Part shown: one piece after another, positions 1 through 62,504 of the stretch | Layout of the letters: every line of letters starts with the position of its first letter | Position numbering within the stretch: position 1 is the stretch's first letter | Made by a program: the position numbers and the translations under genes | Assembly (NCBI GenBank): GCA_002772995.1 | Contig: PFCO01000003.1 | Coordinates: 74,253 to 136,756 of the forward strand | From: Candidatus Niyogibacteria bacterium CG10_big_fil_rev_8_21_14_0_10_46_36 | GTDB lineage: Bacteria > Patescibacteriota > Minisyncoccia > 1-14-0-10-42-19 | Direction: 5' to 3' | DNA: 62,504 nt | The notes under the pieces: model-generated | Told to the model about the DNA's origin: nothing | What the model saw: the letters and a program-made list of their open reading frames with translations, nothing else | The model's database searches: none

Positions 1-2
1 GT

Positions 3-2084
3 TCGGCAACAGACAGTGTATTAGTAAATGTAGAGTCACAGATATTGCCGACGGTTGTTATTTCCGCCGCGCCATCCTCTATCATGGAGGGGAATAGCTC
101 GGTGCTTACCTGGTCATCCAATAATGCAACTTCATGTTCAGCAACAAACGGATGGAGCGGTTCTAAATCACTCTCCGGAAGCCAAACGGTGTTTCCTACA
201 AACACAACGACGTACACTATCACCTGTTCAAACAACGCAGGACAGGCATCTGACAGCGTAACGGTATTCGTAACCGAACCACAATCATTGCCGACGGTAT
301 CTATTTCAGCAAATCCAAACCAGGTAGCTGAAGGAAACCCAAGCGTACTTACCTGGACATCGTCTAATGCAACGACTTGTAACGCATCAGGCGCGTCAGG
401 CTGGAACGGCTCACGAAACACTTTCGGAAGCCAAGTTGTCTCACTTTTTCACACAACGACGTACACTATCACCTGTTCAAACAACGCAGGACAGGCATCT
501 GACAGCGTAACGGTAACGGTCACTTCAGTGGGTCCGACCGCCGACATTAAGGCAAATGGCAACGATTCATCAATTACTATTTCCGAGAATAGCTCAGCAA
601 CGATCAATTGGACATCTTCAAACGCTGCAAGCTGCTCTGTATCTCCAAACGGGTGGTTTGGCACTTCAGGCTCACAATCAACAGGCAACCTTTCAAACCA
701 GCAAACATACACGCTCACTTGTACGGGAGTAACTGGCGGCGTAGCAACAGACAGTGTAACAGTAAATGTGCAGAGAAATCTTCCTACGGTTTCTATTTCA
801 GCAAACCCGGGGGTTATCAACCAAGGAAACAGCTCGGTGCTTACCTGGTCATCCAATAATGCAACCTCATGTTCAGCAACAAACGGATGGAGCGGTTCTA
901 AATCACTCTCCGGAAGCCAAACGGTGTTTCCTACAAACACAACGACGTACACTATCACCTGTTACAATAATTCCGGTCAAGTATCCGATAGCGTGATTGT
1001 ATCAGTGCAGACTATAACGCCCACCGTAGACATTACTGCAGCCCCTATAACTATCAATCGTGGAGAAAGCACAGTTCTTGTATGGAGTTCGGCAAATGCA
1101 GATTACTGCAGTGCATCAAACGGATGGTCAGGGAGCAAATCAAAATCCGGCTCAGAGCTTGTATCGCCATCGTTTGAAACAACGTACACCGTTACTTGCA
1201 CAAAAGACGGGAAGTCAGCGACTGATTCAGTAACCGTATTCGTGGATAATACACAGCCCCCGATTACCGGCACCTTCAATGTAGCGTGTTCCGTAAGCAG
1301 CCCAACAATAACCATAGGGAACACTGTAACATTTGTTGCAGGGTACGCGGGAGGCGTTGCGCCGGTAACATTCCAATGGACCGGTGATGTAACCGGATTC
1401 ACCCAAAGCAGAAGCGTAACATTTGGAACGACCGGAACAAAATTTGCAACAGTTACCGCAACTGACGGACAAGGACGCAGCAATACTGCAAATTGTTCCG
1501 TGCAGGTAGTCCCGGTAACCGTTGTAAGCACTCCACCGACACAGCCTCCGACTGTTATTACTACGACAACCAATACACAGCCAACATCATGTTGCTGCTG
1601 CGGAGGTGTACCTACACAGATCCAATATGACTCGAGCGGCAACCCGATAAACATCGCGACAGCCGGACAAAACCGCACCCTCCTTGCATCACTATTCACT
1701 ACCCAAACCGGAGAGCCATCCACATTCCTCTATCTGCTTCTCTTCCTTTTGCTCGTTCTCGTAATTATCGCGATTATCCGCTATCTCCTTACCGACATAA
1801 GAACTAAGGAGCGTTATGGATACGGCTACGCGGAACAGCCGATGTATTATCCATATCCGCAGCCGCAGGAAAGAGGGCGCAGCTATCAAGGAGCAAAGCG
1901 CCAAGAACAGCGGCACAGCACCTATGAAGAGCAATTTGAGCCAAGCAATACGACTACAGCATACAACCCAGATGAACGGTTTGAACCAAAGCGTAGCCGC
2001 TCTCAGTACGACGAAAACGAACGATTTGAACCGAAACGAAGCAATTACAGCAACGCCCGAAATTCGTACGACTCTCGTTCATAA
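3..2084 (+). CDS. Large membrane-anchored surface protein with tandem Ser/Thr-rich Ig/PKD-like repeats (5'-truncated by window edge)
   Basis: Frame is open from base 3 (SATDSVLVNV matches the repeat consensus). About 80-aa repeats LTWSSxNAxSCxA...YTITC...DSVTVxV; C-terminal hydrophobic helix LYLLLFLLLVLVIIAIIRYLL; charged cytoplasmic tail. Confidence 0.8.
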   Translation, partial: SATDSVLVNVESQILPTVVISAAPSSIMEGNSSVLTWSSNNATSCSATNGWSGSKSLSGSQTVFPTNTTTYTITCSNNAGQASDSVTVFVTEPQSLPTVSISANPNQVAEGNPSVLTWTSSNATTCNASGASGWNGSRNTFGSQVVSLFHTTTYTITCSNNAGQASDSVTVTVTSVGPTADIKANGNDSSITISENSSATINWTSSNAASCSVSPNGWFGTSGSQSTGNLSNQQTYTLTCTGVTGGVATDSVTVNVQRNLPTVSISANPGVINQGNSSVLTWSSNNATSCSATNGWSGSKSLSGSQTVFPTNTTTYTITCYNNSGQVSDSVIVSVQTITPTVDITAAPITINRGESTVLVWSSANADYCSASNGWSGSKSKSGSELVSPSFETTYTVTCTKDGKSATDSVTVFVDNTQPPITGTFNVACSVSSPTITIGNTVTFVAGYAGGVAPVTFQWTGDVTGFTQSRSVTFGTTGTKFATVTATDGQGRSNTANCSVQVVPVTVVSTPPTQPPTVITTTTNTQPTSCCCCGGVPTQIQYDSSGNPINIATAGQNRTLLASLFTTQTGEPSTFLYLLLFLLLVLVIIAIIRYLLTDIRTKERYGYGYAEQPMYYPYPQPQERGRSYQGAKRQEQRHSTYEEQFEPSNTTTAYNPDERFEPKRSRSQYDENERFEPKRSNYSNARNSYDSRS
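96..963 (+). repeat. Near-identical intragenic direct repeats: 96-228 vs 831-963 (133 bp, 1 mismatch) and 202-266 vs 451-515 (65 bp, identical)
   Basis: Direct comparison of the sequence. Confidence 0.9.
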
Positions 2085-2089
2085 GCAAC

Positions 2090-2125
2090 AAAAAACAACC
2101 CCGTCCGACGCGGGGTTGTTTTTTT
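2090..2125. terminator. Bidirectional intrinsic terminator
   Basis: AAAAACAACCCCG-TCCGACG-CGGGGTTGTTTTT between convergent genes. Confidence 0.85.
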
Positions 2126-2134
2126 ACTTATACG

Positions 2135-2380
2135 TTAGCGCATTCTTCTGTCCAGCACTTCCCTGAATTTCTTTATATCGTCTTCGGACAAATTCAGTTT
2201 GTGTCTGTTTTTTTCTATGTGTTTTAGTGTCTGTTCCGCCTCGCGCTGAGTTATCTTCCCCTCATCTTTATCCCCCAAAAAAGCGGACTCCAGGATATTC
2301 CGTTTCTGTTGATCCAGTCCCTTGCTATATAAATCCTTGCCGACATGTTCTTCAAATTCTTTGCTGCTTATTCTTTTCAT
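2135..2380 (-). CDS. Hypothetical protein, 81 aa, charged and helical
   Basis: Clean ORF between two terminators; protein-like composition. Confidence 0.65.
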   Translation of the reverse strand: MKRISSKEFEEHVGKDLYSKGLDQQKRNILESAFLGDKDEGKITQREAEQTLKHIEKNRHKLNLSEDDIKKFREVLDRRMR

Positions 2381-2471
2381 ACATGTTTCGGACGATTAAT
2401 GATAATACTCCCATCATTATACCAATATGAAAAACCAATAGTAAAACCTCCCGAATAGGGAGGTTTTGTGT

Positions 2472-3839
2472 TTACATCAATTTTGAGGCAAGCTCTGCAA
2501 GACGCGACCGCTCGCCTTTTTGTAGGGCGACATGGCCAAAAATATCCTGCCCCTGCCATCGTGCAACGGTATACGCAAGGCCGTTTGAAATAGGATCAAG
2601 ATGCGGGTCGTCTATCTGGCTCACATCTCCGGCAAGAACAACTTTTGTGCCCTCTCCCATTCTGGTAATAACCGTTTTTACTTCTTGCGGCGTGAGGTTC
2701 TGCACATCGTCAATAATAACGAATTTACGATTAAAGCTCCGTCCGCGCAAGAATGTGATGGGAGAAATTTCTATCCGCTCGCTTTTCAAAAGCATACTCA
2801 ACCCCGCATTGGAGATGTCCTTGTCCTTGCTTCCGTTTTTCTTGAATACTGCCGACAGCTCTTTATCAGAACGCAATATCAAAGAAAGATTATCAAAGAT
2901 AGGCTGTTTCCATGGTTCAAATTTTTCATCAACTGTCCCCGGTAACGCCCCGAGCGATCTCCCAATTTCAATGTTTGGACGAAAAACCAATATCTGATCG
3001 TACAGGTCTCCTTTTACCTGTATAGCGCCCGCGAGTAAACTGATTAGGGTTTTGCCCGTGCCGGCATCGCCCGCTAATGTCACCAGATGCACTTCCGGCG
3101 CTGTAAGGAGGTGGTAGGCAAAAGCCTGTTCCTCATTGATGGGATGGATTGATGCAAATTCTCTGCGCTTATCTTTCGGAGGAATTTGGGGCTTATCTAC
3201 TCTATGAAACTTGCCATTCAAAAACCGCGCAAGCGCAAACCGCTCCGTATCGCGCAGCATAAAGCGACAGCATTCATTTGGGTAATATTCGCTTCCATAC
3301 AACTCCTTCCATTCGTCAACAACTATATTAAAATCCCTTAATAGCTTATCGAGAAACGCCCCATCTTCTATCTGAACTTCTTTCGGATGCTTATACAGAT
3401 CGGCAATAGAAGAAATAATCTTGTCACTTTTATAGTCTTCGGCGGCAATACCGCATGCCCTTGCCTTAATGCGCAAATTTGTATCTTTGCTCACCAATAT
3501 GACCGTATCGCCGGCATGCTCCTCCTGGACATACTTTGCGCACAAAATAATACGCAAATCATTGTTGCTCTCCATGCTTTTTGCGGCTTCTGCCTCTTTG
3601 GATGTACGGAACTCAATCCGCAATCTCCGGTCATGTTCCATCTTTTCTAGAAGCTTAGACGCTTTTCGCGAGTTAACTCCTCGGTATCCTTGCTCGTGCT
3701 TGAACCGGTCCAATTCGTCAACCACCCATGTAGGAATAACAATATCATGCCCATGCTCACTAAAATGTTCCAAGGCCTTGTGATCGTGAATCAACACGCT
3801 CGTGTCCAGCACAAATCTCTTATTCTGCTTCTGCTCCAC
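2472..3839 (-). CDS. PIN domain + PhoH-family ATPase (PhoH2/YlaK-like)
   Basis: PIN motifs VLDTSVL, NNDLRI, DTNL; Walker A GDAGTGKT; FLRGRSF; AGDVSQID; GTG start with AAGGAGG. Confidence 0.9.
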   Translation of the reverse strand: MEQKQNKRFVLDTSVLIHDHKALEHFSEHGHDIVIPTWVVDELDRFKHEQGYRGVNSRKASKLLEKMEHDRRLRIEFRTSKEAEAAKSMESNNDLRIILCAKYVQEEHAGDTVILVSKDTNLRIKARACGIAAEDYKSDKIISSIADLYKHPKEVQIEDGAFLDKLLRDFNIVVDEWKELYGSEYYPNECCRFMLRDTERFALARFLNGKFHRVDKPQIPPKDKRREFASIHPINEEQAFAYHLLTAPEVHLVTLAGDAGTGKTLISLLAGAIQVKGDLYDQILVFRPNIEIGRSLGALPGTVDEKFEPWKQPIFDNLSLILRSDKELSAVFKKNGSKDKDISNAGLSMLLKSERIEISPITFLRGRSFNRKFVIIDDVQNLTPQEVKTVITRMGEGTKVVLAGDVSQIDDPHLDPISNGLAYTVARWQGQDIFGHVALQKGERSRLAELASKLM

Positions 3840-3951
3840 GGCTAAGAGCCTCCTTTTAATGAACGAAATATACCCTTATTGTGCATGATTCTTTCAAAAA
3901 AACAAGCAATAAAAAAACCGCACCACGTACGCGGAACGGTTTCTTGTTTTT

Positions 3952-5118
3952 TTATTGGTGTTTCAGTTCTCGTGCAATGACTTTCTTTTGCATTTCCGAA
4001 CTGCCCTCATAAATAGTCGTGCTGAATGTCTCAAATACGCGTAAAAATATCCGTATATCCTTTGTCACCGCCATGCCGCCAAGATATCTGGCTGCACGCG
4101 TCGCAACAGCATACGCAGACTCCGTTGCCTGCAATTTTGCCGCAGATGCGATTGGCGTGATCGCTATATTTCCCTCATCGCGTATTGTAGACGCACTAAG
4201 AACAGTAAACCATGCCGAAAGGAGTGACGCGTGCCATTCAGCAAAATGAAATTGAACGGATTGGTTATCCCATATAGACTTGCCGAACTGACGCCTATCT
4301 TTGGTGTATACGAGCGCTTCATCAAATATTCTTCCCGCAATGCCTAGCGCCTGAGCTCCGATATTTATCCGTCCGCCATCAAGCGTGGCCATTGCTATCT
4401 TAAATCCCTTATTCTCCTCACCCAAAAGAGCGCTTTCGGGCAGAACAACATTATCGCACACTATCTCGCAAAAATCAGAACATGCAAGAATGTGTTTCTC
4501 TATTTTGTTGACCGTAACGCCCACTATATCAGCAAAGCCAGGCGTATGGCTCTCAATAATGAATGCTGAGATATCATGCCTCCCAGAGCCGGTGCGCGCA
4601 AATAAAACACCCACGGAAGCATTGTACGCATTCGTAATGAAAATCTTAGAACCGTTCAGCACCCATCCGCGTTTTTGTTTGGTTGCACGCATCCTGAGCG
4701 ATGCCGCATCCGAGCCTGCCTCAGCTTCCGTCAAACCAAAACATCCGAGCTTTTCTCCGCTTGCAAGAAGAGGCAAAATATTCTTTTTTTGAATCTCATT
4801 CCCCGCATACATAATAGGAAACGCAGCAAGAGAACTGTTTGCGGTCCAGATCAGATGGAGCCCTCCGGATACATAGGCAATCTTGCGCGCGATAAGCGAC
4901 GCTATCTTGCTGTTGAAGCCGCTCCCACCGTATGCTTCAGGTATCGTGACGCCAAAAAGCCCGATCTTCGCCATGATAGATACAAGCGCATGAGGAAACT
5001 CTGCGCGCTCTTCAAAGCCAGCGATAACAGGCATGGCCTCATCCCGTAAAAAAGCATCTACAGTATCAGAAATATTTTTTGCTTCGGAGTCAAACATGAC
5101 GTGGTCATACCATTCCAT
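3952..5118 (-). CDS. Acyl-CoA dehydrogenase (short/branched-chain type)
   Basis: CFGLTEAEAGSDA, LNGSKIFITNA, TLDGGRINIGAQALG, IYEGSSEMQ; start moved to MEWY, which follows GGAGG. Confidence 0.92.
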   Translation of the reverse strand: MEWYDHVMFDSEAKNISDTVDAFLRDEAMPVIAGFEERAEFPHALVSIMAKIGLFGVTIPEAYGGSGFNSKIASLIARKIAYVSGGLHLIWTANSSLAAFPIMYAGNEIQKKNILPLLASGEKLGCFGLTEAEAGSDAASLRMRATKQKRGWVLNGSKIFITNAYNASVGVLFARTGSGRHDISAFIIESHTPGFADIVGVTVNKIEKHILACSDFCEIVCDNVVLPESALLGEENKGFKIAMATLDGGRINIGAQALGIAGRIFDEALVYTKDRRQFGKSIWDNQSVQFHFAEWHASLLSAWFTVLSASTIRDEGNIAITPIASAAKLQATESAYAVATRAARYLGGMAVTKDIRIFLRVFETFSTTIYEGSSEMQKKVIARELKHQ

Positions 5119-5232
5119 CAACACATACCTCCATATGTAAATTGTCAAAATCAACTCACAGTACCACAAATATACAAAAAAGAAAAGCGCTCCACTTTAC
5201 GGGAGCGCCTTAGATAACACACAAAGGAAACA

Positions 5233-5355
5233 TTAATATTTAAAAATCTGACTTACTGAAAACAAGATAAGCGCTACTATCATACCTGCTATCGCGCAGC
5301 GAATAACCGTTCCGTCTTCCATCTTATATATCGGCCGTATTATTTTTTTAAGCAC
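5233..5355 (-). CDS. Small 40-aa membrane protein (not in ORF track)
   Basis: AAGGAGG-6nt-GTG; MLKKIIRPIYKMEDGTVIRCAIAGMIVALILFSVSQIFKY with one hydrophobic helix; terminator-like hairpin at about 5185-5210. Confidence 0.6.
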   Translation of the reverse strand: MLKKIIRPIYKMEDGTVIRCAIAGMIVALILFSVSQIFKY

Positions 5356-5396
5356 AATGTTCCTCCTTTTTTTCTTAACATTGTAGGGCAATTTTT

Positions 5397-6176
5397 CTAT
5401 TGACGCAAACCGTATCCTTTTCGGAAAAGATAATATACAAGCACCGTAAGACCCGCCATAAGTCCAATAATAATAACAGCTCCAATAATAGCGTGGGACT
5501 CCCGAACGCCTATCATGGAATAACGGATGCCATCGATAAAATAGAAGAACGGATTAAACCGCACGACATGCTGCATAAGTGGTGGCAGCATAGAAATGGA
5601 GTTAAATACACCCCCTAAAAAACTCAGGGGCATAATGACAAATATATTCAGAATGTTGAGGTGTTCAAAATTATCGGCCCACAATGCAACTATAAGTCCC
5701 ACCAAAGAAAATACGACAGAAACAGCTAATACATAAAAAATAAAAAGCCCTGCATGAGATATGTTTGCCGCATGAAAGAATATAGCAATAATAAATATGC
5801 CAAGCCCCACGATAACCCCCCGGAATATACCGCTTACTACATACCCGATAATCATTTCGGCATGCGAAAAAGGAGCTGCAAGTATCTCTTCAATGCTTCG
5901 GGTAAAACGCTGGATATAGAGCGTAAATGCAGTCTGTGAAAATGCGGAAGAGATAACATTCATCATTAAAATACCCGGCAACACAAACTCAATATAGGAT
6001 ATGCCCCCTATTACACTGATGCGCTGCCCGACAATAAAGCCGAAAATAAAAATATACAAAAGCGCGGATATCCACGGTGTCAAAAAAGCCTGCATCGCAA
6101 CGCGAAAAAACCGGTCAGTCTCGCGCCGTATCAGCATATACACACCCATCCAATTTACCTTCATACTACTTTGCAT
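5397..6176 (-). CDS. ABC-2 type transporter permease (YadH-like)
   Basis: Multiple TM helices, YIEFVLPGILMM, FLGGVF, NPFFYFIDGIRY. Confidence 0.9.
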   Translation of the reverse strand: MQSSMKVNWMGVYMLIRRETDRFFRVAMQAFLTPWISALLYIFIFGFIVGQRISVIGGISYIEFVLPGILMMNVISSAFSQTAFTLYIQRFTRSIEEILAAPFSHAEMIIGYVVSGIFRGVIVGLGIFIIAIFFHAANISHAGLFIFYVLAVSVVFSLVGLIVALWADNFEHLNILNIFVIMPLSFLGGVFNSISMLPPLMQHVVRFNPFFYFIDGIRYSMIGVRESHAIIGAVIIIGLMAGLTVLVYYLFRKGYGLRQ

Positions 6177-6897
6177 GATTGCCTGTTATTTCAAAATATT
6201 TTTCTTCTAATGTCTTGCCTCCGTCAAGAAAATCCTCCTTGTCTCCCAGCGCAACCATTTTCCCGCCGTAAATAATGCCTATGCGGCTGCATAGCTTTTC
6301 CACCTCCTCCAGATAATGCGATGTCAGTAAAATAGTTTTTCCGGCCCGATTAAGATCGCGCAGATATCGCCAAATATCGTGCCGCAATTCTACATCCACT
6401 CCTGCGGTGGGCTCATCTAAAATAATCAACTTTGGGTCGTGCACCAGTGCGCGACCCATCATCACTCGGCGCTTCAGCCCCCCTGAAAGCATCCGAAATT
6501 GTTTTTCTGCGTGTTCCTGAAGCTCAAATGTGTGGATGATGTGCGTAACCCGTTTTTTACGCTCATCTCCCCTCATTCCGTAATAGCCCGCCATGTAATC
6601 AAAAACATCTTTTACCTTCATAAAAAGGTCTATGGTAAATTCTTGCGGAGAAAGGCCTATCTGCAAACGCGCATCACGATATTGTTTTTTTACATCAAAT
6701 CCGAATACTGCGATATCGCCCTCAGAAAAATTACTCACCCCGGTAATACACTGGATAGTCGTTGTTTTGCCTGCGCCATTCGGACCTAAAAAACCGAAAA
6801 ACTCGCCTTCTTTTATAGAAAACGAAACGTCGTCCACCGCAAGCGTTTTGCCATACCCCTTGCGTAAATGATTTATAGATAATGCATCTTGTGTCAT
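6166..6897 (-). CDS. ABC transporter ATP-binding protein (YadG-like)
   Basis: GPNGAGKTT, LSGG, ILDEPTAGVD, TSH; start MTQD overlaps the upstream stop (ATGA). Confidence 0.92.
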   Translation of the reverse strand: MTQDALSINHLRKGYGKTLAVDDVSFSIKEGEFFGFLGPNGAGKTTTIQCITGVSNFSEGDIAVFGFDVKKQYRDARLQIGLSPQEFTIDLFMKVKDVFDYMAGYYGMRGDERKKRVTHIIHTFELQEHAEKQFRMLSGGLKRRVMMGRALVHDPKLIILDEPTAGVDVELRHDIWRYLRDLNRAGKTILLTSHYLEEVEKLCSRIGIIYGGKMVALGDKEDFLDGGKTLEEKYFEITGNHAK

Positions 6898-7169
6898 GGG
6901 TTTTTCTTTTCGTATATCCGCTTCCACCAATAGTGCCCCTGCCACCAGCCGAATACGATGCCGGCTACAAATAGAACGCCAGCGCCGATATGGTGTATCA
7001 AGAACCAAATCTCCCAGGAAAATCCCAGGCTAAAGCGCGGGAAGTCCCGAAGAAGAAGCGAGATGTACCACATCTCAACTCCCGCGTGTATCAGCAACTG
7101 AAGGAGACATCCGAGAACAACAAAAGATACAACATACAAGACCCGTTTTATTTGCATTCCTTGTATCAT
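6894..7169 (-). CDS. Small membrane protein
   Basis: Two to three hydrophobic segments; coupled to the ABC ATPase gene. Confidence 0.65.
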   Translation of the reverse strand: MIQGMQIKRVLYVVSFVVLGCLLQLLIHAGVEMWYISLLLRDFPRFSLGFSWEIWFLIHHIGAGVLFVAGIVFGWWQGHYWWKRIYEKKNP

Positions 7170-7217
7170 AGATAATTAAAAACGGCTCGCATAGAGCCGC
7201 TTTTAAACAAGAATCAA

Positions 7218-7445
7218 CTACGCCTGCGCTTGCGGGGCATTTCCCTTCCCCATGCAATGCCTGCAATCTTTCTTGTGGGTGACAAGAAGATATACCGCTG
7301 CAAGACCGACTAATATGTAAATAATTTTTGAAATAATTACATCAGACCCCCCGAAGATAGTCCCTATCTCCCAATCGAAAATTGCAAACACGAGCCAGTT
7401 AAGTCCCCCCACAACAAGAAGGATGAATGAGATTTTATGCAACAT
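7218..7445 (-). CDS. DUF378-family small membrane protein
   Basis: LLVVGGLNW...IIYILVGLAAVY pattern. Confidence 0.85.
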   Translation of the reverse strand: MLHKISFILLVVGGLNWLVFAIFDWEIGTIFGGSDVIISKIIYILVGLAAVYLLVTHKKDCRHCMGKGNAPQAQA

Positions 7446-7495
7446 GCTATTCGAAATATTGTCCCCGACCTTTTCTTATACTGCTGAATAAAAAA

Positions 7496-7990
7496 TTAAT
7501 TAATGGCGAGCATTTCTACCGTAAAAATAAGCGTGGAGTTAGGCGGTATCGCACCCGGGATGCCCCGCTCGCCGTATGCCAGCTCCGGCGGTATAACAAG
7601 TTTCCGCACCTCACCCACTTTCATACCTTCAACGCCCGCATCCCAGCCGGGGATAACTTCTCTCGCACCTAAAATAAACTTGAACGGCGTCCCTCTGTCT
7701 ACGCTTGAATCAAACTTTGTGTCGTTTTCAAGCCAGCCGGTGTAGTGTACCGTTACCACATCGCCTTTCTCCGCACCAATTCCGGTGCCCTCTTTAATAA
7801 TTGCAAATTGCATAGAAACTTCACGAGCTCCGTCTTCAGCAGATGTGTCGGGAGTCGTTTGTTGATTATTACTGGTATCTGTTACCCCGTTGGACGAATC
7901 GGGATTGTCTGCCTGCTGTGGCCCGCGCAACATGTACCATCCAAATGCAACGACGCACGCCGCAACAAGCACCGCAATAAAAATTTTCAT
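7496..7990 (-). CDS. FKBP-type peptidyl-prolyl isomerase with N-terminal anchor
   Basis: VHYTGWL, FDSSVDRG, VIPGWDAG, PPELAYG, IPPNSTLIF. Confidence 0.95.
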   Translation of the reverse strand: MKIFIAVLVAACVVAFGWYMLRGPQQADNPDSSNGVTDTSNNQQTTPDTSAEDGAREVSMQFAIIKEGTGIGAEKGDVVTVHYTGWLENDTKFDSSVDRGTPFKFILGAREVIPGWDAGVEGMKVGEVRKLVIPPELAYGERGIPGAIPPNSTLIFTVEMLAIN

Positions 7991-7996
7991 AGTGTA

Positions 7997-8236
7997 TTAT
8001 ATTCGTCGAATGATAAGATACAAGCCGAGCACAATGAACAATCCCGGCCAAAAAGAGACGCTAAACGATATCCATCCCATCTCCCGGGCAAGAAAAAAGA
8101 GCCCGAGCAAGAGAAAGAATATCCCCCACGAAAGACTGCCGCCCCGGCAACACCAACCGCTGCAGACTTCTCCGTCGTTATGTCGGTGATGAAATATCAT
8201 AGTCATATGATAATGCGAGAGCGCACTTTCTGGCAA
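7997..8236 (-). CDS. Small two-helix membrane protein (LiaF-TM/DUF5668-like); exact start uncertain
   Basis: WGIFFLLLGLFFLA...FWPGLFIVLGLYLI. Confidence 0.6.
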   Translation of the reverse strand: MPESALSHYHMTMIFHHRHNDGEVCSGWCCRGGSLSWGIFFLLLGLFFLAREMGWISFSVSFWPGLFIVLGLYLIIRRI

Positions 8237-8357
8237 GGATAGACATTAAACAACTGGCCATGTGATATTACATACAACATCACACAAAAACTCTGTTCAA
8301 GAGTGATTTTTTATTGTATACTAAAAACCATATCTGTTCTTTGCAAAGGAGATTCTA

Positions 8358-9443
8358 ATGAGAATCGGAGACAATATAACATTCGAAAAAAAAGCGGAAT
8401 TTAGCCGGGAGCTCACGCAAAACGTAGAAGACTATTTCAAAAGAACGGGAGAGAAAAAGAGGGATCATCCGCTCATGTTCCTGAAAGCGGCATTCATGCT
8501 TGCATGGTTCGGAGGCGCGTATTATTTACTCGTTTTTACGACACATACATGGATAGAAGCAATTCTATATACCCTTCTTCTTTCGTTTGCGGCCATAGGA
8601 ATAGGATTCAATGTCCAGCATGACGCAAACCACGGAGCGCTCTCAAGCCGAAAATGGGTTAATTATATCTTTGGCTATACACTTGATATTATCGGCGGCA
8701 GCTCATTCTTTTGGAGAAAGAGCCACAATATAGCCCATCATACATATACCAACATTCAGGGAGAAGATGACGATATTGATTTTGGCATACTTGCCCGCAT
8801 GGCTCCGGATCAGCCACGACGTCGGATGCATGCGTACCAGCATATCTATCTCTGGTTTTTATATGGATTGATATTTTTTAGATGGCATTTTGACTTTAAG
8901 GCATTTAAAAGAAGTTTGTTGCCGTCTTCAAACGGAACGCACATCAATCTTATGGACCGAGTTATGTTTTGGGCAGGCAAGATAATATTTTGGAATCTTG
9001 CGTTCATTATTCCAATGCTGTATCACTCATGGTGGACTGTGCTCGCCTGCTATGCGTTCGGCATATTCAGTATAGGATTTGTAGCGGCAATTATTTTTTC
9101 GCTCGCACACTCTATGAATGAAACGGAGCACCCGCTTCCTAACCCCGAAACACTGCGCATACCAAGCGAATGGATGGTCCACCAGCTCAAAACAACAGTT
9201 AATTTCTCGCCCAACAATCCGTTTTTAACATTTTATCTCGGAGGATTAAACTACCAGGTAGAGCATCATCTGTTCCATCGGATAAGCCACATTCATTACC
9301 CGCGTATCGCGCCCATCGTAGAAAAGACATGCAAAAAATTCGGTATTCGCTACCGCGTGAATAAAACATTCTGGAGCGCAATACACTCTCATTACCTATT
9401 CTTAAAACGAATGGGACAATCTCGGCATATGACATCGCATTAA
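8358..9443 (+). CDS. Membrane-bound acyl-CoA fatty acid desaturase (delta5/delta6-like family)
   Basis: Three His boxes HDANHG, HNIAHHTYTN, QVEHHLF; GGLNYQ; TM helices; AGGAG before ATG. Confidence 0.92.
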   Translation: MRIGDNITFEKKAEFSRELTQNVEDYFKRTGEKKRDHPLMFLKAAFMLAWFGGAYYLLVFTTHTWIEAILYTLLLSFAAIGIGFNVQHDANHGALSSRKWVNYIFGYTLDIIGGSSFFWRKSHNIAHHTYTNIQGEDDDIDFGILARMAPDQPRRRMHAYQHIYLWFLYGLIFFRWHFDFKAFKRSLLPSSNGTHINLMDRVMFWAGKIIFWNLAFIIPMLYHSWWTVLACYAFGIFSIGFVAAIIFSLAHSMNETEHPLPNPETLRIPSEWMVHQLKTTVNFSPNNPFLTFYLGGLNYQVEHHLFHRISHIHYPRIAPIVEKTCKKFGIRYRVNKTFWSAIHSHYLFLKRMGQSRHMTSH

Positions 9444-9605
9444 TGAACACATACCCGCATATTTATGCGGGTTTTCTATTGTGTACAAAAGCCTGGGATG
9501 ATGTATAATGGGCTAATTGCTGGACTTAACGAGTATGCCGGCACATACGACCTACTCTACAAGTTTGCTTACAGGTCATAATTATTAATCAAATCATACA
9601 TTACA

Positions 9606-9785
9606 GTGGCTTACGAAGACGACAAGCGCCCTATGGAGCGCAAAATGTATCAAGGCAACTGGAAATGTTCAAACTGCGGAGGCGACATCAAGGAGCTCCC
9701 GTTTGAACCGGACCCTGCGCGCATGGACAAACTCCAGTGCAGAGACTGCTACCGGCAGAACCGTCCACCACGACGCCGATACTAA
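9606..9785 (+). CDS. CxxC-x~20-CxxC zinc-ribbon small protein (not in ORF track; start GTG 9606 or ATG 9633)
   Basis: MERKMYQGNWKCSNCGGDIKELPFEPDPARMDKLQCRDCYRQNRPPRRRY; TG-TATAAT at 9502-9509; terminator at 9792-9820. Confidence 0.8.
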   Translation: MAYEDDKRPMERKMYQGNWKCSNCGGDIKELPFEPDPARMDKLQCRDCYRQNRPPRRRY

Positions 9786-9791
9786 ACAGAC

Positions 9792-9820
9792 AAAAAAACC
9801 CGCGTAACGCGGGTTTTTTT
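9792..9820. terminator. Intrinsic terminator
   Basis: AAAAAAACCCGCG-TAA-CGCGGGTTTTTTT. Confidence 0.85.
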
Positions 9821-9872
9821 GTTTCTTCCAAAATACTTGCAAGGCATAAAGTCATATTGCATAATATGAACC

Positions 9873-10343
9873 ATGCCAAAAAAACAAGCGGTACGAAAAT
9901 CAAAATACTCCCTTTCTGTAAAACGAAGCAAGACGGGTCTCGGTCTTTTTACTAATGATTACATCAAGCGAGGGTCTTTTATTATTGAATACTTCGGTCC
10001 CATTATTACCAATGAGGAAGCGGATAAAAATAACGGCAGATATCTTTTTGAGTTAAATTCGCGCTGGACAGTGGATGGCATATCGCGTAAAAATATCGCA
10101 CGATACATCAATCACTCCTGCCGGCCGAATTGCGAAGCGGATGTTGTGCGGAGACATATTTTTATCTACGCAAAGCGGAACATTAAGCCTGGAGAGGAGC
10201 TTTCGTATGACTATGGAAGAAGTTATTTTAATGATTATATAAAACCCTATGGGTGTAAGTGCCCCAAATGCCTAGAAAAAAAGGCGCCGTATTCCCGTCA
10301 CCACCATATCAAGACCCACCGCTCCTATAAAAAATCCGCTTAA
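9873..10343 (+). CDS. SET-domain protein-lysine methyltransferase
   Basis: GLGLF, ARYINHSCRPN, GEELSYDYG, post-SET CKCPKC. Confidence 0.92.
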   Translation: MPKKQAVRKSKYSLSVKRSKTGLGLFTNDYIKRGSFIIEYFGPIITNEEADKNNGRYLFELNSRWTVDGISRKNIARYINHSCRPNCEADVVRRHIFIYAKRNIKPGEELSYDYGRSYFNDYIKPYGCKCPKCLEKKAPYSRHHHIKTHRSYKKSA

Positions 10344-10880
10344 CCGAAGCAATATCCCCATAACCTTATCAAACGCAACTTTTAATTTCTTGGAAAACAG
10401 CTCCCTCAGCATCATGAGAACGAAAATACAGATGTAATTAATGAACAATATCAAAAAAAGCACGGAGAAGCCCTCCATTGCGTTAAATTCAGACCCTATC
10501 AGTATGCTTACGGAAATCGTGCCTGCTCCCACAAAAAATGGGAGCGCTATTTCTGAGGCAAGGTCATCAAGGCTCTCTTTCATGCCTAATAGCGCCAACC
10601 GCCCCTGCACCACAAACAAAAACGCTTGCGCAAAGATAATAATTCCTCCAAATATTCTGAAGGATTCAAAATGTATCCTAAAAATATCCTCAAATAAGAA
10701 TGTGCCGGTAAGTGAAAATATATAAAATATCAAAAATGAGATAAGCGACGCTTTCGCGAGCACAATTAAGAAATCTTTCCGCGAGAGCGCGGACATGACC
10801 GGCTGTAAATACAAAAAAAGCGCGAACGGATTGAGAAGCGCAAGAAAAGCAAGAATATAGGCACTGGAAGACGAAAACAT
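10272..10880 (-). CDS. MarC-family membrane protein
   Basis: ALLNPF, SFRIFGGII, PFFVGAGTIS, RLSGFFIGAVG. Confidence 0.8.
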   Translation of the reverse strand: MFSSSSAYILAFLALLNPFALFLYLQPVMSALSRKDFLIVLAKASLISFLIFYIFSLTGTFLFEDIFRIHFESFRIFGGIIIFAQAFLFVVQGRLALLGMKESLDDLASEIALPFFVGAGTISVSILIGSEFNAMEGFSVLFLILFINYICIFVLMMLRELFSKKLKVAFDKVMGILLRLSGFFIGAVGLDMVVTGIRRLFF

Positions 10881-10888
10881 GGAAGGTA

Positions 10889-12193
10889 TTATAAATCTCG
10901 GAGATACCCCCAATTGTGGAGCTTATCGCTATCCTCAAACCACCTATCCGCAATGTCTTTACGGTAATACATATTCGGCATCATGATATTTTTTATCCGG
11001 TTATACGCCTGCACCTTTGCCTGCTTCATGGTTTGACCAATACCAACCACTATCAGAACAACCCCCGATGTTCCGGTGATAACCCATTCCCCATTCACCT
11101 CTTTTACATCTTCTATATGAATGCCATCGCGCTGCGGTTTTTTAAAAAAGATAACCGCGTCTTTTGAATTTATTTCGAATGTTTTGATATCCCGATAGAA
11201 TGGAAACGGCGGAACAACCAGACGAACGCCTACCTGAAAGCCGCTCCGGGTACGGAGTTTTACTTGTTCGCCCGCGGCAAGCTGATATAAAAATTCTCCA
11301 ATCGGATTGAGGATGCCTTCTTGCTGGATGCTTATCGTGGGATACCCGAAGCGTGCCGTAAACTCCAGCGGGTAAATGCCATTCGCATTCACGATACAAT
11401 TAAGGTCCATGTAGCCGACATATCCCTCTTCGGCAAGCCTGCTTTCCATTTTTTTAAGCGTACTGTTGAATATCTTGTTTGGAGCGCTCCAAAACATGCT
11501 TGTTCCCATCTCTCCTGTTGAGGGCCCTATATCTCCAGGAAAAAGTTTTTTGTGCTCAAAATTGACATTAATGGGATATATAAATTCTTTACCGTTAAAA
11601 AAGGCGCCCACCCCAACCTCAACGCCAACCACCCGCTTTTGCAGCAAAAACAGTTTTATTTTTTTGGACAACGATTTTTTATACGCCTCAAGAAGCTGGA
11701 CGACATCCCGCCCGTCATCTTCTTCACCGACAAACAGAAGCTGTTTGATATTTTGTGCATCCAAACTTGATTTGATGACATAGCGTCCTGGGTTTGTTTT
11801 TACATAATTGACTGCTTCGTCAAAGGAAGAAAAGCTTTGGTAGGGCAAAATAGGAACGCCTGCTTTTTTGAGTTCTTCCTGTCCGAATGAACGATCATCT
11901 TCAAGCATGTCGGTATAGGCCGTACCCCCAACCACCAGCTTGCCGTCTTTCCGGAGCTTTTGAGCCTTTTTACCCATCCCCAGCACATCATCAAAGACAA
12001 CAACATCTGCCCATTCTACATCCTTCTGCCAGTCGTCCGTTTTTGGAATAAATCCATCACCAATATCCTGGTCGGGAGTAGACTCAATATAATAGCGGGC
12101 ATCATGCCCCTCCCTGATTACCTGCCAGGCAATATCAGTGATAAGGCCATCTATGGATACGAAAAGGAATTTTTTCTTGACAATACCATTCAT
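10889..12193 (-). CDS. PurD-like (phosphoribosylamine-glycine ligase family) ATP-grasp enzyme
   Basis: EHKKLFPGDIGPSTGEMG, LEFTARFGYP; start moved to MNGIV. Confidence 0.8.
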   Translation of the reverse strand: MNGIVKKKFLFVSIDGLITDIAWQVIREGHDARYYIESTPDQDIGDGFIPKTDDWQKDVEWADVVVFDDVLGMGKKAQKLRKDGKLVVGGTAYTDMLEDDRSFGQEELKKAGVPILPYQSFSSFDEAVNYVKTNPGRYVIKSSLDAQNIKQLLFVGEEDDGRDVVQLLEAYKKSLSKKIKLFLLQKRVVGVEVGVGAFFNGKEFIYPINVNFEHKKLFPGDIGPSTGEMGTSMFWSAPNKIFNSTLKKMESRLAEEGYVGYMDLNCIVNANGIYPLEFTARFGYPTISIQQEGILNPIGEFLYQLAAGEQVKLRTRSGFQVGVRLVVPPFPFYRDIKTFEINSKDAVIFFKKPQRDGIHIEDVKEVNGEWVITGTSGVVLIVVGIGQTMKQAKVQAYNRIKNIMMPNMYYRKDIADRWFEDSDKLHNWGYLRDL

Positions 12194-12285
12194 ATATGTA
12201 TCGTACACCGTCTGGGAAAAATAAAATATGTGAATAACCGGATAAACACAAAAAAACCGCCGGTTCGTGGCCGGCGGTATCATTA

Positions 12286-12633
12286 TTAATGCAATTGTGC
12301 GCTTGGTGAGTGTCTATTCCCCTCAATAACATCATAGATACTCATCCCGGCATCAAGCATTTCTTCGTATAGGTCAAAGAATTTCTTAAGCAACCAGAGC
12401 GCAATGCCGATGGGAACCGTGACAGCATATTCCCCCTTCTTTCTTTTTTCTTTGCATTTCTCTATAAGCTCGGGGATGCCCTCTTTGTCGCTCCCCACCA
12501 TGCCCACCAAAAAATCAACGACGTTAACTAGCATGCTGTATGATTCCACTCCCTCGTCTGCGTCCATGGCAGCAGTTTGGTACATCGCATCTAACATCAT
12601 CACATCTATCAGAACTTCTGAGCGGCTGCTCAT
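12286..12633 (-). CDS. Hypothetical protein, 115 aa
   Basis: GAGGAGG SD, own consensus promoter and downstream hairpin. Confidence 0.7.
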   Translation of the reverse strand: MSSRSEVLIDVMMLDAMYQTAAMDADEGVESYSMLVNVVDFLVGMVGSDKEGIPELIEKCKEKRKKGEYAVTVPIGIALWLLKKFFDLYEEMLDAGMSIYDVIEGNRHSPSAQLH

Positions 12634-12669
12634 AGGTGCCTCCTCTATATTAATATGCTCATGTGGAAT

Positions 12670-12698
12670 ATGGTAGCATTTTTTTACTCTTTTGTCAA
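12670..12698 (-). promoter_or_regulatory. Sigma70-type promoter for 12286-12633
   Basis: TTGACA-17 nt-TACCAT with TG extension. Confidence 0.7.
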
Positions 12699-12733
12699 TA
12701 AATAAAACGGCGCATAAAAGCGCCGTCTTTGTA

Positions 12734-13984
12734 TTAGAGTATAAATTCTCCTTTTCTTATGACCTGCACAGCTCTGTCGGAATGGGTAATTGCAAAAACA
12801 TCTGTGTGTTCGTCGGATATCATAATGTCCTGATGTATAAGGCTCGCATTTAATCCCGCCGCTTTCAGTTCTTCTGGAGCCATGCTATCGTATCCCGTAA
12901 AACAAAAAGCAAATCCGTTTCCTAGGGCTATGTGGCACGCCGCCTGCTCATCAAAAAGCGTTTCTTTGAATACAATTCCGCTTTGAAAAACCGGGGAATC
13001 AATCCCCACAATGGCGAGTTCGTTGATTCTTCGCGCGCCCTTGTCCGTATCAATAAGCGACTGGAAAATGGAATCCCCCTTTGTGGCAGAAAAAGATACA
13101 AGGACGCCGTTTTTGAATACCATCTCAAGCCCCTCTACCAGCTGATTATTCACCATAACGGGTTTGGTTGCCCGCACATATCCGTTTGCCTTCTTGCGGT
13201 CCGGCGATGTGAATATTTCTTCACTCGGAATATTTGGCTGAAATGTAGCGTTTCGTTTGCTGATTTGAGCGCCTCCGGTGAATATTGATAAAGGCGAAAG
13301 TCCTATTTCCAGATCGGTTCCCGGTCCCTGATAATGAAACCGGTCTATCTTCATTTCGTTCAGTATATTCACGCGGCGCTTCAGTTCCGCATCCAGCTTC
13401 CACAGACGATTAACGCCGTCAGAGTGTGAAGCGCGGGTAATGGAAAAAATATCATCCCAAAGCCGCATTTCTGCTTCTTCTGAAGACATATGAGGATATA
13501 TCTGTTTTGCCCATTGCGGCGTTGCTGCGGCAACAATGCACCAATGCATCGCCGCTTCTCCGATACCTTTCTCATGCAAGCTATGCCTTGATTGTTTTAC
13601 TTGCCTTTGCATCATGCTAATATGGCCCGCGTCAGCTCCATAAAACAATTCTGGAAATTCGCTCCCCCTGATAGAAAGCATTGCCCCCCGTCTCTGCACG
13701 AGCTCATCATAGCGGGCTTTTATGTATGGCGGTAGAAACGCTATATCATTTTCGGAAGAATGCCGCAAGCGCACATCCGTAATGACGGGATCCGACTCCA
13801 TATACGCCGAAAAAGAAACATCAACATACCGCGCTCCTTTCTTATACGCTTTTTTTGCCACAAGTGCGGCAAAATTTCTATGTATCGGCTCCGTCATAAT
13901 GAAAAGCAACTGCCCCTTTTGAATATTCAACCCATATGAAACAGTGATGTCCGCATAGTTTTCTAGCTTTTCTTGAAATGTCAA
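12734..13984 (-). CDS. Aminopeptidase, M29 family (AmpS/PepS-like)
   Basis: PNIPSEEIFTSP, NELAIV, TLFDEQAACHIALG, SLIHQDIMI. Confidence 0.9.
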   Translation of the reverse strand: MTFQEKLENYADITVSYGLNIQKGQLLFIMTEPIHRNFAALVAKKAYKKGARYVDVSFSAYMESDPVITDVRLRHSSENDIAFLPPYIKARYDELVQRRGAMLSIRGSEFPELFYGADAGHISMMQRQVKQSRHSLHEKGIGEAAMHWCIVAAATPQWAKQIYPHMSSEEAEMRLWDDIFSITRASHSDGVNRLWKLDAELKRRVNILNEMKIDRFHYQGPGTDLEIGLSPLSIFTGGAQISKRNATFQPNIPSEEIFTSPDRKKANGYVRATKPVMVNNQLVEGLEMVFKNGVLVSFSATKGDSIFQSLIDTDKGARRINELAIVGIDSPVFQSGIVFKETLFDEQAACHIALGNGFAFCFTGYDSMAPEELKAAGLNASLIHQDIMISDEHTDVFAITHSDRAVQVIRKGEFIL

Positions 13985-14214
13985 CGTGGCCTCCTGGGTA
14001 TATTTTTTTTAAAAAGTACTTTGGGAATATAACATATTTTTAGGCGCGTGTCCACCTCTTATTATGAGCGATATTCTTATTACTCCTTACACATAAAAAC
14101 AACATAACATAAAACGCTAGCCATAAGGCTAGCGTTTTATTGAGACATGTTCTCGCATCAGCTTTTTATCATTCGCAACACAAAAAGCACCCGGATGGGT
14201 GCTTTTTGTGTTTA

Positions 14215-14415
14215 TTATACTCGGTTTACTTTTGTAGCGCTCGGGCCTTTTGGGCCGTCGGTCACTTCAAACGTAACTTTATCGCCTTCTTTGAGTTCGT
14301 TGAACTGCACGTTTTGCAGCTCGCTTGAGTGGAAGAAAAGATCCTTTTCTTCGCCCTCGCGCGCGATGAACCCAAATCCTCGATCAGTTAAACGAGTGAT
14401 TGTTCCTTCGTTCAT
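14215..14415 (-). CDS. Cold-shock protein
   Basis: GFGFI (RNP1), LFFHSS (RNP2), GPKGPSATKV. Confidence 0.95.
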   Translation of the reverse strand: MNEGTITRLTDRGFGFIAREGEEKDLFFHSSELQNVQFNELKEGDKVTFEVTDGPKGPSATKVNRV

Positions 14416-14509
14416 TATCGTAAGAATAACTCTTGTAAAATATTAAATCTAGGACACTTAAAACAAACTTCGACATAATTCTCTTTCAGCTCCGGATTTA
14501 ATTACTGCC

Positions 14510-14538
14510 ATTCTAGCATGGTTCTAATTTCGTGTCAA
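14510..14538 (-). promoter_or_regulatory. Sigma70 promoter of the cold-shock gene, giving a 5' UTR of about 88 nt
   Basis: TTGACA-17 nt-TAGAAT with TG extension. Confidence 0.8.
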
Positions 14539-14606
14539 TAAGGCACGTAAGCAAGTGAGCGTATAGGGGCACCATGGCCCCTACCCATGATATAATCCTT
14601 GTATAT

Positions 14607-15485
14607 ATGTCCCGTAGCTCAAATATAATCATTCCAGTTCTCATAAGCATCATTGCGGCAGGTGCGATTGGGTATGGCGGATACCGGTATCACTCGCTTG
14701 CCGAAGAACGCGACATGCTAACCTCCACCCTCGCCGACACACATACTGACCTTGCCTCAACTACCAACGCCCTGCATCAACTAGAACAAGAGCGCGCCAG
14801 CCTGCAAGAACAGCTAGACGCTGAACAGGCACGCGTAGGCGCGCTGGCTTCTCAAGTAGAGACGGTAACAAATACAGTGGGCGTTTTGGAAAAATTAAAC
14901 ACCATTGATCCGGAACTCTTAAAAAAGTATTCGCGCGTGTATTTTTTAAACGAAAACTATATGCCACGCGAGCTTGCAGCAATAACCGAATCGTACCTAT
15001 ACGAACCCCATGTAACAAAATATATTCTTTCGGATATTGAATCATTTCTCATAGCGCTTATGAATGCCGCAAACAATGCCGGCTTGAATCTTAAAATAAT
15101 ATCGGCATACCGTTCATTTGGAGAACAGGCGGAGCTGAAGTATTCATACGCCGTGACATATGGCACGGGCGCCAACCAATTCTCGGCAGACCAGGGATAT
15201 TCCGAGCACCAAATAGGTACGGCAATAGATTTTACGACCGGAACCACTGGCGCAAACTTTAACGCGTTTGAAGACACGCAGGCATATGCCTGGCTCAAAG
15301 ATAACGCGCACACATACGGCTTTGTTCTCTCCTACCCCGAAGAGAATGCCTATTATCATTTTGAGCCGTGGCACTGGCGGTTTGTGGGACGCGAACTTGC
15401 AGAAAAACTGCACAACGAAAACAAATATTTCTACGATCTTGACCAGCGCCTGATAGATACTTATCTTATTTCATTTTTTAATTGA
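14607..15485 (+). CDS. M15B (VanY-like) D,D-carboxypeptidase with N-terminal TM helix and coiled coil
   Basis: SAYRS, GYSEHQIGTAID, EPWHWRF. Confidence 0.88.
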   Translation: MSRSSNIIIPVLISIIAAGAIGYGGYRYHSLAEERDMLTSTLADTHTDLASTTNALHQLEQERASLQEQLDAEQARVGALASQVETVTNTVGVLEKLNTIDPELLKKYSRVYFLNENYMPRELAAITESYLYEPHVTKYILSDIESFLIALMNAANNAGLNLKIISAYRSFGEQAELKYSYAVTYGTGANQFSADQGYSEHQIGTAIDFTTGTTGANFNAFEDTQAYAWLKDNAHTYGFVLSYPEENAYYHFEPWHWRFVGRELAEKLHNENKYFYDLDQRLIDTYLISFFN

Positions 15486-15505
15486 ACCTGGTATAATACA
15501 ACCCT

Positions 15506-15841
15506 ATGAAAAAATTCATATTATTATACAAAGGTCCTGCTACCGACATGAAAGACATGTCGGAAGAAAGCTCAAAAGCTGTCATGGCAAAATGGGGTGA
15601 TTGGATGGGCAAGGTTGGGAGCGCAATGGTTGATGTGGGTCAACCGATGGTAAAACAAGGCGTATCTGTTGTAGACGACGGGTCCACAGGAACTCCCGCG
15701 GAGCTTAATGGCTACACCATTATCCAAGCCGAAGACATGAATGACGCACAAGCGCTTGTTGACGGCCACCCGTTCTTAAGCGACAAGACGGGCAAGTTCA
15801 GTGTCGATATATACGAGCTGATGCCGGTTCCCGAAATGTAA
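15506..15841 (+). CDS. YCII-related domain protein
   Basis: KWGDWMGKVG, NGYTIIQA, GHPFL pattern. Confidence 0.7.
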   Translation: MKKFILLYKGPATDMKDMSEESSKAVMAKWGDWMGKVGSAMVDVGQPMVKQGVSVVDDGSTGTPAELNGYTIIQAEDMNDAQALVDGHPFLSDKTGKFSVDIYELMPVPEM

Positions 15842-15856
15842 GGCCTTTTTTCTCAC

Positions 15857-15890
15857 AAACAAAAAACACCCACACGGGTGTTTTTTGTTT
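15857..15890. terminator. Bidirectional terminator
   Basis: AAACAAAAAACACCC-ACAC-GGGTGTTTTTTGTTT. Confidence 0.85.
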
Positions 15891-15891
15891 G

Positions 15892-16062
15892 CTATGCCCC
15901 TAAAAATGTCAGAAGTTTATAAACAAGGAACGCGGGCCATGCCAGTGCCTTAAGCACCCCGACTATCCCCGCCCCGAAACTAACAGCTTGCTGTATGTAA
16001 TATACAGCAGCACCAATCAGGCCGAGACAATATATAAAGCCTGCTGAATCTGAGCGTTTCAT
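15892..16062 (-). CDS. 56-aa two-helix membrane protein (not in ORF track)
   Basis: MKRSDSAGFIYCLGLIGAAVYYIQQAVSFGAGIVGVLKALAWPAFLVYKLLTFLGA. Confidence 0.75.
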   Translation of the reverse strand: MKRSDSAGFIYCLGLIGAAVYYIQQAVSFGAGIVGVLKALAWPAFLVYKLLTFLGA

Positions 16063-16093
16063 AGAGTTATTGTATTATAAATTCAAACTTGAG

Positions 16094-16267
16094 TTAATGA
16101 GAATCAGGCACTTTCTTCTTACTCTTCACCGCGCCCGCGACACCAACAATAAACACTAAAAATCCAAGCACCTGCCCTCCGGGGCTATCATCAATCCCGC
16201 CGTATACGATTAAAAATGCACCGAACACTAATGCGAGTATAGAGAATAGCAAGCTGCGTTTCTTCAT
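16094..16267 (-). CDS. Small membrane hairpin protein
   Basis: Two TM helices joined by GGIDDSPGGQ. Confidence 0.7.
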   Translation of the reverse strand: MKKRSLLFSILALVFGAFLIVYGGIDDSPGGQVLGFLVFIVGVAGAVKSKKKVPDSH

Positions 16268-16282
16268 AATAAAAATCAAATG

Positions 16283-16354
16283 CTCCGCAGGCAGGATTCG
16301 AACCTGCGACCAACGCGTTAACAGCGCGCTGCTCTACCACTGAGCTACTGCGGA
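16283..16354 (-). tRNA. tRNA-Asn(GTT), CCA not fully encoded
   Basis: TCCGCAG/CTGCGGA acceptor, CTGTTAA loop, GGTTCGAATCC, G73. Confidence 0.97.
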
Positions 16355-16425
16355 ATATTCATTTAATCTAGCATCTTTCTGTCCCTCCTTCAATAGAAAA
16401 TCCCCGGTAATACGGGGATGTTTGT

Positions 16426-17388
16426 TTATTCTGGTTTTTCTGAAAAATCGGGCATAAGACCGCATATCTTCATGGCGCGTATAAGCCGGTTAAGGCCGAT
16501 GCCGCCGCCGCATCGCATAAAAAAGTTGAACGAAAGGAATTCTTCCAGTTCCTGGCGGGTTGCCTGTTTCCCAAAACGCCGCTCAAGTTCAGACGCGTAC
16601 AAGCCGTCTTTAATGCTGTTAAAACGCCTCCGCATATCATCACTATCCGTAGAGCGCTCCGCGGATCCTATTGCTTCCATGCCGCACAAGATAACATCTA
16701 TTTTTCTTGCAGTGTTGGTACTCCATTTCCGCTTCATATTCCAAAACGGACTTGTAAATTCGGGGAAATCCGTAAGAAAACAGACCTCGCCGAATAAATC
16801 CCGGAGCTTTTCTTCATGACGGCTTTCTATTTCGTGCCCTTCGTGCAAACGAAGGATAGTCGCAGCGTCGCTATACTCTATCGCGGGGTATTCTTCCTTA
16901 TGCCTATATGCATCATGTTTAGGAAATCCTAAAAACTCGAGCAGGTCTTTGAGCATGCTATGCAATACTTCCATATCGCCATGCGTCTCAAATTCAAACA
17001 TCTGGAACACAAGATCGTGCCTCCCCGCTTCTCTCCGTTGGGGCGGCTCATCCCGATAACTTGTCGTTATACAGCAGCACCCCGTCATAGTCGGGTCTGC
17101 AAGAAGTTCGTACTCAAGCCACATCTGCCCGGTTTGGGGTAACGGTAAGATGCGCGCGCCGAAATCATATTTCATGACATTGAACACATCTTCGCATGCG
17201 GCAAGTATAGATTGCCTTTGCTGCGTCGGCACAAGCACAAACCCTAATTCATCACAGAAAAACCCGAGAAGCTTCTTAATGACATAATCGTATTCGTACT
17301 TGTTCATGAAGCTTACTTCTGACTTTTCACGAATACGCTTTGCGACAGCTTTATTATGCGCCAGCTCTTCCTGGGTCATACAGCTCAT
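16426..17388 (-). CDS. Class IIb aminoacyl-tRNA-synthetase-like protein, catalytic domain only (AsnRS2/asparagine synthetase A-like)
   Basis: Motif 2-like SYRDEP...RHDLVFQMFEFE; EAIGSAER; motif 3 GGGIGLNRL; no N-terminal OB-fold anticodon domain. Confidence 0.8.
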   Translation of the reverse strand: MSCMTQEELAHNKAVAKRIREKSEVSFMNKYEYDYVIKKLLGFFCDELGFVLVPTQQRQSILAACEDVFNVMKYDFGARILPLPQTGQMWLEYELLADPTMTGCCCITTSYRDEPPQRREAGRHDLVFQMFEFETHGDMEVLHSMLKDLLEFLGFPKHDAYRHKEEYPAIEYSDAATILRLHEGHEIESRHEEKLRDLFGEVCFLTDFPEFTSPFWNMKRKWSTNTARKIDVILCGMEAIGSAERSTDSDDMRRRFNSIKDGLYASELERRFGKQATRQELEEFLSFNFFMRCGGGIGLNRLIRAMKICGLMPDFSEKPE

Positions 17389-17432
17389 TACACCCCCCTT
17401 TTGTATTTTTTAAAAATCTATACCACGCCCTA

Positions 17433-17696
17433 CTATACTACAGCTCCCTCTTTTTTCAACAGTGCACGCTTTTTTTGTTCACCACGGTTGTACCCGCCGG
17501 TATCTCCGTCGGAGCGTATAACTCGATGACATGGAATGGCAGGGTCACCATTCTTGTGCAGGATATTTCCTACCGCGCGATACGCGCGGGGACTCCCCGC
17601 AAGACGCGCTACTTCCTTATATGTCCGCACCTCTCCTTTGGGAATGCGCGCAACTGCTTTGTACACTCGTTCTGAAAATGACTGCATATTTACCAT
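17433..17696 (-). CDS. MGMT-family O6-alkylguanine-DNA alkyltransferase, single domain
   Basis: RAVGNIL, IPCHRV with active-site Cys. Confidence 0.9.
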   Translation of the reverse strand: MVNMQSFSERVYKAVARIPKGEVRTYKEVARLAGSPRAYRAVGNILHKNGDPAIPCHRVIRSDGDTGGYNRGEQKKRALLKKEGAVV

Positions 17697-18187
17697 AAAA
17701 GAATAATGAGCGAAGCCGCAATAACAACTCCCTGGATACTAAAACCTATCATCTTTGAGGGTTCGTGCGGCGTGTGTACCCATTTATGAAACCGATGAAT
17801 AAGCGCAATGGGCCACTTCGGGAAAAACCAAAAGACAAGCTGTAAAAAGTCGGGCAACGCTGCGCCTATGACGGTAAGCACGAACGGAAGAATGCCCGAA
17901 ACGGTAAGCGGCGGCTGCATAATATAAAACAGCGCTCCTGCGCCCACCAGGCCATCTATAAGTAGTTTTGTTATATCCCACCAAACATGGTCATACCGAA
18001 CTCCAAGCACCCGCGCTTGCTTCCCTTCGCCGTTACGGATAACTGAATCAAGCCGGTAATCCCGATGCGGAATTGCGTCCAGTATAAAATGGCTTGCAAT
18101 TGCGACAACAAACAATACAAGCGGGTTGCTCCCCGCGAGCGGCCGCGTCATTGCGGCAGCTCCTAGTATATGGGTAGTTAAAATCAT
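17690..18187 (-). CDS. Membrane protein with putative metal-binding His/Asp motifs
   Basis: SHFILDAIPH, LPDFL, HRFHKWVH; TM segments. Confidence 0.6.
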   Translation of the reverse strand: MILTTHILGAAAMTRPLAGSNPLVLFVVAIASHFILDAIPHRDYRLDSVIRNGEGKQARVLGVRYDHVWWDITKLLIDGLVGAGALFYIMQPPLTVSGILPFVLTVIGAALPDFLQLVFWFFPKWPIALIHRFHKWVHTPHEPSKMIGFSIQGVVIAASLIILLW

Positions 18188-18270
18188 ATGCACTCCGTCT
18201 TTTTACTCTATAGTATTGTGTGGGGATTAGGCAAAAGAAAAAGACCGCGCTAGTGCGGTCTTTTTTATTG

Positions 18271-19893
18271 TTATCGGTACATGATGTCCGTATATTCTTT
18301 AAGCATCCGGTCTGCAGTCCAATGCTTTTCCATTTCTTGTTTTGCGGCAAGCGCCTTGTTATACCAGCGGAACTGATTGCCATAGAATAACGGCATGATC
18401 TTTTTATCAAAACACGTGTAGAGTTCGTGCGCATCAAACGCATCTTGGTCGGAATCTTGAACGCCGTTGGAGCCAAACAAAAACGCATTTTCGGGATCTG
18501 CTTCAAGCATCCAGCCGTCAGGCGTAGAACAATTAACAGCGCCGACCATTGCGGCAGACATGCCCGAAGTACCGCATGCCTCATAGGGAGCACGGGGGGT
18601 ATTCAACCATACATCCGCGCCCGCTTTAAGCGTTCTATTCATCTCCATATCAAACCCAGGAAGGATAACGAGATTTGCAAACGACTTGCTCATAGCATAA
18701 ATGCTGTTCCATTCATCAACCATCGCTTTGTCGTCGGGGTGCGGCTTGCCCGCATATACGAGCTGCATCCTTCCTAAAGCAATTGCTGAGCGCAGCCAAT
18801 CAATATTGTAAAAGATAAGCTTCGGCCGCTTGTATTCTGCAAACCGCCTTGCCCACACGACAATCATGTGTTCCCGGTGAAGCGTTTTCCCCGATATACC
18901 CTCTACCAGATCAATAAGCGTTTTTCTGTGCTGGCGTTTTGCCTGCATAAGCTCATGGGGGGTCCGTGCATTGTGAAAATCAGCATATTGCCAAAAATCC
19001 TGAGAAGCACCGTTTGTTATTGAGATAATCGGCTTTTGGGGAGGACTCTTCACAAATCGTCCCACAAGCATCCGCGCTTTTTTTAGATGTTTTTTGGATA
19101 CCGCATTCGTATGTCCCGCGAGATACACGCCCGCGCCAGTCATGGAGAATTCCTCTTCATCTCCGCCAACCTCTACCAGCATATCCCGGTCATACCCGCT
19201 CAGATACGCAACCCTGTCTATAGGATAACGGGGATTACCGGCATCAACCGGCGTATGCGTAGTAAAGCGAACCATATCTCGGACAGACGCAAGCGCTCCC
19301 CGCCTACCTTCCCGCAGAAATTTTTGGAAGTAGTCTACTGCCGCAAACGAGCAGTGCGATTCATTGATATGCAGCGTCTGCACTTCTAATTGTAAGTGCT
19401 CAATGAGCGCTACCGTTGCCTTGCCTATCAGGAGCGACTGGGATATTTTTCTGTCCAAGTTTGCGCCGCGCGAAAAACTTCCTCCGTATAAATGAAGTGT
19501 ATTTAAACGGGATAAGTCATCGTTTTCAGGAATATCAGCATCAAAGAAATATATCTCCGAAAAACCAAATTTTCCGCGACGAAGCCGATGCACTTGCACA
19601 AATACCGGAGAACCACAAATCTCTATCCGCAACCGAATACCGGTGTTCTCAAGCATGTGCGGATAATGCCGGGGTGTATACGAAACCGTCATACCAAGCT
19701 CCAGATCCAATCCCTGATCGTAATATCCTTCACGCGGAAGAATGGTGAACCCGACAAGCGGAATGCCTCTTTTGTACGCAGCATTCAAAACTGCCCCGCT
19801 AAATACCCCGAGACCCCCGGCAACCGTATGCAATTCTGGACACACGAACACCTCCGGCGTCACGAAAGCGATTATCTTGTTGTGTTTACTCAT
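18271..19893 (-). CDS. glgP: Short alpha-glucan phosphorylase-family (GT35) protein; PLP lysine replaced by Ser
   Basis: AGGLGV, HINESH, FTTHTP, ARRFAEYKRP, AGKPHP, EACGTSGMSAA. Confidence 0.85.
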   Translation of the reverse strand: MSKHNKIIAFVTPEVFVCPELHTVAGGLGVFSGAVLNAAYKRGIPLVGFTILPREGYYDQGLDLELGMTVSYTPRHYPHMLENTGIRLRIEICGSPVFVQVHRLRRGKFGFSEIYFFDADIPENDDLSRLNTLHLYGGSFSRGANLDRKISQSLLIGKATVALIEHLQLEVQTLHINESHCSFAAVDYFQKFLREGRRGALASVRDMVRFTTHTPVDAGNPRYPIDRVAYLSGYDRDMLVEVGGDEEEFSMTGAGVYLAGHTNAVSKKHLKKARMLVGRFVKSPPQKPIISITNGASQDFWQYADFHNARTPHELMQAKRQHRKTLIDLVEGISGKTLHREHMIVVWARRFAEYKRPKLIFYNIDWLRSAIALGRMQLVYAGKPHPDDKAMVDEWNSIYAMSKSFANLVILPGFDMEMNRTLKAGADVWLNTPRAPYEACGTSGMSAAMVGAVNCSTPDGWMLEADPENAFLFGSNGVQDSDQDAFDAHELYTCFDKKIMPLFYGNQFRWYNKALAAKQEMEKHWTADRMLKEYTDIMYR

Positions 19894-20057
19894 GCATATC
19901 TCCTAAACTCGTGTTGTTTTCAAATAACATAACACAACGATTATAGTACAAAATAAGCAAAGAGTGAACCGAGCCGTTTTCTGCCGGCACACTCCCCTTG
20001 CCAGAGCCCCACAAACATATACAATGGAGTGAAAGCAGCTTAACAAAGGAGGCTTAT

Positions 20058-20501
20058 ATGAAGATTGACCTGTTTCGTAAAATGGGATTTTTTGGGGGAT
20101 GTTGGTTTTCGTTTATGATATTTGTGGGCGCTATCTTCTTCGGCTCTCAATGGGCAATCACCGCGACAAACCCGGATTATGTATTTTCTTCATTCTGGCA
20201 GTGGGACATCATAGGGATAATGCTTCTTGTAACCTGCGCGGTGAGTATCTTTGTCACAAAAAAAACAACCGCCCTCAAAGAGACATTCAAAAGCATTTGG
20301 AATTTCGGCCCGGCATGGGTATTTCTGATGTTCATCTTTAACTTTATGCTGTTCACCTGGAAGCAAATAACCCTGCACATGAACCCCGACTATTCATTTA
20401 CAAAATTTTGGCAGTGGGACATCGTGGGAATTGCCGCGATAGCCACTTGTATCGTCAGCATATACCTTATTTGGTTTAAAGGCCGCCATGCAAAAAAGTG
20501 A
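20058..20501 (+). CDS. Membrane protein built from two tandem 71-aa modules
   Basis: NPDYxFxxFWQWDIxGI...TC occurs twice; AAGGAGG before ATG 20058. Confidence 0.75.
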   Translation: MKIDLFRKMGFFGGCWFSFMIFVGAIFFGSQWAITATNPDYVFSSFWQWDIIGIMLLVTCAVSIFVTKKTTALKETFKSIWNFGPAWVFLMFIFNFMLFTWKQITLHMNPDYSFTKFWQWDIVGIAAIATCIVSIYLIWFKGRHAKK

Positions 20502-21195
20502 CCTCGTCGTAGGATTCTCTACGGGATGTTTATTCAAAACACACAACATCCTTGAAGCTCTGCCGGTTATCAGAGAAACCGGATGCAATGCGGTAGAACT
20601 AAATCTCTTACGAACACATGATTTTTTTCACTTTATTGAGAAGATAACGCCAGAAGATATTGCGTCTTTCTCGTATGTCAGCATGCACGCACCAAAGTTT
20701 GATTGCGGAAAAACAGAAGAAACCGAACTGATATTCCGCGCCATAGAGTTATTCCATGCACAGCGCCCGCTTGACCTTATCGCGTTCCATCCAAATCATG
20801 TGACTGATTTCTCTGTATTTAACACTGCCGCATTCCCGCTTGCATTCGAAAATCTTGATTACCGGGAAGAAAGCGGCATATACCGAACCGTGGATGGCAT
20901 GCGGATATTGTTTGAAAAATTCCCTGCCACACCGATGGTATTCGATCTAAACCATGTCTACACCCTAGACGCCTCAATGAAGCTCGCGAAAACATTCTAC
21001 CTTACGCTTGGAAAACGCATACGGCAAATCCATCTGAGCGGGTGCCGTGATTATTATCACTATCCTCTCTTCAAGACGAAGCAAGATAGCATAATACGCG
21101 CTATCCAAGACAAAACAACGCCTATCATTATAGAAAGCGTACTTGAAGCAAAAGAGCTCGCAAAAGAGCTCTCGTATATACAAAAAAGATTATAA
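20488..21195 (+). CDS. AP endonuclease 2/xylose isomerase-like TIM barrel protein
   Basis: SMHAP, AFHP, ENLD, FDLNH, QIHLSG, HYP, IIES. Confidence 0.75.
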   Translation: MQKSDLVVGFSTGCLFKTHNILEALPVIRETGCNAVELNLLRTHDFFHFIEKITPEDIASFSYVSMHAPKFDCGKTEETELIFRAIELFHAQRPLDLIAFHPNHVTDFSVFNTAAFPLAFENLDYREESGIYRTVDGMRILFEKFPATPMVFDLNHVYTLDASMKLAKTFYLTLGKRIRQIHLSGCRDYYHYPLFKTKQDSIIRAIQDKTTPIIIESVLEAKELAKELSYIQKRL

Positions 21196-21241
21196 CGACA
21201 AAAGACCCGTACGGGGTCTTTTTTATTTCACGCAGGAATCT

Positions 21242-21442
21242 TTACAATCCTCCCGAAGTGGCATCATATACCGACAAGAAAGACGGTATTGCAAAAATGA
21301 GCCCGATAAGCGGGAGCGCAATAACTACGATAGAAACAATCACAGCTATCAAAAAATATTTTCTCGTTTTTTCTACCGAGACATAGATAGCATGTATCTT
21401 CTGCTCAAGCGCATCAAGACGCTTTTGGATGTCCTCTTCCAT
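21242..21442 (-). CDS. Small coiled-coil + single-TM protein
   Basis: Hydrophobic C-terminal half. Confidence 0.7.
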   Translation of the reverse strand: MEEDIQKRLDALEQKIHAIYVSVEKTRKYFLIAVIVSIVVIALPLIGLIFAIPSFLSVYDATSGGL

Positions 21443-21443
21443 G

Positions 21444-21662
21444 CTAGTTCCAAAGAATCCCCGCCCGATAAAGCATCACGCCTATCCACACCACAAGGAT
21501 GAAATAATATGTCGTCCATCCTTTCGAAAGCGGAAAAGACCGCGAGAACACCCGGAAGTGTTTTTGGTACCACTTCGTTCCTGTGCCAAACCATGAAGCA
21601 AGATTTGCCCCAATGCTGTCGATAAGAAGAATATAAAAAATGACAACTTCTACGGTATCCAT
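21444..21662 (-). CDS. 72-aa membrane protein (true start MDTVE; the longer track ORF reads through tRNA-His)
   Basis: FYILLIDSIGANL...FPLSKGWTTYYFILVVWIG. Confidence 0.7.
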   Translation of the reverse strand: MDTVEVVIFYILLIDSIGANLASWFGTGTKWYQKHFRVFSRSFPLSKGWTTYYFILVVWIGVMLYRAGILWN

Positions 21663-21718
21663 ATACCAATAGTGTATCACATTTATAAAATAATGATGTT
21701 TTCCCAATTCTCGATATA

Positions 21719-21750
21719 AAAACAACCCCGCTAGAAGCGGGGTTGTTTTT
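21719..21750. terminator. Terminator downstream of tRNA-His
   Basis: AAAACAACCCCGC-TAGAA-GCGGGGTTGTTTT. Confidence 0.85.
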
Positions 21751-21754
21751 ATAC

Positions 21755-21831
21755 TGGGGTGACCGATGGGGCTTGAACCCACAACCACCAGGTCCACAAC
21801 CTGGTGCTCTACCAATTGAGCTACGGTCACC
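21755..21831 (-). tRNA. tRNA-His(GTG) with encoded G-1 and CCA
   Basis: GGTGACCG...TTGTGGA...GGTTCAAGCCC...CGGTCACCCCA; G-1:C73. Confidence 0.97.
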
Positions 21832-21908
21832 ATCTAAATACAGTGTACTCAAATTTCCTAAATATTCAAGAAAAAGAATGCCCCGTGCACGAACACGGGG
21901 CCTAATCA

Positions 21909-23282
21909 TTATAATGGTTTAAAATCCGCATAAAAATGACGGAGTCCGGGTGCTTCTTCGGTGCTAAACCCGCGCATGCTATCTTTCTTACGTAGCAAAC
22001 GTTCAAATACACATGCAATATAATCAAACGCTATTCGTTTGTATTTACGGCGCGGTATCGCAAGGCGCACCCATTCATATTGCGCAGCGTCCCCAAACAT
22101 AACCGACCCTATCTCACAACTCCGTATACCGCCTTCAAAATAAAGCGCAACCTCCAAAGCTTTCCCTGGAAATTGCTCTTTCGAGATATGGGGCAACATT
22201 GCCGCCGCATCAACATAGACCGCATGTCCACCGGGAGGACAAAGCACCGGCACGCCTATCTTTTTCAGTTTCGCATGAAGATATGCGGTATCTGCTACGC
22301 GTTTTCTCAGATATGACGGCTTCACAACCTCTTTGAGACCTCGAGCAACTGTTTCCATCGTAGCGCCCGTCATACCGGCATAATGCCTAAACCCGTATGT
22401 CCGCAAAAGAAAGCCCATCGTAATATTGGACAACTCTTCAAAGAGATCATCGTGGTCCGTAACAATAAATCCGCCTCCGTTTGCAAGTCCATCCTTCTTT
22501 GCGCTCATATACGCGATATCTGCGTACCCGAACAGTAATCGCACCACATCTTTATAGGAAAAACCCGGCATCTCTTCCCGTTGTACGAAATAGGCATTTT
22601 CAACAATACGGCACGCATCAATAATAAGCAATTTATTGTACTGCTCCGCAAGAATTTTTGTTCTTAAAACATTTTGGAACGAAACAGGCTGCCCGCCACC
22701 GGTATTGTTGGTGAGCGTAAGCAGAATTGCCTTTGCCTGTTTGCCTTTTTCGGACCCGAGATACTCTTCCAGTTTCTGCAGATCGATATCTCCCTTGAAC
22801 GGTGTATTGCTTTCGATATCAAGTGATTTTGGCGTCGGGATATTGATGCATCGCGCGCCCGCATGTTCAAAGTTCGCGCGAGTCGTATCAAAAAATCCAT
22901 TTGAAAGTAAAATATCATTTTCCCGCACCCTTCCTGTTTCTTTGAGAAAATGCGCGATGAGGGATTCCGCCCCTCTCCCCTGATGAACAGGAAGCACATG
23001 CGAAAACCCACTAAACTCTTTTGCTGCCCGTTCAAGCTTTTCATAGCTTGCCGCGTACGCATACGCCTCATCGGCACGATTCTGTAGTTCCATCTGTTGA
23101 TGAGAGAGCTCCCCTGTCCCAGAATCAGTCAACAAATCAACTGTTACCATGCGCGAAGGAATATTGAATAGATTATAGCGCGCCTGTTTCAAAATACGAC
23201 CCCGTTTTTTCCTTGGCATGAATACGGTCTTTTTATGGGGATTTTTCTCAAATGACTTATTCCAATATTTCGTTATCTTCAT
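21909..23282 (-). CDS. tnaA: Tryptophanase (PLP beta-eliminating lyase)
   Basis: VDLLTDSGT, DEAY, HQGRGAE, MSAKKDG; EIG and LRHF rather than the tyrosine phenol-lyase ERG/LRFF. Confidence 0.85.
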   Translation of the reverse strand: MKITKYWNKSFEKNPHKKTVFMPRKKRGRILKQARYNLFNIPSRMVTVDLLTDSGTGELSHQQMELQNRADEAYAYAASYEKLERAAKEFSGFSHVLPVHQGRGAESLIAHFLKETGRVRENDILLSNGFFDTTRANFEHAGARCINIPTPKSLDIESNTPFKGDIDLQKLEEYLGSEKGKQAKAILLTLTNNTGGGQPVSFQNVLRTKILAEQYNKLLIIDACRIVENAYFVQREEMPGFSYKDVVRLLFGYADIAYMSAKKDGLANGGGFIVTDHDDLFEELSNITMGFLLRTYGFRHYAGMTGATMETVARGLKEVVKPSYLRKRVADTAYLHAKLKKIGVPVLCPPGGHAVYVDAAAMLPHISKEQFPGKALEVALYFEGGIRSCEIGSVMFGDAAQYEWVRLAIPRRKYKRIAFDYIACVFERLLRKKDSMRGFSTEEAPGLRHFYADFKPL

Positions 23283-23351
23283 TCCAAGCCTCGTTTTCAA
23301 AAAGCATGTTACTTGCCCAGCATAATACCAAAAAACAGCTGAGATGTCAAA

Positions 23352-23423
23352 ATAAACGGCTCACACCAGGGTGTGAGCCGTTTATGAAAACAAAAAGCCA
23401 CCTCCGGAGAGGTGGCTCGTTTT
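23352..23423. terminator. Two back-to-back GC hairpins between the gamma-lyase gene and tnaA
   Basis: TAAACGGCTCACACC-A-GGGTGTGAGCCGTTTA followed by AGCCACCTC-CGGA-GAGGTGGCT. Confidence 0.7.
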
Positions 23424-23425
23424 TC

Positions 23426-24613
23426 TTACAGATCGCTTAATGCATCTGCAAAATCGTCTTTTATATCTTCTATATCCTCAATTCCAATCGTAAGCCGGAT
23501 AAGCGTGGGCGAAAGACCAAATTCTTGCATTTCTTCCTCGGTGCACGCAACATGCACCATCCCCGCATCAAACTCACCGCGCGTATTGGTAAAGCCGAGC
23601 GAAACAGAAATGTCGAATGTTCTACTCTCTGCAGCAAGGGTGTCAAGGAATTTTTTTGCATCTTCCGGCGTATGCATATCTATAGATATCATCCCGCCAT
23701 ATCCCGTGTTGTTATCCATATGGGTACGCGCGAGGTCGCGATGGACGAACGTATCCAGGCCGGGATAGTGCACCCTCTTTATCTTTGGCTGGTCCACAAG
23801 CCATCTCGCAAGTATAAACGCATTCAGGCCTTGTTTTTTGAGCCGTATATCAAATGTTTTGCACGACCGAAAAACAAGCGAAGCAACGTCAGGGCTCATA
23901 CATGCGCCGTACCTGTGATACTGCTCAATAAAAAGGTTGATATGTTTTTCTTCTCCGATAATTGCTCCCGCAATGACGTCGCCGTGCCCGGAGATAAATT
24001 TTGTAACCGAATGTATGACGAGATGGGCGCCGTGCTCAAGCGGACGGAAATAATACGGTGAGCCGAAAGAATTATCTACCACAAAAAGAATGTTTGTGCC
24101 CGCGATAAGCTTTCCTATCCCGATAACATCTGCCATGGCAAGCGTCGGGTTGGCGAGAAACTCAACAAAGACAACCTTCGTCTTGCGCGTTATTGCTTTT
24201 TTGACTTCTGCGACAGAAGAAGCGTCGACGAATTTCACCTTCATGCCCCACAAAGGAATATCCTTTTCGAACACTTCAATCGTAGTCATGTAGAGCGGTT
24301 TTGAGACTAGTATCTCATCTCCCCTCTTTAAAAATCCGGAGGCAACCAAGCCTGCGAACATCTGCAAAATTGCCGCCATGCCGGATGCGAATGTCAGACA
24401 GTTCTTATATGAGTACGCTTCGGGTTCTTTTATGTATCTGAACTCCAGATGCGCAAGCTCTTCCTCAAGAGCCCGCACAGTGGGATTCCCATGCGCCCAA
24501 CGGCTGTAAACAAAATTGTCATTCTCTCCTGTCATTGATTTTCTGGCACTGTCCACACTATTGAAAGTAAACGCTGCGTCGCGCACTATAGGCGCCGACT
24601 TTTTGTTTTTCAT
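23426..24613 (-). CDS. Cys/Met metabolism PLP enzyme (methionine gamma-lyase/cystathionine gamma-lyase-like)
   Basis: [54 protein letters not shown]. Confidence 0.88.
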
Positions 24614-24735
24614 CTCTAGCACTCCTACACTGCTATGGTAGTTTTTCAAAGTATAAATCGTGGCTATTGTACCACTATAGTCGCAAAAAATCAAGCAAAC
24701 AAAAAAGACGGATCAATGTCCGTCTTTTCTAATTT

Positions 24736-26175
24736 TTATGGGAAAATGCCTTGGTCAAGATAGCACTGCCCTATCTTAGTGATCGCCAAAAAGTATGCCG
24801 CCGTACGCAAATCTATTGTGTCGGAGTATTCTTTCTGTATGACGCGCATCTGTTCAAATGCGGGGATCATCGTTCCTTCAAGGCCGGAAATAACGAGGTC
24901 TTCTTCCGTTGAAAGCCGAGTGACATGTTCTATTCTATTCGGGTCTATTTTTGTATGCGTCTGCTCTTCAACGACAGCCAAAATATTCTGAAGCCGCGCC
25001 TTATCAAAACGCCTGTCTATCTGTCCGAATCCGATATGATTACGGTTCTTAAGCCACTCAAAATATGACACGATAACGCCGCCGGCGTTCAGAAAAATAT
25101 CTGGAACAATCATTGCTCCTTTGCTGAATAATATATCATTTGCGTAAGAACTGGTCGGTCCGTTTGCCGCCTCCCCCACAATCTTTGCTCGTATCTTGTC
25201 CGCATTGAGATGCGTTATCTGGTTTTCAAGCGCTGCGGGAATTAGTATGTCGCAATCAAGCTCAAGGATATCCGAGATGCGCCGTACATTTTTCGTTCCA
25301 GGGAATCCCTTCAGTGTGCCGTGTTCTATGCGGAAGAGCATTGCATCATCAAGCGGAATACCTTTTGCCGAATGAATCGCGCCATCAATCTCGCCCAGCC
25401 CAATAATAATCGCGCCGTTTGCTTCTAAAAACTTTGCTGTATGATACCCGACATTCCCGAGCCCCTGAACAATCACTCGCTTGCCCTCAAGCCCGCAGGA
25501 AAGCCCGAGACGGCCCATAATATCCGGCTGGCTGCACACCTCGCGAAGACCGATAAACACGCCCCTGCCGGTCGCGGACACGCGCTCGCGAAGCCCTCCG
25601 ATAGATATCGGCTTCCCCGTAACGCACGCTGAAGGATTCGGGTCATCATCCGAAGCAAACTGCTTGTAGGTATCGAATATCCATGCCATTTCTTGCGAAC
25701 CGGTCCCATAGTCAGGCGCGGGGACGTCTTTTTCGGAATGAAACACTTTGTGGATATGCGTAAACGTATATGTATAGCGGCGTATGATTCGTTCTATTTC
25801 TGACGGAGAAAAATCTTTTTTGCTTCGTATGCGTATCGTCCCTTTTGCTCCGCCAAATGGCACATCGGCGAGTGCGCACTTGTATGTCATGAGCGCAGCA
25901 AGCGCGACTACTTCATTCTCATCCTGAGCGTCTTCTATCCACCGAAAATTAATACCCCCCTTGGTAGGAAGCTTGTGATAACTATGCCGCGCACGATACG
26001 CATCTATGTTCATAATGCTGCCGTCATCTCGTTTAACGGGCATACTCTCGTGGATAAAGCTGTTACATCGCTTAATCTGCCGCAAAAGACCCGGCTGATC
26101 TTTTTCAAATCTGGTCAGCTCAGCTGCCTTATCAAAGTAGCGGTTTACTTCTTCAAAAAACTTGTAATCGGACAT
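24736..26175 (-). CDS. gdhA: NAD(P)-dependent glutamate dehydrogenase, animal-like type with antenna-like insertion
   Basis: PTKGG, MTYKCA, PFGGAKG, DVPAPD, VTGKP, ATGRG, QGLGNVG, EAANGP, LNAGGVIVSYFEW. Confidence 0.92.
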   Translation of the reverse strand: MSDYKFFEEVNRYFDKAAELTRFEKDQPGLLRQIKRCNSFIHESMPVKRDDGSIMNIDAYRARHSYHKLPTKGGINFRWIEDAQDENEVVALAALMTYKCALADVPFGGAKGTIRIRSKKDFSPSEIERIIRRYTYTFTHIHKVFHSEKDVPAPDYGTGSQEMAWIFDTYKQFASDDDPNPSACVTGKPISIGGLRERVSATGRGVFIGLREVCSQPDIMGRLGLSCGLEGKRVIVQGLGNVGYHTAKFLEANGAIIIGLGEIDGAIHSAKGIPLDDAMLFRIEHGTLKGFPGTKNVRRISDILELDCDILIPAALENQITHLNADKIRAKIVGEAANGPTSSYANDILFSKGAMIVPDIFLNAGGVIVSYFEWLKNRNHIGFGQIDRRFDKARLQNILAVVEEQTHTKIDPNRIEHVTRLSTEEDLVISGLEGTMIPAFEQMRVIQKEYSDTIDLRTAAYFLAITKIGQCYLDQGIFP

Positions 26176-26251
26176 TTGGGGCGTCCTCCCTTTTTATTAA
26201 AGAAAAAAGCGGTCTAAAAACCGCTTTCAGTATACTGCCGGTCCGAAAAAT

Positions 26252-26581
26252 CTACAAGAGAGCGTCTATTTTTGCCGCCTCGATAAAATCATTCTCCGAG
26301 AGTCCACCTGTGGCGTGTGTTGAGAGCTCTATCCGTACCTTATTCCACCCATGCAGAAGAATATCCGGGTGGTGCCCTTCCAATTCGGCAATGTCGGCAA
26401 CCTCATTCACAAAAGCCATGGCCTCCTTAAAGTCCCTATGCTTAAATTCTCTGGCTATTTTCTTACCCCCAAGCACCTCCCAATCAGGGATTTCTTTGCG
26501 CAGAGCCGCGATACGGCTCTTTTCTAAGGGAGACATTCCCGCTTCGCATGGAATGCATTTTTTCTGAATCAAATCGCTCAT
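26252..26581 (-). CDS. Pterin-4-alpha-carbinolamine dehydratase
   Basis: EGHHPD, LSTH, GLSENDF. Confidence 0.9.
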   Translation of the reverse strand: MSDLIQKKCIPCEAGMSPLEKSRIAALRKEIPDWEVLGGKKIAREFKHRDFKEAMAFVNEVADIAELEGHHPDILLHGWNKVRIELSTHATGGLSENDFIEAAKIDALL

Positions 26582-26920
26582 ATATGTATGGTACACAACC
26601 ATACAAAGAAATAAAAATCTTGCCTTGTCAAATAAATGATATAATAGAAGTAGATAGGGAAACAAAATTTACAAACACCCGAAAACTGTTGGGAAATAAG
26701 GCTTATATCGCAAGCTATGCGCTTCTGCGATATTCCTGACAGCACACAGCACAAAACGAATTCCGAACTTTGACAACCCCTCTTTCGCTTGAAAGAGGGG
26801 TTTCTGTCAATAAACTGTGAATAAGTTATGGGTAATACGTTGAAAATGCATGGAAAAATCTGTTCGCTTCCGCATGCCTACCTTAAAAACCATTGAAAAA
26901 TAATAATTTTTCATTAGGTT

Positions 26921-27436
26921 ATGCCAGGGGCTTGTTTACAGGAAGCTCTTGGCATGGCTTGGTGGACACATATATTATTTGCACAAAGAGAGAAGGATTC
27001 CTCTTCAAGAAGAAAAGGGGGGTTCTTCAATACTGGCTACTCGAAATTCAAAAAATATATCAAAAAGAAGTCTATCGACATTCTCTATATCCTTTTTTCC
27101 ATATTCACATATCTCTACCTTGCGGTTTCAGTATTTACATTCTTTTTCCACACATTTGTCCCCGACTCTCTCCCATTTGCGATTGAGGCATTGTCCGATC
27201 CGTATCTCGGAGCGCTCGGTATCTATATCGTCATCCATGGCATTGAGAAAAAGCGCAGAAAAACAAAATCAAAGGGACAATTGTTTGTCCCCCTCTGGAC
27301 GCTCTTCTTCATTATTGCGTCTGTCTTTCTATATTTTGTTCCGGATCAGACACTTGATACCTTATACAAAACAGTAGTAACGAACGCATTTGCAGCAATT
27401 ATACTCCGCGTTGGCATGCTGCTTCGTTACCTATAG
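26921..27436 (+). CDS. Hypothetical multi-pass membrane protein (start uncertain, possibly 26954)
   Basis: About four hydrophobic segments; converges on rplR. Confidence 0.65.
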   Translation: MPGACLQEALGMAWWTHILFAQREKDSSSRRKGGFFNTGYSKFKKYIKKKSIDILYILFSIFTYLYLAVSVFTFFFHTFVPDSLPFAIEALSDPYLGALGIYIVIHGIEKKRRKTKSKGQLFVPLWTLFFIIASVFLYFVPDQTLDTLYKTVVTNAFAAIILRVGMLLRYL

Positions 27437-27439
27437 CAA

Positions 27440-27814
27440 CTAGAGTACTAGGCCTGCCTCGCGGGCGCCTTCTGCGATCGCCTTTGTGCGGCCCTGATAT
27501 TTATAGTGAGAACGGTCAAATACCGCGCGCCGTATGCCTTTTTTGACTGCCGCTTCTCCGAGCTTCTTACCGAGCTCATGAGCAGTTTGTGTTTTTGTCG
27601 TTTTTGCAGCTTTCTTTGCTCCTTTTTTTGCATCTCCTACTCCCATGATGGTCATTCCAGAGACGTCATCAATCAGCTGTGCGTAGGTGTGCTTGTTTGA
27701 ATGGAACACCGAAAGGCGCGGGCGCACGCGTGTACCATGAATACGCGCACGAACTCGCCTCTTTCTGCGTACAATGCCTTCTTTTTTCTTTTGTAATTCT
27801 TTTGCGGTCTTCAT
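27440..27814 (-). CDS. rplR: 50S ribosomal protein L18
   Basis: RPRLSVFHSNKHTYAQLIDD, FDRSHYKYQGR. Confidence 0.97.
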   Translation of the reverse strand: MKTAKELQKKKEGIVRRKRRVRARIHGTRVRPRLSVFHSNKHTYAQLIDDVSGMTIMGVGDAKKGAKKAAKTTKTQTAHELGKKLGEAAVKKGIRRAVFDRSHYKYQGRTKAIAEGAREAGLVL

Positions 27815-27823
27815 ATGAGTTTA

Positions 27824-28372
27824 TTACGCCCCTGTTGTTGCTGCCTTTTTGCCTGCTTTCCGTCTGATCACTTCGCCCTCATACCGAATCCCCTTGCCCT
27901 TGTACGGCTCGGGCTTTCTGAACGAACGTATCTCTGCGGCTACCTCTCCTACTTTTTCTTTATCAATACCGGTAACAATAATGGCATTTTTTTCTACCTG
28001 AAACTGAATTCCTTCTTTCGGCTTTACTTCCACGGGATGCGAGAATCCTAAGCTAAGAACAAGGTTTGTTCCCTGCAATTGCGCACGATACCCGACTCCT
28101 TCTATTTCGAGCTTCTTCGAAAAACCTTCGGTAACCCCGTGAATCATATTTTTGATATGTGAAGCGTATGTCCCCCACAATGCCGCTGATTCAAGGTTTT
28201 CTTTCCGGAGCTTTAATACCACTTCGGAGTCCTTTATTTCTACCTCAATGAGCCGCTCCTTTATAGGACGGGCAAGCTCTCCTTTCGGTCCCTTTACGCG
28301 AACAGTTCCGTGTTCAAGCGACACAGAAACGCCTGCAGGGATTGGAATTGGTTGTTTTCCTATACGGCTCAT
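27824..28372 (-). CDS. rplF: 50S ribosomal protein L6
   Basis: MSRIGKQPI, RKPEPYKGKGIRY. Confidence 0.98.
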   Translation of the reverse strand: MSRIGKQPIPIPAGVSVSLEHGTVRVKGPKGELARPIKERLIEVEIKDSEVVLKLRKENLESAALWGTYASHIKNMIHGVTEGFSKKLEIEGVGYRAQLQGTNLVLSLGFSHPVEVKPKEGIQFQVEKNAIIVTGIDKEKVGEVAAEIRSFRKPEPYKGKGIRYEGEVIRRKAGKKAATTGA

Positions 28373-28380
28373 AATATTTC

Positions 28381-28767
28381 TTACCAAATGCGTGCGATTA
28401 TCTCTCCGCCAACTTTTTCTTTTTCGGCATCCTTCGCCGAAAGCAACCCTTTTGATGTAGACACGATAACCATACCTCGTGAAGAACGGAACGATTTTAA
28501 TTCCTGCCATCCTCCATATATCCGCTGCGACTGTTTTGAAATCATTTTAATTCCGTGAATAACCGGCGCATCCTGCTCATACCGCAAACCAACCTCTATC
28601 GTTCGCTTGTTCTTCTTTCCCCGGCGAGCTGATTCCGTCAAATATTTTTTGTCCTGGAGCAATTTAATAATCTCCATCTTAAATTTAGAATACGGAACAG
28701 ACACACTCTCGTGGCGGGCGCGTGATGCATTGGCTATTCGTGTGAACATGTTTGCTATCGGATTCAT
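28381..28767 (-). CDS. rpsH: 30S ribosomal protein S8
   Basis: NPIANMFTRIAN, IVSTSKG, VGGE. Confidence 0.97.
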   Translation of the reverse strand: MNPIANMFTRIANASRARHESVSVPYSKFKMEIIKLLQDKKYLTESARRGKKNKRTIEVGLRYEQDAPVIHGIKMISKQSQRIYGGWQELKSFRSSRGMVIVSTSKGLLSAKDAEKEKVGGEIIARIW

Positions 28768-28768
28768 A

Positions 28769-28954
28769 TTACCAAGATGATTTTTTAACTCCGGGAAGCA
28801 TGCCTTCATTAGCAAGCTCACGGAAACAAATACGGCACAAATCAAAGTCTCTCATATAGCCATGCTTGCGTCCACACCGAAAACACCGCCGTACAACACG
28901 CGACTTGAACTTTGGCTTCTTTTTTGATCGTGCGATTACTGATTCTTTGGCCAT
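28769..28954 (-). CDS. rpsN: 30S ribosomal protein S14, zinc-binding type
   Basis: RCFRCGR...LCRICFRE. Confidence 0.97.
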
Positions 28955-28962
28955 ATGTCTGC

Positions 28963-29514
28963 TTACTTTGTTTCCTGCTCCTTGCGGAATGGAAATCCTA
29001 AGTGGGTGAATAATGCCTGTGCTTCTTCCTTTGACTGGGCGCTCGTTACAATAGTTATCTCAAATCCAAAAATGAGCTTTGTGTCCTCTCCTACCATCTC
29101 TGGGAATACAATATGTTCCGGAATGCCTATTGTCAAATTACCTGACTGGTCTATCGCGGAGTCTTTCAGTCCGCGGAAGTCACGCGTACGCGGAAGCGCA
29201 ATCGCAATAATCCGCTCTAGGAAGTCATACATGCGCCGTCCACGGAGAGTTGCTGCATACCCGATGGTCTGGCCTTGGCGGGTCTTGAACGTTGCAATAG
29301 ACTGTTTCGCCGCACGCGGAGACAATGCCTGACCCACAATCAATTGCAAATCGCGGACGATTTGTTTCTGTTCCTCTTCATTCCGCCGCCCAACGCCCAC
29401 ATTTACGACAACCTTAATAAGCTGCGGGATCGCCATAGGGTTTGTATATCCGAATTCCTTCTCAAAAAACGGTATGACCTCTTTTTTATATTGTTTTTGC
29501 AATACTGTTTCCAT
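28963..29514 (-). CDS. rplE: 50S ribosomal protein L5
   Basis: [19 protein letters not shown]. Confidence 0.97.
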
Positions 29515-29520
29515 GATGCA

Positions 29521-29844
29521 TTAAATAAGATTTTTGCATTTTTTACATGACCGAACCTTTTTCTTATCTTGGCCTACTTGATATCCTATCCGGGTTGGTT
29601 TGCCGCATGAGCCACACACCACAAGAACATTGGATGCGTGAATCGGCATCGCAAGACTTACCTTTTCTCCTTTCTGTCCTTGCCGGCGTGGCCGCCTGTG
29701 GCGTGTCTGCATATTTATATTCTCAACAATAATACGCTCGTCCTTCGGGAATGTGCCTGCCACCTTTCCAGTCTTTCCTTTATCTTTTCCGGAAAGCACC
29801 TTTACCGTGTCTCCTTTTTTAATTTTTAGCTTTGCGGTCGTCAT
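29521..29844 (-). CDS. rplX: 50S ribosomal protein L24
   Basis: KKGDTVKVLSGKDKGKTG, IHASNV. Confidence 0.97.
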   Translation of the reverse strand: MTTAKLKIKKGDTVKVLSGKDKGKTGKVAGTFPKDERIIVENINMQTRHRRPRRQGQKGEKVSLAMPIHASNVLVVCGSCGKPTRIGYQVGQDKKKVRSCKKCKNLI

Positions 29845-29849
29845 GATGA

Positions 29850-30215
29850 TTACATTACTTCTTGCGCAAGACCGATAATCTTTGTGTACTTTTCGCGCAA
29901 TTCCCGCGGAATCGGCCCAAAAATGCGTCCGCCACGCGGTTCGCCTTTAGCGTCAATAACCACAACCGCATTGTCATCAAATCGTATGTATGAACCGTCC
30001 TTGCGCCGAAATGCTTCGCGCTGACGCACAACAACGGCACGCACTATTTCCTTTTTCTTCAACATTTTACGGGGTTCTGCGAGTTTTACCGATCCTACAA
30101 TAACATCGCCTATCCGCGCGTAACGCTTGCGCGTTCCGCCCAACACCTTAAAGCACTGGATGAGTTTTGCTCCAGTATTATCAGCTACTTGTAACATTGT
30201 TCGGGGCTGAATCAT
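29850..30215 (-). CDS. rplN: 50S ribosomal protein L14
   Basis: [17 protein letters not shown]. Confidence 0.98.
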
Positions 30216-30224
30216 ATATAAAAA

Positions 30225-30473
30225 TTATATCTTACCCACCACAAGCCAGCGCTTCTCCTTTGATAACGGGCGTGATTCCTGAATAATAACGGCGTCGCCA
30301 ACCTGATATTGGTTTGTTTCATCATGCGCTTTGTAGCGCTTGCTTCGTTTGATGAACTTCTTAAACACTGGATGCTTTACATAATTATGCACCTCAACGA
30401 CAGCCGTTTTCTGGCCCTTGTGTGACACTATCTTCCCTTGTAATTTTTTCTTTGTAATTGTTGCGTTATCCAT
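30225..30473 (-). CDS. rpsQ: 30S ribosomal protein S17
   Basis: KTAVVEV, YKAHDE, ESRPLSKEKRW. Confidence 0.97.
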   Translation of the reverse strand: MDNATITKKKLQGKIVSHKGQKTAVVEVHNYVKHPVFKKFIKRSKRYKAHDETNQYQVGDAVIIQESRPLSKEKRWLVVGKI

Positions 30474-30657
30474 GATGTTTTGTATTCAAATGGGTAAGTA
30501 TGCGCGCAATCGTCCGCTTCATCTCGCGTCCCTGCTTGTTGTTCTTCGCCTTCCCCTGTCCTACCTGAAAACGAAAATCGCGCAAGCCGCCCCGGTTATC
30601 TTTGAGCATTTGCATTAATTCTTCCGTATTTCTGTTTTGTATATCTTTCATCTTCAT
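30466..30657 (-). CDS. rpmC: 50S ribosomal protein L29
   Basis: Position in operon; LRDFRFQ...KRTIARILT. Confidence 0.93.
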   Translation of the reverse strand: MKMKDIQNRNTEELMQMLKDNRGGLRDFRFQVGQGKAKNNKQGREMKRTIARILTHLNTKHHG

Positions 30658-30658
30658 A

Positions 30659-31072
30659 TTAATCGCGGAATACTACTTTTGTGCGCATCGGAAGCTTTGC
30701 TCCCGCGCGCCGCAATGCGGTACGCGCATCCTGCTCCGATATGCCGTCGACTTCAAACAAAATGCGGCCTCTTCCTACCTCTGCTACATATTTTGACGGA
30801 TCTCCCTTGCCTTTTCCCATGCCAACTTCCGGCGGTTTTTGGGTGATGGGCTTGTCTGGGAAAATACGGATCCACAACTTTCCTCCTTTCTGCACAAACC
30901 GAGTGATTGCTTTTCGCGCAGCTTCAATCTGGCGTGAATCAACTTCTGCGGCGTCCTCTGCCTGCAATCCGACGCTGCCAAAAGCAATCGTCGTTCCTCG
31001 CGACGCGACTCTGTTCTCATTCCCCCGGAGACGCTGCCATTTTCTATATTTTACTTTTTTCGGAAATAACAT
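30659..31072 (-). CDS. rplP: 50S ribosomal protein L16
   Basis: QIEAARKAI, WIRIFPDKP, MGKGKG. Confidence 0.98.
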   Translation of the reverse strand: MLFPKKVKYRKWQRLRGNENRVASRGTTIAFGSVGLQAEDAAEVDSRQIEAARKAITRFVQKGGKLWIRIFPDKPITQKPPEVGMGKGKGDPSKYVAEVGRGRILFEVDGISEQDARTALRRAGAKLPMRTKVVFRD

Positions 31073-31081
31073 ATGCGTTTA

Positions 31082-31753
31082 TTATTCTTTTTTGACGGCA
31101 TCTTTCGCAAACTTTTCTCCACGGTAAATCCATACCTTGATACCAATATCACCATACGGCAAATGCGCGCGCTCGCGTGCAAAATCAATGTCCGCACGAA
31201 GCGTCTGAAGCGGCACACGCCCTCTCATCAGCCATTCAACACGCGACATTTCAGCACCGCCGAGTCGTCCCGATAATTTTACCTTAATACCCTCAACATC
31301 CCTGTTCGTAATAACTTTATCAAGCGTTTTTTTCATAACGCGGCGGAATGGCAAACGCCGTTCCAGGTCTTCCGCTATCATCTGCGACACTATTGCGGAG
31401 TTACTCTCCGGTGAACGGAGCTCTTCAATAGAAATCTTTACCTCCTGCGGGATTGTAAGCTTGGTGCGCTGCATATGCCGGATGATGTCCTTGCGGAGCG
31501 TATCAATGCCCTCCCCCTTCTTTCCGATAAGCATACCGGGGCGGGATGTGCTGATGATAAAATGCAGTAATGTTGGAGAACGCTCAATGCCGATATCCGC
31601 AACATATGAGCCGCGGAGGCGCTTGGTAAGCCATTCACGCATCAATACATCGCCTTTCAAAAAACGATGATATTCTTTTTTATCAAACCAGCGCGACTTC
31701 CAATCGCGAATGATGCCTAACCGAAATGAATATGGATGAACGTTGTGACTCAT
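31082..31753 (-). CDS. rpsC: 30S ribosomal protein S3
   Basis: HPYSFRLG, GRLGGAEMSR, PLQTLRADID. Confidence 0.98.
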   Translation of the reverse strand: MSHNVHPYSFRLGIIRDWKSRWFDKKEYHRFLKGDVLMREWLTKRLRGSYVADIGIERSPTLLHFIISTSRPGMLIGKKGEGIDTLRKDIIRHMQRTKLTIPQEVKISIEELRSPESNSAIVSQMIAEDLERRLPFRRVMKKTLDKVITNRDVEGIKVKLSGRLGGAEMSRVEWLMRGRVPLQTLRADIDFARERAHLPYGDIGIKVWIYRGEKFAKDAVKKE

Positions 31754-31756
31754 ATA

Positions 31757-32254
31757 TTATGCTTTTGCTTTTTTCTTTTCTTCCTTCGCCTTTGTTTCTT
31801 TCTTTACTGCTGCCGGTTTTGCTATTTTTTTAGGCTCTTTCTTGGGAGCTGCCGCCTGTTTTCCTGCGCGTGCTGTCTTTTTTTCTGCCGGCGCCCCTGC
31901 TGTTTTCTGAGCATGCCCCTTCTTTTCGTCCAATACTACAGTGATATGGCTTGTCTTTTTACGGATGAGCGTTGCCCGGCCCATGGCTCGCGGGGAATAC
32001 CGCTTGAGCACCGGGCCTTCGTCTACCCATATCTTTGCTACGTATAAATCCGCGCTCTCCATCTGAAAATTATTCTTTGCGTTCGCTTCCGCCGACTGCA
32101 GCAATTTTTTCATCGGTAACGATGCCCGCTTTGGGAGAAAGGAAAGAATCCGTATTGCTTCTTTTACGTTCTTTGTTCGTATGGAATCTGCAACAAGCCG
32201 CACTTTGCGGGGCGCTATCCGAAGATGCTTCAATTGTGCTTTTACTGCGGACAT
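31757..32254 (-). CDS. rplV: 50S ribosomal protein L22 with Lys/Ala-rich C-terminal extension
   Basis: [26 protein letters not shown]. Confidence 0.97.
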
Positions 32255-32263
32255 AATCATTTA

Positions 32264-32581
32264 TTATGATGCTTTCTTTGCCTGTAATTCTGCTGTCTTA
32301 GCGCGCATTTCGGCTTCTTTCTGTATCTTTCCTCCGTGTCTTACGAACTTACGCGTAGGCGCGAATTCTCCAAGCCGATGTCCGACCATCTCTTCGGCAA
32401 CTTTTACCGGAATAAAATCTCTTCCATTGTGCACTCCGAATGTAAACCCAACCATCTCTGGCGCAATTTGGGAATCGCGCGACCATGTTTTAATAACCGC
32501 ATCGCCCCCCGGCTTCAATACGCTTATCTTTTTCAATAATTTTGGATCTACATACGGACCTTTTTTTGCTGAACGTGTCAT
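32264..32581 (-). CDS. rpsS: 30S ribosomal protein S19
   Basis: [18 protein letters not shown]. Confidence 0.98.
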
Positions 32582-32582
32582 A

Positions 32583-33416
32583 TTATCGTTTCCTTTTCTT
32601 GCGCCCTTGCACAATTAATGTGTTGGAATATTTCGTTTTTCTTCGTGTTTTTACGCCGCGCACTCCCTTGCCCCACTTGTTCTTCGGACGGCGGGTGCCG
32701 CGGAGCGCCCGTCCTTCTCCTCCACCGTACGGGTGATCAACCGGATTCATAGCGGAACCGCGCACAGTCGGACGTATACCCATCCACCGGCTGCGGCCTG
32801 CTTTCCCATACACGACAAAGCTATGCTCAATATTTGAAACCTGCCCCACACTCGCCCAGCACGCGCTTAATATCTTACGAACAGTCCCTGAGGGGAGTTT
32901 TATTAATGTATATCCCGAGTCATGCGCCATGACTTCTGCGGTGTTCCCCGCAGAGCGCACCAGCCGTGCGCCGCCCTTAGGATAAGTTTCGATATTATAC
33001 ACCGAAGTACCCACCGGTATCAAGTCGAGCGGTAACCGGGCGCCAAGTACCGGCTCCTGCTTTCTGCCGGTCAGCATAGCGTCTCCTTTCCGCATTCCTT
33101 CAGGCACTACATGATAACGATGCTCACCGTCCGCATATATGACATGTGCTATAAATCCCGTGCGGTTCGGATCATATTCTATGCTTAACACGCGAGCCGG
33201 TATATCTATTTTGTCGTACCTAAAATCAACTTCCCGCCATAAGCGCTTAGAACCGCCGCCCTTGTGGCGGGTTGTTATCTTTCCGTTTGCACGGCCCTTC
33301 GCACGCTTCCGCCCTGAAACAAGTTTTTTATACGGGCGAGACTCGGTTAATACCTCACGATACGAGATCGTGGTCATTTTCCGCCGCGATGGAGTTGTCG
33401 GTTTATATGATTTCAT
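32583..33416 (-). CDS. rplB: 50S ribosomal protein L2
   Basis: [29 protein letters not shown]. Confidence 0.98.
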
Positions 33417-33420
33417 ATGA

Positions 33421-33864
33421 TTACACAAATTCTATTTTTTCACCCGCTTTCAAGGCAACCATTGCTTTTCTGTATCCTGACTTTGTCCCAGTAACGCCGC
33501 GGAGCACTCGGCGTTTCGGCCGTACCCACGACACATTTACCGATGCAACATGAACCCGGTATAGTTCCTCCACTGCTTTGCGGACTTCATTTTTTGTAGC
33601 GTCATCTTTCACCCGAAATGTGTAAACGCCCTCCTCAGCTAAGCGTGCCGATTTTTCCGTTACTGAAGGATGTACCAAAACACGCGCAGCGCGATCTGAT
33701 GCGTATGTTGTTGTTTTTTCTTTCTCCGGCGCGCCATCCTTCTTTGTTTCGGACGTTGTTTCTGTCTGCTGCTGGATTTTTTCTTTTGTCCGCTCGCGAT
33801 AGCGCACCTCTCGCCCTTCTTCCTTCCGTCCTTTTTTCTTTTTGAAGATATCGAATAATGCCAT
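33421..33864 (-). CDS. rplW: 50S ribosomal protein L23 with charged N-terminal extension
   Basis: PSVTEKS, KNEVRKAVE, YRKAMVALKAG. Confidence 0.95.
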   Translation of the reverse strand: MALFDIFKKKKGRKEEGREVRYRERTKEKIQQQTETTSETKKDGAPEKEKTTTYASDRAARVLVHPSVTEKSARLAEEGVYTFRVKDDATKNEVRKAVEELYRVHVASVNVSWVRPKRRVLRGVTGTKSGYRKAMVALKAGEKIEFV

Positions 33865-33868
33865 GGTG

Positions 33869-34516
33869 TTACGAAACTTTCTTTTCTAATACGGAAATGC
33901 TTTCCTTCGGCAGCACGACAAACTGCGAACCCAAAAGCTCAGAGACATTTACATTGCGCGCCTCCATAACAGTAATACCCTCAATGTTCCGGAGCGCCCG
34001 GATAGTTCCGGTGTCGCTTACGGGAATAAGGATAAGCGCCTTACTTGCCCCCAATCTTTCAAATCCTTCAATACTTGAAAGCATCTTCAATACGGATGCC
34101 GCATCTTTTGTTTTTGCCGAAGCAAAAACAAACTCATCAAGCACTAAAACGGTATTTTCGCGGAGCTTTTGGGAAAGCGTCGAAAACACTGCTTTGTGCT
34201 TCATTTTTTTGTTTATTTTTTTGGTGTAATCCTTTTCTGTGCGGGGACCGTGCGTAACACCTCCTCCAACCCATATCGGAGAACGTGTTGAGCCGTGCCG
34301 CGCTCGTCCGGTACCTTTTTGACGCCATGGCTTTTTCCCTCCTCCGCGCACTTCACCGCGATCCTTTGTGTGCGCCGTTCCTCTGCGTTTATTTGCACGC
34401 TCAGACTCAGCAACCTGCCAGACAAGTGCAGGACTCCACGCAACATCAAAAAGCGCACTTGGCATTTCAAGCGTTCCCGCCTTCTCTCCTTTTTGGTTAT
34501 ATACGGTTGCTTTCAT
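33869..34516 (-). CDS. rplD: 50S ribosomal protein L4
   Basis: TKDRGEVRGGGKKPWRQKGTGRARHGS. Confidence 0.98.
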   Translation of the reverse strand: MKATVYNQKGEKAGTLEMPSALFDVAWSPALVWQVAESERANKRRGTAHTKDRGEVRGGGKKPWRQKGTGRARHGSTRSPIWVGGGVTHGPRTEKDYTKKINKKMKHKAVFSTLSQKLRENTVLVLDEFVFASAKTKDAASVLKMLSSIEGFERLGASKALILIPVSDTGTIRALRNIEGITVMEARNVNVSELLGSQFVVLPKESISVLEKKVS

Positions 34517-34522
34517 ATATTA

Positions 34523-35155
34523 TTACTTCTTTACCGAAGCCTCTTTCCCTTTTATCTCAAGAAGCGTCCCCCATGCCCCGGGCAATGCTCCCTTGAGCGC
34601 AATGATATTATTTTTTGCATCTACCTTGACCACCCGTACGCTTTTAAGCGTGACGCGGTCGCTGCCCATGCGTCCTGCCATGCGCAGACCCTTGATAACG
34701 CGCTGAACGCCTCCTGTTCCGATAGAGCCCGGCTCGCGTTCCGAATGCTTCTGTCCGTGTGACCGGGGTCCGCCATGGAATCCATGCCGTTTTACCACCC
34801 CTTGAAATCCTTTTCCCTTAGAAATACCACTTACTTCTACTTTTTCTCCTTCTGTAAACACTGAGACATCTATTGTGTCCCCCGGTTTCATTTCTTCTTC
34901 AGTATGAACTTCCCTCATCCAACGGAGATTCTCTTTGCCAGCATGCTTTTTGAGATGTCCCGCCTGAGGCTTCTTCATCTTATTCTTGCTCTTCTGCCCA
35001 AAACCAACCTGCAAGGCGCTGTAACCGTCCTTTTCATTGGTCTTTGTTTGGGTGACAACAATGGGTCCAGCTTGCACCAAAGTCACGGGAATTGCATTTC
35101 CCTCCTCATCAAATATCTGCGACATTTCTAATTTTTGGCCTAAAATAAACTTCAT
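34523..35155 (-). CDS. rplC: 50S ribosomal protein L3
   Basis: GQKLEMSQIF, SKGKGFQGVVKRHGF, MAGRMG. Confidence 0.98.
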   Translation of the reverse strand: MKFILGQKLEMSQIFDEEGNAIPVTLVQAGPIVVTQTKTNEKDGYSALQVGFGQKSKNKMKKPQAGHLKKHAGKENLRWMREVHTEEEMKPGDTIDVSVFTEGEKVEVSGISKGKGFQGVVKRHGFHGGPRSHGQKHSEREPGSIGTGGVQRVIKGLRMAGRMGSDRVTLKSVRVVKVDAKNNIIALKGALPGAWGTLLEIKGKEASVKK

Positions 35156-35235
35156 ATATGTTCTATACATTGAAAAAATCCCGGCATAACGGGATCTTTT
35201 CAAGCATCATACCCGAATAATGCACTTTGGCTATG

Positions 35236-35658
35236 TTACATCATTTTTACTTCTATATCAACGCCTGCTGGCAAGTTCAGGTTAGTCAGCGCATCAATGA
35301 TGCGAGGCGTCGGATTAAGGATGTCTATCAGCCGTTTATGGATTCTCATTTCAAATTGCTCGCGTGCATTCTTGTGCACGAATGTTGAGCGGTTTACGGT
35401 GTATTTACGTATCTCAACCGGAAGTGGTACGGGGCCCGTAAGCTCCGCGCCGTATCGGCGCGCGGTTTCTACAATCTGCTTTACTGACGTATCAAGAATT
35501 TTATGATCGTATGCGCGAACGCGAATGCGCAGCTTCTGAGGCAACGCTTCTTCAGCTGCTTTTTTTTTCTTCGGTGCTGCCGGTTTTGCTGCCACCTTCT
35601 TCGGTGCGCTCTTTTTGGAAGCGCTTTTCTTTTTTGCTTTTGATTGAGTCGCTGTCAT
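35236..35658 (-). CDS. rpsJ: 30S ribosomal protein S10 with Lys/Ala-rich N-terminal extension
   Basis: [29 protein letters not shown]. Confidence 0.97.
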
Positions 35659-35666
35659 GCGCTCGC

Positions 35667-36860
35667 TTATTTAATGATCTTTGTTACAACTCCCGCGCCT
35701 ACAGTCTTGCCTCCTTCACGGATAGCAAACCGCTGCTTTTCTTCCAATGCGACAGGTGCGATTAATTTTCCGGCGAATGTAACGGTGTCGCCCGGCATAA
35801 CCATTTCGGTTCCCGACGGCAAGGTTACCTCTCCCGTAACATCAGTGGTGCGGATGTAAAACTGAGGCTTGTACCCGGTAAAGAACGGGGTGTGCCGTCC
35901 GCCTTCTTCCTTGCTCAAGATATATACCTCAGCTTCAAATTCAGTGTGGGGTGTTACAGATCCTGGCTTTGACAACACCTGCCCTCGTTCGATATCTTCT
36001 TTTTTGGTGCCACGGAGCAAAATACCCGCGTTGTCCCCCGCCATACCTTCGTCCAATGACTTGTTGAACATCTCAATACCGGTAACAGTAGTCTTTGTGG
36101 TGTCTTTAATGCCGACAAGTTCTATTTCTTCTCCCACCTTTACCTTCCCCCGCTCAATACGGCCCGTTACCACGGTACCGCGCCCTTCAATGGAGAATAC
36201 GTCTTCGATAGGCATCAAAAACGGCTTTTCTACATCACGCTGCGGTTCCGGAATAAATTCATCAAGCTGCTTGGCAAGTTCCAAAACAGGCTTTGCCCAC
36301 TCGTCATCTTTTGAGGTAGCCTCAAGAGCCTTAAGTCCCGAGCCACGGATAATTGGGGTTGTATCTCCCGGATATTCATATTTCGTAAGAAGTTCGCGAA
36401 CCTCCGCTTCAACGAGGTCAATGAGTTCTTTATCATCAACCATATCAACTTTGTTTAAGAATACGATAATCGCAGGAACACCCACCTGACGCGCAAGAAG
36501 AATGTGCTCCCGAGTCTGGGGCATGGGGCCGTCTGCGGCTGATACCACAAGCACCGCGCCATCCATTTGGGCGGCTCCCGTAATCATGTTCTTGATATAG
36601 TCAGCGTGTCCCGGCGCATCAATGTGCGCATAGTGGCGCTTTTCTGTCTCGTATTCCGAGTGGTGAAGCGCAATGGTGATACCGCGCTGCCGTTCTTCCG
36701 GCGCTTTGTCGATATCTGCAACCTTTTCCATTTTCACCTTGTTTCCGGCAAGGCCCAAAACATGCAGGATTGCTGCAGTTAAGGTAGTCTTTCCATGGTC
36801 AACGTGACCAATGGTCCCGACATTCAAGTGCGGTTTTGATCGCTCAAATTTTTCTGCCAT
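35667..36860 (-). CDS. tuf: Elongation factor Tu
   Basis: [26 protein letters not shown]. Confidence 0.99.
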
Positions 36861-37013
36861 AATGTCTTATGTGAAAATATATAATAAAAAAATAAAAAAA
36901 CCTTTTTATAAGGATATAGAGACCATAGTAACGGAGACTTAAAAATAAGTCAAGCGCCGAGACTCCCTAAAAATTACCCTCCGACATTTCCCGCCGCCGC
37001 CCTTTTGTATAAG

Positions 37014-37040
37014 AAAAACCGCGCGTTTGCGCGGTTTTTT
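37014..37040. terminator. Terminator after the fusA-tuf inserted genes
   Basis: AAAAACCGCGC-GTTT-GCGCGGTTTTT. Confidence 0.85.
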
Positions 37041-37053
37041 GCTTTTTTGTGCT

Positions 37054-37314
37054 TCACTTTTCAGCTGCTTTCCCTTTTGCCTCATCTTCCGATATTTCTT
37101 CTATAGATACACCCTTTCTGTTAAACCTCTGGTTAAATCCATGCCTGGAAAAACACGACATCCCAAATACCGTAACCATAAGCGTTTCGGCTTCCATAAA
37201 TGAAAGCTCAAGATGTTTTTTACTGCCATTAAAACTGAATGTCACGCGGTACTGCGGCTTTTCCGTTCTCTTGCCCATAGAATACTCATACGAGCCTTGC
37301 TGTGTTGCTTTCAT
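37054..37314 (-). CDS. Hypothetical 86-aa protein inserted between fusA and tuf
   Basis: AAGGAG before MKATQQG; ATGA overlap with the upstream ORF. Confidence 0.65.
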   Translation of the reverse strand: MKATQQGSYEYSMGKRTEKPQYRVTFSFNGSKKHLELSFMEAETLMVTVFGMSCFSRHGFNQRFNRKGVSIEEISEDEAKGKAAEK

Positions 37315-37521
37315 AATGCCACTCCTTTGAAAAATTCGGTATACAGAAGAACGCCCATCCATCTGTCCAAGAGCATCGCTTCTCCATTTTCTACAGGCCG
37401 GTAATATTCGTCCTCGTTAATAACCCAGCCGTCTTTCCCGCGCTCAACGAGCATATCTTCCGTAAACCGTTTTGCATCTTCCAGTGTTTTTATTTCTAAG
37501 CATGCAATAGCTATCGTTCAT
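37311..37521 (-). pseudogene. Small gene apparently frameshifted after codon 2 (or a short ORF using a downstream start)
   Basis: The AAGGAGG-ATG frame stops after 25 codons; the +1 frame gives a 67-aa protein-like sequence ending in ATGA overlap with the next gene. Confidence 0.45.
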
Positions 37522-37545
37522 TGCCCTCCTTTTTTAATTTTTATC

Positions 37546-37570
37546 AAAAATAGCGCTTTTCGCGCTATTT
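37546..37570. terminator. Probable terminator after fusA
   Basis: Minus strand AATAGCGC-GAAAA-GCGCTATTTTT. Confidence 0.7.
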
Positions 37571-37693
37571 GTCAAAACTATATCGGGAGATTTTCCAAAT
37601 CCTTTTCTATTTCAAAATCTTCCTCAAGAAGCTCTTTTGAATAAAGCCCCTCCTCCGACATCCTCTCTTCTGTTTTTTCTTCTTCATTCATAT

Positions 37694-39835
37694 TTATTCC
37701 TCCTTGCCCATTCCCCGTGCCTCCTGAATTTGACGCGCAACATTTGCGGGCACCTGCTGGTAATGGCTGAATTCCATGGTATATGTTCCGCGTCCCTGGG
37801 TCATGGAGCGAAGGTTGGTTACATAGCCGAACATTTCTGACAACGGAACTTTTGCTTCTACCACCTTTAAGTTATAGCGGTCGGCCATGCTCTCAATGGT
37901 TCCGCGCTTTGATGACAAGTCCCCGGTAACATCGCCCAAAAATTCATCGGGTGCTATAACCTCAACTTTCATAATAGGTTCCAAAAGTACCGGCTTGGCG
38001 CGGCGCGCCGCTTCCTGAAACGCCATGGAGCCCGCAATCTTAAAAGCGACTTCGGATGAGTCCACATCGTGATACGAACCGTCATAGAGCGCCGCTTTAA
38101 TGTCTACCATAGGGTAGCCGGCAACAACTCCACGGGAAAGCGCTTCTTTGATTCCCTTTTCAACTGCGGGGATAAATTCATTCGGGATAATACCTCCCTT
38201 AATTTCGTTTACGAATTCAAACCCAGTTGCCGCTTCCATCGGTTCAAGACGGATACGGACATGGCCGTATTGCCCGCGGCCTCCCGACTGCTTAATGTAT
38301 TTTCCTTCCGCTTCCGATTTTGCGGTGATTGTTTCGCGGAATGCCACCTGAGGCTTTCCAATATTTGCTTCCACCTTAAACTCGCGGCGCATCCGGTCTA
38401 CAAGTACTTCTAAGTGAAGTTCGCCCATGCCGGAAATAATGACATCAAGGGTTTCTGCATCGGTTTGCACGCGGAATGTCGGATCCTCCTCACTCAAGCG
38501 CTTAAGCGCAAGGCCCATTTTTTCTTGGTCCGCTTTTGTCTTCGGCTCAATGCGGACAGACACCATTGGTTCGGGGAATTCTATCTTTTCAAGCACAATA
38601 AGATTGTCCGGATCGCAAAGCGTGTCCCCCGTTTTTGTGTTCTTAAGCCCTACAATAGCGCCGATATCTCCCGCATACATTTCTTTTACTTCTTCGCGGG
38701 AATTTGAATGTATCCGGAGCACGCGCCCGATGCGCTCTTTTGTATCTCCCGTGGTGTTGTGCACATACGAACCCGTTTCAAGTTTGCCGGAATAGATACG
38801 GAAAAATGTAAGCTGTCCTACATACGGATCAGTCTGGAGCTTAAATGCAAGTGCTGCAAACGGCTCTGCGTCGTCTGGCTTACGCGTTAATGTTTTCTCT
38901 TCGTCTCCGGGGTCAAATCCTTCTACCGGAGGCAAGTCAGTGGGAGAAGGCAAATAATCAACAACACCATCAAGCATGAGCTGAACGCCCTTGTTCTTGA
39001 GTGCCGAGCCGCAAAATACAGGGACGATGATATTTGCAAGTGTTGCTTTTCGGAGCGCCGGACGGAGTTCTGCTTCGGTGATTTCTTTTCCATCTAAATA
39101 TTTTTCAGTAAGCGCATCGTCGGTTTCTGCTATCTTTTCAACCATCTTTGTACGCCACGAATCTGCTTCTGCCTTCATATCCTCTGGAATGTCTTCTACC
39201 CGGATTTGTTCGCCATGATCTCCGTCAAAATGAATTGCCTTCATCCGCATAAGATCAATAACGCCCTTATGGTCTTGCTCAAGGCCGATAGGGATATTTA
39301 CCGGAACAGCATTTGGGGTTAATCGTTCAATGATTGAACCGAGGGACTTTTGAAATGACGCGCCGGTGCGGTCAAGTTTGTTGATGAAACACATGCGCGG
39401 TACCTCAAACTTGTCTGCCTGGCGCCATACGGTTTCTGACTGTGGCTCTACTCCCGCAACGCCGTCAAACACCACTACTGCACCATCCAGCACCCGGAGC
39501 GAGCGCTGCACCTCAACCGTAAAATCAATGTGACCCGGAGTATCAATAATGTTTATTTTATATTCGTTTTCTTTTCGCTTCTCGGCCTCGCCCGCGCCAA
39601 GTCCCAAGTATGTCGGAACCCAAAATGCCGTAGTCGCCGCAGATGTAATGGTAATGCCGCGTTCACGCTCCTGTTCCATCCAGTCCATGATCGCTTCTCC
39701 TTCGTGCACCTCCCCTATTTTGTGCGAGATGCCCGTATAAAAAAGCACCCGTTCGCTTACGGTTGTCTTTCCGGCATCAATGTGAGCAATGATACCGATA
39801 TCTCGAATCTTTTCTAACGGGTATTGTCTCGCCAT
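37694..39835 (-). CDS. fusA: Elongation factor G
   Basis: [35 protein letters not shown]. Confidence 0.99.
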
Positions 39836-39844
39836 ACCAATGTA

Positions 39845-40315
39845 TTACCACGCAAAGTGAGCAAACGCCTTGTTTGATTCTGCCATCTTGTGAGTATCTT
39901 CTTTTTTCTTGAATGCAGCGCCTTCTTTTTTAGAGGCCCCGATTATTTCTTCAGCTAAGATATACGCCATAGGCCGCCCCTTGGACGAGCGTGCCGCCTG
40001 CAAAAGCCACCGGATAGCAAGCGTCCGGCGCCGTTCCGGACGGACTTCGCGGGGCACCTGATAGTTTGCGCCTCCCACGCGCCGGGACCGCACCTCCATC
40101 ACAGGAGAAATATTCTCCATTGCTTCTTCAAACAATTTCAACGGATCCTCTACCTTCTTTTCCTTTTCCATGATCTCGAACATATCGTATACTACTTTGC
40201 GTGCGGTAGACTTTTTACCGTCCCACATGAGAGAATTAATAAATTTCTCTACGAGCGTTGAGTCGTATTTCGGATCTGTTTTTATTTCGTGTTTTTTTCG
40301 GAGCGGTCGTCGCAT
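39845..40315 (-). CDS. rpsG: 30S ribosomal protein S7
   Basis: GKKSTA, RRVGGANYQVP, AFAHFAW. Confidence 0.98.
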   Translation of the reverse strand: MRRPLRKKHEIKTDPKYDSTLVEKFINSLMWDGKKSTARKVVYDMFEIMEKEKKVEDPLKLFEEAMENISPVMEVRSRRVGGANYQVPREVRPERRRTLAIRWLLQAARSSKGRPMAYILAEEIIGASKKEGAAFKKKEDTHKMAESNKAFAHFAW

Positions 40316-40317
40316 AA

Positions 40318-40740
40318 TTATTCAGATTTGATTTTCGGACGCTTTGCGCCATACTTGGAACGGCTTTGTTTTCGTCCATCTACTCCCGACGCATCAAGTA
40401 CACCGCGGACGATGTGATACCGAACACCCGGCAAGTCCTTTACCCGGCCTCCGCGAATAAGCACGATTGAGTGCTCCTGCAGATTATGGCCCTCGCCCGG
40501 GATGTATGCGGTTACTTCCATGTTATTAGTGAGACGGACACGCGCAACTTTCCGGAGTGCTGAGTTCGGCTTTTTCGGAGTAACAGTCTTCACCTGGAGA
40601 CACACGCCTCGTTTGAAGGGTGACGAAAAATAGGTCGGCTTGTTCTTGAGTACATTAAATCCGTGCTGCAAAGCAACCGCCTTTGATTTTTTGCGGAGCT
40701 GTTTGCGTCCCTTTTTAACTAATTGGTTAATAGTCGGCAT
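40318..40740 (-). CDS. rpsL: 30S ribosomal protein S12
   Basis: [29 protein letters not shown]. Confidence 0.99.
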
Positions 40741-40803
40741 ATATTACAGATAAATAAAAAGATACCAGATTACTAAAATTTGGTCAAATAGGAGGAGGCG
40801 TTG

Positions 40804-41619
40804 CTATTTTCCGTTTTTTGCCACAGGCGCGCTGCCGGATGCGACAGGCAACCGAATGATTACCGTCGTCCCTTTTCCTTCCGTAGACTCATAGGCGACA
40901 TTTCCGCCGTGCATACGCACTATTTCGCGCGCGGTAAACACGCCAAGTCCCGTCCCTTGGGCTGCATGCTGTTTTGCATTTTTAGCGCGAAAAAATTTCG
41001 CACCAATATGCAAAAGCTCATTTTTTGAAATACCAATGCCGGTATCGCGCACCCTAATAACAACGCCACTCCCCTCTGTGCGAGCCTTCGCTTCTATAGA
41101 CCCTTGCGGCTTGTTATATACAACCGCGTTTTCAACGATGTTCTCAAGCACGCGGCTTACCGCCTCAGCATCAATGAGGCATTCGGGCATGCCGGACGCA
41201 ACCTCTTTTGAAAATTGCATTCCGCGCTTCGTTGCAAGCGGTTCCAAACGCCGAAAAAGTTCTTCAAGAAACGGACTCATGGATACCCGCTCCTTATGGA
41301 GCACTGTGCTCTTCTTTTCTATGCGTGTTACATCTAAAAGAGAACGGACAAAACGGACAAGCTGTTCGTTGCGCTCAATAAGATTTTCGAACATGTGCTT
41401 TTGTTCATCAGTGAACGAGCCGTAATTCCCTTCCAAAAATTCCGCAAGCGTCCACTTTACTAGTGTCAGCGGGGTACGGATGTGATGCGCCGCAATAGAC
41501 AAAAATTCCGTCTTTGCTTTCTCGCTTCTTTTCGTCCGCATATACGCAACCCCGAGAACAATCACAAGAATGGCTGCGCCGCCTCCTACAGTAATGAATA
41601 TTGAGAGAGGCACGAACAT
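40804..41619 (-). CDS. Orphan sensor histidine kinase (one TM, HisKA + HATPase)
   Basis: AHHIRTPLT, ENAVVYN, DTGIGI, GTGLG, GKGTT. Confidence 0.9.
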   Translation of the reverse strand: MFVPLSIFITVGGGAAILVIVLGVAYMRTKRSEKAKTEFLSIAAHHIRTPLTLVKWTLAEFLEGNYGSFTDEQKHMFENLIERNEQLVRFVRSLLDVTRIEKKSTVLHKERVSMSPFLEELFRRLEPLATKRGMQFSKEVASGMPECLIDAEAVSRVLENIVENAVVYNKPQGSIEAKARTEGSGVVIRVRDTGIGISKNELLHIGAKFFRAKNAKQHAAQGTGLGVFTAREIVRMHGGNVAYESTEGKGTTVIIRLPVASGSAPVAKNGK

Positions 41620-41621
41620 AC

Positions 41622-42248
41622 TTAAAAGAAACTACTTGCCGGAATGCCTGTTATTAATGAAAAAAGCGCAACAATGACGGGAGAAATAAGCTGCCAAAAG
41701 AACAGAATAAAAACAAGAACAAGAAAAAATCCGTACTGTTCCAAAAACCGCTGAATGTGCATCCATCGATACGGCAACGCTGAAAACAAGATCTTTGAAC
41801 CATCAAGCGGCGGGATAGGAACCAGGTTAAATACCGCGAGAATGATATTGATGAACACTATATAGAAGAGCACCTGCACAAACGCTGCAGGCAGCGCCAG
41901 TATCCCCGCCATGCGGATGACAACACCGAAAAATACGGCGATAATGATGTTTGATAGCGGGCCTGCCACCGCAACGATTGCCGGACCCCATTTTTGATTT
42001 GAAAGATTATAGGGATTGAACGGAACTGGTTTTGCCCACGCAATAATAAATCCGCCAAAAAACGCCAGCACAAAAGGAACCAGTATGGAACCAATCGGGT
42101 CAATGTGCGGAATAGGATTAAGCGTTAAACGACCTTGGTGCTTTGCTGTGGGATCACCTAACATGAGTGCTGCGTATCCATGGGAAAATTCATGGATAAT
42201 AGCCGACATAATGACAATTGCAATAATGAATATGATATCGATAGACAT
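41622..42248 (-). CDS. Site-2 protease family (M50) membrane metalloprotease
   Basis: HEFSHG, FNLVPIPPLDGSKI. Confidence 0.92.
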   Translation of the reverse strand: MSIDIIFIIAIVIMSAIIHEFSHGYAALMLGDPTAKHQGRLTLNPIPHIDPIGSILVPFVLAFFGGFIIAWAKPVPFNPYNLSNQKWGPAIVAVAGPLSNIIIAVFFGVVIRMAGILALPAAFVQVLFYIVFINIILAVFNLVPIPPLDGSKILFSALPYRWMHIQRFLEQYGFFLVLVFILFFWQLISPVIVALFSLITGIPASSFF

Positions 42249-42298
42249 ATGATTATGTTTATGGTAGCATAAAACATACCTAATTTCGACATACGCTT

Positions 42299-42496
42299 AT
42301 GAAAACATGTCCTATATGCGACAAGGGTTCAAAGATGGGCGGCAAGCGGAACCTTCTTCGCGGAAAATACAACCCAACAAAGCATGTGCGCAAATATCCG
42401 AATCTTCAATGGGCACGGTTTCCTAATGGACAGCGGGCAAAAATATGCACCACATGCATCAAGGGCAACCGCCACCTGAAACAAAAAACAAAGTAA
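42299..42496 (+). CDS. rpmB: 50S ribosomal protein L28
   Basis: CPICDKG...YPNLQW...ICTTCIK. Confidence 0.9.
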   Translation: MKTCPICDKGSKMGGKRNLLRGKYNPTKHVRKYPNLQWARFPNGQRAKICTTCIKGNRHLKQKTK

Positions 42497-42556
42497 TTCC
42501 TTACTTTGTTTTTTGTTCTGCGGAAAACGGCTAACACAGAAGTGTTAGCCGTTTAT

Positions 42557-43804
42557 TTATGCGAGCACAATAGTTGCAAGCCCTAAAAAAGCGAGAAAAC
42601 CAAGTACATCGGTTGCCGTAGTAATGAATATAGTTGCCGAAGACGCAGGGTCCTTGCCAAAATGTTTCATAACAAGCGGCACCAATGTTCCAAAAAAAGC
42701 GGCGACCAAGAGGTTAATAATCATGGCGGATGCAAGGATAAGCGCTATCTTAATATCTCTGTTTACAAACAACACAACGCCTGCCACAAGAACACCGTTG
42801 ATAAGCCCGTTTACAAATCCGCTCAGAAGCTCGTTCCGCAATGTCCGCCAGATATGCGCAAGGTCAATTTGCCGAAGCGATATACCGCGGACAAGAACGG
42901 CAAGGGTTTGAGTTGCCGCATTTCCCCCCATGCCGGCAACAATTGGCATATACACCGCAAGCAAGACATAACGCGAAACCGTATCTTCAAAAAATCCGAC
43001 GGTAAATGCCGCAAGAAACGCTGTCGCCAGGTTAACGATGAGCCATTTATACCGGTACCGTATCTTTCTCGGCGCAGAATCAAACACGCCCTCTTCGTCA
43101 GACACACCCGCAAAATCATACAACGATTTTGATTCCTGCTCATGCATCAGCCGCAGCACATCGTCAGAATAGATAATGCCCAGCACCGCATTTTTTTCTC
43201 CGAACACGACGAGCTTGTTGTGCGGATGGAGGCGGAATTTTTTGAGCACATCCTCATGGCTTGCAGAATAATGAATGGTTTCTATGTTGCGTACATGCTT
43301 ATACACTTTTTCACTCGGGCGGGAAAATCCGAGTTCATGCCCCGGCAAATATCCTGCCATGTTCCCCTCACGAGACACAATGATGGCAGGCAGGCGCCCA
43401 GTGCGCTTTTCGTGTACCTTAAAACGCTTTGCAACATGTGCGACAGTGTCATCTGCATCCACAATAATGTAATCCAAATTCATAAGACCGCCTGCGGTTT
43501 CCGGGTCAAATTGCAAAAGCACAGACAAACTATTTTTCATCTGTTCGGTCATCTCGCGAAGCAATGTTTCTTGTTTTCGCTTTGAAAACACCTGGAGTAT
43601 GTCGGTCGCCTCATCCGGGTCTAGTCGTTCCAGCAACGAAACAATTTCTTGCTTATCAAGCTGGTTTAAAATGTCATATTGCACATGCTTCCCAAGACGC
43701 AGAAGAACCTCGCTTTGTATTTCGGATTGTATATCACGGAACATGTCTACGCGCTTGTCATGTCCATACGCTATCTTTTGTGCGATCTGCTGAATCGTTG
43801 GCAT
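42557..43804 (-). CDS. mgtE: Magnesium transporter MgtE
   Basis: MgtE N-terminal domain, TAGGLM, GMGGNAATQ, DPA, TTATDVLG. Confidence 0.92.
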   Translation of the reverse strand: MPTIQQIAQKIAYGHDKRVDMFRDIQSEIQSEVLLRLGKHVQYDILNQLDKQEIVSLLERLDPDEATDILQVFSKRKQETLLREMTEQMKNSLSVLLQFDPETAGGLMNLDYIIVDADDTVAHVAKRFKVHEKRTGRLPAIIVSREGNMAGYLPGHELGFSRPSEKVYKHVRNIETIHYSASHEDVLKKFRLHPHNKLVVFGEKNAVLGIIYSDDVLRLMHEQESKSLYDFAGVSDEEGVFDSAPRKIRYRYKWLIVNLATAFLAAFTVGFFEDTVSRYVLLAVYMPIVAGMGGNAATQTLAVLVRGISLRQIDLAHIWRTLRNELLSGFVNGLINGVLVAGVVLFVNRDIKIALILASAMIINLLVAAFFGTLVPLVMKHFGKDPASSATIFITTATDVLGFLAFLGLATIVLA

Positions 43805-43874
43805 ACATTCATTCTACAAGCATTTCCTGAAACAAAAAACTTCCACCGTTATCGATGGAAGCAATACATATTCT

Positions 43875-44624
43875 TTATGCAAGAAGAAGCGACGCTTTGT
43901 AGATATAAAAACGCACTAACCGCGAATCAAGCTCATTCTCTTCGTTGCGCAGTCTTCCTTGCGCATCAATATTTATGTCGGGGAAATCCGTAAGAAGCGG
44001 CTCTAGAAGATCTAATGAATGAGGTCCAAGACCGCCGGCAACGCCAAGACCGATATCGTCCATCTTGTCTCTTATAGCAAGAAGGATGTGCCGGGCGCGC
44101 TCTGCGTCAAACGGCTTGCCGCGGCCTCCGCTCGAATCAAGCAGTATAGCGTCAACCACGCCCCGATACTCAGTAAGGATGCTGGATACCATAAACGGCG
44201 TGCCCGCTGATTCAACAGCGTGCCGTCCAATTTGAAGGACAATGTAGCATTCGCCGGATACTTTTTCTTTGTATGTCCTTAATTGATCGATGCTGGGCCA
44301 TGTCATATTAAGCTGGAATCCGTGAATATGCTCTCCTCCAAGCCTATGAATAGCAAGCATGTCATCTGCTATTGAGTGTTCTTGCCCTTCTTCTGTGCTG
44401 AAGTGAACCAAATTAAGCGCTCGAGCATCGTCTATAAAAATATTTTTGATGTCCTGCGGGTCTGGTGTTTGCTTTGCCCATATCGGCTTCATGGGTATGC
44501 CCCGCAATGATTTCCATGTGGCGAGTACGCCAACCATAAGCTTTCGGTTATTGCCCTTATATGCCTCAAGTGCGGCAGAAACTTCTTCTCGCTTTGAAAA
44601 GCCGGTAACGCCTATGTAACTCAT
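43875..44624 (-). CDS. Hypothetical TIM-barrel protein (TrpF-like fold suspected)
   Basis: LLDSSGGRG, GVAGGLGP, IDAQG; GGGGG before MSYIG. Confidence 0.6.
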   Translation of the reverse strand: MSYIGVTGFSKREEVSAALEAYKGNNRKLMVGVLATWKSLRGIPMKPIWAKQTPDPQDIKNIFIDDARALNLVHFSTEEGQEHSIADDMLAIHRLGGEHIHGFQLNMTWPSIDQLRTYKEKVSGECYIVLQIGRHAVESAGTPFMVSSILTEYRGVVDAILLDSSGGRGKPFDAERARHILLAIRDKMDDIGLGVAGGLGPHSLDLLEPLLTDFPDINIDAQGRLRNEENELDSRLVRFYIYKASLLLA

Positions 44625-44709
44625 TGTGAGTCCCCCATTTTTAAAGGTCTTGAGTGTATTGTATGAAAACAATCTTATCAATGCAGTATAAAAAAGCAAG
44701 CACTTTTTG

Positions 44710-44738
44710 TTGGGATGCCGGGAATCGAACCCGGTCTA
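44710..44738 (-). pseudogene. 3' fragment of a second tRNA-Pro (variable loop, T-arm, 3' acceptor strand)
   Basis: TAGA-CCGGG-TTCGATT-CCCGG-CATCCCA-A; 24/29 identical to the intact gene. Confidence 0.85.
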
Positions 44739-44741
44739 TAT

Positions 44742-44847
44742 CTCTTTGTATTCTTTCGTCGGGCCGCCGAGAATCGAACTCGGTCTACATGCACCCCATG
44801 CATGCGTACTGCCGGTATACTACGGCCCGACGAAAGAATACAAAGAG
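44742..44847. repeat. 18-bp perfect inverted repeat flanking tRNA-Pro (44742-44759 / 44830-44847)
   Basis: CTCTTTGTATTCTTTCGT vs ACGAAAGAATACAAAGAG. Confidence 0.95.
44759..44829 (-). tRNA. tRNA-Pro(GGG), CCA not encoded
   Basis: CGGGCCG/CGGCCCG acceptor, CATGC-ATGGGGT-GCATG anticodon arm, CCGAG-TTCGATT-CTCGG, A73. Confidence 0.95.
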
Positions 44848-44923
44848 CCAGGGATTATTTTTATTTATACCACAACAAGCAAAGGATATAATCCCGTAAA
44901 ATGTAAAAATCTTTACATTTTAC

Positions 44924-44959
44924 CCCCATGCATGCGTACTGCCGGTATACTACATCCCG
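44924..44959 (-). pseudogene. 5' fragment of a second tRNA-Pro (acceptor 5' strand through G37)
   Basis: CGGGATG-TAGTATACCGGCAGTACGCATGCATGGGG; 30 nt identical to the intact gene. Confidence 0.85.
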
Positions 44960-44982
44960 AAGTGTCTCTACTGTAGCATAAT

Positions 44983-45011
44983 AAAAACGGCTCTTCTAGA
45001 AGAGCCGTTTT
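44983..45011. terminator. Terminator at the end of the ALDH gene
   Basis: AAAAACGGCTCTTC-TA-GAAGAGCCGTTTT. Confidence 0.8.
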
Positions 45012-45015
45012 GTTT

Positions 45016-46578
45016 TTATTTTTTCTTTTCCGTAAAACGGATGCCTTGTGCAAGCTCCATAACACCCGAGTAGTTCGTAGCTCCGCCGCTTTCACGCACA
45101 TAATTACGCCACGCATCCCCTCCGGCCTCTCTCCCCCATCCGGTATCATAATTACCGCCAAACGGAGTAGTTGATTCAGCGCCGCTCGTTCCACAATTAA
45201 TGTTTAGTATCCCCGCACGAGAACCTTCCGGTCCCCGGAAATGATACATTGCGCTTATTTTTTCAGTAAAAAGCGCAGCCGCTAACTGTTGCGGCGCTTC
45301 ATTAGCAAGAGATATACCTTCTTCAAGGCTGTCTATCTCTGTTATATACAATATCGGACCGAATGTTTCCTCAAGAGCTATGGGGAGATTTTTTCCTTTT
45401 GGCATGCGCACAACAGTAGGCGCTACAAAACATCCCCGTTCGTGCATACGTTCGCCGCGAATAAGTATTTCTCCTCCCTGCTTTTCTGCGATTGCCGTTG
45501 CCTCCAGGAATTTCTTAACTGCCGATTTGTTTATAAGAGGGCCCGCAAGGGTTTTTTTGTTCAACGGATTTCCAAAATGAGCCCCTCCGCAAAGATCAAG
45601 AAACATGCCTATAAACAAGGAGTATCTGTCTTTGTGGACATAGATACGCCGTGTTGTCGTGCATCGCTGCGCGGTCGTTCCGATAAATCCGAAAAATGCA
45701 GCCTGTGCGGCAAGATCAATATCTGCATCATCAAGAACAATCATGGGATTATTCCCGCCAAGCTCAAGCAACGAACGCCCAAGCCGCGCCCCCACAATCT
45801 CCCCCACTCTCCTACCAACGCGCGTAGAGCCAGTAAAACTTATGAGGTCGATGTTTTTGTCGGCAATCATCCTTTCGCCAATAATAATATTGTCTCCGAT
45901 AACGAGCGCAAGCACACCCTCGTGTCCATATTTTTTAAGAACACGATTGCATATGCGCTGTATTGCTATCGCGCAAAGCGGCGTTTCGAGTGAAGGCTTC
46001 CACACAACAACATTGCCCGTTACGAGCGCTATAAGCGCATTCCACCCCCATACCGCTACCGGAAAATTAAATGCGGTGATGACTCCGATAACGCCGAGGG
46101 GATTATACCACTCTCCAAGCGCATGCCGCGCGCGCTCGCTATAAAATGAATGTCCATTCTTGCCGCGTGAAATACCTGACGCCACCTTTTCAAGATCTAT
46201 GATTTCTTGGACTTCACCCTCGCCTTCGCGCCGTATCTTTCCCATTTCAAGTGCAATAAGACTGCCGAGATCTTTTTTGTGCCGGATAATGCTGCGCACA
46301 ATTTCCCGCACAATAAGCCCGCGCTTTGGCGCAGGCACCATGCGCCATGTGAGAAATGCATCCTTTGCTTTTTCGATGACAGCGTTGTAGTCACTGCTCC
46401 CCGCCATTGTTACCTGCGCAATCATTTCGCCCGTTGAAGGGTTTATGGAATCAAGCAACGCGCCATCTGTGTGCTCCCGCGCGGAGCCCGCCCATGCGCC
46501 GGGATTTATATTCTTAATCCCGAGACGCTCAAGAAATGCATATGTTCCCTTCTGTATGTGTTTTTCTGTCTTGCCCAT
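45016..46578 (-). CDS. Aldehyde dehydrogenase family 7 (aminoadipate-semialdehyde/P6C dehydrogenase-like)
   Basis: ITAFNFPVAV, WKPS, FTGST, LLELGGNN, QRCTT, ETFGPIL, TSGAE, FGG. Confidence 0.9.
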   Translation of the reverse strand: MGKTEKHIQKGTYAFLERLGIKNINPGAWAGSAREHTDGALLDSINPSTGEMIAQVTMAGSSDYNAVIEKAKDAFLTWRMVPAPKRGLIVREIVRSIIRHKKDLGSLIALEMGKIRREGEGEVQEIIDLEKVASGISRGKNGHSFYSERARHALGEWYNPLGVIGVITAFNFPVAVWGWNALIALVTGNVVVWKPSLETPLCAIAIQRICNRVLKKYGHEGVLALVIGDNIIIGERMIADKNIDLISFTGSTRVGRRVGEIVGARLGRSLLELGGNNPMIVLDDADIDLAAQAAFFGFIGTTAQRCTTTRRIYVHKDRYSLFIGMFLDLCGGAHFGNPLNKKTLAGPLINKSAVKKFLEATAIAEKQGGEILIRGERMHERGCFVAPTVVRMPKGKNLPIALEETFGPILYITEIDSLEEGISLANEAPQQLAAALFTEKISAMYHFRGPEGSRAGILNINCGTSGAESTTPFGGNYDTGWGREAGGDAWRNYVRESGGATNYSGVMELAQGIRFTEKKK

Positions 46579-46685
46579 ACAGAGCCTCCTTGCTTATATA
46601 TATTTTCAAACCGCAACCAGTCTATCATATAATATGGGATAAATCTACAAAAAATCCGCCATATATAATATGGCGGATGTAATTT

Positions 46686-48083
46686 TTATTTCTTGTATAC
46701 GAGCTGATATGCCTCAATAAGCGACTGAGCAAGCGCGTTACCGCATGTCGCTATCTCCTCTTTTGTGACAATAAGCGGAGGCATAAAGCGTATTGTCGGA
46801 TTTATGTTCGGATTCCCGGCGGAAAGCGTAATAATACCGTTCTCACGCAGACGCGCAAGCGTTGCATCGCGTAATGCCACATCAGCAACATAGCCGTCCG
46901 CTTTTTTATTAAATACCTGGAACTCAATGCCGTAATGCAGTCCGATTCCCTTAAGTGCAATATTGTGTACGGGATATACAACGCCGGGCTCCGCAAACGC
47001 ATAGAAACGGTCCATCGCCCCCTCAAGCGCATTTTTCAAGTGTCCACCCATATCACGCGCCCGCTCAATAAGATGATATTTCTCAAATATCATCATCGTT
47101 ACGATAGCATTAAACACCGCGTGCGGATTCCACTGAAATGTACTTGAGTCCCATCCAACAGCCAATCGTTCATCCCACCCCCGTAACGCTGGATTTTTTG
47201 CATTAAAGAGCGCTGCGCCTATCGGATCACCGCCTCCCATTGCTTTTGAGACAGTGATGATATCCGGAACGATGTTGAAATTCTCATAGCTCAACCATGC
47301 GCCGGTACGCCCGAATCCTTCCTGCACATCATCACACACAAGAATGACGCCGTTATCCTGCAGATGCTTTAACAATTGTATTGTATATTCATTAACAGGA
47401 TTTACTCCGCCTTCTCCTTGTATGAGTTCGAAAATAATAAACGCATAATCCCTCAGGGGAATATAATTCAACTCCCGCATAACAAGCGCTAATGTGTATT
47501 CGTCCCGCACAAACGACAGATGTTCCATGGTATGACCGCCAATACTAAATCCTTGGCGCTGTATCGGCTTGGCATAGGTACATCCGAGCGCGCCCCCCTG
47601 CCGTCCCTGGAACGCCCCCTTGAAAGCGAACGCGAATTTTTTTTCGGGATACAGCTTGTCTATAAACTTTATCGCGGAATTATTCGTAGTCGCGCCTGAT
47701 ATCTGCTGGATAAAACGCGTATCATCCCCAAACGCTATTTCTTTCAATCGCTCTGCAAGCGCCGGCTGTGATATCTCTACCTTCTTCCCATCTATTGAAA
47801 CAACGTACTGGAAATGAAAATCGGTAGCTATGAGATACCATGGCACTGATTCCTTCTCTATAGTTTCTAGTAATGATTTGTAGGCAGCAAGCCAAAACGG
47901 GTGATTGTGTCCGATGTTAGAAACGCCCGCCTGCGAACAAAAATCAAGATACTCTTTCCCGCGTTCATCGCGGAGCAAGCATCCCGTGGCACCCGTAATA
48001 ATCAGATTGTCGTTATAATCAATTGTGGTCGGAGTAAAACAGCCCCAATAACGATCAGTAAATTTTTTTACCGCTGTCTTCAT
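46686..48083 (-). CDS. Class III PLP aminotransferase (omega-amino acid: Orn/Lys/GABA type)
   Basis: YLDF, AFQGR, ELIQGEGG, DDVQEGFGRTG, DIITVSKAMGGG, IRFMPPL. Confidence 0.9.
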   Translation of the reverse strand: MKTAVKKFTDRYWGCFTPTTIDYNDNLIITGATGCLLRDERGKEYLDFCSQAGVSNIGHNHPFWLAAYKSLLETIEKESVPWYLIATDFHFQYVVSIDGKKVEISQPALAERLKEIAFGDDTRFIQQISGATTNNSAIKFIDKLYPEKKFAFAFKGAFQGRQGGALGCTYAKPIQRQGFSIGGHTMEHLSFVRDEYTLALVMRELNYIPLRDYAFIIFELIQGEGGVNPVNEYTIQLLKHLQDNGVILVCDDVQEGFGRTGAWLSYENFNIVPDIITVSKAMGGGDPIGAALFNAKNPALRGWDERLAVGWDSSTFQWNPHAVFNAIVTMMIFEKYHLIERARDMGGHLKNALEGAMDRFYAFAEPGVVYPVHNIALKGIGLHYGIEFQVFNKKADGYVADVALRDATLARLRENGIITLSAGNPNINPTIRFMPPLIVTKEEIATCGNALAQSLIEAYQLVYKK

Positions 48084-48195
48084 TGCATTTCACCTCTCTT
48101 TTTAATGTTCTGAGTACACCCGAGTGTACCACAAAAACGAGCTCAAAAAAATCGCGTTTTTTACTACGCGATTTTTGAAAAAAGAAATCAACTTT

Positions 48196-49164
48196 TTATA
48201 TCATTTTTTTGAATTCTTCTACCATCGGCACCTGTTCCGGCTCAACTTCATACGCAAGCGCAGTATTGAGTGCTGCGAAATCCGCTACAAGCAGGGACGA
48301 GAAGGCTTTCTCCCAGTTGTTTTTTCCCTCTATTATTATTTCATCAACGCCAAATCCGCGCTTTTCATATAATTGTCTGCACACATCCATGCGTTTTTGT
48401 ATCCGCGGATCATCATTCAAATCTTTTAAAAAAATAAAATGGAACGGTTCATTGAGAGGTGCGGTTTTGCCCGTATTTTCAAAACCGGTCATTTCGTTGT
48501 GATTCAACTCCGGAAATGTGTTGCAAAATGCCGGTATCTTTCCCGTCTCATTAAACTTTATTTTCCAATTATATGCTATTGCCGCATGCGTACGGGATGA
48601 ATAAATAACAGGCACTTTTCCTCGAAGCGCACGAGCCAAGCGCCTTCCTTCTTTTTCTGCTTTTTTTGTATCAAGACGCTCGTGAAGCGCTTCGGTCTGG
48701 GTGAGTTCTTCGTCCATACCAAGAAGCTTCATGAGGGCGCGCACATGGAACCCGAGAGCCATTCGCGGCTGTATGTCGATGTGCGGCAACTGGACAAACG
48801 CTACCCCCTTCTCTTTTGCACGCAGAAGAAGCTTTCCTCCTGTCGTGATAACCGCCAGAAGCGCTCCCCGCTTTTCTGTAACATCAAACGCATCAAGCAC
48901 CTCCTCGGTGTTTCCCGAATATGAATTACAAATCACAATGCTTTCACGAAGGATGTCGTCGGATATAGCAGGCAGCCCGTAATCCGTGTGCACCATGATA
49001 TGTTTTTCGGGGCATATCGATGCCATAATGTCAGCGGCCAAATGAGACCCACCCATGCCGACCGCTATCGCATGCTTTACATAGCCTAATGAGGCTTCGT
49101 TTTCTACAACGGGAGCATACGAAAATTGCTCCGGAAATCCGTCTATTGCTTCTTTTATTCCCAT
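48196..49164 (-). CDS. Bifunctional phosphoglucose/phosphomannose isomerase (SIS domains)
   Basis: GMGGSHLA, SYSGNTEE, QPRMA, NETGK, PELNHNE. Confidence 0.9.
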   Translation of the reverse strand: MGIKEAIDGFPEQFSYAPVVENEASLGYVKHAIAVGMGGSHLAADIMASICPEKHIMVHTDYGLPAISDDILRESIVICNSYSGNTEEVLDAFDVTEKRGALLAVITTGGKLLLRAKEKGVAFVQLPHIDIQPRMALGFHVRALMKLLGMDEELTQTEALHERLDTKKAEKEGRRLARALRGKVPVIYSSRTHAAIAYNWKIKFNETGKIPAFCNTFPELNHNEMTGFENTGKTAPLNEPFHFIFLKDLNDDPRIQKRMDVCRQLYEKRGFGVDEIIIEGKNNWEKAFSSLLVADFAALNTALAYEVEPEQVPMVEEFKKMI

Positions 49165-49253
49165 ATCACTTCATTGTATCACTTTGAAAAAATGAAAAAA
49201 ATAGCGTATTATGGATGTGGCTTACATTCAAAAACAAAAGAGAGGTGGCTCTC

Positions 49254-50228
49254 ATGAAAAGATATGCCTACACCCCAAAACAAGTTATTCTGGTAGACCC
49301 GGTATACTTCCGGGTGCGTAAAGAAAACATACACGACAACCGCATGATACAGCCGGACGAAAAGAGACTCCGCACACAAGCAACAGCGATATACAACATG
49401 TACGCAAATCTGGGAACTCGGGTGTTGTTCGTCCCTCCTCATAAGTATCTTGAAAGCCTTATTTATCCGGCAAACAGCTTTTTTGGACATCCCGATCCAC
49501 AAAAAAAAGAAATCATTCTTTCAAATATGCTCCTAGATACGCGAACCCACGAACCGGAAGAAATAAAACAATGGTTTCCCATTGCGGGCTACAATATCTA
49601 CATCATACCGCGGATACTCCACAAATCACCGGACGAACAAGTAGAGATGACCTTTGAGGGATTTGGCGACCTGCTCCCTGGGAGAGATATGTGGTTTGCG
49701 GGCATTGGAGAACGCACCACACAAGAAGCAGTGGAATATGTTTCAAAACAATTTGGACTTGAGGAAAAAAAACCAATCGCCTATCTCCGCCTGGTGAATC
49801 CCTATTTCTATCACTTGGATACCTGCTTACTGTCGCTTCGATACACAAACCACTTGATATATTACCCAGGTGCATTTGATAAGCGCACGATAGGATTTTT
49901 ACGAACCCTTGAGTGCGAGCGCTATGAGGTAAGCGAACATCTCGCAAAAGATTATCTTATCTGTAACAGCGTTCCATTTGGCAAGATTGTTATCCTGAAT
50001 GCGCCTTTCGGAGGAATTTCAGAAAAATCTATGCTGAGAAGCGCTCAGGGCATCCTCCTCTCAAAAACGGACAGGCGTTTCAGGGAAATAAAAGAACGCT
50101 CACACGAATATGCGGATTTTATCGAATATCTATGGAGTGTGGGGTACGGAACAATACCTGCATACACCTCAGAGGTCCGCAAAGATGGTGCCGGCATTTT
50201 CTGTCTCTCAAATTTTGTACACCTCTAA
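49254..50228 (+). CDS. Amidinotransferase/pentein-fold hydrolase (DDAH/arginine dihydrolase-like)
   Basis: YPAN, FEGFGD, FYHLDTC, YYPGAF, C-terminal GAGIFC. Confidence 0.8.
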   Translation: MKRYAYTPKQVILVDPVYFRVRKENIHDNRMIQPDEKRLRTQATAIYNMYANLGTRVLFVPPHKYLESLIYPANSFFGHPDPQKKEIILSNMLLDTRTHEPEEIKQWFPIAGYNIYIIPRILHKSPDEQVEMTFEGFGDLLPGRDMWFAGIGERTTQEAVEYVSKQFGLEEKKPIAYLRLVNPYFYHLDTCLLSLRYTNHLIYYPGAFDKRTIGFLRTLECERYEVSEHLAKDYLICNSVPFGKIVILNAPFGGISEKSMLRSAQGILLSKTDRRFREIKERSHEYADFIEYLWSVGYGTIPAYTSEVRKDGAGIFCLSNFVHL

Positions 50229-50232
50229 AAAC

Positions 50233-50260
50233 AAAAATCCCCTTTCGTAAGGGGATTTTA
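50233..50260. terminator. Bidirectional terminator
   Basis: AAAATCCCCTT-TCGT-AAGGGGATTTT. Confidence 0.85.
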
Positions 50261-50265
50261 TTATG

Positions 50266-50339
50266 TCCGCTCAGTAGGAATCGAACCTACAACCGTCTCC
50301 TTAAGAGGGAGCTGCTCTGCCTGATTGAGCTATGAGCGG
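50266..50339 (-). tRNA. tRNA-Lys(CTT), CCA not encoded
   Basis: CCGCTCA/TGAGCGG acceptor, CTCTTAA loop, GTAGG-TTCGATT-CCTAC. Confidence 0.95.
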
Positions 50340-50344
50340 GAATA

Positions 50345-50830
50345 CTATGTGTGCCGGTCGGCAAGCACGAATGCTCCAAACGAGTATGGTTTCACCGCGG
50401 CCTCAAAGCCGTACCCCTTCACCATTCCGACAACCGTATCTATCAATTCTCGCGTAGGACCATTCTCTCCAACATCAAGATGGACTGTCAATTGATTGTT
50501 CCAAAAAAACTCTTCTCCCAATTTATCCTTTAACGCGCTCCGCAGCTCTTGGGTAAATGCGATAGAACGCATTGTTTCTTTAAATATTCTGTTCTGCAGA
50601 GTGCCGCATTTTTCGGGCAAGGAACGAGACCAGAAATATCGGCCGCCGTTTCCTATCCGCAAAATGCCGACCGCAGTAACAAAACAAACTTCTTTTTCTG
50701 CACGGGAATCACTGCCGACTACGATATGATAATGCGCATCAGGTTTATGGTAAATGTACGCAATCAGTTCATCTACCAACTGCTCAAAGTTGAAGTTGCC
50801 TGCGTGGTTATGGAACTGAAGATTCGTCAT
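50345..50830 (-). CDS. RNase H-like YkuK family protein (DUF458)
   Basis: VGSDS, VHLDVG, VKPYSFGAFVLADRH. Confidence 0.85.
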   Translation of the reverse strand: MTNLQFHNHAGNFNFEQLVDELIAYIYHKPDAHYHIVVGSDSRAEKEVCFVTAVGILRIGNGGRYFWSRSLPEKCGTLQNRIFKETMRSIAFTQELRSALKDKLGEEFFWNNQLTVHLDVGENGPTRELIDTVVGMVKGYGFEAAVKPYSFGAFVLADRHT

Positions 50831-50839
50831 ATACTTCTA

Positions 50840-51652
50840 TTATAAAAGAGTGCTCTGCACATCGGAATGAAGCTGATAATCGTTATTGGTGCGCTTCGCG
50901 CGGAGAATCCTGTCAATCTTAAATACGCGATTTCCTCTGCGGAGATGGCAATATCCCTCAACGGTTGCCGCGTCTAACGCGTAGATATCAACCAGGCGGG
51001 TATTTCGCGAATCGCCTCCATCCTGGGGATTTTTTGTAACATAATCTATCTCGACGCTCTTGCGCGACTCTAACGCGCTCTTCAATACCTGGAACACATC
51101 CCCCTGAAAATCCTCCCCCCATCGGACCGGAATGGATATCTCCCCCATAGCATCCCGCGAGACAAATTTAATATGACCGTGCTCTTTACCGTATTGGTAT
51201 AACTCTTTGGTTACTTTTACGTCTTGGACACAATAATCTTTTACTTCCTGGATGCGCCCCTCCCGGAACCATTGCAGCGCCTGCAATCCGTCGGCGCTCT
51301 TGGAAATATTCAGAGTTGTGCGCGCCAAATTATCAAGCGACACGCGAAAGCCGACCCCCTGTACGACATCATCCATCATATCAAGCATGGGAATCTCCTT
51401 GAGATTTATTGATGTATACGGCTGTAAAACCGGAATATCAAATCCTTTGATGTTAAACCCGACCAAAAGATCCGTGGCTTTTATCATCTCCTCAAATTTC
51501 GGCAACTCATGCTCCTCAAACACATGATACGAGCCGTCATGGGATGTGTATGCAGCAAGAACAGAAATGCCAAGCTTATGAACAAAATCGCGGCCACCCA
51601 CTTCCGCGAATTCCTTTTTTGTTTCTATATCAAAAACAACAGTATTTTCCAT
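50840..51652 (-). CDS. RNase H-like (DEDD/YprB-type) exonuclease domain fused to a C-terminal WYL domain
   Basis: VFDIET, GFNIKGFD, LDMM, YCVQDV; then IDY...R...GYCHLR...RVFKIDRI. Confidence 0.8.
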   Translation of the reverse strand: MENTVVFDIETKKEFAEVGGRDFVHKLGISVLAAYTSHDGSYHVFEEHELPKFEEMIKATDLLVGFNIKGFDIPVLQPYTSINLKEIPMLDMMDDVVQGVGFRVSLDNLARTTLNISKSADGLQALQWFREGRIQEVKDYCVQDVKVTKELYQYGKEHGHIKFVSRDAMGEISIPVRWGEDFQGDVFQVLKSALESRKSVEIDYVTKNPQDGGDSRNTRLVDIYALDAATVEGYCHLRRGNRVFKIDRILRAKRTNNDYQLHSDVQSTLL

Positions 51653-51730
51653 AATATAAAAATGATTATAGCACAAAAATAGAAATAAAAAAGGCCTTGT
51701 GGGCCTTCCTGTACTGCTCCCTCGAGCGGC

Positions 51731-52132
51731 TTAGAACGGAACATCAATCGCAAAGATGCCCGCACCCATGATGAAAAGTGCAAGTGAAATTACGAGAAGC
51801 GTAAGCTCAAACTCCCAGCCGTTTGCAAATCCCTTTTTGCGCGCGACCAACGCAATCGCAAAAAACATATTGATTGCCATCAAAAGCGCTATCAGCTGGA
51901 CAAACAGCCCCACAATAAGAAATATTCCTCCGAAAAACTCAAGCGCACCGATGAAAATCACCCAAGCTGCAGCGGGGCGAAGCCCCAAACTTTGGAAAAA
52001 ATCTTTTGTGCCTTGAAAGTTTTTGAATAATTTAGGATACCCGTGAACAATAAAGATAACACCCAAAAGAACCCGCAATAAGAACGGGACAACAAACCAA
52101 AAATCAAATAGTTGGGGAAATACGCTTGGCAT
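51731..52132 (-). CDS. DoxX-family membrane protein
   Basis: LRVLLGVIFIVHG, EFFGG, GWEF, GAG. Confidence 0.9.
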   Translation of the reverse strand: MPSVFPQLFDFWFVVPFLLRVLLGVIFIVHGYPKLFKNFQGTKDFFQSLGLRPAAAWVIFIGALEFFGGIFLIVGLFVQLIALLMAINMFFAIALVARKKGFANGWEFELTLLVISLALFIMGAGIFAIDVPF

Positions 52133-52143
52133 ATACCTCTATA

Positions 52144-52809
52144 TTATACATGTCTTTTGAGCCACGCAACAATACTCCCCTCAAGTTCGGGATACGCCCT
52201 GAACATATGAATGCCATGCTCTGTACCCGCAAATATATCTATCTTTTTTTCTTTACACGACACAGCTTCGTATAATTCTTGCGCCATAACAGACGCGGAA
52301 ATGCCGTTCCTACGGATATCCTCTTTTGCTGCGATAAAATATACGCTCTGGTGTTCTCGTATGTGCCGCGCCGCAGGAAGCGTCTCAACGCCACTATAAT
52401 TAAGGCCCGCCGACATAACGACTCCCCCGCGCACACCCCCAATCTCACCGAGTAGCTGAAGCGCAATATTACCTCCTATAGACGCGCCAATCACGAAAAG
52501 CGGATTACATCCTTCCTTCTGGAGAAATAAAAAACCTGCCCGCGCATCTTGAATGCTTTGCTTGGTTTCCTCTTCAGAAAATGACCGGTATCCGTCAGGC
52601 CCCTCGCTAGATTCTCCGTGTCCCCGAAAATCTATCGCAAGCACGCCGAATCCTTCCGCCTGGAGCTTCTTTGCAAACGCATCCCATGATTCTTTTGTTT
52701 CAGGAAGCATATGCAAAAGCAAAACGCCGGGACTTCCCGTTTCCCCCCAATACTGCGTGCCGGCAAGAGTAAAGCTGTCTTCTGTTTTTATCTGTATACT
52801 TTTTTGCAT
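52144..52809 (-). CDS. Alpha/beta hydrolase
   Basis: DFRGHGES, GASIGG nucleophile elbow, EHG. Confidence 0.88.
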   Translation of the reverse strand: MQKSIQIKTEDSFTLAGTQYWGETGSPGVLLLHMLPETKESWDAFAKKLQAEGFGVLAIDFRGHGESSEGPDGYRSFSEEETKQSIQDARAGFLFLQKEGCNPLFVIGASIGGNIALQLLGEIGGVRGGVVMSAGLNYSGVETLPAARHIREHQSVYFIAAKEDIRRNGISASVMAQELYEAVSCKEKKIDIFAGTEHGIHMFRAYPELEGSIVAWLKRHV

Positions 52810-52863
52810 GGATATAGAAATAATGATACCATCATCGTAGCGTTTTTTAAAAAGGAGAAACGA

Positions 52864-53127
52864 ATGGCAGAAGAAAAAGAGATGCCTATCGTAGCGTTTG
52901 ATATGCCAAACGGAAATACTTATATCGGAGCATACGACAAATCAACTGGAGTGCTCCATAATTACATTATTGTACGAACAGTAACCACTCAAGAAGCAGA
53001 ACATACGATTGAGGCAGAATACGCGCGCGAGTACAAACGATACACGGAAAAACAACCAAGGCTTGTTTCTAAGCAAAGAGACATACATACATCAATGGCA
53101 GTCAGCAAAACAGAACTATCATTATGA
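52864..53127 (+). CDS. Hypothetical 87-aa protein
   Basis: AAGGAG before MAEEKE; convergent terminator at about 53135-53160. Confidence 0.65.
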   Translation: MAEEKEMPIVAFDMPNGNTYIGAYDKSTGVLHNYIIVRTVTTQEAEHTIEAEYAREYKRYTEKQPRLVSKQRDIHTSMAVSKTELSL

Positions 53128-53157
53128 ATAGACACAAAAGCCTCACTATGGGGCTTT

Positions 53158-54420
53158 TTATTTTTTTGGGCGGTAATATTTTTTTCCTTTTAGTTCTTTT
53201 GGGAGGTGCTCCTGATCTACTTTTGCATCTTTAAAATCGTGGGCATACGCATATCCTTTGCCATGCCCTAATTCCTTCATGAGATTCGTTGTGGCATTAC
53301 GCAGATGCTTGGGCACCGGAAGTGCACCTTTCTCCTTTGTATCGCGCCAAGCCTCCATAAGCCCCGTGTACGATGCATTGTCCTTTTTTGCTAATGCCAA
53401 ATATGTCACGCCTTGCGCGAGATTAATCGCCGCTTCGGGCATACCTATAAACGCAACCGCATCGGCAACGGCGACCGCAACAGCAATCGCTGTCGGCTGA
53501 GCATTCCCTATATCTTCAGAGGCAAAAATGACCATGCGTCGCGCGATAAACCGCGGGTCTTCTCCTCCTTCAAGCATGCGTGTCATCCAGTACAACGCTG
53601 CGTGCGGATCAGAATCACGCATTGATTTAATAAACGCGGATATGAGATTGTAATGTTCTTCTCCCTTTTTGTCGTACCGGAGCGTTTTTTTCTGAAGCGC
53701 TTCTTCTACCAAAGCGCCCGAGAGCATGACGGCATTTTTCTTTCCGCGAGACATTGCGTGCTTTACCGTAAACTCAAGTGCATTGAGCGCAATCCGCGCA
53801 TCTCCGTCCGAAAAATGCACGAGCTTCTGCATGCCCTCCTTAGAAAGCGAAACTTTTTTCTGCCCAAGGCCTCGCTCTTTATCCGCAAGCGCGTTCCGGA
53901 TTATTTTTTCTACATCCTCAAGTGAAAGCGGGTCGAGAACTAATACAAGCGAACGGGACAAAAGCGGACGAACAAGCGCGAATGAAGGATTTTCGGTAGT
54001 TGCTCCTATCAAAACAACGGTCCCCCGCTCAACATGAGGCAGAAATGCATCTTGCTGCGTACGGTTAAAGCGATGTATCTCGTCTACAAATAATATGGTT
54101 CGGGTACCATGGTGCTTAAGACGGTCTTCAGCTTCGCGTATGATGTTTCGTAATTCCGGAATCCCCGACACTGCCGCAGAAAACGGATGGAAAAACGCCT
54201 TTGATTTTTCGGCAATAATATGCGCGAGCGTGGTCTTGCCGGACCCGGGAGGCCCCCACAAAATAAGCGATTGCAATTGGTCGCTTTCAACGGCTTCACG
54301 GAGCGGCATCCCCTTGCCCACCACTTTTTCGTGCCCCACAAATCCGGAAAAATCATCCGGCCGCATACGTTCGGCAAGCGGCATAGTACGCGCAAATGCG
54401 TCATCAAACAAATCTTTCAT
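53158..54420 (-). CDS. rarA: Replication-associated recombination protein A (MgsA/RarA)
   Basis: PLAERMRP, GPPGSGKTT, DEIHRF, ATTENP, SEDIG, VPKHLRN. Confidence 0.96.
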   Translation of the reverse strand: MKDLFDDAFARTMPLAERMRPDDFSGFVGHEKVVGKGMPLREAVESDQLQSLILWGPPGSGKTTLAHIIAEKSKAFFHPFSAAVSGIPELRNIIREAEDRLKHHGTRTILFVDEIHRFNRTQQDAFLPHVERGTVVLIGATTENPSFALVRPLLSRSLVLVLDPLSLEDVEKIIRNALADKERGLGQKKVSLSKEGMQKLVHFSDGDARIALNALEFTVKHAMSRGKKNAVMLSGALVEEALQKKTLRYDKKGEEHYNLISAFIKSMRDSDPHAALYWMTRMLEGGEDPRFIARRMVIFASEDIGNAQPTAIAVAVAVADAVAFIGMPEAAINLAQGVTYLALAKKDNASYTGLMEAWRDTKEKGALPVPKHLRNATTNLMKELGHGKGYAYAHDFKDAKVDQEHLPKELKGKKYYRPKK

Positions 54421-54477
54421 ACGAAAAACACCTCTACTATAGCAAAGAAAAAGAAAAACGGCATGTAGCGCCGCGTG

Positions 54478-55044
54478 CTATTTTTCCTTCAAGAGATACC
54501 GATGGAGTATATTGTATTCTGCTCCACCAAATCCAAGAATAGATTGCATAAGCACCACAGAGGAGAGTGTGCCAAAAAACTTCACACCTTCATCAAGCTG
54601 CTGGATAGGGAACGAGGAGAATTCTTCGGGATGGAAGCGCGCAAGCGTTACATGAAGCCGGAATGGTTCCCGGCTTGGATAGAAATCAACATTCGCATGC
54701 TTTAATATCCGTTCAATCTCTTCTTTTAACTCCTGCATAGCAGGCGGCGTAGGCCCTTCTGCCCAAATAAGCGTTGGCATACGGGTGGTCGGACCAAACC
54801 GTATACGGGTAAGCTCTATCTCAAATGAAATAACATTGCTGATAGTCGGCAAAAGAAGCCCCTTTAAAAAATCTACCTGGCTTTCTTCAATAGACCATGG
54901 CGGCACAAGGGTGACATGAAGATTGCGCGGCTCTATCCAGCGCACGGGGAGATTCACTTTTTTCTGCAAGTCTTTTTCCCACCGGATTATTTTATCTTCC
55001 AAGGCATCATCCAGGGGGAAAGCGAAAAATATTCGTTTACTCAT
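54478..55044 (-). CDS. thpR: RNA 2',3'-cyclic phosphodiesterase (2H phosphoesterase, ThpR/LigT)
   Basis: Two HVTL motifs; RIFFAFP; SILGFGGAEY. Confidence 0.9.
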   Translation of the reverse strand: MSKRIFFAFPLDDALEDKIIRWEKDLQKKVNLPVRWIEPRNLHVTLVPPWSIEESQVDFLKGLLLPTISNVISFEIELTRIRFGPTTRMPTLIWAEGPTPPAMQELKEEIERILKHANVDFYPSREPFRLHVTLARFHPEEFSSFPIQQLDEGVKFFGTLSSVVLMQSILGFGGAEYNILHRYLLKEK

Positions 55045-55161
55045 TCCTTTTAGAATATCATATCTTGCCCCCTCCCGCAGTGAGGATGTGCTGATACCGT
55101 TAGAAGCCCCGGATAGAAAAATGGAGTTGACAATTCATAAAAATTACATTATTATTTTTTC

Positions 55162-55606
55162 AGATGTGTTTTTCTGAATGATCGCTCTGCATACGCAGGG
55201 AGGAAAGTCCGAACACTCCCCCGATGTTCGTCGGGGAGCAAGGTAGCGGGTAACACCCGTCCGGGGCAATCCGAGTGGTGCGAACAGAAACGTCCCTGCC
55301 TGCCGACAAGCAGGTCGGCCGAAAGGCTCAGGGAGAGCCCAATCCCAAGCTAGATGGCTCAGCTTCACTATAGGGACAGAAATGTGAAGATGAAACGGCT
55401 AAATCCATACCCGAGTGCAAGGCCGTGTCCCACTTTTTATTAGACATTATGTTTAATGAATAGCGGGAAGTGCCGCTAGAATCCCGCAGTAATGCGGGAT
55501 CCAGATAAATGATCATTGCCAATGTTGTTCGCTGTAAGCGAATATAAAATCTCGTTTCACTCGAACGAAATTGGTACAAAATTCGGCTTATAGGAAGAAT
55601 ATATCT
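55162..55606 (+). ncRNA. rnpB: RNase P RNA (about 445 nt; ends approximate)
   Basis: GAGGAAAGTCC (5' P4), GGGTAACACCC, AACAGAAA, TGAAACGG, AGATAAATGATC, ACAAAATTCGGCTTA (3' P4); P1 formed by the termini. Confidence 0.93.
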
Positions 55607-55613
55607 ATAACGC

Positions 55614-55638
55614 AAAAACCCGCTTCATGCGGGTTTTT
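55614..55638. terminator. Bidirectional terminator between rnpB and nrdJ
   Basis: AAAAACCCGC-TTCAT-GCGGGTTTTT. Confidence 0.85.
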
Positions 55639-55656
55639 GCTTTTTAGCAGAAAATA

Positions 55657-57975
55657 TCAATTAGAATCTGATTCGGATGTTATTTTTTCAGGCATCGTCC
55701 TGCCTTCGTCAGGATCAATATCTATTTCACAGGTACCGCTGACGCACGCAAGCTCTTTTGCGCCGGTGGTGTTGTCCTCTTTTTCATACGCAACAATTTG
55801 TGAAAAATCAATCTTCGGCATTTTTCCCATAAGCTCGTGGTACTTTTCTGCGCTTATTGCTTCATACGGCGCCAATTGGTACGCGTGCTCTGACTTTGGC
55901 AAGAATGAAAGGCCGCCCAAGATATCCCAGCGCTTGTAAAGCCAATTTGCGGTTTCTATCCATTCGTCGTGTCCCACAGAAACAGTCACTGAAGGATTGT
56001 GTTCGGTGAAACTACTCTTTACCATCTCCCAATGCTTCAATTGATCAAGCGCACTCAGGTTTATGATTGCTTTTTCTGGAGCTTTTACCGGAAATTCGAG
56101 AACGAATGTCGTTGCGGAATTGTCATGTTGTCCCACTTCAGGATAATAGGGAAATTTCTGGTCCTTCAACATATGAAAGAGCGGGTCAGTCGCTGAAATG
56201 CGCACGCGCCGGATATAATATTTTGCGTGCCTCGTATGCATCCCCGAAGAAGCATCAACAAGCTGCGAAACGGTCCCTGACGGCTTGACGCATGTAACAC
56301 AGGTTGAGGGATTGATACCAAGCCGACGCGCATACATCTCATTCGTTCGTACAGCGATCTCCTTCATGCGTTCGAGCGTTTCGGGGTTGCGCACCGCAGG
56401 AGCATCCCATTGCCCAGTGATGGAAACACCGAGCAAGCGTTCTTCTGCACAATTCTCTTTCCATTCCTTTGAGAGAAACGGGAAATGAGTCAAAGATGAC
56501 TGGTATGTTCCGAGCATAGCGGCGAGACGCGCTTTACGGAAAAGCGAATCTTGCGTATCTTCTTCCCGCGCGACAACCTCCGACAAGTTACAAAACTGTT
56601 TTGAACGGAGCACAATCTCTCCGCACGGATTTGTCCCACATGTAGCGCTATGCGGCTTGAATACCTTCCATCGCCGTGCAGGCAATTGTCTTTTAAGACT
56701 TCCCCGGTTGAAAATACCGCGCTCCCCTGTTCCTGATTGTGCGAGCGCTAACCACTCCTGCATAAATTCGGTTGCGGTTGGACGCTCGTTGTATACTGCG
56801 GAGTTATTCGCCATAGAACGCTGGGGTTCTGTGAGATAAAATTGCCCAGTTTTTGCATGGCGCATCTCTTTGTCATCCAAATCAGAAAGCGAAATCAAAG
56901 CGCTCCGCCGGACACCTCCCATAACAACGACTTCTCCGGTCTTACAAATCACATCGTGAATATCAAGATTTGAAAGCCGCCGGCCCTGGCGTGCGAGTAT
57001 CTTTGAGCGGGAAAAATCCAAAAGGGCACGCAACGGCTCCGGCCCCGAACTTCGTCCTCCCATAGTGGAAAGACGCGCGCCCGCAGGACGAAGCTGTGAA
57101 TAATCAAAAGCGATATCTTTCCCTGCATACCATGTCTTGAGTCCAAGCGTTAATGCTTCGGCCCATCCCTCTTTGCTGTCCCCAACAACATGTGTAGGAA
57201 GCTTTTCTCCGTGTTGGCGCCTTACAATGGGGAGCTGCTGAACCGTTTGTGATTCAACGGAATACCCGACACCCGTTCCGCACATCAGAAGATACATAAT
57301 CTCTGCAAAATCTTCAATCTTTGACGGAGCAATAAACGAGCAGTTGTATGCTGTTGCATTCGTCTTCCGAGCAGCTTCGCCGGCGCTCCATAAAAGACGC
57401 ATGGACGGCATCACCTCTTGTTTTAATATTGCAGTTCGCAATTCCTGGTATTCTTGATCAGTAAACGCATCCTTAATGTTCTCACGCATAAAATTAATAT
57501 AACGATCAACCGTTTCTATCCATGTTTCGCGCCTTCCCTCATCTTCAATCCAGCGTGAGTATGTCCGATAATAAATAAATTCTGCAAGCGGATTTCTGAA
57601 ATACGTTTTACTATCTTGCGCAAGCTTTTGAATGTGCTCGGGAATCGTTTTCTTTTTTTCACGGATATGCGCGCGTTCACTTCGGTATAAAATATATGCC
57701 TTTGCAGTCTTTGGAAAATCCAAAAGGATGAGGCTTTCTTCTACTATGTCTTGTATCGCCTCAATTGAGGGAACACCGCCGCGAGGATACCGCGCCGCTA
57801 AGCGCTGAATAACGCGGTCGGTAATACGAAAAGAATCGCGCTGAGGGTTTCCCTCACCGCTTGCTTGCATCGCACGAGAAATCGCGCTACTAATTCTATT
57901 TTTGTCAAAAGGAACAACCCGACCATCGCGCTTTCGCACGGATTGGACCAAAAAAGAGGATGCGTGAGACACCAT
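55657..57975 (-). CDS. nrdJ: Class II (adenosylcobalamin-dependent) ribonucleotide reductase, monomeric RTPR type, with N-terminal ATP cone
   Basis: ATP cone VRKRDG..VPFD; RTYSRW; AYNCSF; GGVRRSA; TNPCGEI; CNLSEV; TCVKPSGTVS; C-terminal CVSGTC. Confidence 0.93.
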   Translation of the reverse strand: MVSHASSFLVQSVRKRDGRVVPFDKNRISSAISRAMQASGEGNPQRDSFRITDRVIQRLAARYPRGGVPSIEAIQDIVEESLILLDFPKTAKAYILYRSERAHIREKKKTIPEHIQKLAQDSKTYFRNPLAEFIYYRTYSRWIEDEGRRETWIETVDRYINFMRENIKDAFTDQEYQELRTAILKQEVMPSMRLLWSAGEAARKTNATAYNCSFIAPSKIEDFAEIMYLLMCGTGVGYSVESQTVQQLPIVRRQHGEKLPTHVVGDSKEGWAEALTLGLKTWYAGKDIAFDYSQLRPAGARLSTMGGRSSGPEPLRALLDFSRSKILARQGRRLSNLDIHDVICKTGEVVVMGGVRRSALISLSDLDDKEMRHAKTGQFYLTEPQRSMANNSAVYNERPTATEFMQEWLALAQSGTGERGIFNRGSLKRQLPARRWKVFKPHSATCGTNPCGEIVLRSKQFCNLSEVVAREEDTQDSLFRKARLAAMLGTYQSSLTHFPFLSKEWKENCAEERLLGVSITGQWDAPAVRNPETLERMKEIAVRTNEMYARRLGINPSTCVTCVKPSGTVSQLVDASSGMHTRHAKYYIRRVRISATDPLFHMLKDQKFPYYPEVGQHDNSATTFVLEFPVKAPEKAIINLSALDQLKHWEMVKSSFTEHNPSVTVSVGHDEWIETANWLYKRWDILGGLSFLPKSEHAYQLAPYEAISAEKYHELMGKMPKIDFSQIVAYEKEDNTTGAKELACVSGTCEIDIDPDEGRTMPEKITSESDSN

Positions 57976-58055
57976 ACAAATATAAGATGGAACTTAATGA
58001 TAAAGAATATGATTGAGGAAACGCAAAGAAGTGAGGTCGGGGCGTTCTGTTGAGA

Positions 58056-59192
58056 TTAGTCTTTTCGAGAGCGTCTGAGAAATGCGGGAATAGTATTCCA
58101 GTCTTCCTTCTCTTCTATTGTATCATTTTTTCCATCATCCTCTGCAAGCGAGTTTTCCACTGTTTGCTTTTGAGCCTTCTTTATAGGGAAGGTTTGGCCT
58201 GTTTTCCCCTCAGAAAAGAGGGTTTTTGAGACACCCCCCTCGGGGAATCCTGAGGCAATGACAGTTATTTTGATCTCGTTTTTCTTTAATCGCTCATCGT
58301 GCAACGCTCCGAAAATCACACGGGCATCCTTATCAATAGCATCCGTAATAATGCGCGCCGCTTCTTGAATTTCCCACATAGTCATATCAGGACCGCCGGC
58401 AATTGAGAAGAGCACCCCGCGCGCACCGTCAATAGACATATCCAAAAGAGGAGAATTGATTGCTTTATGAGCCGCTTCTTCAGCGCGCTTCTCTCCCGTA
58501 GCAGTGCCAATACCCATAAGCGCTGACCCCGCATTCTGCAAAATTGCGCGGACATCCGCAAAGTCAACATTGATAATGCCTGGGAGCATAATAAGGTCGG
58601 AGATTCCTTCTACCGCCTGGCGTAATACTTCGTCACACATCGCAAACGCATCAAGAAATGTGGTTTCTTTTTCAATAGCGGTGAGCAAGCGGTCGTTCGG
58701 AATAACCACCATTGCGTCTACTGATGAACGAAGACGATCAAGTCCCGAATCTGCTATCCTCCCGCGCTCCGCTCCTTCAAAGCCAAATGGCCTTGTAACC
58801 ACGCCAACAGTAAGCGCGCCTTGTGAGCGTGCCGCTTCCGCAACAACCGGACTTGCGCCTGTTCCCGTGCCTCCTCCCATGCCGCAGGTAACAAAAACCA
58901 TGTCAGCACCTTTGAGCGCTTCTTGGATTTCATCGCGCGTTTCTTCAGCAGCTTGCCGCCCCACTTCAGGATCCATCCCAGCACCCAGCCCTTTAGTGAG
59001 ATTTTTACCAATATGTATCTTTTTTGACGCTTCAGAATTGTGAAGATCTTGCGTGTCGGTGTTTACCGCAACAAAATCAACGCCTTTTACTTTTGACCGT
59101 ATCATGTGGTCAACGGCATTCAAACCGGAACCGCCGGTGCCGACTACTTTGATACGAGCAAATGCTTCAATTTCAGGTTTTATGTTTGCCAT
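58056..59192 (-). CDS. ftsZ: Cell division protein FtsZ
   Basis: TKGLGAG, GGGTGTG, NVDFAD, C-terminal IPAFLR. Confidence 0.98.
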   Translation of the reverse strand: MANIKPEIEAFARIKVVGTGGSGLNAVDHMIRSKVKGVDFVAVNTDTQDLHNSEASKKIHIGKNLTKGLGAGMDPEVGRQAAEETRDEIQEALKGADMVFVTCGMGGGTGTGASPVVAEAARSQGALTVGVVTRPFGFEGAERGRIADSGLDRLRSSVDAMVVIPNDRLLTAIEKETTFLDAFAMCDEVLRQAVEGISDLIMLPGIINVDFADVRAILQNAGSALMGIGTATGEKRAEEAAHKAINSPLLDMSIDGARGVLFSIAGGPDMTMWEIQEAARIITDAIDKDARVIFGALHDERLKKNEIKITVIASGFPEGGVSKTLFSEGKTGQTFPIKKAQKQTVENSLAEDDGKNDTIEEKEDWNTIPAFLRRSRKD

Positions 59193-59299
59193 AGAATAGA
59201 GAAAAAACAATCTAATGCACTCCCATAATAAATAAAAAAAATACCCGTTTCAAGGATATTATTACAAGAACATAGAGCAAGAAAAAAATCCAGCCCCTC

Positions 59300-60472
59300 C
59301 TACGGCAGAAACGCCTTAAACCAGCGCCACAAAAGTGAACCCCCTTTTTGTGAAAATCCTGAGAACATGCCGCCCCCACTTTCTATATCAGACTCATACG
59401 CCATAAGACAAAGCCCAGCAACCGTTGCAAAACGCGGATCAAATTCCTCTGCCAGCTCGGATTCCTCAAGGGCACGCGCAACTTCAACCGGAAGCTTAAG
59501 GGAATCCCGCCCCATTGCTTCAATGTTAAACAAATGCGATCCCCCTCCGGCAAGAATGACACCGCCCGGCAAAAGACCGTCCCGGTTTATCTTTTTAAGA
59601 TGCGCGTCAACCGATTCAAATATGTCGCCCGCACGCGCCGTGATTATTTCTTCTATATGTTTTTTTGTTGAACCGCGAAAATTCCGGTATTCCTGCTTTT
59701 GACGCTCTGCTTCTTCAAGTCCAATCCGGAGTCCGATAGCAATATCGTGAGTAATTGCCTGCGCCCCTATAGGAAATGTTTTCACCGATACTGGGACGCC
59801 CTCTTCAAAAATTGCGGCGCTCACCGTACCCGCGCCGATATCCAGCGTCATCACACCCACTTCTTTTTTGTGCTGAGAAAGCACTGCGCGTGATGCCGCA
59901 AGCGGAGAAGCGACCACATCATCAACCGCAATACCTACCCGCTCGGCGCATGCTGCAATATGTTCTATCTGCTGAGACAGCGCAGTAACAAAAAGCGTTT
60001 CCGCTTCAAGGCGGGAACCGGTAATGCCCACCGGGTTCCGGGTAATAAGATCTTTATCAACGCGGAACAATATAGGAAACCGATGAAGAATTTCTTTGTT
60101 GTGATGCGGCACAATACTTGCGTAACTCGCATCAAGCACCCGGCTGACATCACGTTCGGTAATATCTCCTCCATTTGCGTACGGGAGCACGAGAGAGCCG
60201 CGCGCAATAGAAGAATCAAGACTTGCGCCTCCATACGAAAAAAAGGCTGACGAAACCTTGGTGCCCGCCATTTTTGTCGCTTGAAAAAGAGATTTTTTCA
60301 GTTGTGTCGCCGCCGCATCAATATCTATGATGTCCCCTCGCCGTACGCCCTCCGAATGCACATCCCCCACTCCCCTGATCTGCATGCGCCCGCTTGCGTC
60401 ATCCCATTCCGTTATCATCGTCTGAATGCTGGAAACTCCGATATCAATGCCTGTAGCGATGTGACGCGCCAT
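59300..60472 (-). CDS. ftsA: Cell division protein FtsA
   Basis: GIDIG, LDIGAGT, ITHDIA, LAGGGS. Confidence 0.93.
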   Translation of the reverse strand: MARHIATGIDIGVSSIQTMITEWDDASGRMQIRGVGDVHSEGVRRGDIIDIDAAATQLKKSLFQATKMAGTKVSSAFFSYGGASLDSSIARGSLVLPYANGGDITERDVSRVLDASYASIVPHHNKEILHRFPILFRVDKDLITRNPVGITGSRLEAETLFVTALSQQIEHIAACAERVGIAVDDVVASPLAASRAVLSQHKKEVGVMTLDIGAGTVSAAIFEEGVPVSVKTFPIGAQAITHDIAIGLRIGLEEAERQKQEYRNFRGSTKKHIEEIITARAGDIFESVDAHLKKINRDGLLPGGVILAGGGSHLFNIEAMGRDSLKLPVEVARALEESELAEEFDPRFATVAGLCLMAYESDIESGGGMFSGFSQKGGSLLWRWFKAFLP

Positions 60473-60495
60473 ATACTTTAGTATAACGCAATTTT

Positions 60496-60909
60496 TCAGC
60501 GTTTGACAAAATATCCAAAAAACTTCTCCTCTTGCCCCGTCATACGAATCTCATCCTTTCTGTGCTTGTGGTCATATCCCTTTATATGAAGCAGTCCATG
60601 TATGTAGAGACACATAAGGCGTTCCCGGAATGAATCCCCGTAGCGCTCTGCTTCTTTCCGTATTTGATCTTTATTCAACAACACCTCGCCTATGCCATCT
60701 CCAAGTAGAAAAGAAAGAACATTTAATGCATGATTCGGCTCAAAATGAAACTTTTTTTGCGCCCGCAAAATGCGCCGCACACGGCGCATTTCAGTATCGG
60801 AAAGTATTGCAACGCTTATCTGAAAACGCTTCCCCAATATTTTTGTTTGTATGTCCTGCCACGGCACCGAACGAAACCGTTGTGCCGCAGAGTTCAACTC
60901 AACCGCCAT
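60496..60909 (-). CDS. ybeY: Endoribonuclease YbeY
   Basis: NVLSF, HGLLHIKGYDH. Confidence 0.9.
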   Translation of the reverse strand: MAVELNSAAQRFRSVPWQDIQTKILGKRFQISVAILSDTEMRRVRRILRAQKKFHFEPNHALNVLSFLLGDGIGEVLLNKDQIRKEAERYGDSFRERLMCLYIHGLLHIKGYDHKHRKDEIRMTGQEEKFFGYFVKR

Positions 60910-61372
60910 TTTTTTCTTGGGTCATGAGATGTTCGCGCACCATCTGTGAGATGCGATCTCCCGACGCTTTACCCTTAAGCACCGGCATAATGGCCTTCAT
61001 GACATTACTAAAGTCGGCCATGCTTTTCGCATTCGCTTCGCGCATACCCTCTTCAATACGCGACCGCAACTCCTCATCAGACATTTCGGGGGGGAGATAT
61101 GAAGAGAGCACATTGAGCTCTTTTGATTCTTTTTCTGCAAGCTCTTCGCGGCCTCCTTCCCGGAAACTCTCAATTGAATCTTTTCGTTTTTTTGCCTCAC
61201 TCCGAATCACTTCCACAACCTCCTCATCAGACAACCCGACATCCTTTTTGCGGAGCTCTATTTCTTTATTGGTGATTGCGGATGAAAGCATTCGCAACGT
61301 CGAAAGCCGCGCCTCATCTTTATCGCGCATCGCTTTCTTTACATCGTCGTAAATAGTTTGTTTGAGACTCAT
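60899..61372 (-). CDS. yqeY: GatB/YqeY domain protein
   Basis: AMRDKD..RLSTLR, KKRKDSIESF, YLPP, GKASG. Confidence 0.92.
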   Translation of the reverse strand: MSLKQTIYDDVKKAMRDKDEARLSTLRMLSSAITNKEIELRKKDVGLSDEEVVEVIRSEAKKRKDSIESFREGGREELAEKESKELNVLSSYLPPEMSDEELRSRIEEGMREANAKSMADFSNVMKAIMPVLKGKASGDRISQMVREHLMTQEKNGG

Positions 61373-61554
61373 GCCCCGTTAGAAGTCTGGCTAGGTTGTA
61401 ATATTTAAGCACACAACATCATATCTTGCCTTTTTATACCGCCATGCGTCTTGTAATAAAAAATTTCTTAAAATTTTTATCCAAGACGCCTAACGGGGCG
61501 TAGATATGTGGATGTATATCTAGTATACCAGAAATAAAACTCCGGCGTCATCCA

Positions 61555-61815
61555 TTATTTTCTCCGATTCGTCTTTCCCGTTTTAAGCTTGCCTATCTTC
61601 CGCAAATATTGGACTTCCTTCGCCCGGGACATACGCCGAAGCGCGGCGTCTTTTTTCTTTTTTTGAGACAATGGACGCGCGCGGAATTGGCCCGAGCGAA
61701 CCTTACGCACGACCCCTAATTGCTGCGCTTTTTTAGAAAAACGCCGAACAAGCGCTCCCGGAGTTTCGCTCTGGCGCCGTTTAACTTCTATAATTGTGGT
61801 ATTTTTTGCACTCAT
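61555..61815 (-). CDS. rpsU: 30S ribosomal protein S21 (divergent)
   Basis: ALVRRFSKK; located upstream of yqeY as in the conserved rpsU-yqeY order; highly basic. Confidence 0.75.
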   Translation of the reverse strand: MSAKNTTIIEVKRRQSETPGALVRRFSKKAQQLGVVRKVRSGQFRARPLSQKKKKDAALRRMSRAKEVQYLRKIGKLKTGKTNRRK

Positions 61816-61817
61816 AA

Positions 61818-62156
61818 TTATTTATGTGGCTCTGCCTTGTCCCATCCCCCCATAAGATGAAGATGTATGTGATCGATAAGTTGTCCTCCCTTTCGTCCTA
61901 CATTAAACAATAATTTATATCCGTCAATATGTTTCTCCCGCGCCACATCCCGCGCTTTCAAAAAAAGCTTTCCCACCAAAGGGGCGTCCCCATCTTCTAA
62001 TTCGCTTACAGAAACAATATGCTTCCTGGGGACAATAAGAAGGTGCACTGGCGCCGAAGGGCGGATATCAGTGAACACGACTATGTCGCTATCCTCCGAA
62101 ACAATGTCTGCTTCTTTCTCCTTGCGGACAATAGAGCAAAAAAGGCATGAATCCAT
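61818..62156 (-). CDS. HIT-family nucleotide hydrolase
   Basis: CLFC, DIRPSAPVHLLIVP, HIHLHLMGG. Confidence 0.93.
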   Translation of the reverse strand: MDSCLFCSIVRKEKEADIVSEDSDIVVFTDIRPSAPVHLLIVPRKHIVSVSELEDGDAPLVGKLFLKARDVAREKHIDGYKLLFNVGRKGGQLIDHIHLHLMGGWDKAEPHK

Positions 62157-62167
62157 ACTGAAGTGTG

Positions 62168-62504
62168 TTATTTATTCTTCTTTTTTTTCTTTAAATAGTC
62201 AAGAAGCTTTTCCTGCGGAACAATCTCCTGCATGCCGGTATCCATATCGCGCACAATTACTGTGTTGTCAATCGCTTCTTTCTGCCCCAAAATGATAGAA
62301 TGCGAAACGCCCAATTGAGCGGCGTGTTTTAGCTGATTCTTAATGCTGTCTTTAGAAAGAGACGACGCAACAGAAAGACGCGCTTTACGGAATTGCTCAA
62401 GCAGCAAAAAACTTTGTTGCTTTGCTTGCGGCCCTAGCTGGATAAAAAATAATCTCGGTGACTCTTGTTTAATTCCTTTGTTTTTCCGTGAAAGCATTTC
62501 TTCA
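62168..62504 (-). CDS. hisS: Histidyl-tRNA synthetase, C-terminal anticodon-binding domain (5'-truncated)
   Basis: IKNQLKHAAQLG, ILGQKE, VRDMDTGMQE; frame open to the window edge. Confidence 0.85.
   Translation of the reverse strand, partial: EEMLSRKNKGIKQESPRLFFIQLGPQAKQQSFLLLEQFRKARLSVASSLSKDSIKNQLKHAAQLGVSHSIILGQKEAIDNTVIVRDMDTGMQEIVPQEKLLDYLKKKKKNK

Follow-up and report, generated by a model that had tools for sequence, protein, structure and literature searches.

What do the genes at positions 45,016-50,228 of contig PFCO01000003.1 from Candidatus Niyogibacteria bacterium CG10_big_fil_rev_8_21_14_0_10_46_36 degrade, and do they act together at all? The window, i.e., the whole stretch of DNA analysed, is 62,504 nucleotides long, and this part of it encodes a pentein, a class III aminotransferase (AT) and an aldehyde dehydrogenase of the ALDH7 family. 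The first-pass annotation proposed a route from arginine via ornithine and glutamate semialdehyde to glutamate, with lysine degradation as the alternative. With middling confidence, the locus is read here as a catabolic module for basic amino acids in a CPR/Patescibacteria bacterium, in which arginine would be converted to ornithine and then to a semialdehyde, and ALDH7 would oxidise the semialdehyde from lysine and possibly also the one from ornithine. In all likelihood, the three adjacent enzymes remove nitrogen from arginine by way of ornithine, and probably from lysine too. Such a module would be an unusual enzyme line-up for an already known kind of pathway, in an ultra-small bacterium. 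What the genes are, that their catalytic residues are intact and that they cluster repeatedly is observed, while all substrates are inferred.

All four genes of the region are intact and in place, apart from one start codon. Three lie on the minus strand: the NAD(P)+-dependent ALDH7 (45,016-46,578, 520 aa), the divergent class III (omega) AT (46,686-48,083, 465 aa) and a bifunctional PGI/PMI with SIS domains (48,196-49,164, 322 aa). The gene for the stand-alone pentein, a predicted guanidino-group-modifying enzyme, is transcribed divergently from them on the plus strand (49,254-50,228, 324 aa). Terminator-like hairpins part the PGI/PMI, AT and ALDH7 genes. One with an 11-bp stem and a T run lies between AT and ALDH7 (46,654-46,678, minus strand), and a similar one, read directly, follows PGI/PMI (about 48,150-48,180). 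The three genes may therefore not form one obligatory transcript, which counts against a module. Two further terminator-like hairpins are found downstream of ALDH7 (palindromic, 44,984-45,011) and between the pentein stop and tRNA-Lys (bidirectional, 50,234-50,259).

The pentein gene is real, but its start, first placed at 49,215, is almost certainly the ATG at 49,254. A ribosome-binding site, GAGAGGTGG, precedes this codon, and the gene caller's product (P0001) has 324 aa. In a same-genus homologue, a TGA occurs in the match over residues 1-337 and none from about residue 17 on, so the stop falls within the 5' extension. A promoter-like site found in a consensus scan (TTGAAA-17-TATTAT, 49,184-49,212, plus strand) has its -10 element ending at 49,212. 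Such sites are no more frequent in the region than in shuffles and hence weak evidence; this one was used solely as an argument against the start at 49,215. Shine-Dalgarno sites were also seen before the ALDH gene (AAGGAGG) and the AT gene (GAGAGGTGA).

The pentein carries the expected motifs, namely FYHLDTC at residues 198-204, YYPGAF downstream, and GAGIFC near the C-terminus with Cys330 (numbering of the 337-aa version). Its assignment to the arginine dihydrolase type is supported by the closest match in both sequence and predicted fold, which is ArgZ/AgrE. In a PDB sequence search, AgrE/ArgZ was found at E 5.6e-17, followed by arginine deiminase at E 0.34. The AlphaFold2 model (pLDDT 93) retrieved ArgZ/AgrE with Foldseek at E 7e-18 (TM 0.85 on the target) and DDAH at about 1e-12. 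Equivalents of the ArgZ/AgrE triad C264, H168 and E118 and of N71, R90 and R139 are all kept in the alignment. The conservation of the triad, of the Asn71 equivalent and of both carboxylate-binding arginines suggests a free alpha-amino acid as substrate. Arginine dihydrolases and DDAH of the Mycobacterium tuberculosis (Mtb) type are not separable by sequence alone, as the NCBIfam scores are close to each other and far under the cut-offs: 87 bits against 300 for DdaH-Mtb (NF045659, the top match) and 76 against 450 for Arg_dihydro. Like the cyanobacterial enzyme, the pentein would hydrolyse free L-arginine to ornithine, two NH3 and CO2, without a gain in ATP.

The gene content of the genome (98.7% complete) bears on this choice. 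Searches of it gave no ornithine carbamoyltransferase, carbamate kinase, arginase or P5C reductase, and no route to ornithine other than the pentein is visible. With none of the first three found, a citrulline-forming pentein would be a dead end. Ornithine would also be formed by an amidinotransferase that transfers the amidino group of arginine to an acceptor, giving a guanidino compound and leaving the co-product for AT and ALDH7 to clear. The common fold and the Cys/His/acid triad are compatible with this, and SxtG, AGAT and StrB1 are among the fold matches (E 1e-10 to 1e-8). It is nonetheless extremely improbable: the similarity to ArgZ/AgrE is much stronger in fold and in sequence, the matched amidinotransferases, at about 340-360 residues, exceed the pentein in length and give poor superpositions (rmsd 7-9 A), and no acceptor-related gene is conserved nearby.

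The AT is the sole PF00202 gene in the genome (Aminotran_3, 187 bits). Its best NCBIfam model is PRK05769, with 199 bits against a cut-off of 552, and it is a very divergent relative of that group. The best PDB match, 7vno (about 30% identity, 139 bits), is presumably PH1423 of P. horikoshii. The AT matches 7vno and 1vef at the PLP lysine (SKA), at the DxxQ motif and at the C-terminal arginine. We take PH1423 and TK2101 of T. kodakarensis to belong to the PRK05769(-like) group. These two archaeal omega-ATs accept L-ornithine and L-lysine with 2-oxoglutarate (PMC9986279). The same archaeal group also holds amino-acid racemases (PMC6047364), so the activity of the AT cannot be read from homology. 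The AT is proposed to act on the side-chain amino group, passing it from ornithine, and probably also from lysine, to 2-oxoglutarate and giving the semialdehyde and glutamate; the arginine and lysine routes would probably share it.

The dehydrogenase falls within the ALDH7 family (Pfam Aldedh, 400 bits). Its best NCBIfam model is L-piperideine-6-carboxylate dehydrogenase (561 bits against a cut-off of 730), and its best PDB matches are ALDH7A1/antiquitin/Pcd (E 1e-122 to 1e-133). Aligned to human ALDH7A1, whose residue roles are described (PMC11362210), it keeps the catalytic equivalents of C302, E268 and N167 and all eight aminoadipate contacts (E121, R301, T303, F168, W175, G461, A462 and F468). 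The pocket would fit aminoadipate semialdehyde exactly and may accept glutamate semialdehyde too, the oxidation being irreversible in either case.

The proposal that ALDH7 replaces RocA/PutA was not upheld. On contig C5, unlinked to the module, a proline-dehydrogenase-like gene lies directly upstream of a gene for a RocA-like L-glutamate gamma-semialdehyde dehydrogenase (PRK03137, 287 bits, end-to-end alignment). Of the five ALDH7-carrying genomes sampled, four (G000, G002, G004, G083) gave a match for this RocA-like gene. ALDH7 need not stand in for anything, and the RocA-like enzyme could also act on glutamate semialdehyde/P5C. A strict linear route, with ALDH7 as a dedicated glutamate semialdehyde dehydrogenase, is therefore rather unlikely. 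Besides the RocA-like gene, the unchanged aminoadipate contacts speak against it, as does Lat, which in other phyla adjoins ALDH7 more often than any other gene (9 to 10 of 80 loci). In its favour, a rocD-type ornithine aminotransferase (OAT) and the pentein stand back-to-back with ALDH7 in a sister genus (G004), and an OAT gene shares an operon with ALDH7 on L152 and lies in its vicinity on L092 and L145. A GDH-like gene following AT and ALDH7 on metagenome contig L043 also fits, and the long, well-supported branch of the G000-type ALDH7 clade (stem 0.59, SH-aLRT 100) could reflect a change in specificity.

For the ALDH7 step, the lysine alternative is at least as likely as the arginine one, given the conserved contacts, the Lat partners and the RocA-like gene, with substrates assigned from similarity. 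Could lysine be the only substrate? AT and ALDH7 would then convert it to aminoadipate as Lat and Pcd do, and the pentein would be a separate DDAH- or deiminase-like hydrolase or supply ornithine for another purpose. This is quite improbable. The kept ALDH7 pocket, the widespread Lat-ALDH7 pairing, the acceptance of lysine by both archaeal ATs (PMC9986279) and the divergent transcription of the pentein, which occurs in most CPR genomes without AT or ALDH7, would all agree with it. However, the AT lies outside the Lat family (64 bits against 520.8), citrulline would have no onward enzyme in the genome, and the pentein adjoins an AT in four CPR families, and a bona fide OAT in G004. The OAT-ALDH7-Lat operon on L152 suggests, in line with the combined arginine and lysine reading, that a single ALDH7 can serve both routes. 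Under that reading, scavenged arginine would yield glutamate, ammonia and NAD(P)H overall, while lysine would give aminoadipate.

Co-occurrence in relatives had been named as a check, and pentein, AT and ALDH7 do form a conserved neighbourhood. They cluster in two of the three other same-family genomes searched and on metagenome contigs. The pentein adjoins the AT in G000, G001, G002, G004 and contigs L039 and L045, and AT and ALDH7 are co-directional neighbours in G000, G002, L039, L043/L044 and L045. Adjacency of pentein and AT recurs in three more CPR families (G067, G211, G036), every time with a PRK05769-like AT; there, the two genes are convergent and not operonic. The slot is also filled by non-orthologous ATs, either about 28% identical or, in G004, a canonical rocD-type OAT (366 bits on a 297-aa fragment). 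Since the cluster recurs in relatives and on unrelated contigs with different gene orders, it goes beyond chance. That the genes just share a neighbourhood inherited within one small lineage, and serve unrelated processes, is very doubtful: the enzyme types stay together despite differing order and orientation (G000/G002, G001/L045, G004, L039, L043), different ATs fill the slot, and AT-ALDH7 pairs reappear in Thermodesulfobacteriota. Such a view would draw on the hairpins, on the unrelated PGI/PMI within the block, and on the non-independence of most examples, drawn as they are from a single family (f1) or from its metagenomic relatives. Neither AT nor ALDH7 was seen around the pentein in about 25 of 32 further pentein-bearing genomes (flanks of up to 7 kb to either side, shorter on short contigs), and among these penteins several adjoin secA. 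No pentein match was obtained in the ALDH7-bearing CPR genomes G083 and G063 (the latter just 55% complete), and none was seen beside ALDH7 at the 80 loci from other phyla. No APC-type amino-acid permease was found, which also counts against the module.

Two further genes had been drawn into the picture. The GDH-like gene (24,736-26,175, minus strand), 19 kb from the module, is real but divergent, with 315 bits on the archaeal model GdhA_Arch against a cut-off of 750. It is a candidate recycler of 2-oxoglutarate for the AT, which the GDH-like enzyme would regenerate. It is tied to the module only by analogy: an ELFV (Glu/Leu/Phe/Val, GDH-like) dehydrogenase follows AT-ALDH7 on L043/L044, and a bona fide NADP-GDH precedes the pair on L142. 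PGI/PMI (PF10432, 136 bits; TIGR02128, 212.6 against 213.9) is the genome's sole PF10432 gene, and a search for a classical PGI (PF00342) found none there. The gene is absent from the pentein-AT-ALDH7 cluster of L039 and was not seen on L043, which has only 380 bases ahead of its AT. PGI/PMI is probably a housekeeping passenger outside the pathway.

Among known systems, the arginase pathways (RocF-RocD-RocA in Bacillus, or arginase-OAT-PutA) follow the same logic from arginine via ornithine and a semialdehyde to glutamate. Here, no arginase was found, the RocA-like gene is unlinked, and the proposed first step is a pentein dihydrolase releasing ammonia and CO2 instead of urea. One cluster of this kind, on L092 (Acidiferrobacterales), also has an adjoining ALDH7. 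With Lat and Pcd, which convert lysine to alpha-aminoadipate, the locus shares a class III AT directly beside an ALDH7 with conserved substrate contacts; unlike them, it has an AT failing the Lat model, an ALDH7 under the P6C-dehydrogenase equivalog cut-off, and a pentein attached. PH1423 and TK2101 are the closest characterised AT relatives that can be named, and the AT matches at the catalytic Lys, Asp and Arg, with about 30% identity (7vno). The uncharacterised Thermodesulfobacteriota operons found here combine the same AT type with a co-directional, adjacent ALDH7 (L142, L136, L151). L142 reads GDH-AT-ALDH7 (AT with 634 bits on PRK05769), with GDH part of the operon as on CPR contig L043, and L136 reads EamA-AT-ALDH7-oxoacid:ferredoxin oxidoreductase. 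Their ATs score above the PRK05769 cut-off (about 632-634 against 552), and they contain no pentein.

The mycobacterial pairing of a pentein with rocD, cited as a precedent, is real: Mtb needs Rv2323c, a gene of the roc cluster, for growth on arginine, a genetic result that leaves its biochemical reaction unestablished (PMC4569260). A DDAH/ArgZ-like pentein adjoining a class III AT is common to both loci, whereas the AT here is not of the rocD type, except in G004, and an ALDH7 is attached. Compared to the N-terminal domain of ArgZ/AgrE from the cyanobacterial ornithine-ammonia cycle (PDB 6juy, 6jv1, 6lrf), the pentein shares the fold, Cys264/His168/Glu118, Asn71 and Arg90/Arg139 at just 22-25% identity. 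It stands alone, without the fused ornithine-cyclodeaminase domain, and, ahead of the last module, carries three helices (about 45 residues) as a CPR-specific insertion. In ArgZ/AgrE, ornithine is converted to proline by cyclodeamination, whereas here it would pass to the aminotransferase.

The candidate module consists of three intact genes, encoding an aldehyde dehydrogenase (45016-46578, minus strand), a class III aminotransferase (AT; 46686-48083, minus strand) and a pentein of 324 aa (plus strand, likely start 49254, end 50228). A bifunctional PGI/PMI gene, also intact, lies in the same block (48196-49164, minus strand). The pentein motifs named in the first-pass annotation, FYHLDTC, YYPGAF and the C-terminal GAGIFC, were all found in the translated gene. 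The pentein gene most likely begins at 49254 rather than at 49215: a -10-like promoter element upstream of the pentein ends at 49212, a GAGAGGTGG ribosome-binding site sits before 49254, the database product has 324 aa, and the same-genus orthologue carries a TGA in the match over the full 337 residues and none from about residue 17 onward. As this TGA occurs only in the full-length match, the stop falls inside the 13-codon extension. The dehydrogenase and AT genes are each preceded by a good ribosome-binding site. Terminator-like hairpins lie 3' of PGI/PMI, AT, dehydrogenase and pentein, so a joint transcript of the three minus-strand genes is not assured. The block is bordered by tRNA-Pro(GGG) (44758-44829, minus strand), just downstream of the dehydrogenase terminator, and tRNA-Lys(CTT) (50265-50339, minus strand), just downstream of the pentein. 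A 274-aa ORF (43875-44699, minus strand), placed between MgtE and the tRNA-Pro locus, matched no Pfam or NCBIfam model. Translation probably starts at an internal Met some 25 codons further in, and the same-genus genome G002 has no such ORF at the equivalent position. The genome measures 826,912 bp in 11 contigs, with the window at C4:74253-136756, and is an estimated 98.7% complete; its nearest proteins in public databases carry no label beyond 'MAG ... bacterium' or 'Candidatus Sungbacteria'.

The pentein was modelled with AlphaFold2 from a 26-sequence alignment as a five-module alpha/beta propeller (pLDDT 93, pTM 0.92). With this model as query, Foldseek matched ArgZ, AgrE, DDAH, amidinotransferases, AstB and ADI (arginine deiminase) at probability 1.00. 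All ArgZ/AgrE entries ranked at the top (E about 1e-17, TM 0.85 on the target), followed by the weaker likeness to DDAH (about 1e-12) and then by amidinotransferases, NnhA, AstB and ADI. Among solved structures, the sequence search gave a significant match to AgrE/ArgZ only (E 5.6e-17). An amidinotransferase function would agree with the shared fold; the Foldseek order and the sequence match favor an ArgZ relative, and the amidinotransferase reading divides with the absence of any module whatever small probability the other readings leave. Curated models scored below their cut-offs, both for arginine dihydrolase (NF052232, 75.6 bits vs 450; NF052231, 71.3 vs 1025) and for DDAH (PF19420, DDAH_eukar, 20.5 vs 23; NF045659, Mtb type, 87.2 vs 300).

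C317, H187 and E135 (324-aa numbering) are invariant in the pentein alignment, as are both arginines, and D189 and the asparagine are nearly so. In the pairwise comparison with Alr4995, the N, R, E, R and H of the pentein face Asn71, Arg90, Glu118, Arg139 and His168, and the equivalent of ArgZ/AgrE Cys264 falls in the C-terminal module. On the basis of PDB titles, Asn71 is taken to be a functional site of ArgZ/AgrE; an N71S mutant with a trapped intermediate has been deposited, according to the title of PDB 6juz. The conserved carboxylate-binding arginines suggest, by analogy, a free amino acid as substrate. No ornithine cyclodeaminase domain is fused to the pentein, the gene ending at 50228 before the terminator-like hairpin and tRNA-Lys. 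The CPR subgroup carries about 45 extra residues before the last module, modelled as three helices. When 1.8 billion representatives were searched all-against-all with HMMER, only 7 proteins reached E < 1e-30 for the pentein, which makes it an unusually divergent member.

The AT is the product of the only PF00202 gene in the genome (187 bits, above the gathering score of 30.5). Its SKA (PLP lysine), DDVQ (Asp/Gln motif) and the Arg of the C-terminal IRF-PPL align with PDB 7vno and 1vef. All family models were weak, the top one being PRK05769, 'acetylornithine aminotransferase family' (199 bits vs a cut-off of 552). L-Lysine 6-aminotransferase (Lat) was ruled out, TIGR03251 giving only a partial match of 64.3 bits vs 520.8. 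The RocD model TIGR01885 (cut-off 378.4) was absent from the 25 best models, of which the lowest scored 114.7 bits. In BLASTP, PRK05769-type ATs come out nearer to the AT (131-144 bits) than Lat or ornithine aminotransferase (OAT; 67-86 bits) do. Homologues close to the AT (40-58% identity) make up a small clade that looks like CPR, and the next relatives stand at about 31%. The best PDB match is 7vno, which we take to be PH1423 of P. horikoshii, and the PRK05769 group presumably includes archaeal Orn/Lys omega-ATs and racemases. PH1423 and TK2101 of T. kodakarensis are listed as ornithine delta/omega-aminotransferases taking L-Orn and L-Lys together with 2-oxoglutarate (PMC9986279). In the same archaeon, close paralogues act as amino-acid racemases (PMC6047364), and the reaction of the AT can therefore not be fixed from homology alone.

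The dehydrogenase matched antiquitin, human ALDH7A1 and bacterial Pcd structures at E 1e-122 to 1e-133, with the next ALDH families at about 1e-75, and its sequence places it unambiguously in the ALDH7 family. The equivalog model for L-piperideine-6-carboxylate dehydrogenase, NF050084, was by far the best (561.5 bits; runner-up 290), below its cut-off of 730. The ALDH7 of G004, a genome of the sister genus in the same family, scored 703 bits. In the HMMER alignment to human ALDH7A1 (4x0t; chain numbering offset by +2), the catalytic Cys302, Glu268 and Asn167 are identical, as are Glu121, Arg301, Thr303, Phe168, Trp175, Gly461, Ala462 and Phe468 (human ALDH7A1 numbering). The catalytic roles and aminoadipate contacts of these residues are described in PMC11362210, which cites Luo and Tanner. 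Since every one of them is kept, the predicted pocket is that of an aminoadipate-semialdehyde (AASA) dehydrogenase. A quick maximum-likelihood tree put the AT-linked CPR copies (from this genome, G002 and the fetched loci L039 and L043) together in one clade with strong support and a long stem, apart from the copies of G004 and the further CPR genome G083. The deep forks were unsupported, and the tree thus does not resolve the origin of the CPR copies.

A strict linear route from arginine over ornithine and glutamate semialdehyde (GSA) to glutamate, with ALDH7 replacing RocA/PutA, had been proposed in the first-pass annotation. The presumed gap does not exist, as the genome holds a split PutA-like pair outside the window, on contig C5 (174958-177870; L163:1471-4386). 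There, a gene for a very divergent ProDH-like protein of 417 aa, matching the proline-dehydrogenase part of PutA with 117 bits, lies directly upstream of one for a RocA-like ALDH of 553 aa (174958-176616), also very divergent. The best models of the latter, in end-to-end alignment, are L-glutamate gamma-semialdehyde dehydrogenases (PRK03137, 287 bits; TIGR01237, 268 bits), neither reaching its cut-off. Of the 401 genomes sampled from the class, only 5 proved to have the RocA-like gene (this genome, G001 and G002 of the same genus, G004 and G083). ALDH7 is as rare in this sample (5/401), and four of the five ALDH7-bearing genomes, this one included, also have the RocA-like gene, so ALDH7 is not filling a gap. 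Both dehydrogenases coexist in a rare, metabolically richer lineage. With a RocA-like enzyme at hand, the strict stand-in role is not needed, and the linear version appears unlikely.

Other fates of arginine and ornithine were also considered. The search of the genome for OTC (ornithine carbamoyltransferase), carbamate kinase, arginase, P5C reductase, an APC permease and a classical PGI found none of them. The ADI pathway, yielding ATP from citrulline, was rejected for want of OTC and carbamate kinase in this genome, the arginase route for want of arginase, and the conversion of ornithine to proline for want of P5C reductase.

PGI/PMI was rejected as a pathway member. It is the only PGI of any type in the genome, is missing from the L039 cluster, and is orthologous at 57-64% identity across relatives, in which pentein and AT are replaced or fall to 28-37%. 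It matched PF10432 with 136 bits vs 24.5 and stayed just below the cut-offs of TIGR02128 (212.6 vs 213.9) and NF006423 (225 vs 254). In the lineage of this genome and G002, pentein, AT and ALDH7 are far more divergent from the nearest models than their counterparts in G001, G004, G034 and G067. PGI/PMI, in the same block, shows no such divergence. This points to a joint acceleration of the sequence evolution of the three enzymes.

Co-occurrence, called for as a check alongside the first-pass annotation, was confirmed, the three genes clustering in relatives in several arrangements. In G002, the order is MgtE-ALDH7-AT-(264-aa ORF)-PGI/PMI with a divergent pentein. G001 has the pentein divergent from amidohydrolase-PGI/PMI-AT, followed by the contig end (identity to the window: pentein 37%, AT 28%, PGI/PMI 57%). 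In G004, a rocD-type OAT followed by the pentein is divergent from ALDH7; this OAT, truncated to 297 aa by the end of its contig, scored 366 bits with TIGR01885 (cut-off 378.4). Among the fetched loci, a pentein divergent from AT-ALDH7 stands without PGI on the metagenome contig L039, L043 and L044 show the order AT-ALDH7-ELFV dehydrogenase, and in L045 the pentein is divergent from amidohydrolase-PGI/PMI-AT-ALDH7. In three further families (G067, G211, G036), a PRK05769-like class III AT adjoins the pentein convergently.

Some features of these loci stand apart. The G004 pentein (L032:918-1829, contig C10), neighbour of the rocD-type OAT, seems to be rearranged: profile positions 5-195 come first, then 241-275 (Cys module) and last 186-235, with a TAA inside the third match. 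A circular-permutation-like shuffle, a decaying gene or an assembly artefact could account for this. Directly beside the pentein, G001 (L033:1701-2837), L045 (1158-2309) and G345 (L072:7953-9068) encode a metal-dependent amidohydrolase (371-383 aa). This cytosine-deaminase-like protein matches NCBIfam PRK06886, 'hypothetical protein'; no homologue was found in the window's genome. The 264-aa ORF of G002, between AT and PGI, showed no similarity to this amidohydrolase and was rejected as its remnant.

The pentein was found in 39 of the 401 genomes, and flanks of up to 7 kb on each side (less on short contigs) were fetched for 32 further pentein loci. About 25 of the 32 had neither AT nor ALDH7 in these flanks. 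In G034 (L034:4274-9599) and G038 (L035:493-4171), secA follows the pentein directly and no metabolic partner is visible; the G034 copy is within a murB-hpf-pentein-secA block. Within 10 kb of ALDH7 in G083 and G063, no pentein or AT was found, the neighbours being tRNA synthetases, TatD and a second ALDH. The recurrence in four families, with non-orthologous ATs in one slot, is hard to ascribe to chance, though kin are not independent.

Outside CPR, the best 80 of at least 599 ALDH7 loci were examined, obtained with an alignment as query; a single ALDH7 protein had given none. Lat was the commonest neighbour (9 to 10 of these 80), and no pentein was found near ALDH7 in them. A PRK05769-type AT lies directly upstream of ALDH7 in three Thermodesulfobacteriota-like genomes among the 80, and the ATs of the two scanned (L142 and L136) scored 632-634 bits with PRK05769, above cut-off. 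The operon of L142 (5229-9521, Thermodesulfobacteriota) reads NADP-GDH-AT-ALDH7, with a bona fide GDH, and that of L136 (5510-12098, Syntrophobacterales) EamA transporter-AT-ALDH7-2-oxoacid:ferredoxin oxidoreductase. An uncultured bacterium has OAT-ALDH7-Lat (L152:6593-10791). These three operons suggest roles of ALDH7 beyond the classical Lat route. Two unannotated ORFs upstream of the L152 operon were rejected as hidden penteins (hhalign probability <1%). In two Gammaproteobacteria (L092, L145), an OAT is near ALDH7; L092, the one examined, has arginase-OAT with PutA alongside.

The reading preferred here, which we consider about as likely to hold as to fail, is a shared module for basic amino acids with every substrate predicted, combining arginine to ornithine, GSA and glutamate with lysine to AASA and aminoadipate. 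It draws on AT relatives that take both Orn and Lys, the AASA-type pocket of ALDH7 and the RocA-like enzyme available for GSA. The pentein would convert arginine to ornithine and so supply the substrate of the AT, which would form GSA, to be oxidized to glutamate by the RocA-like enzyme and/or ALDH7. This supply is argued from the recurrent adjacency, the canonical OAT in the same slot in G004, the absence of a citrulline-using enzyme and the precedent of mycobacterial Rv2323c/rocD genetics (PMC4569260). On the lysine branch, the AT product AASA would pass to ALDH7 for oxidation to aminoadipate. The hand-over from AT to ALDH7 is argued from five CPR loci, and from Thermodesulfobacteriota, in which the two genes adjoin co-directionally. 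GDH would regenerate 2-oxoglutarate, as L043 and L142 suggest. The first-pass annotation listed a lysine route as the alternative. The pocket of ALDH7 agrees with a lysine-only AT-ALDH7 pair and an unrelated pentein, and the pentein-AT adjacency speaks for a link between the two genes; this lysine-only reading is more improbable still than the strict linear route.

It is conceivable, if rather doubtful, that in Patescibacteria a stand-alone, insertion-bearing ArgZ relative and a PH1423-like Orn/Lys omega-AT form an ATP-independent route from arginine to glutamate, with one ALDH7, in this lineage, as dual GSA/AASA dehydrogenase. If so, a pathway based on arginine dihydrolase would for the first time be known outside cyanobacteria. 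A dual ALDH7 would also be implied by the OAT-ALDH7-Lat operon of L152. A limited literature search found no paper linking Patescibacteria, arginine and ornithine aminotransferase, and no ALDH7 test on glutamate semialdehyde. If the chemistry holds, the arginine dihydrolase reaction ranges beyond cyanobacteria, the poorly understood Rv2323c-type penteins gain a testable function, and a broader semialdehyde specificity may be suspected of ALDH7s next to genes of ornithine pathways.

CPR/Patescibacteria are usually seen as fermenters from which amino-acid metabolism is almost absent. Here, a genome of about 0.8 Mb holds genes for the pentein, the omega-AT, ALDH7 and ProDH-like, RocA-like and GDH-like proteins, a toolkit that could convert scavenged arginine, lysine and proline into glutamate, ammonia and reducing power. 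What is new is the combination of an ArgZ-like pentein with a PH1423-like AT and ALDH7, its presence in so small a genome, the pairing of pentein and AT time and again in different Patescibacteria families, and how strongly all three proteins diverge from their curated families. The superfamily of each enzyme was already known, as was the textbook logic of the pathways (arginase/RocD/RocA, Lat/Pcd, ArgZ). Known biochemistry is not overturned; a familiar pathway would have been re-assembled from non-orthologous parts.
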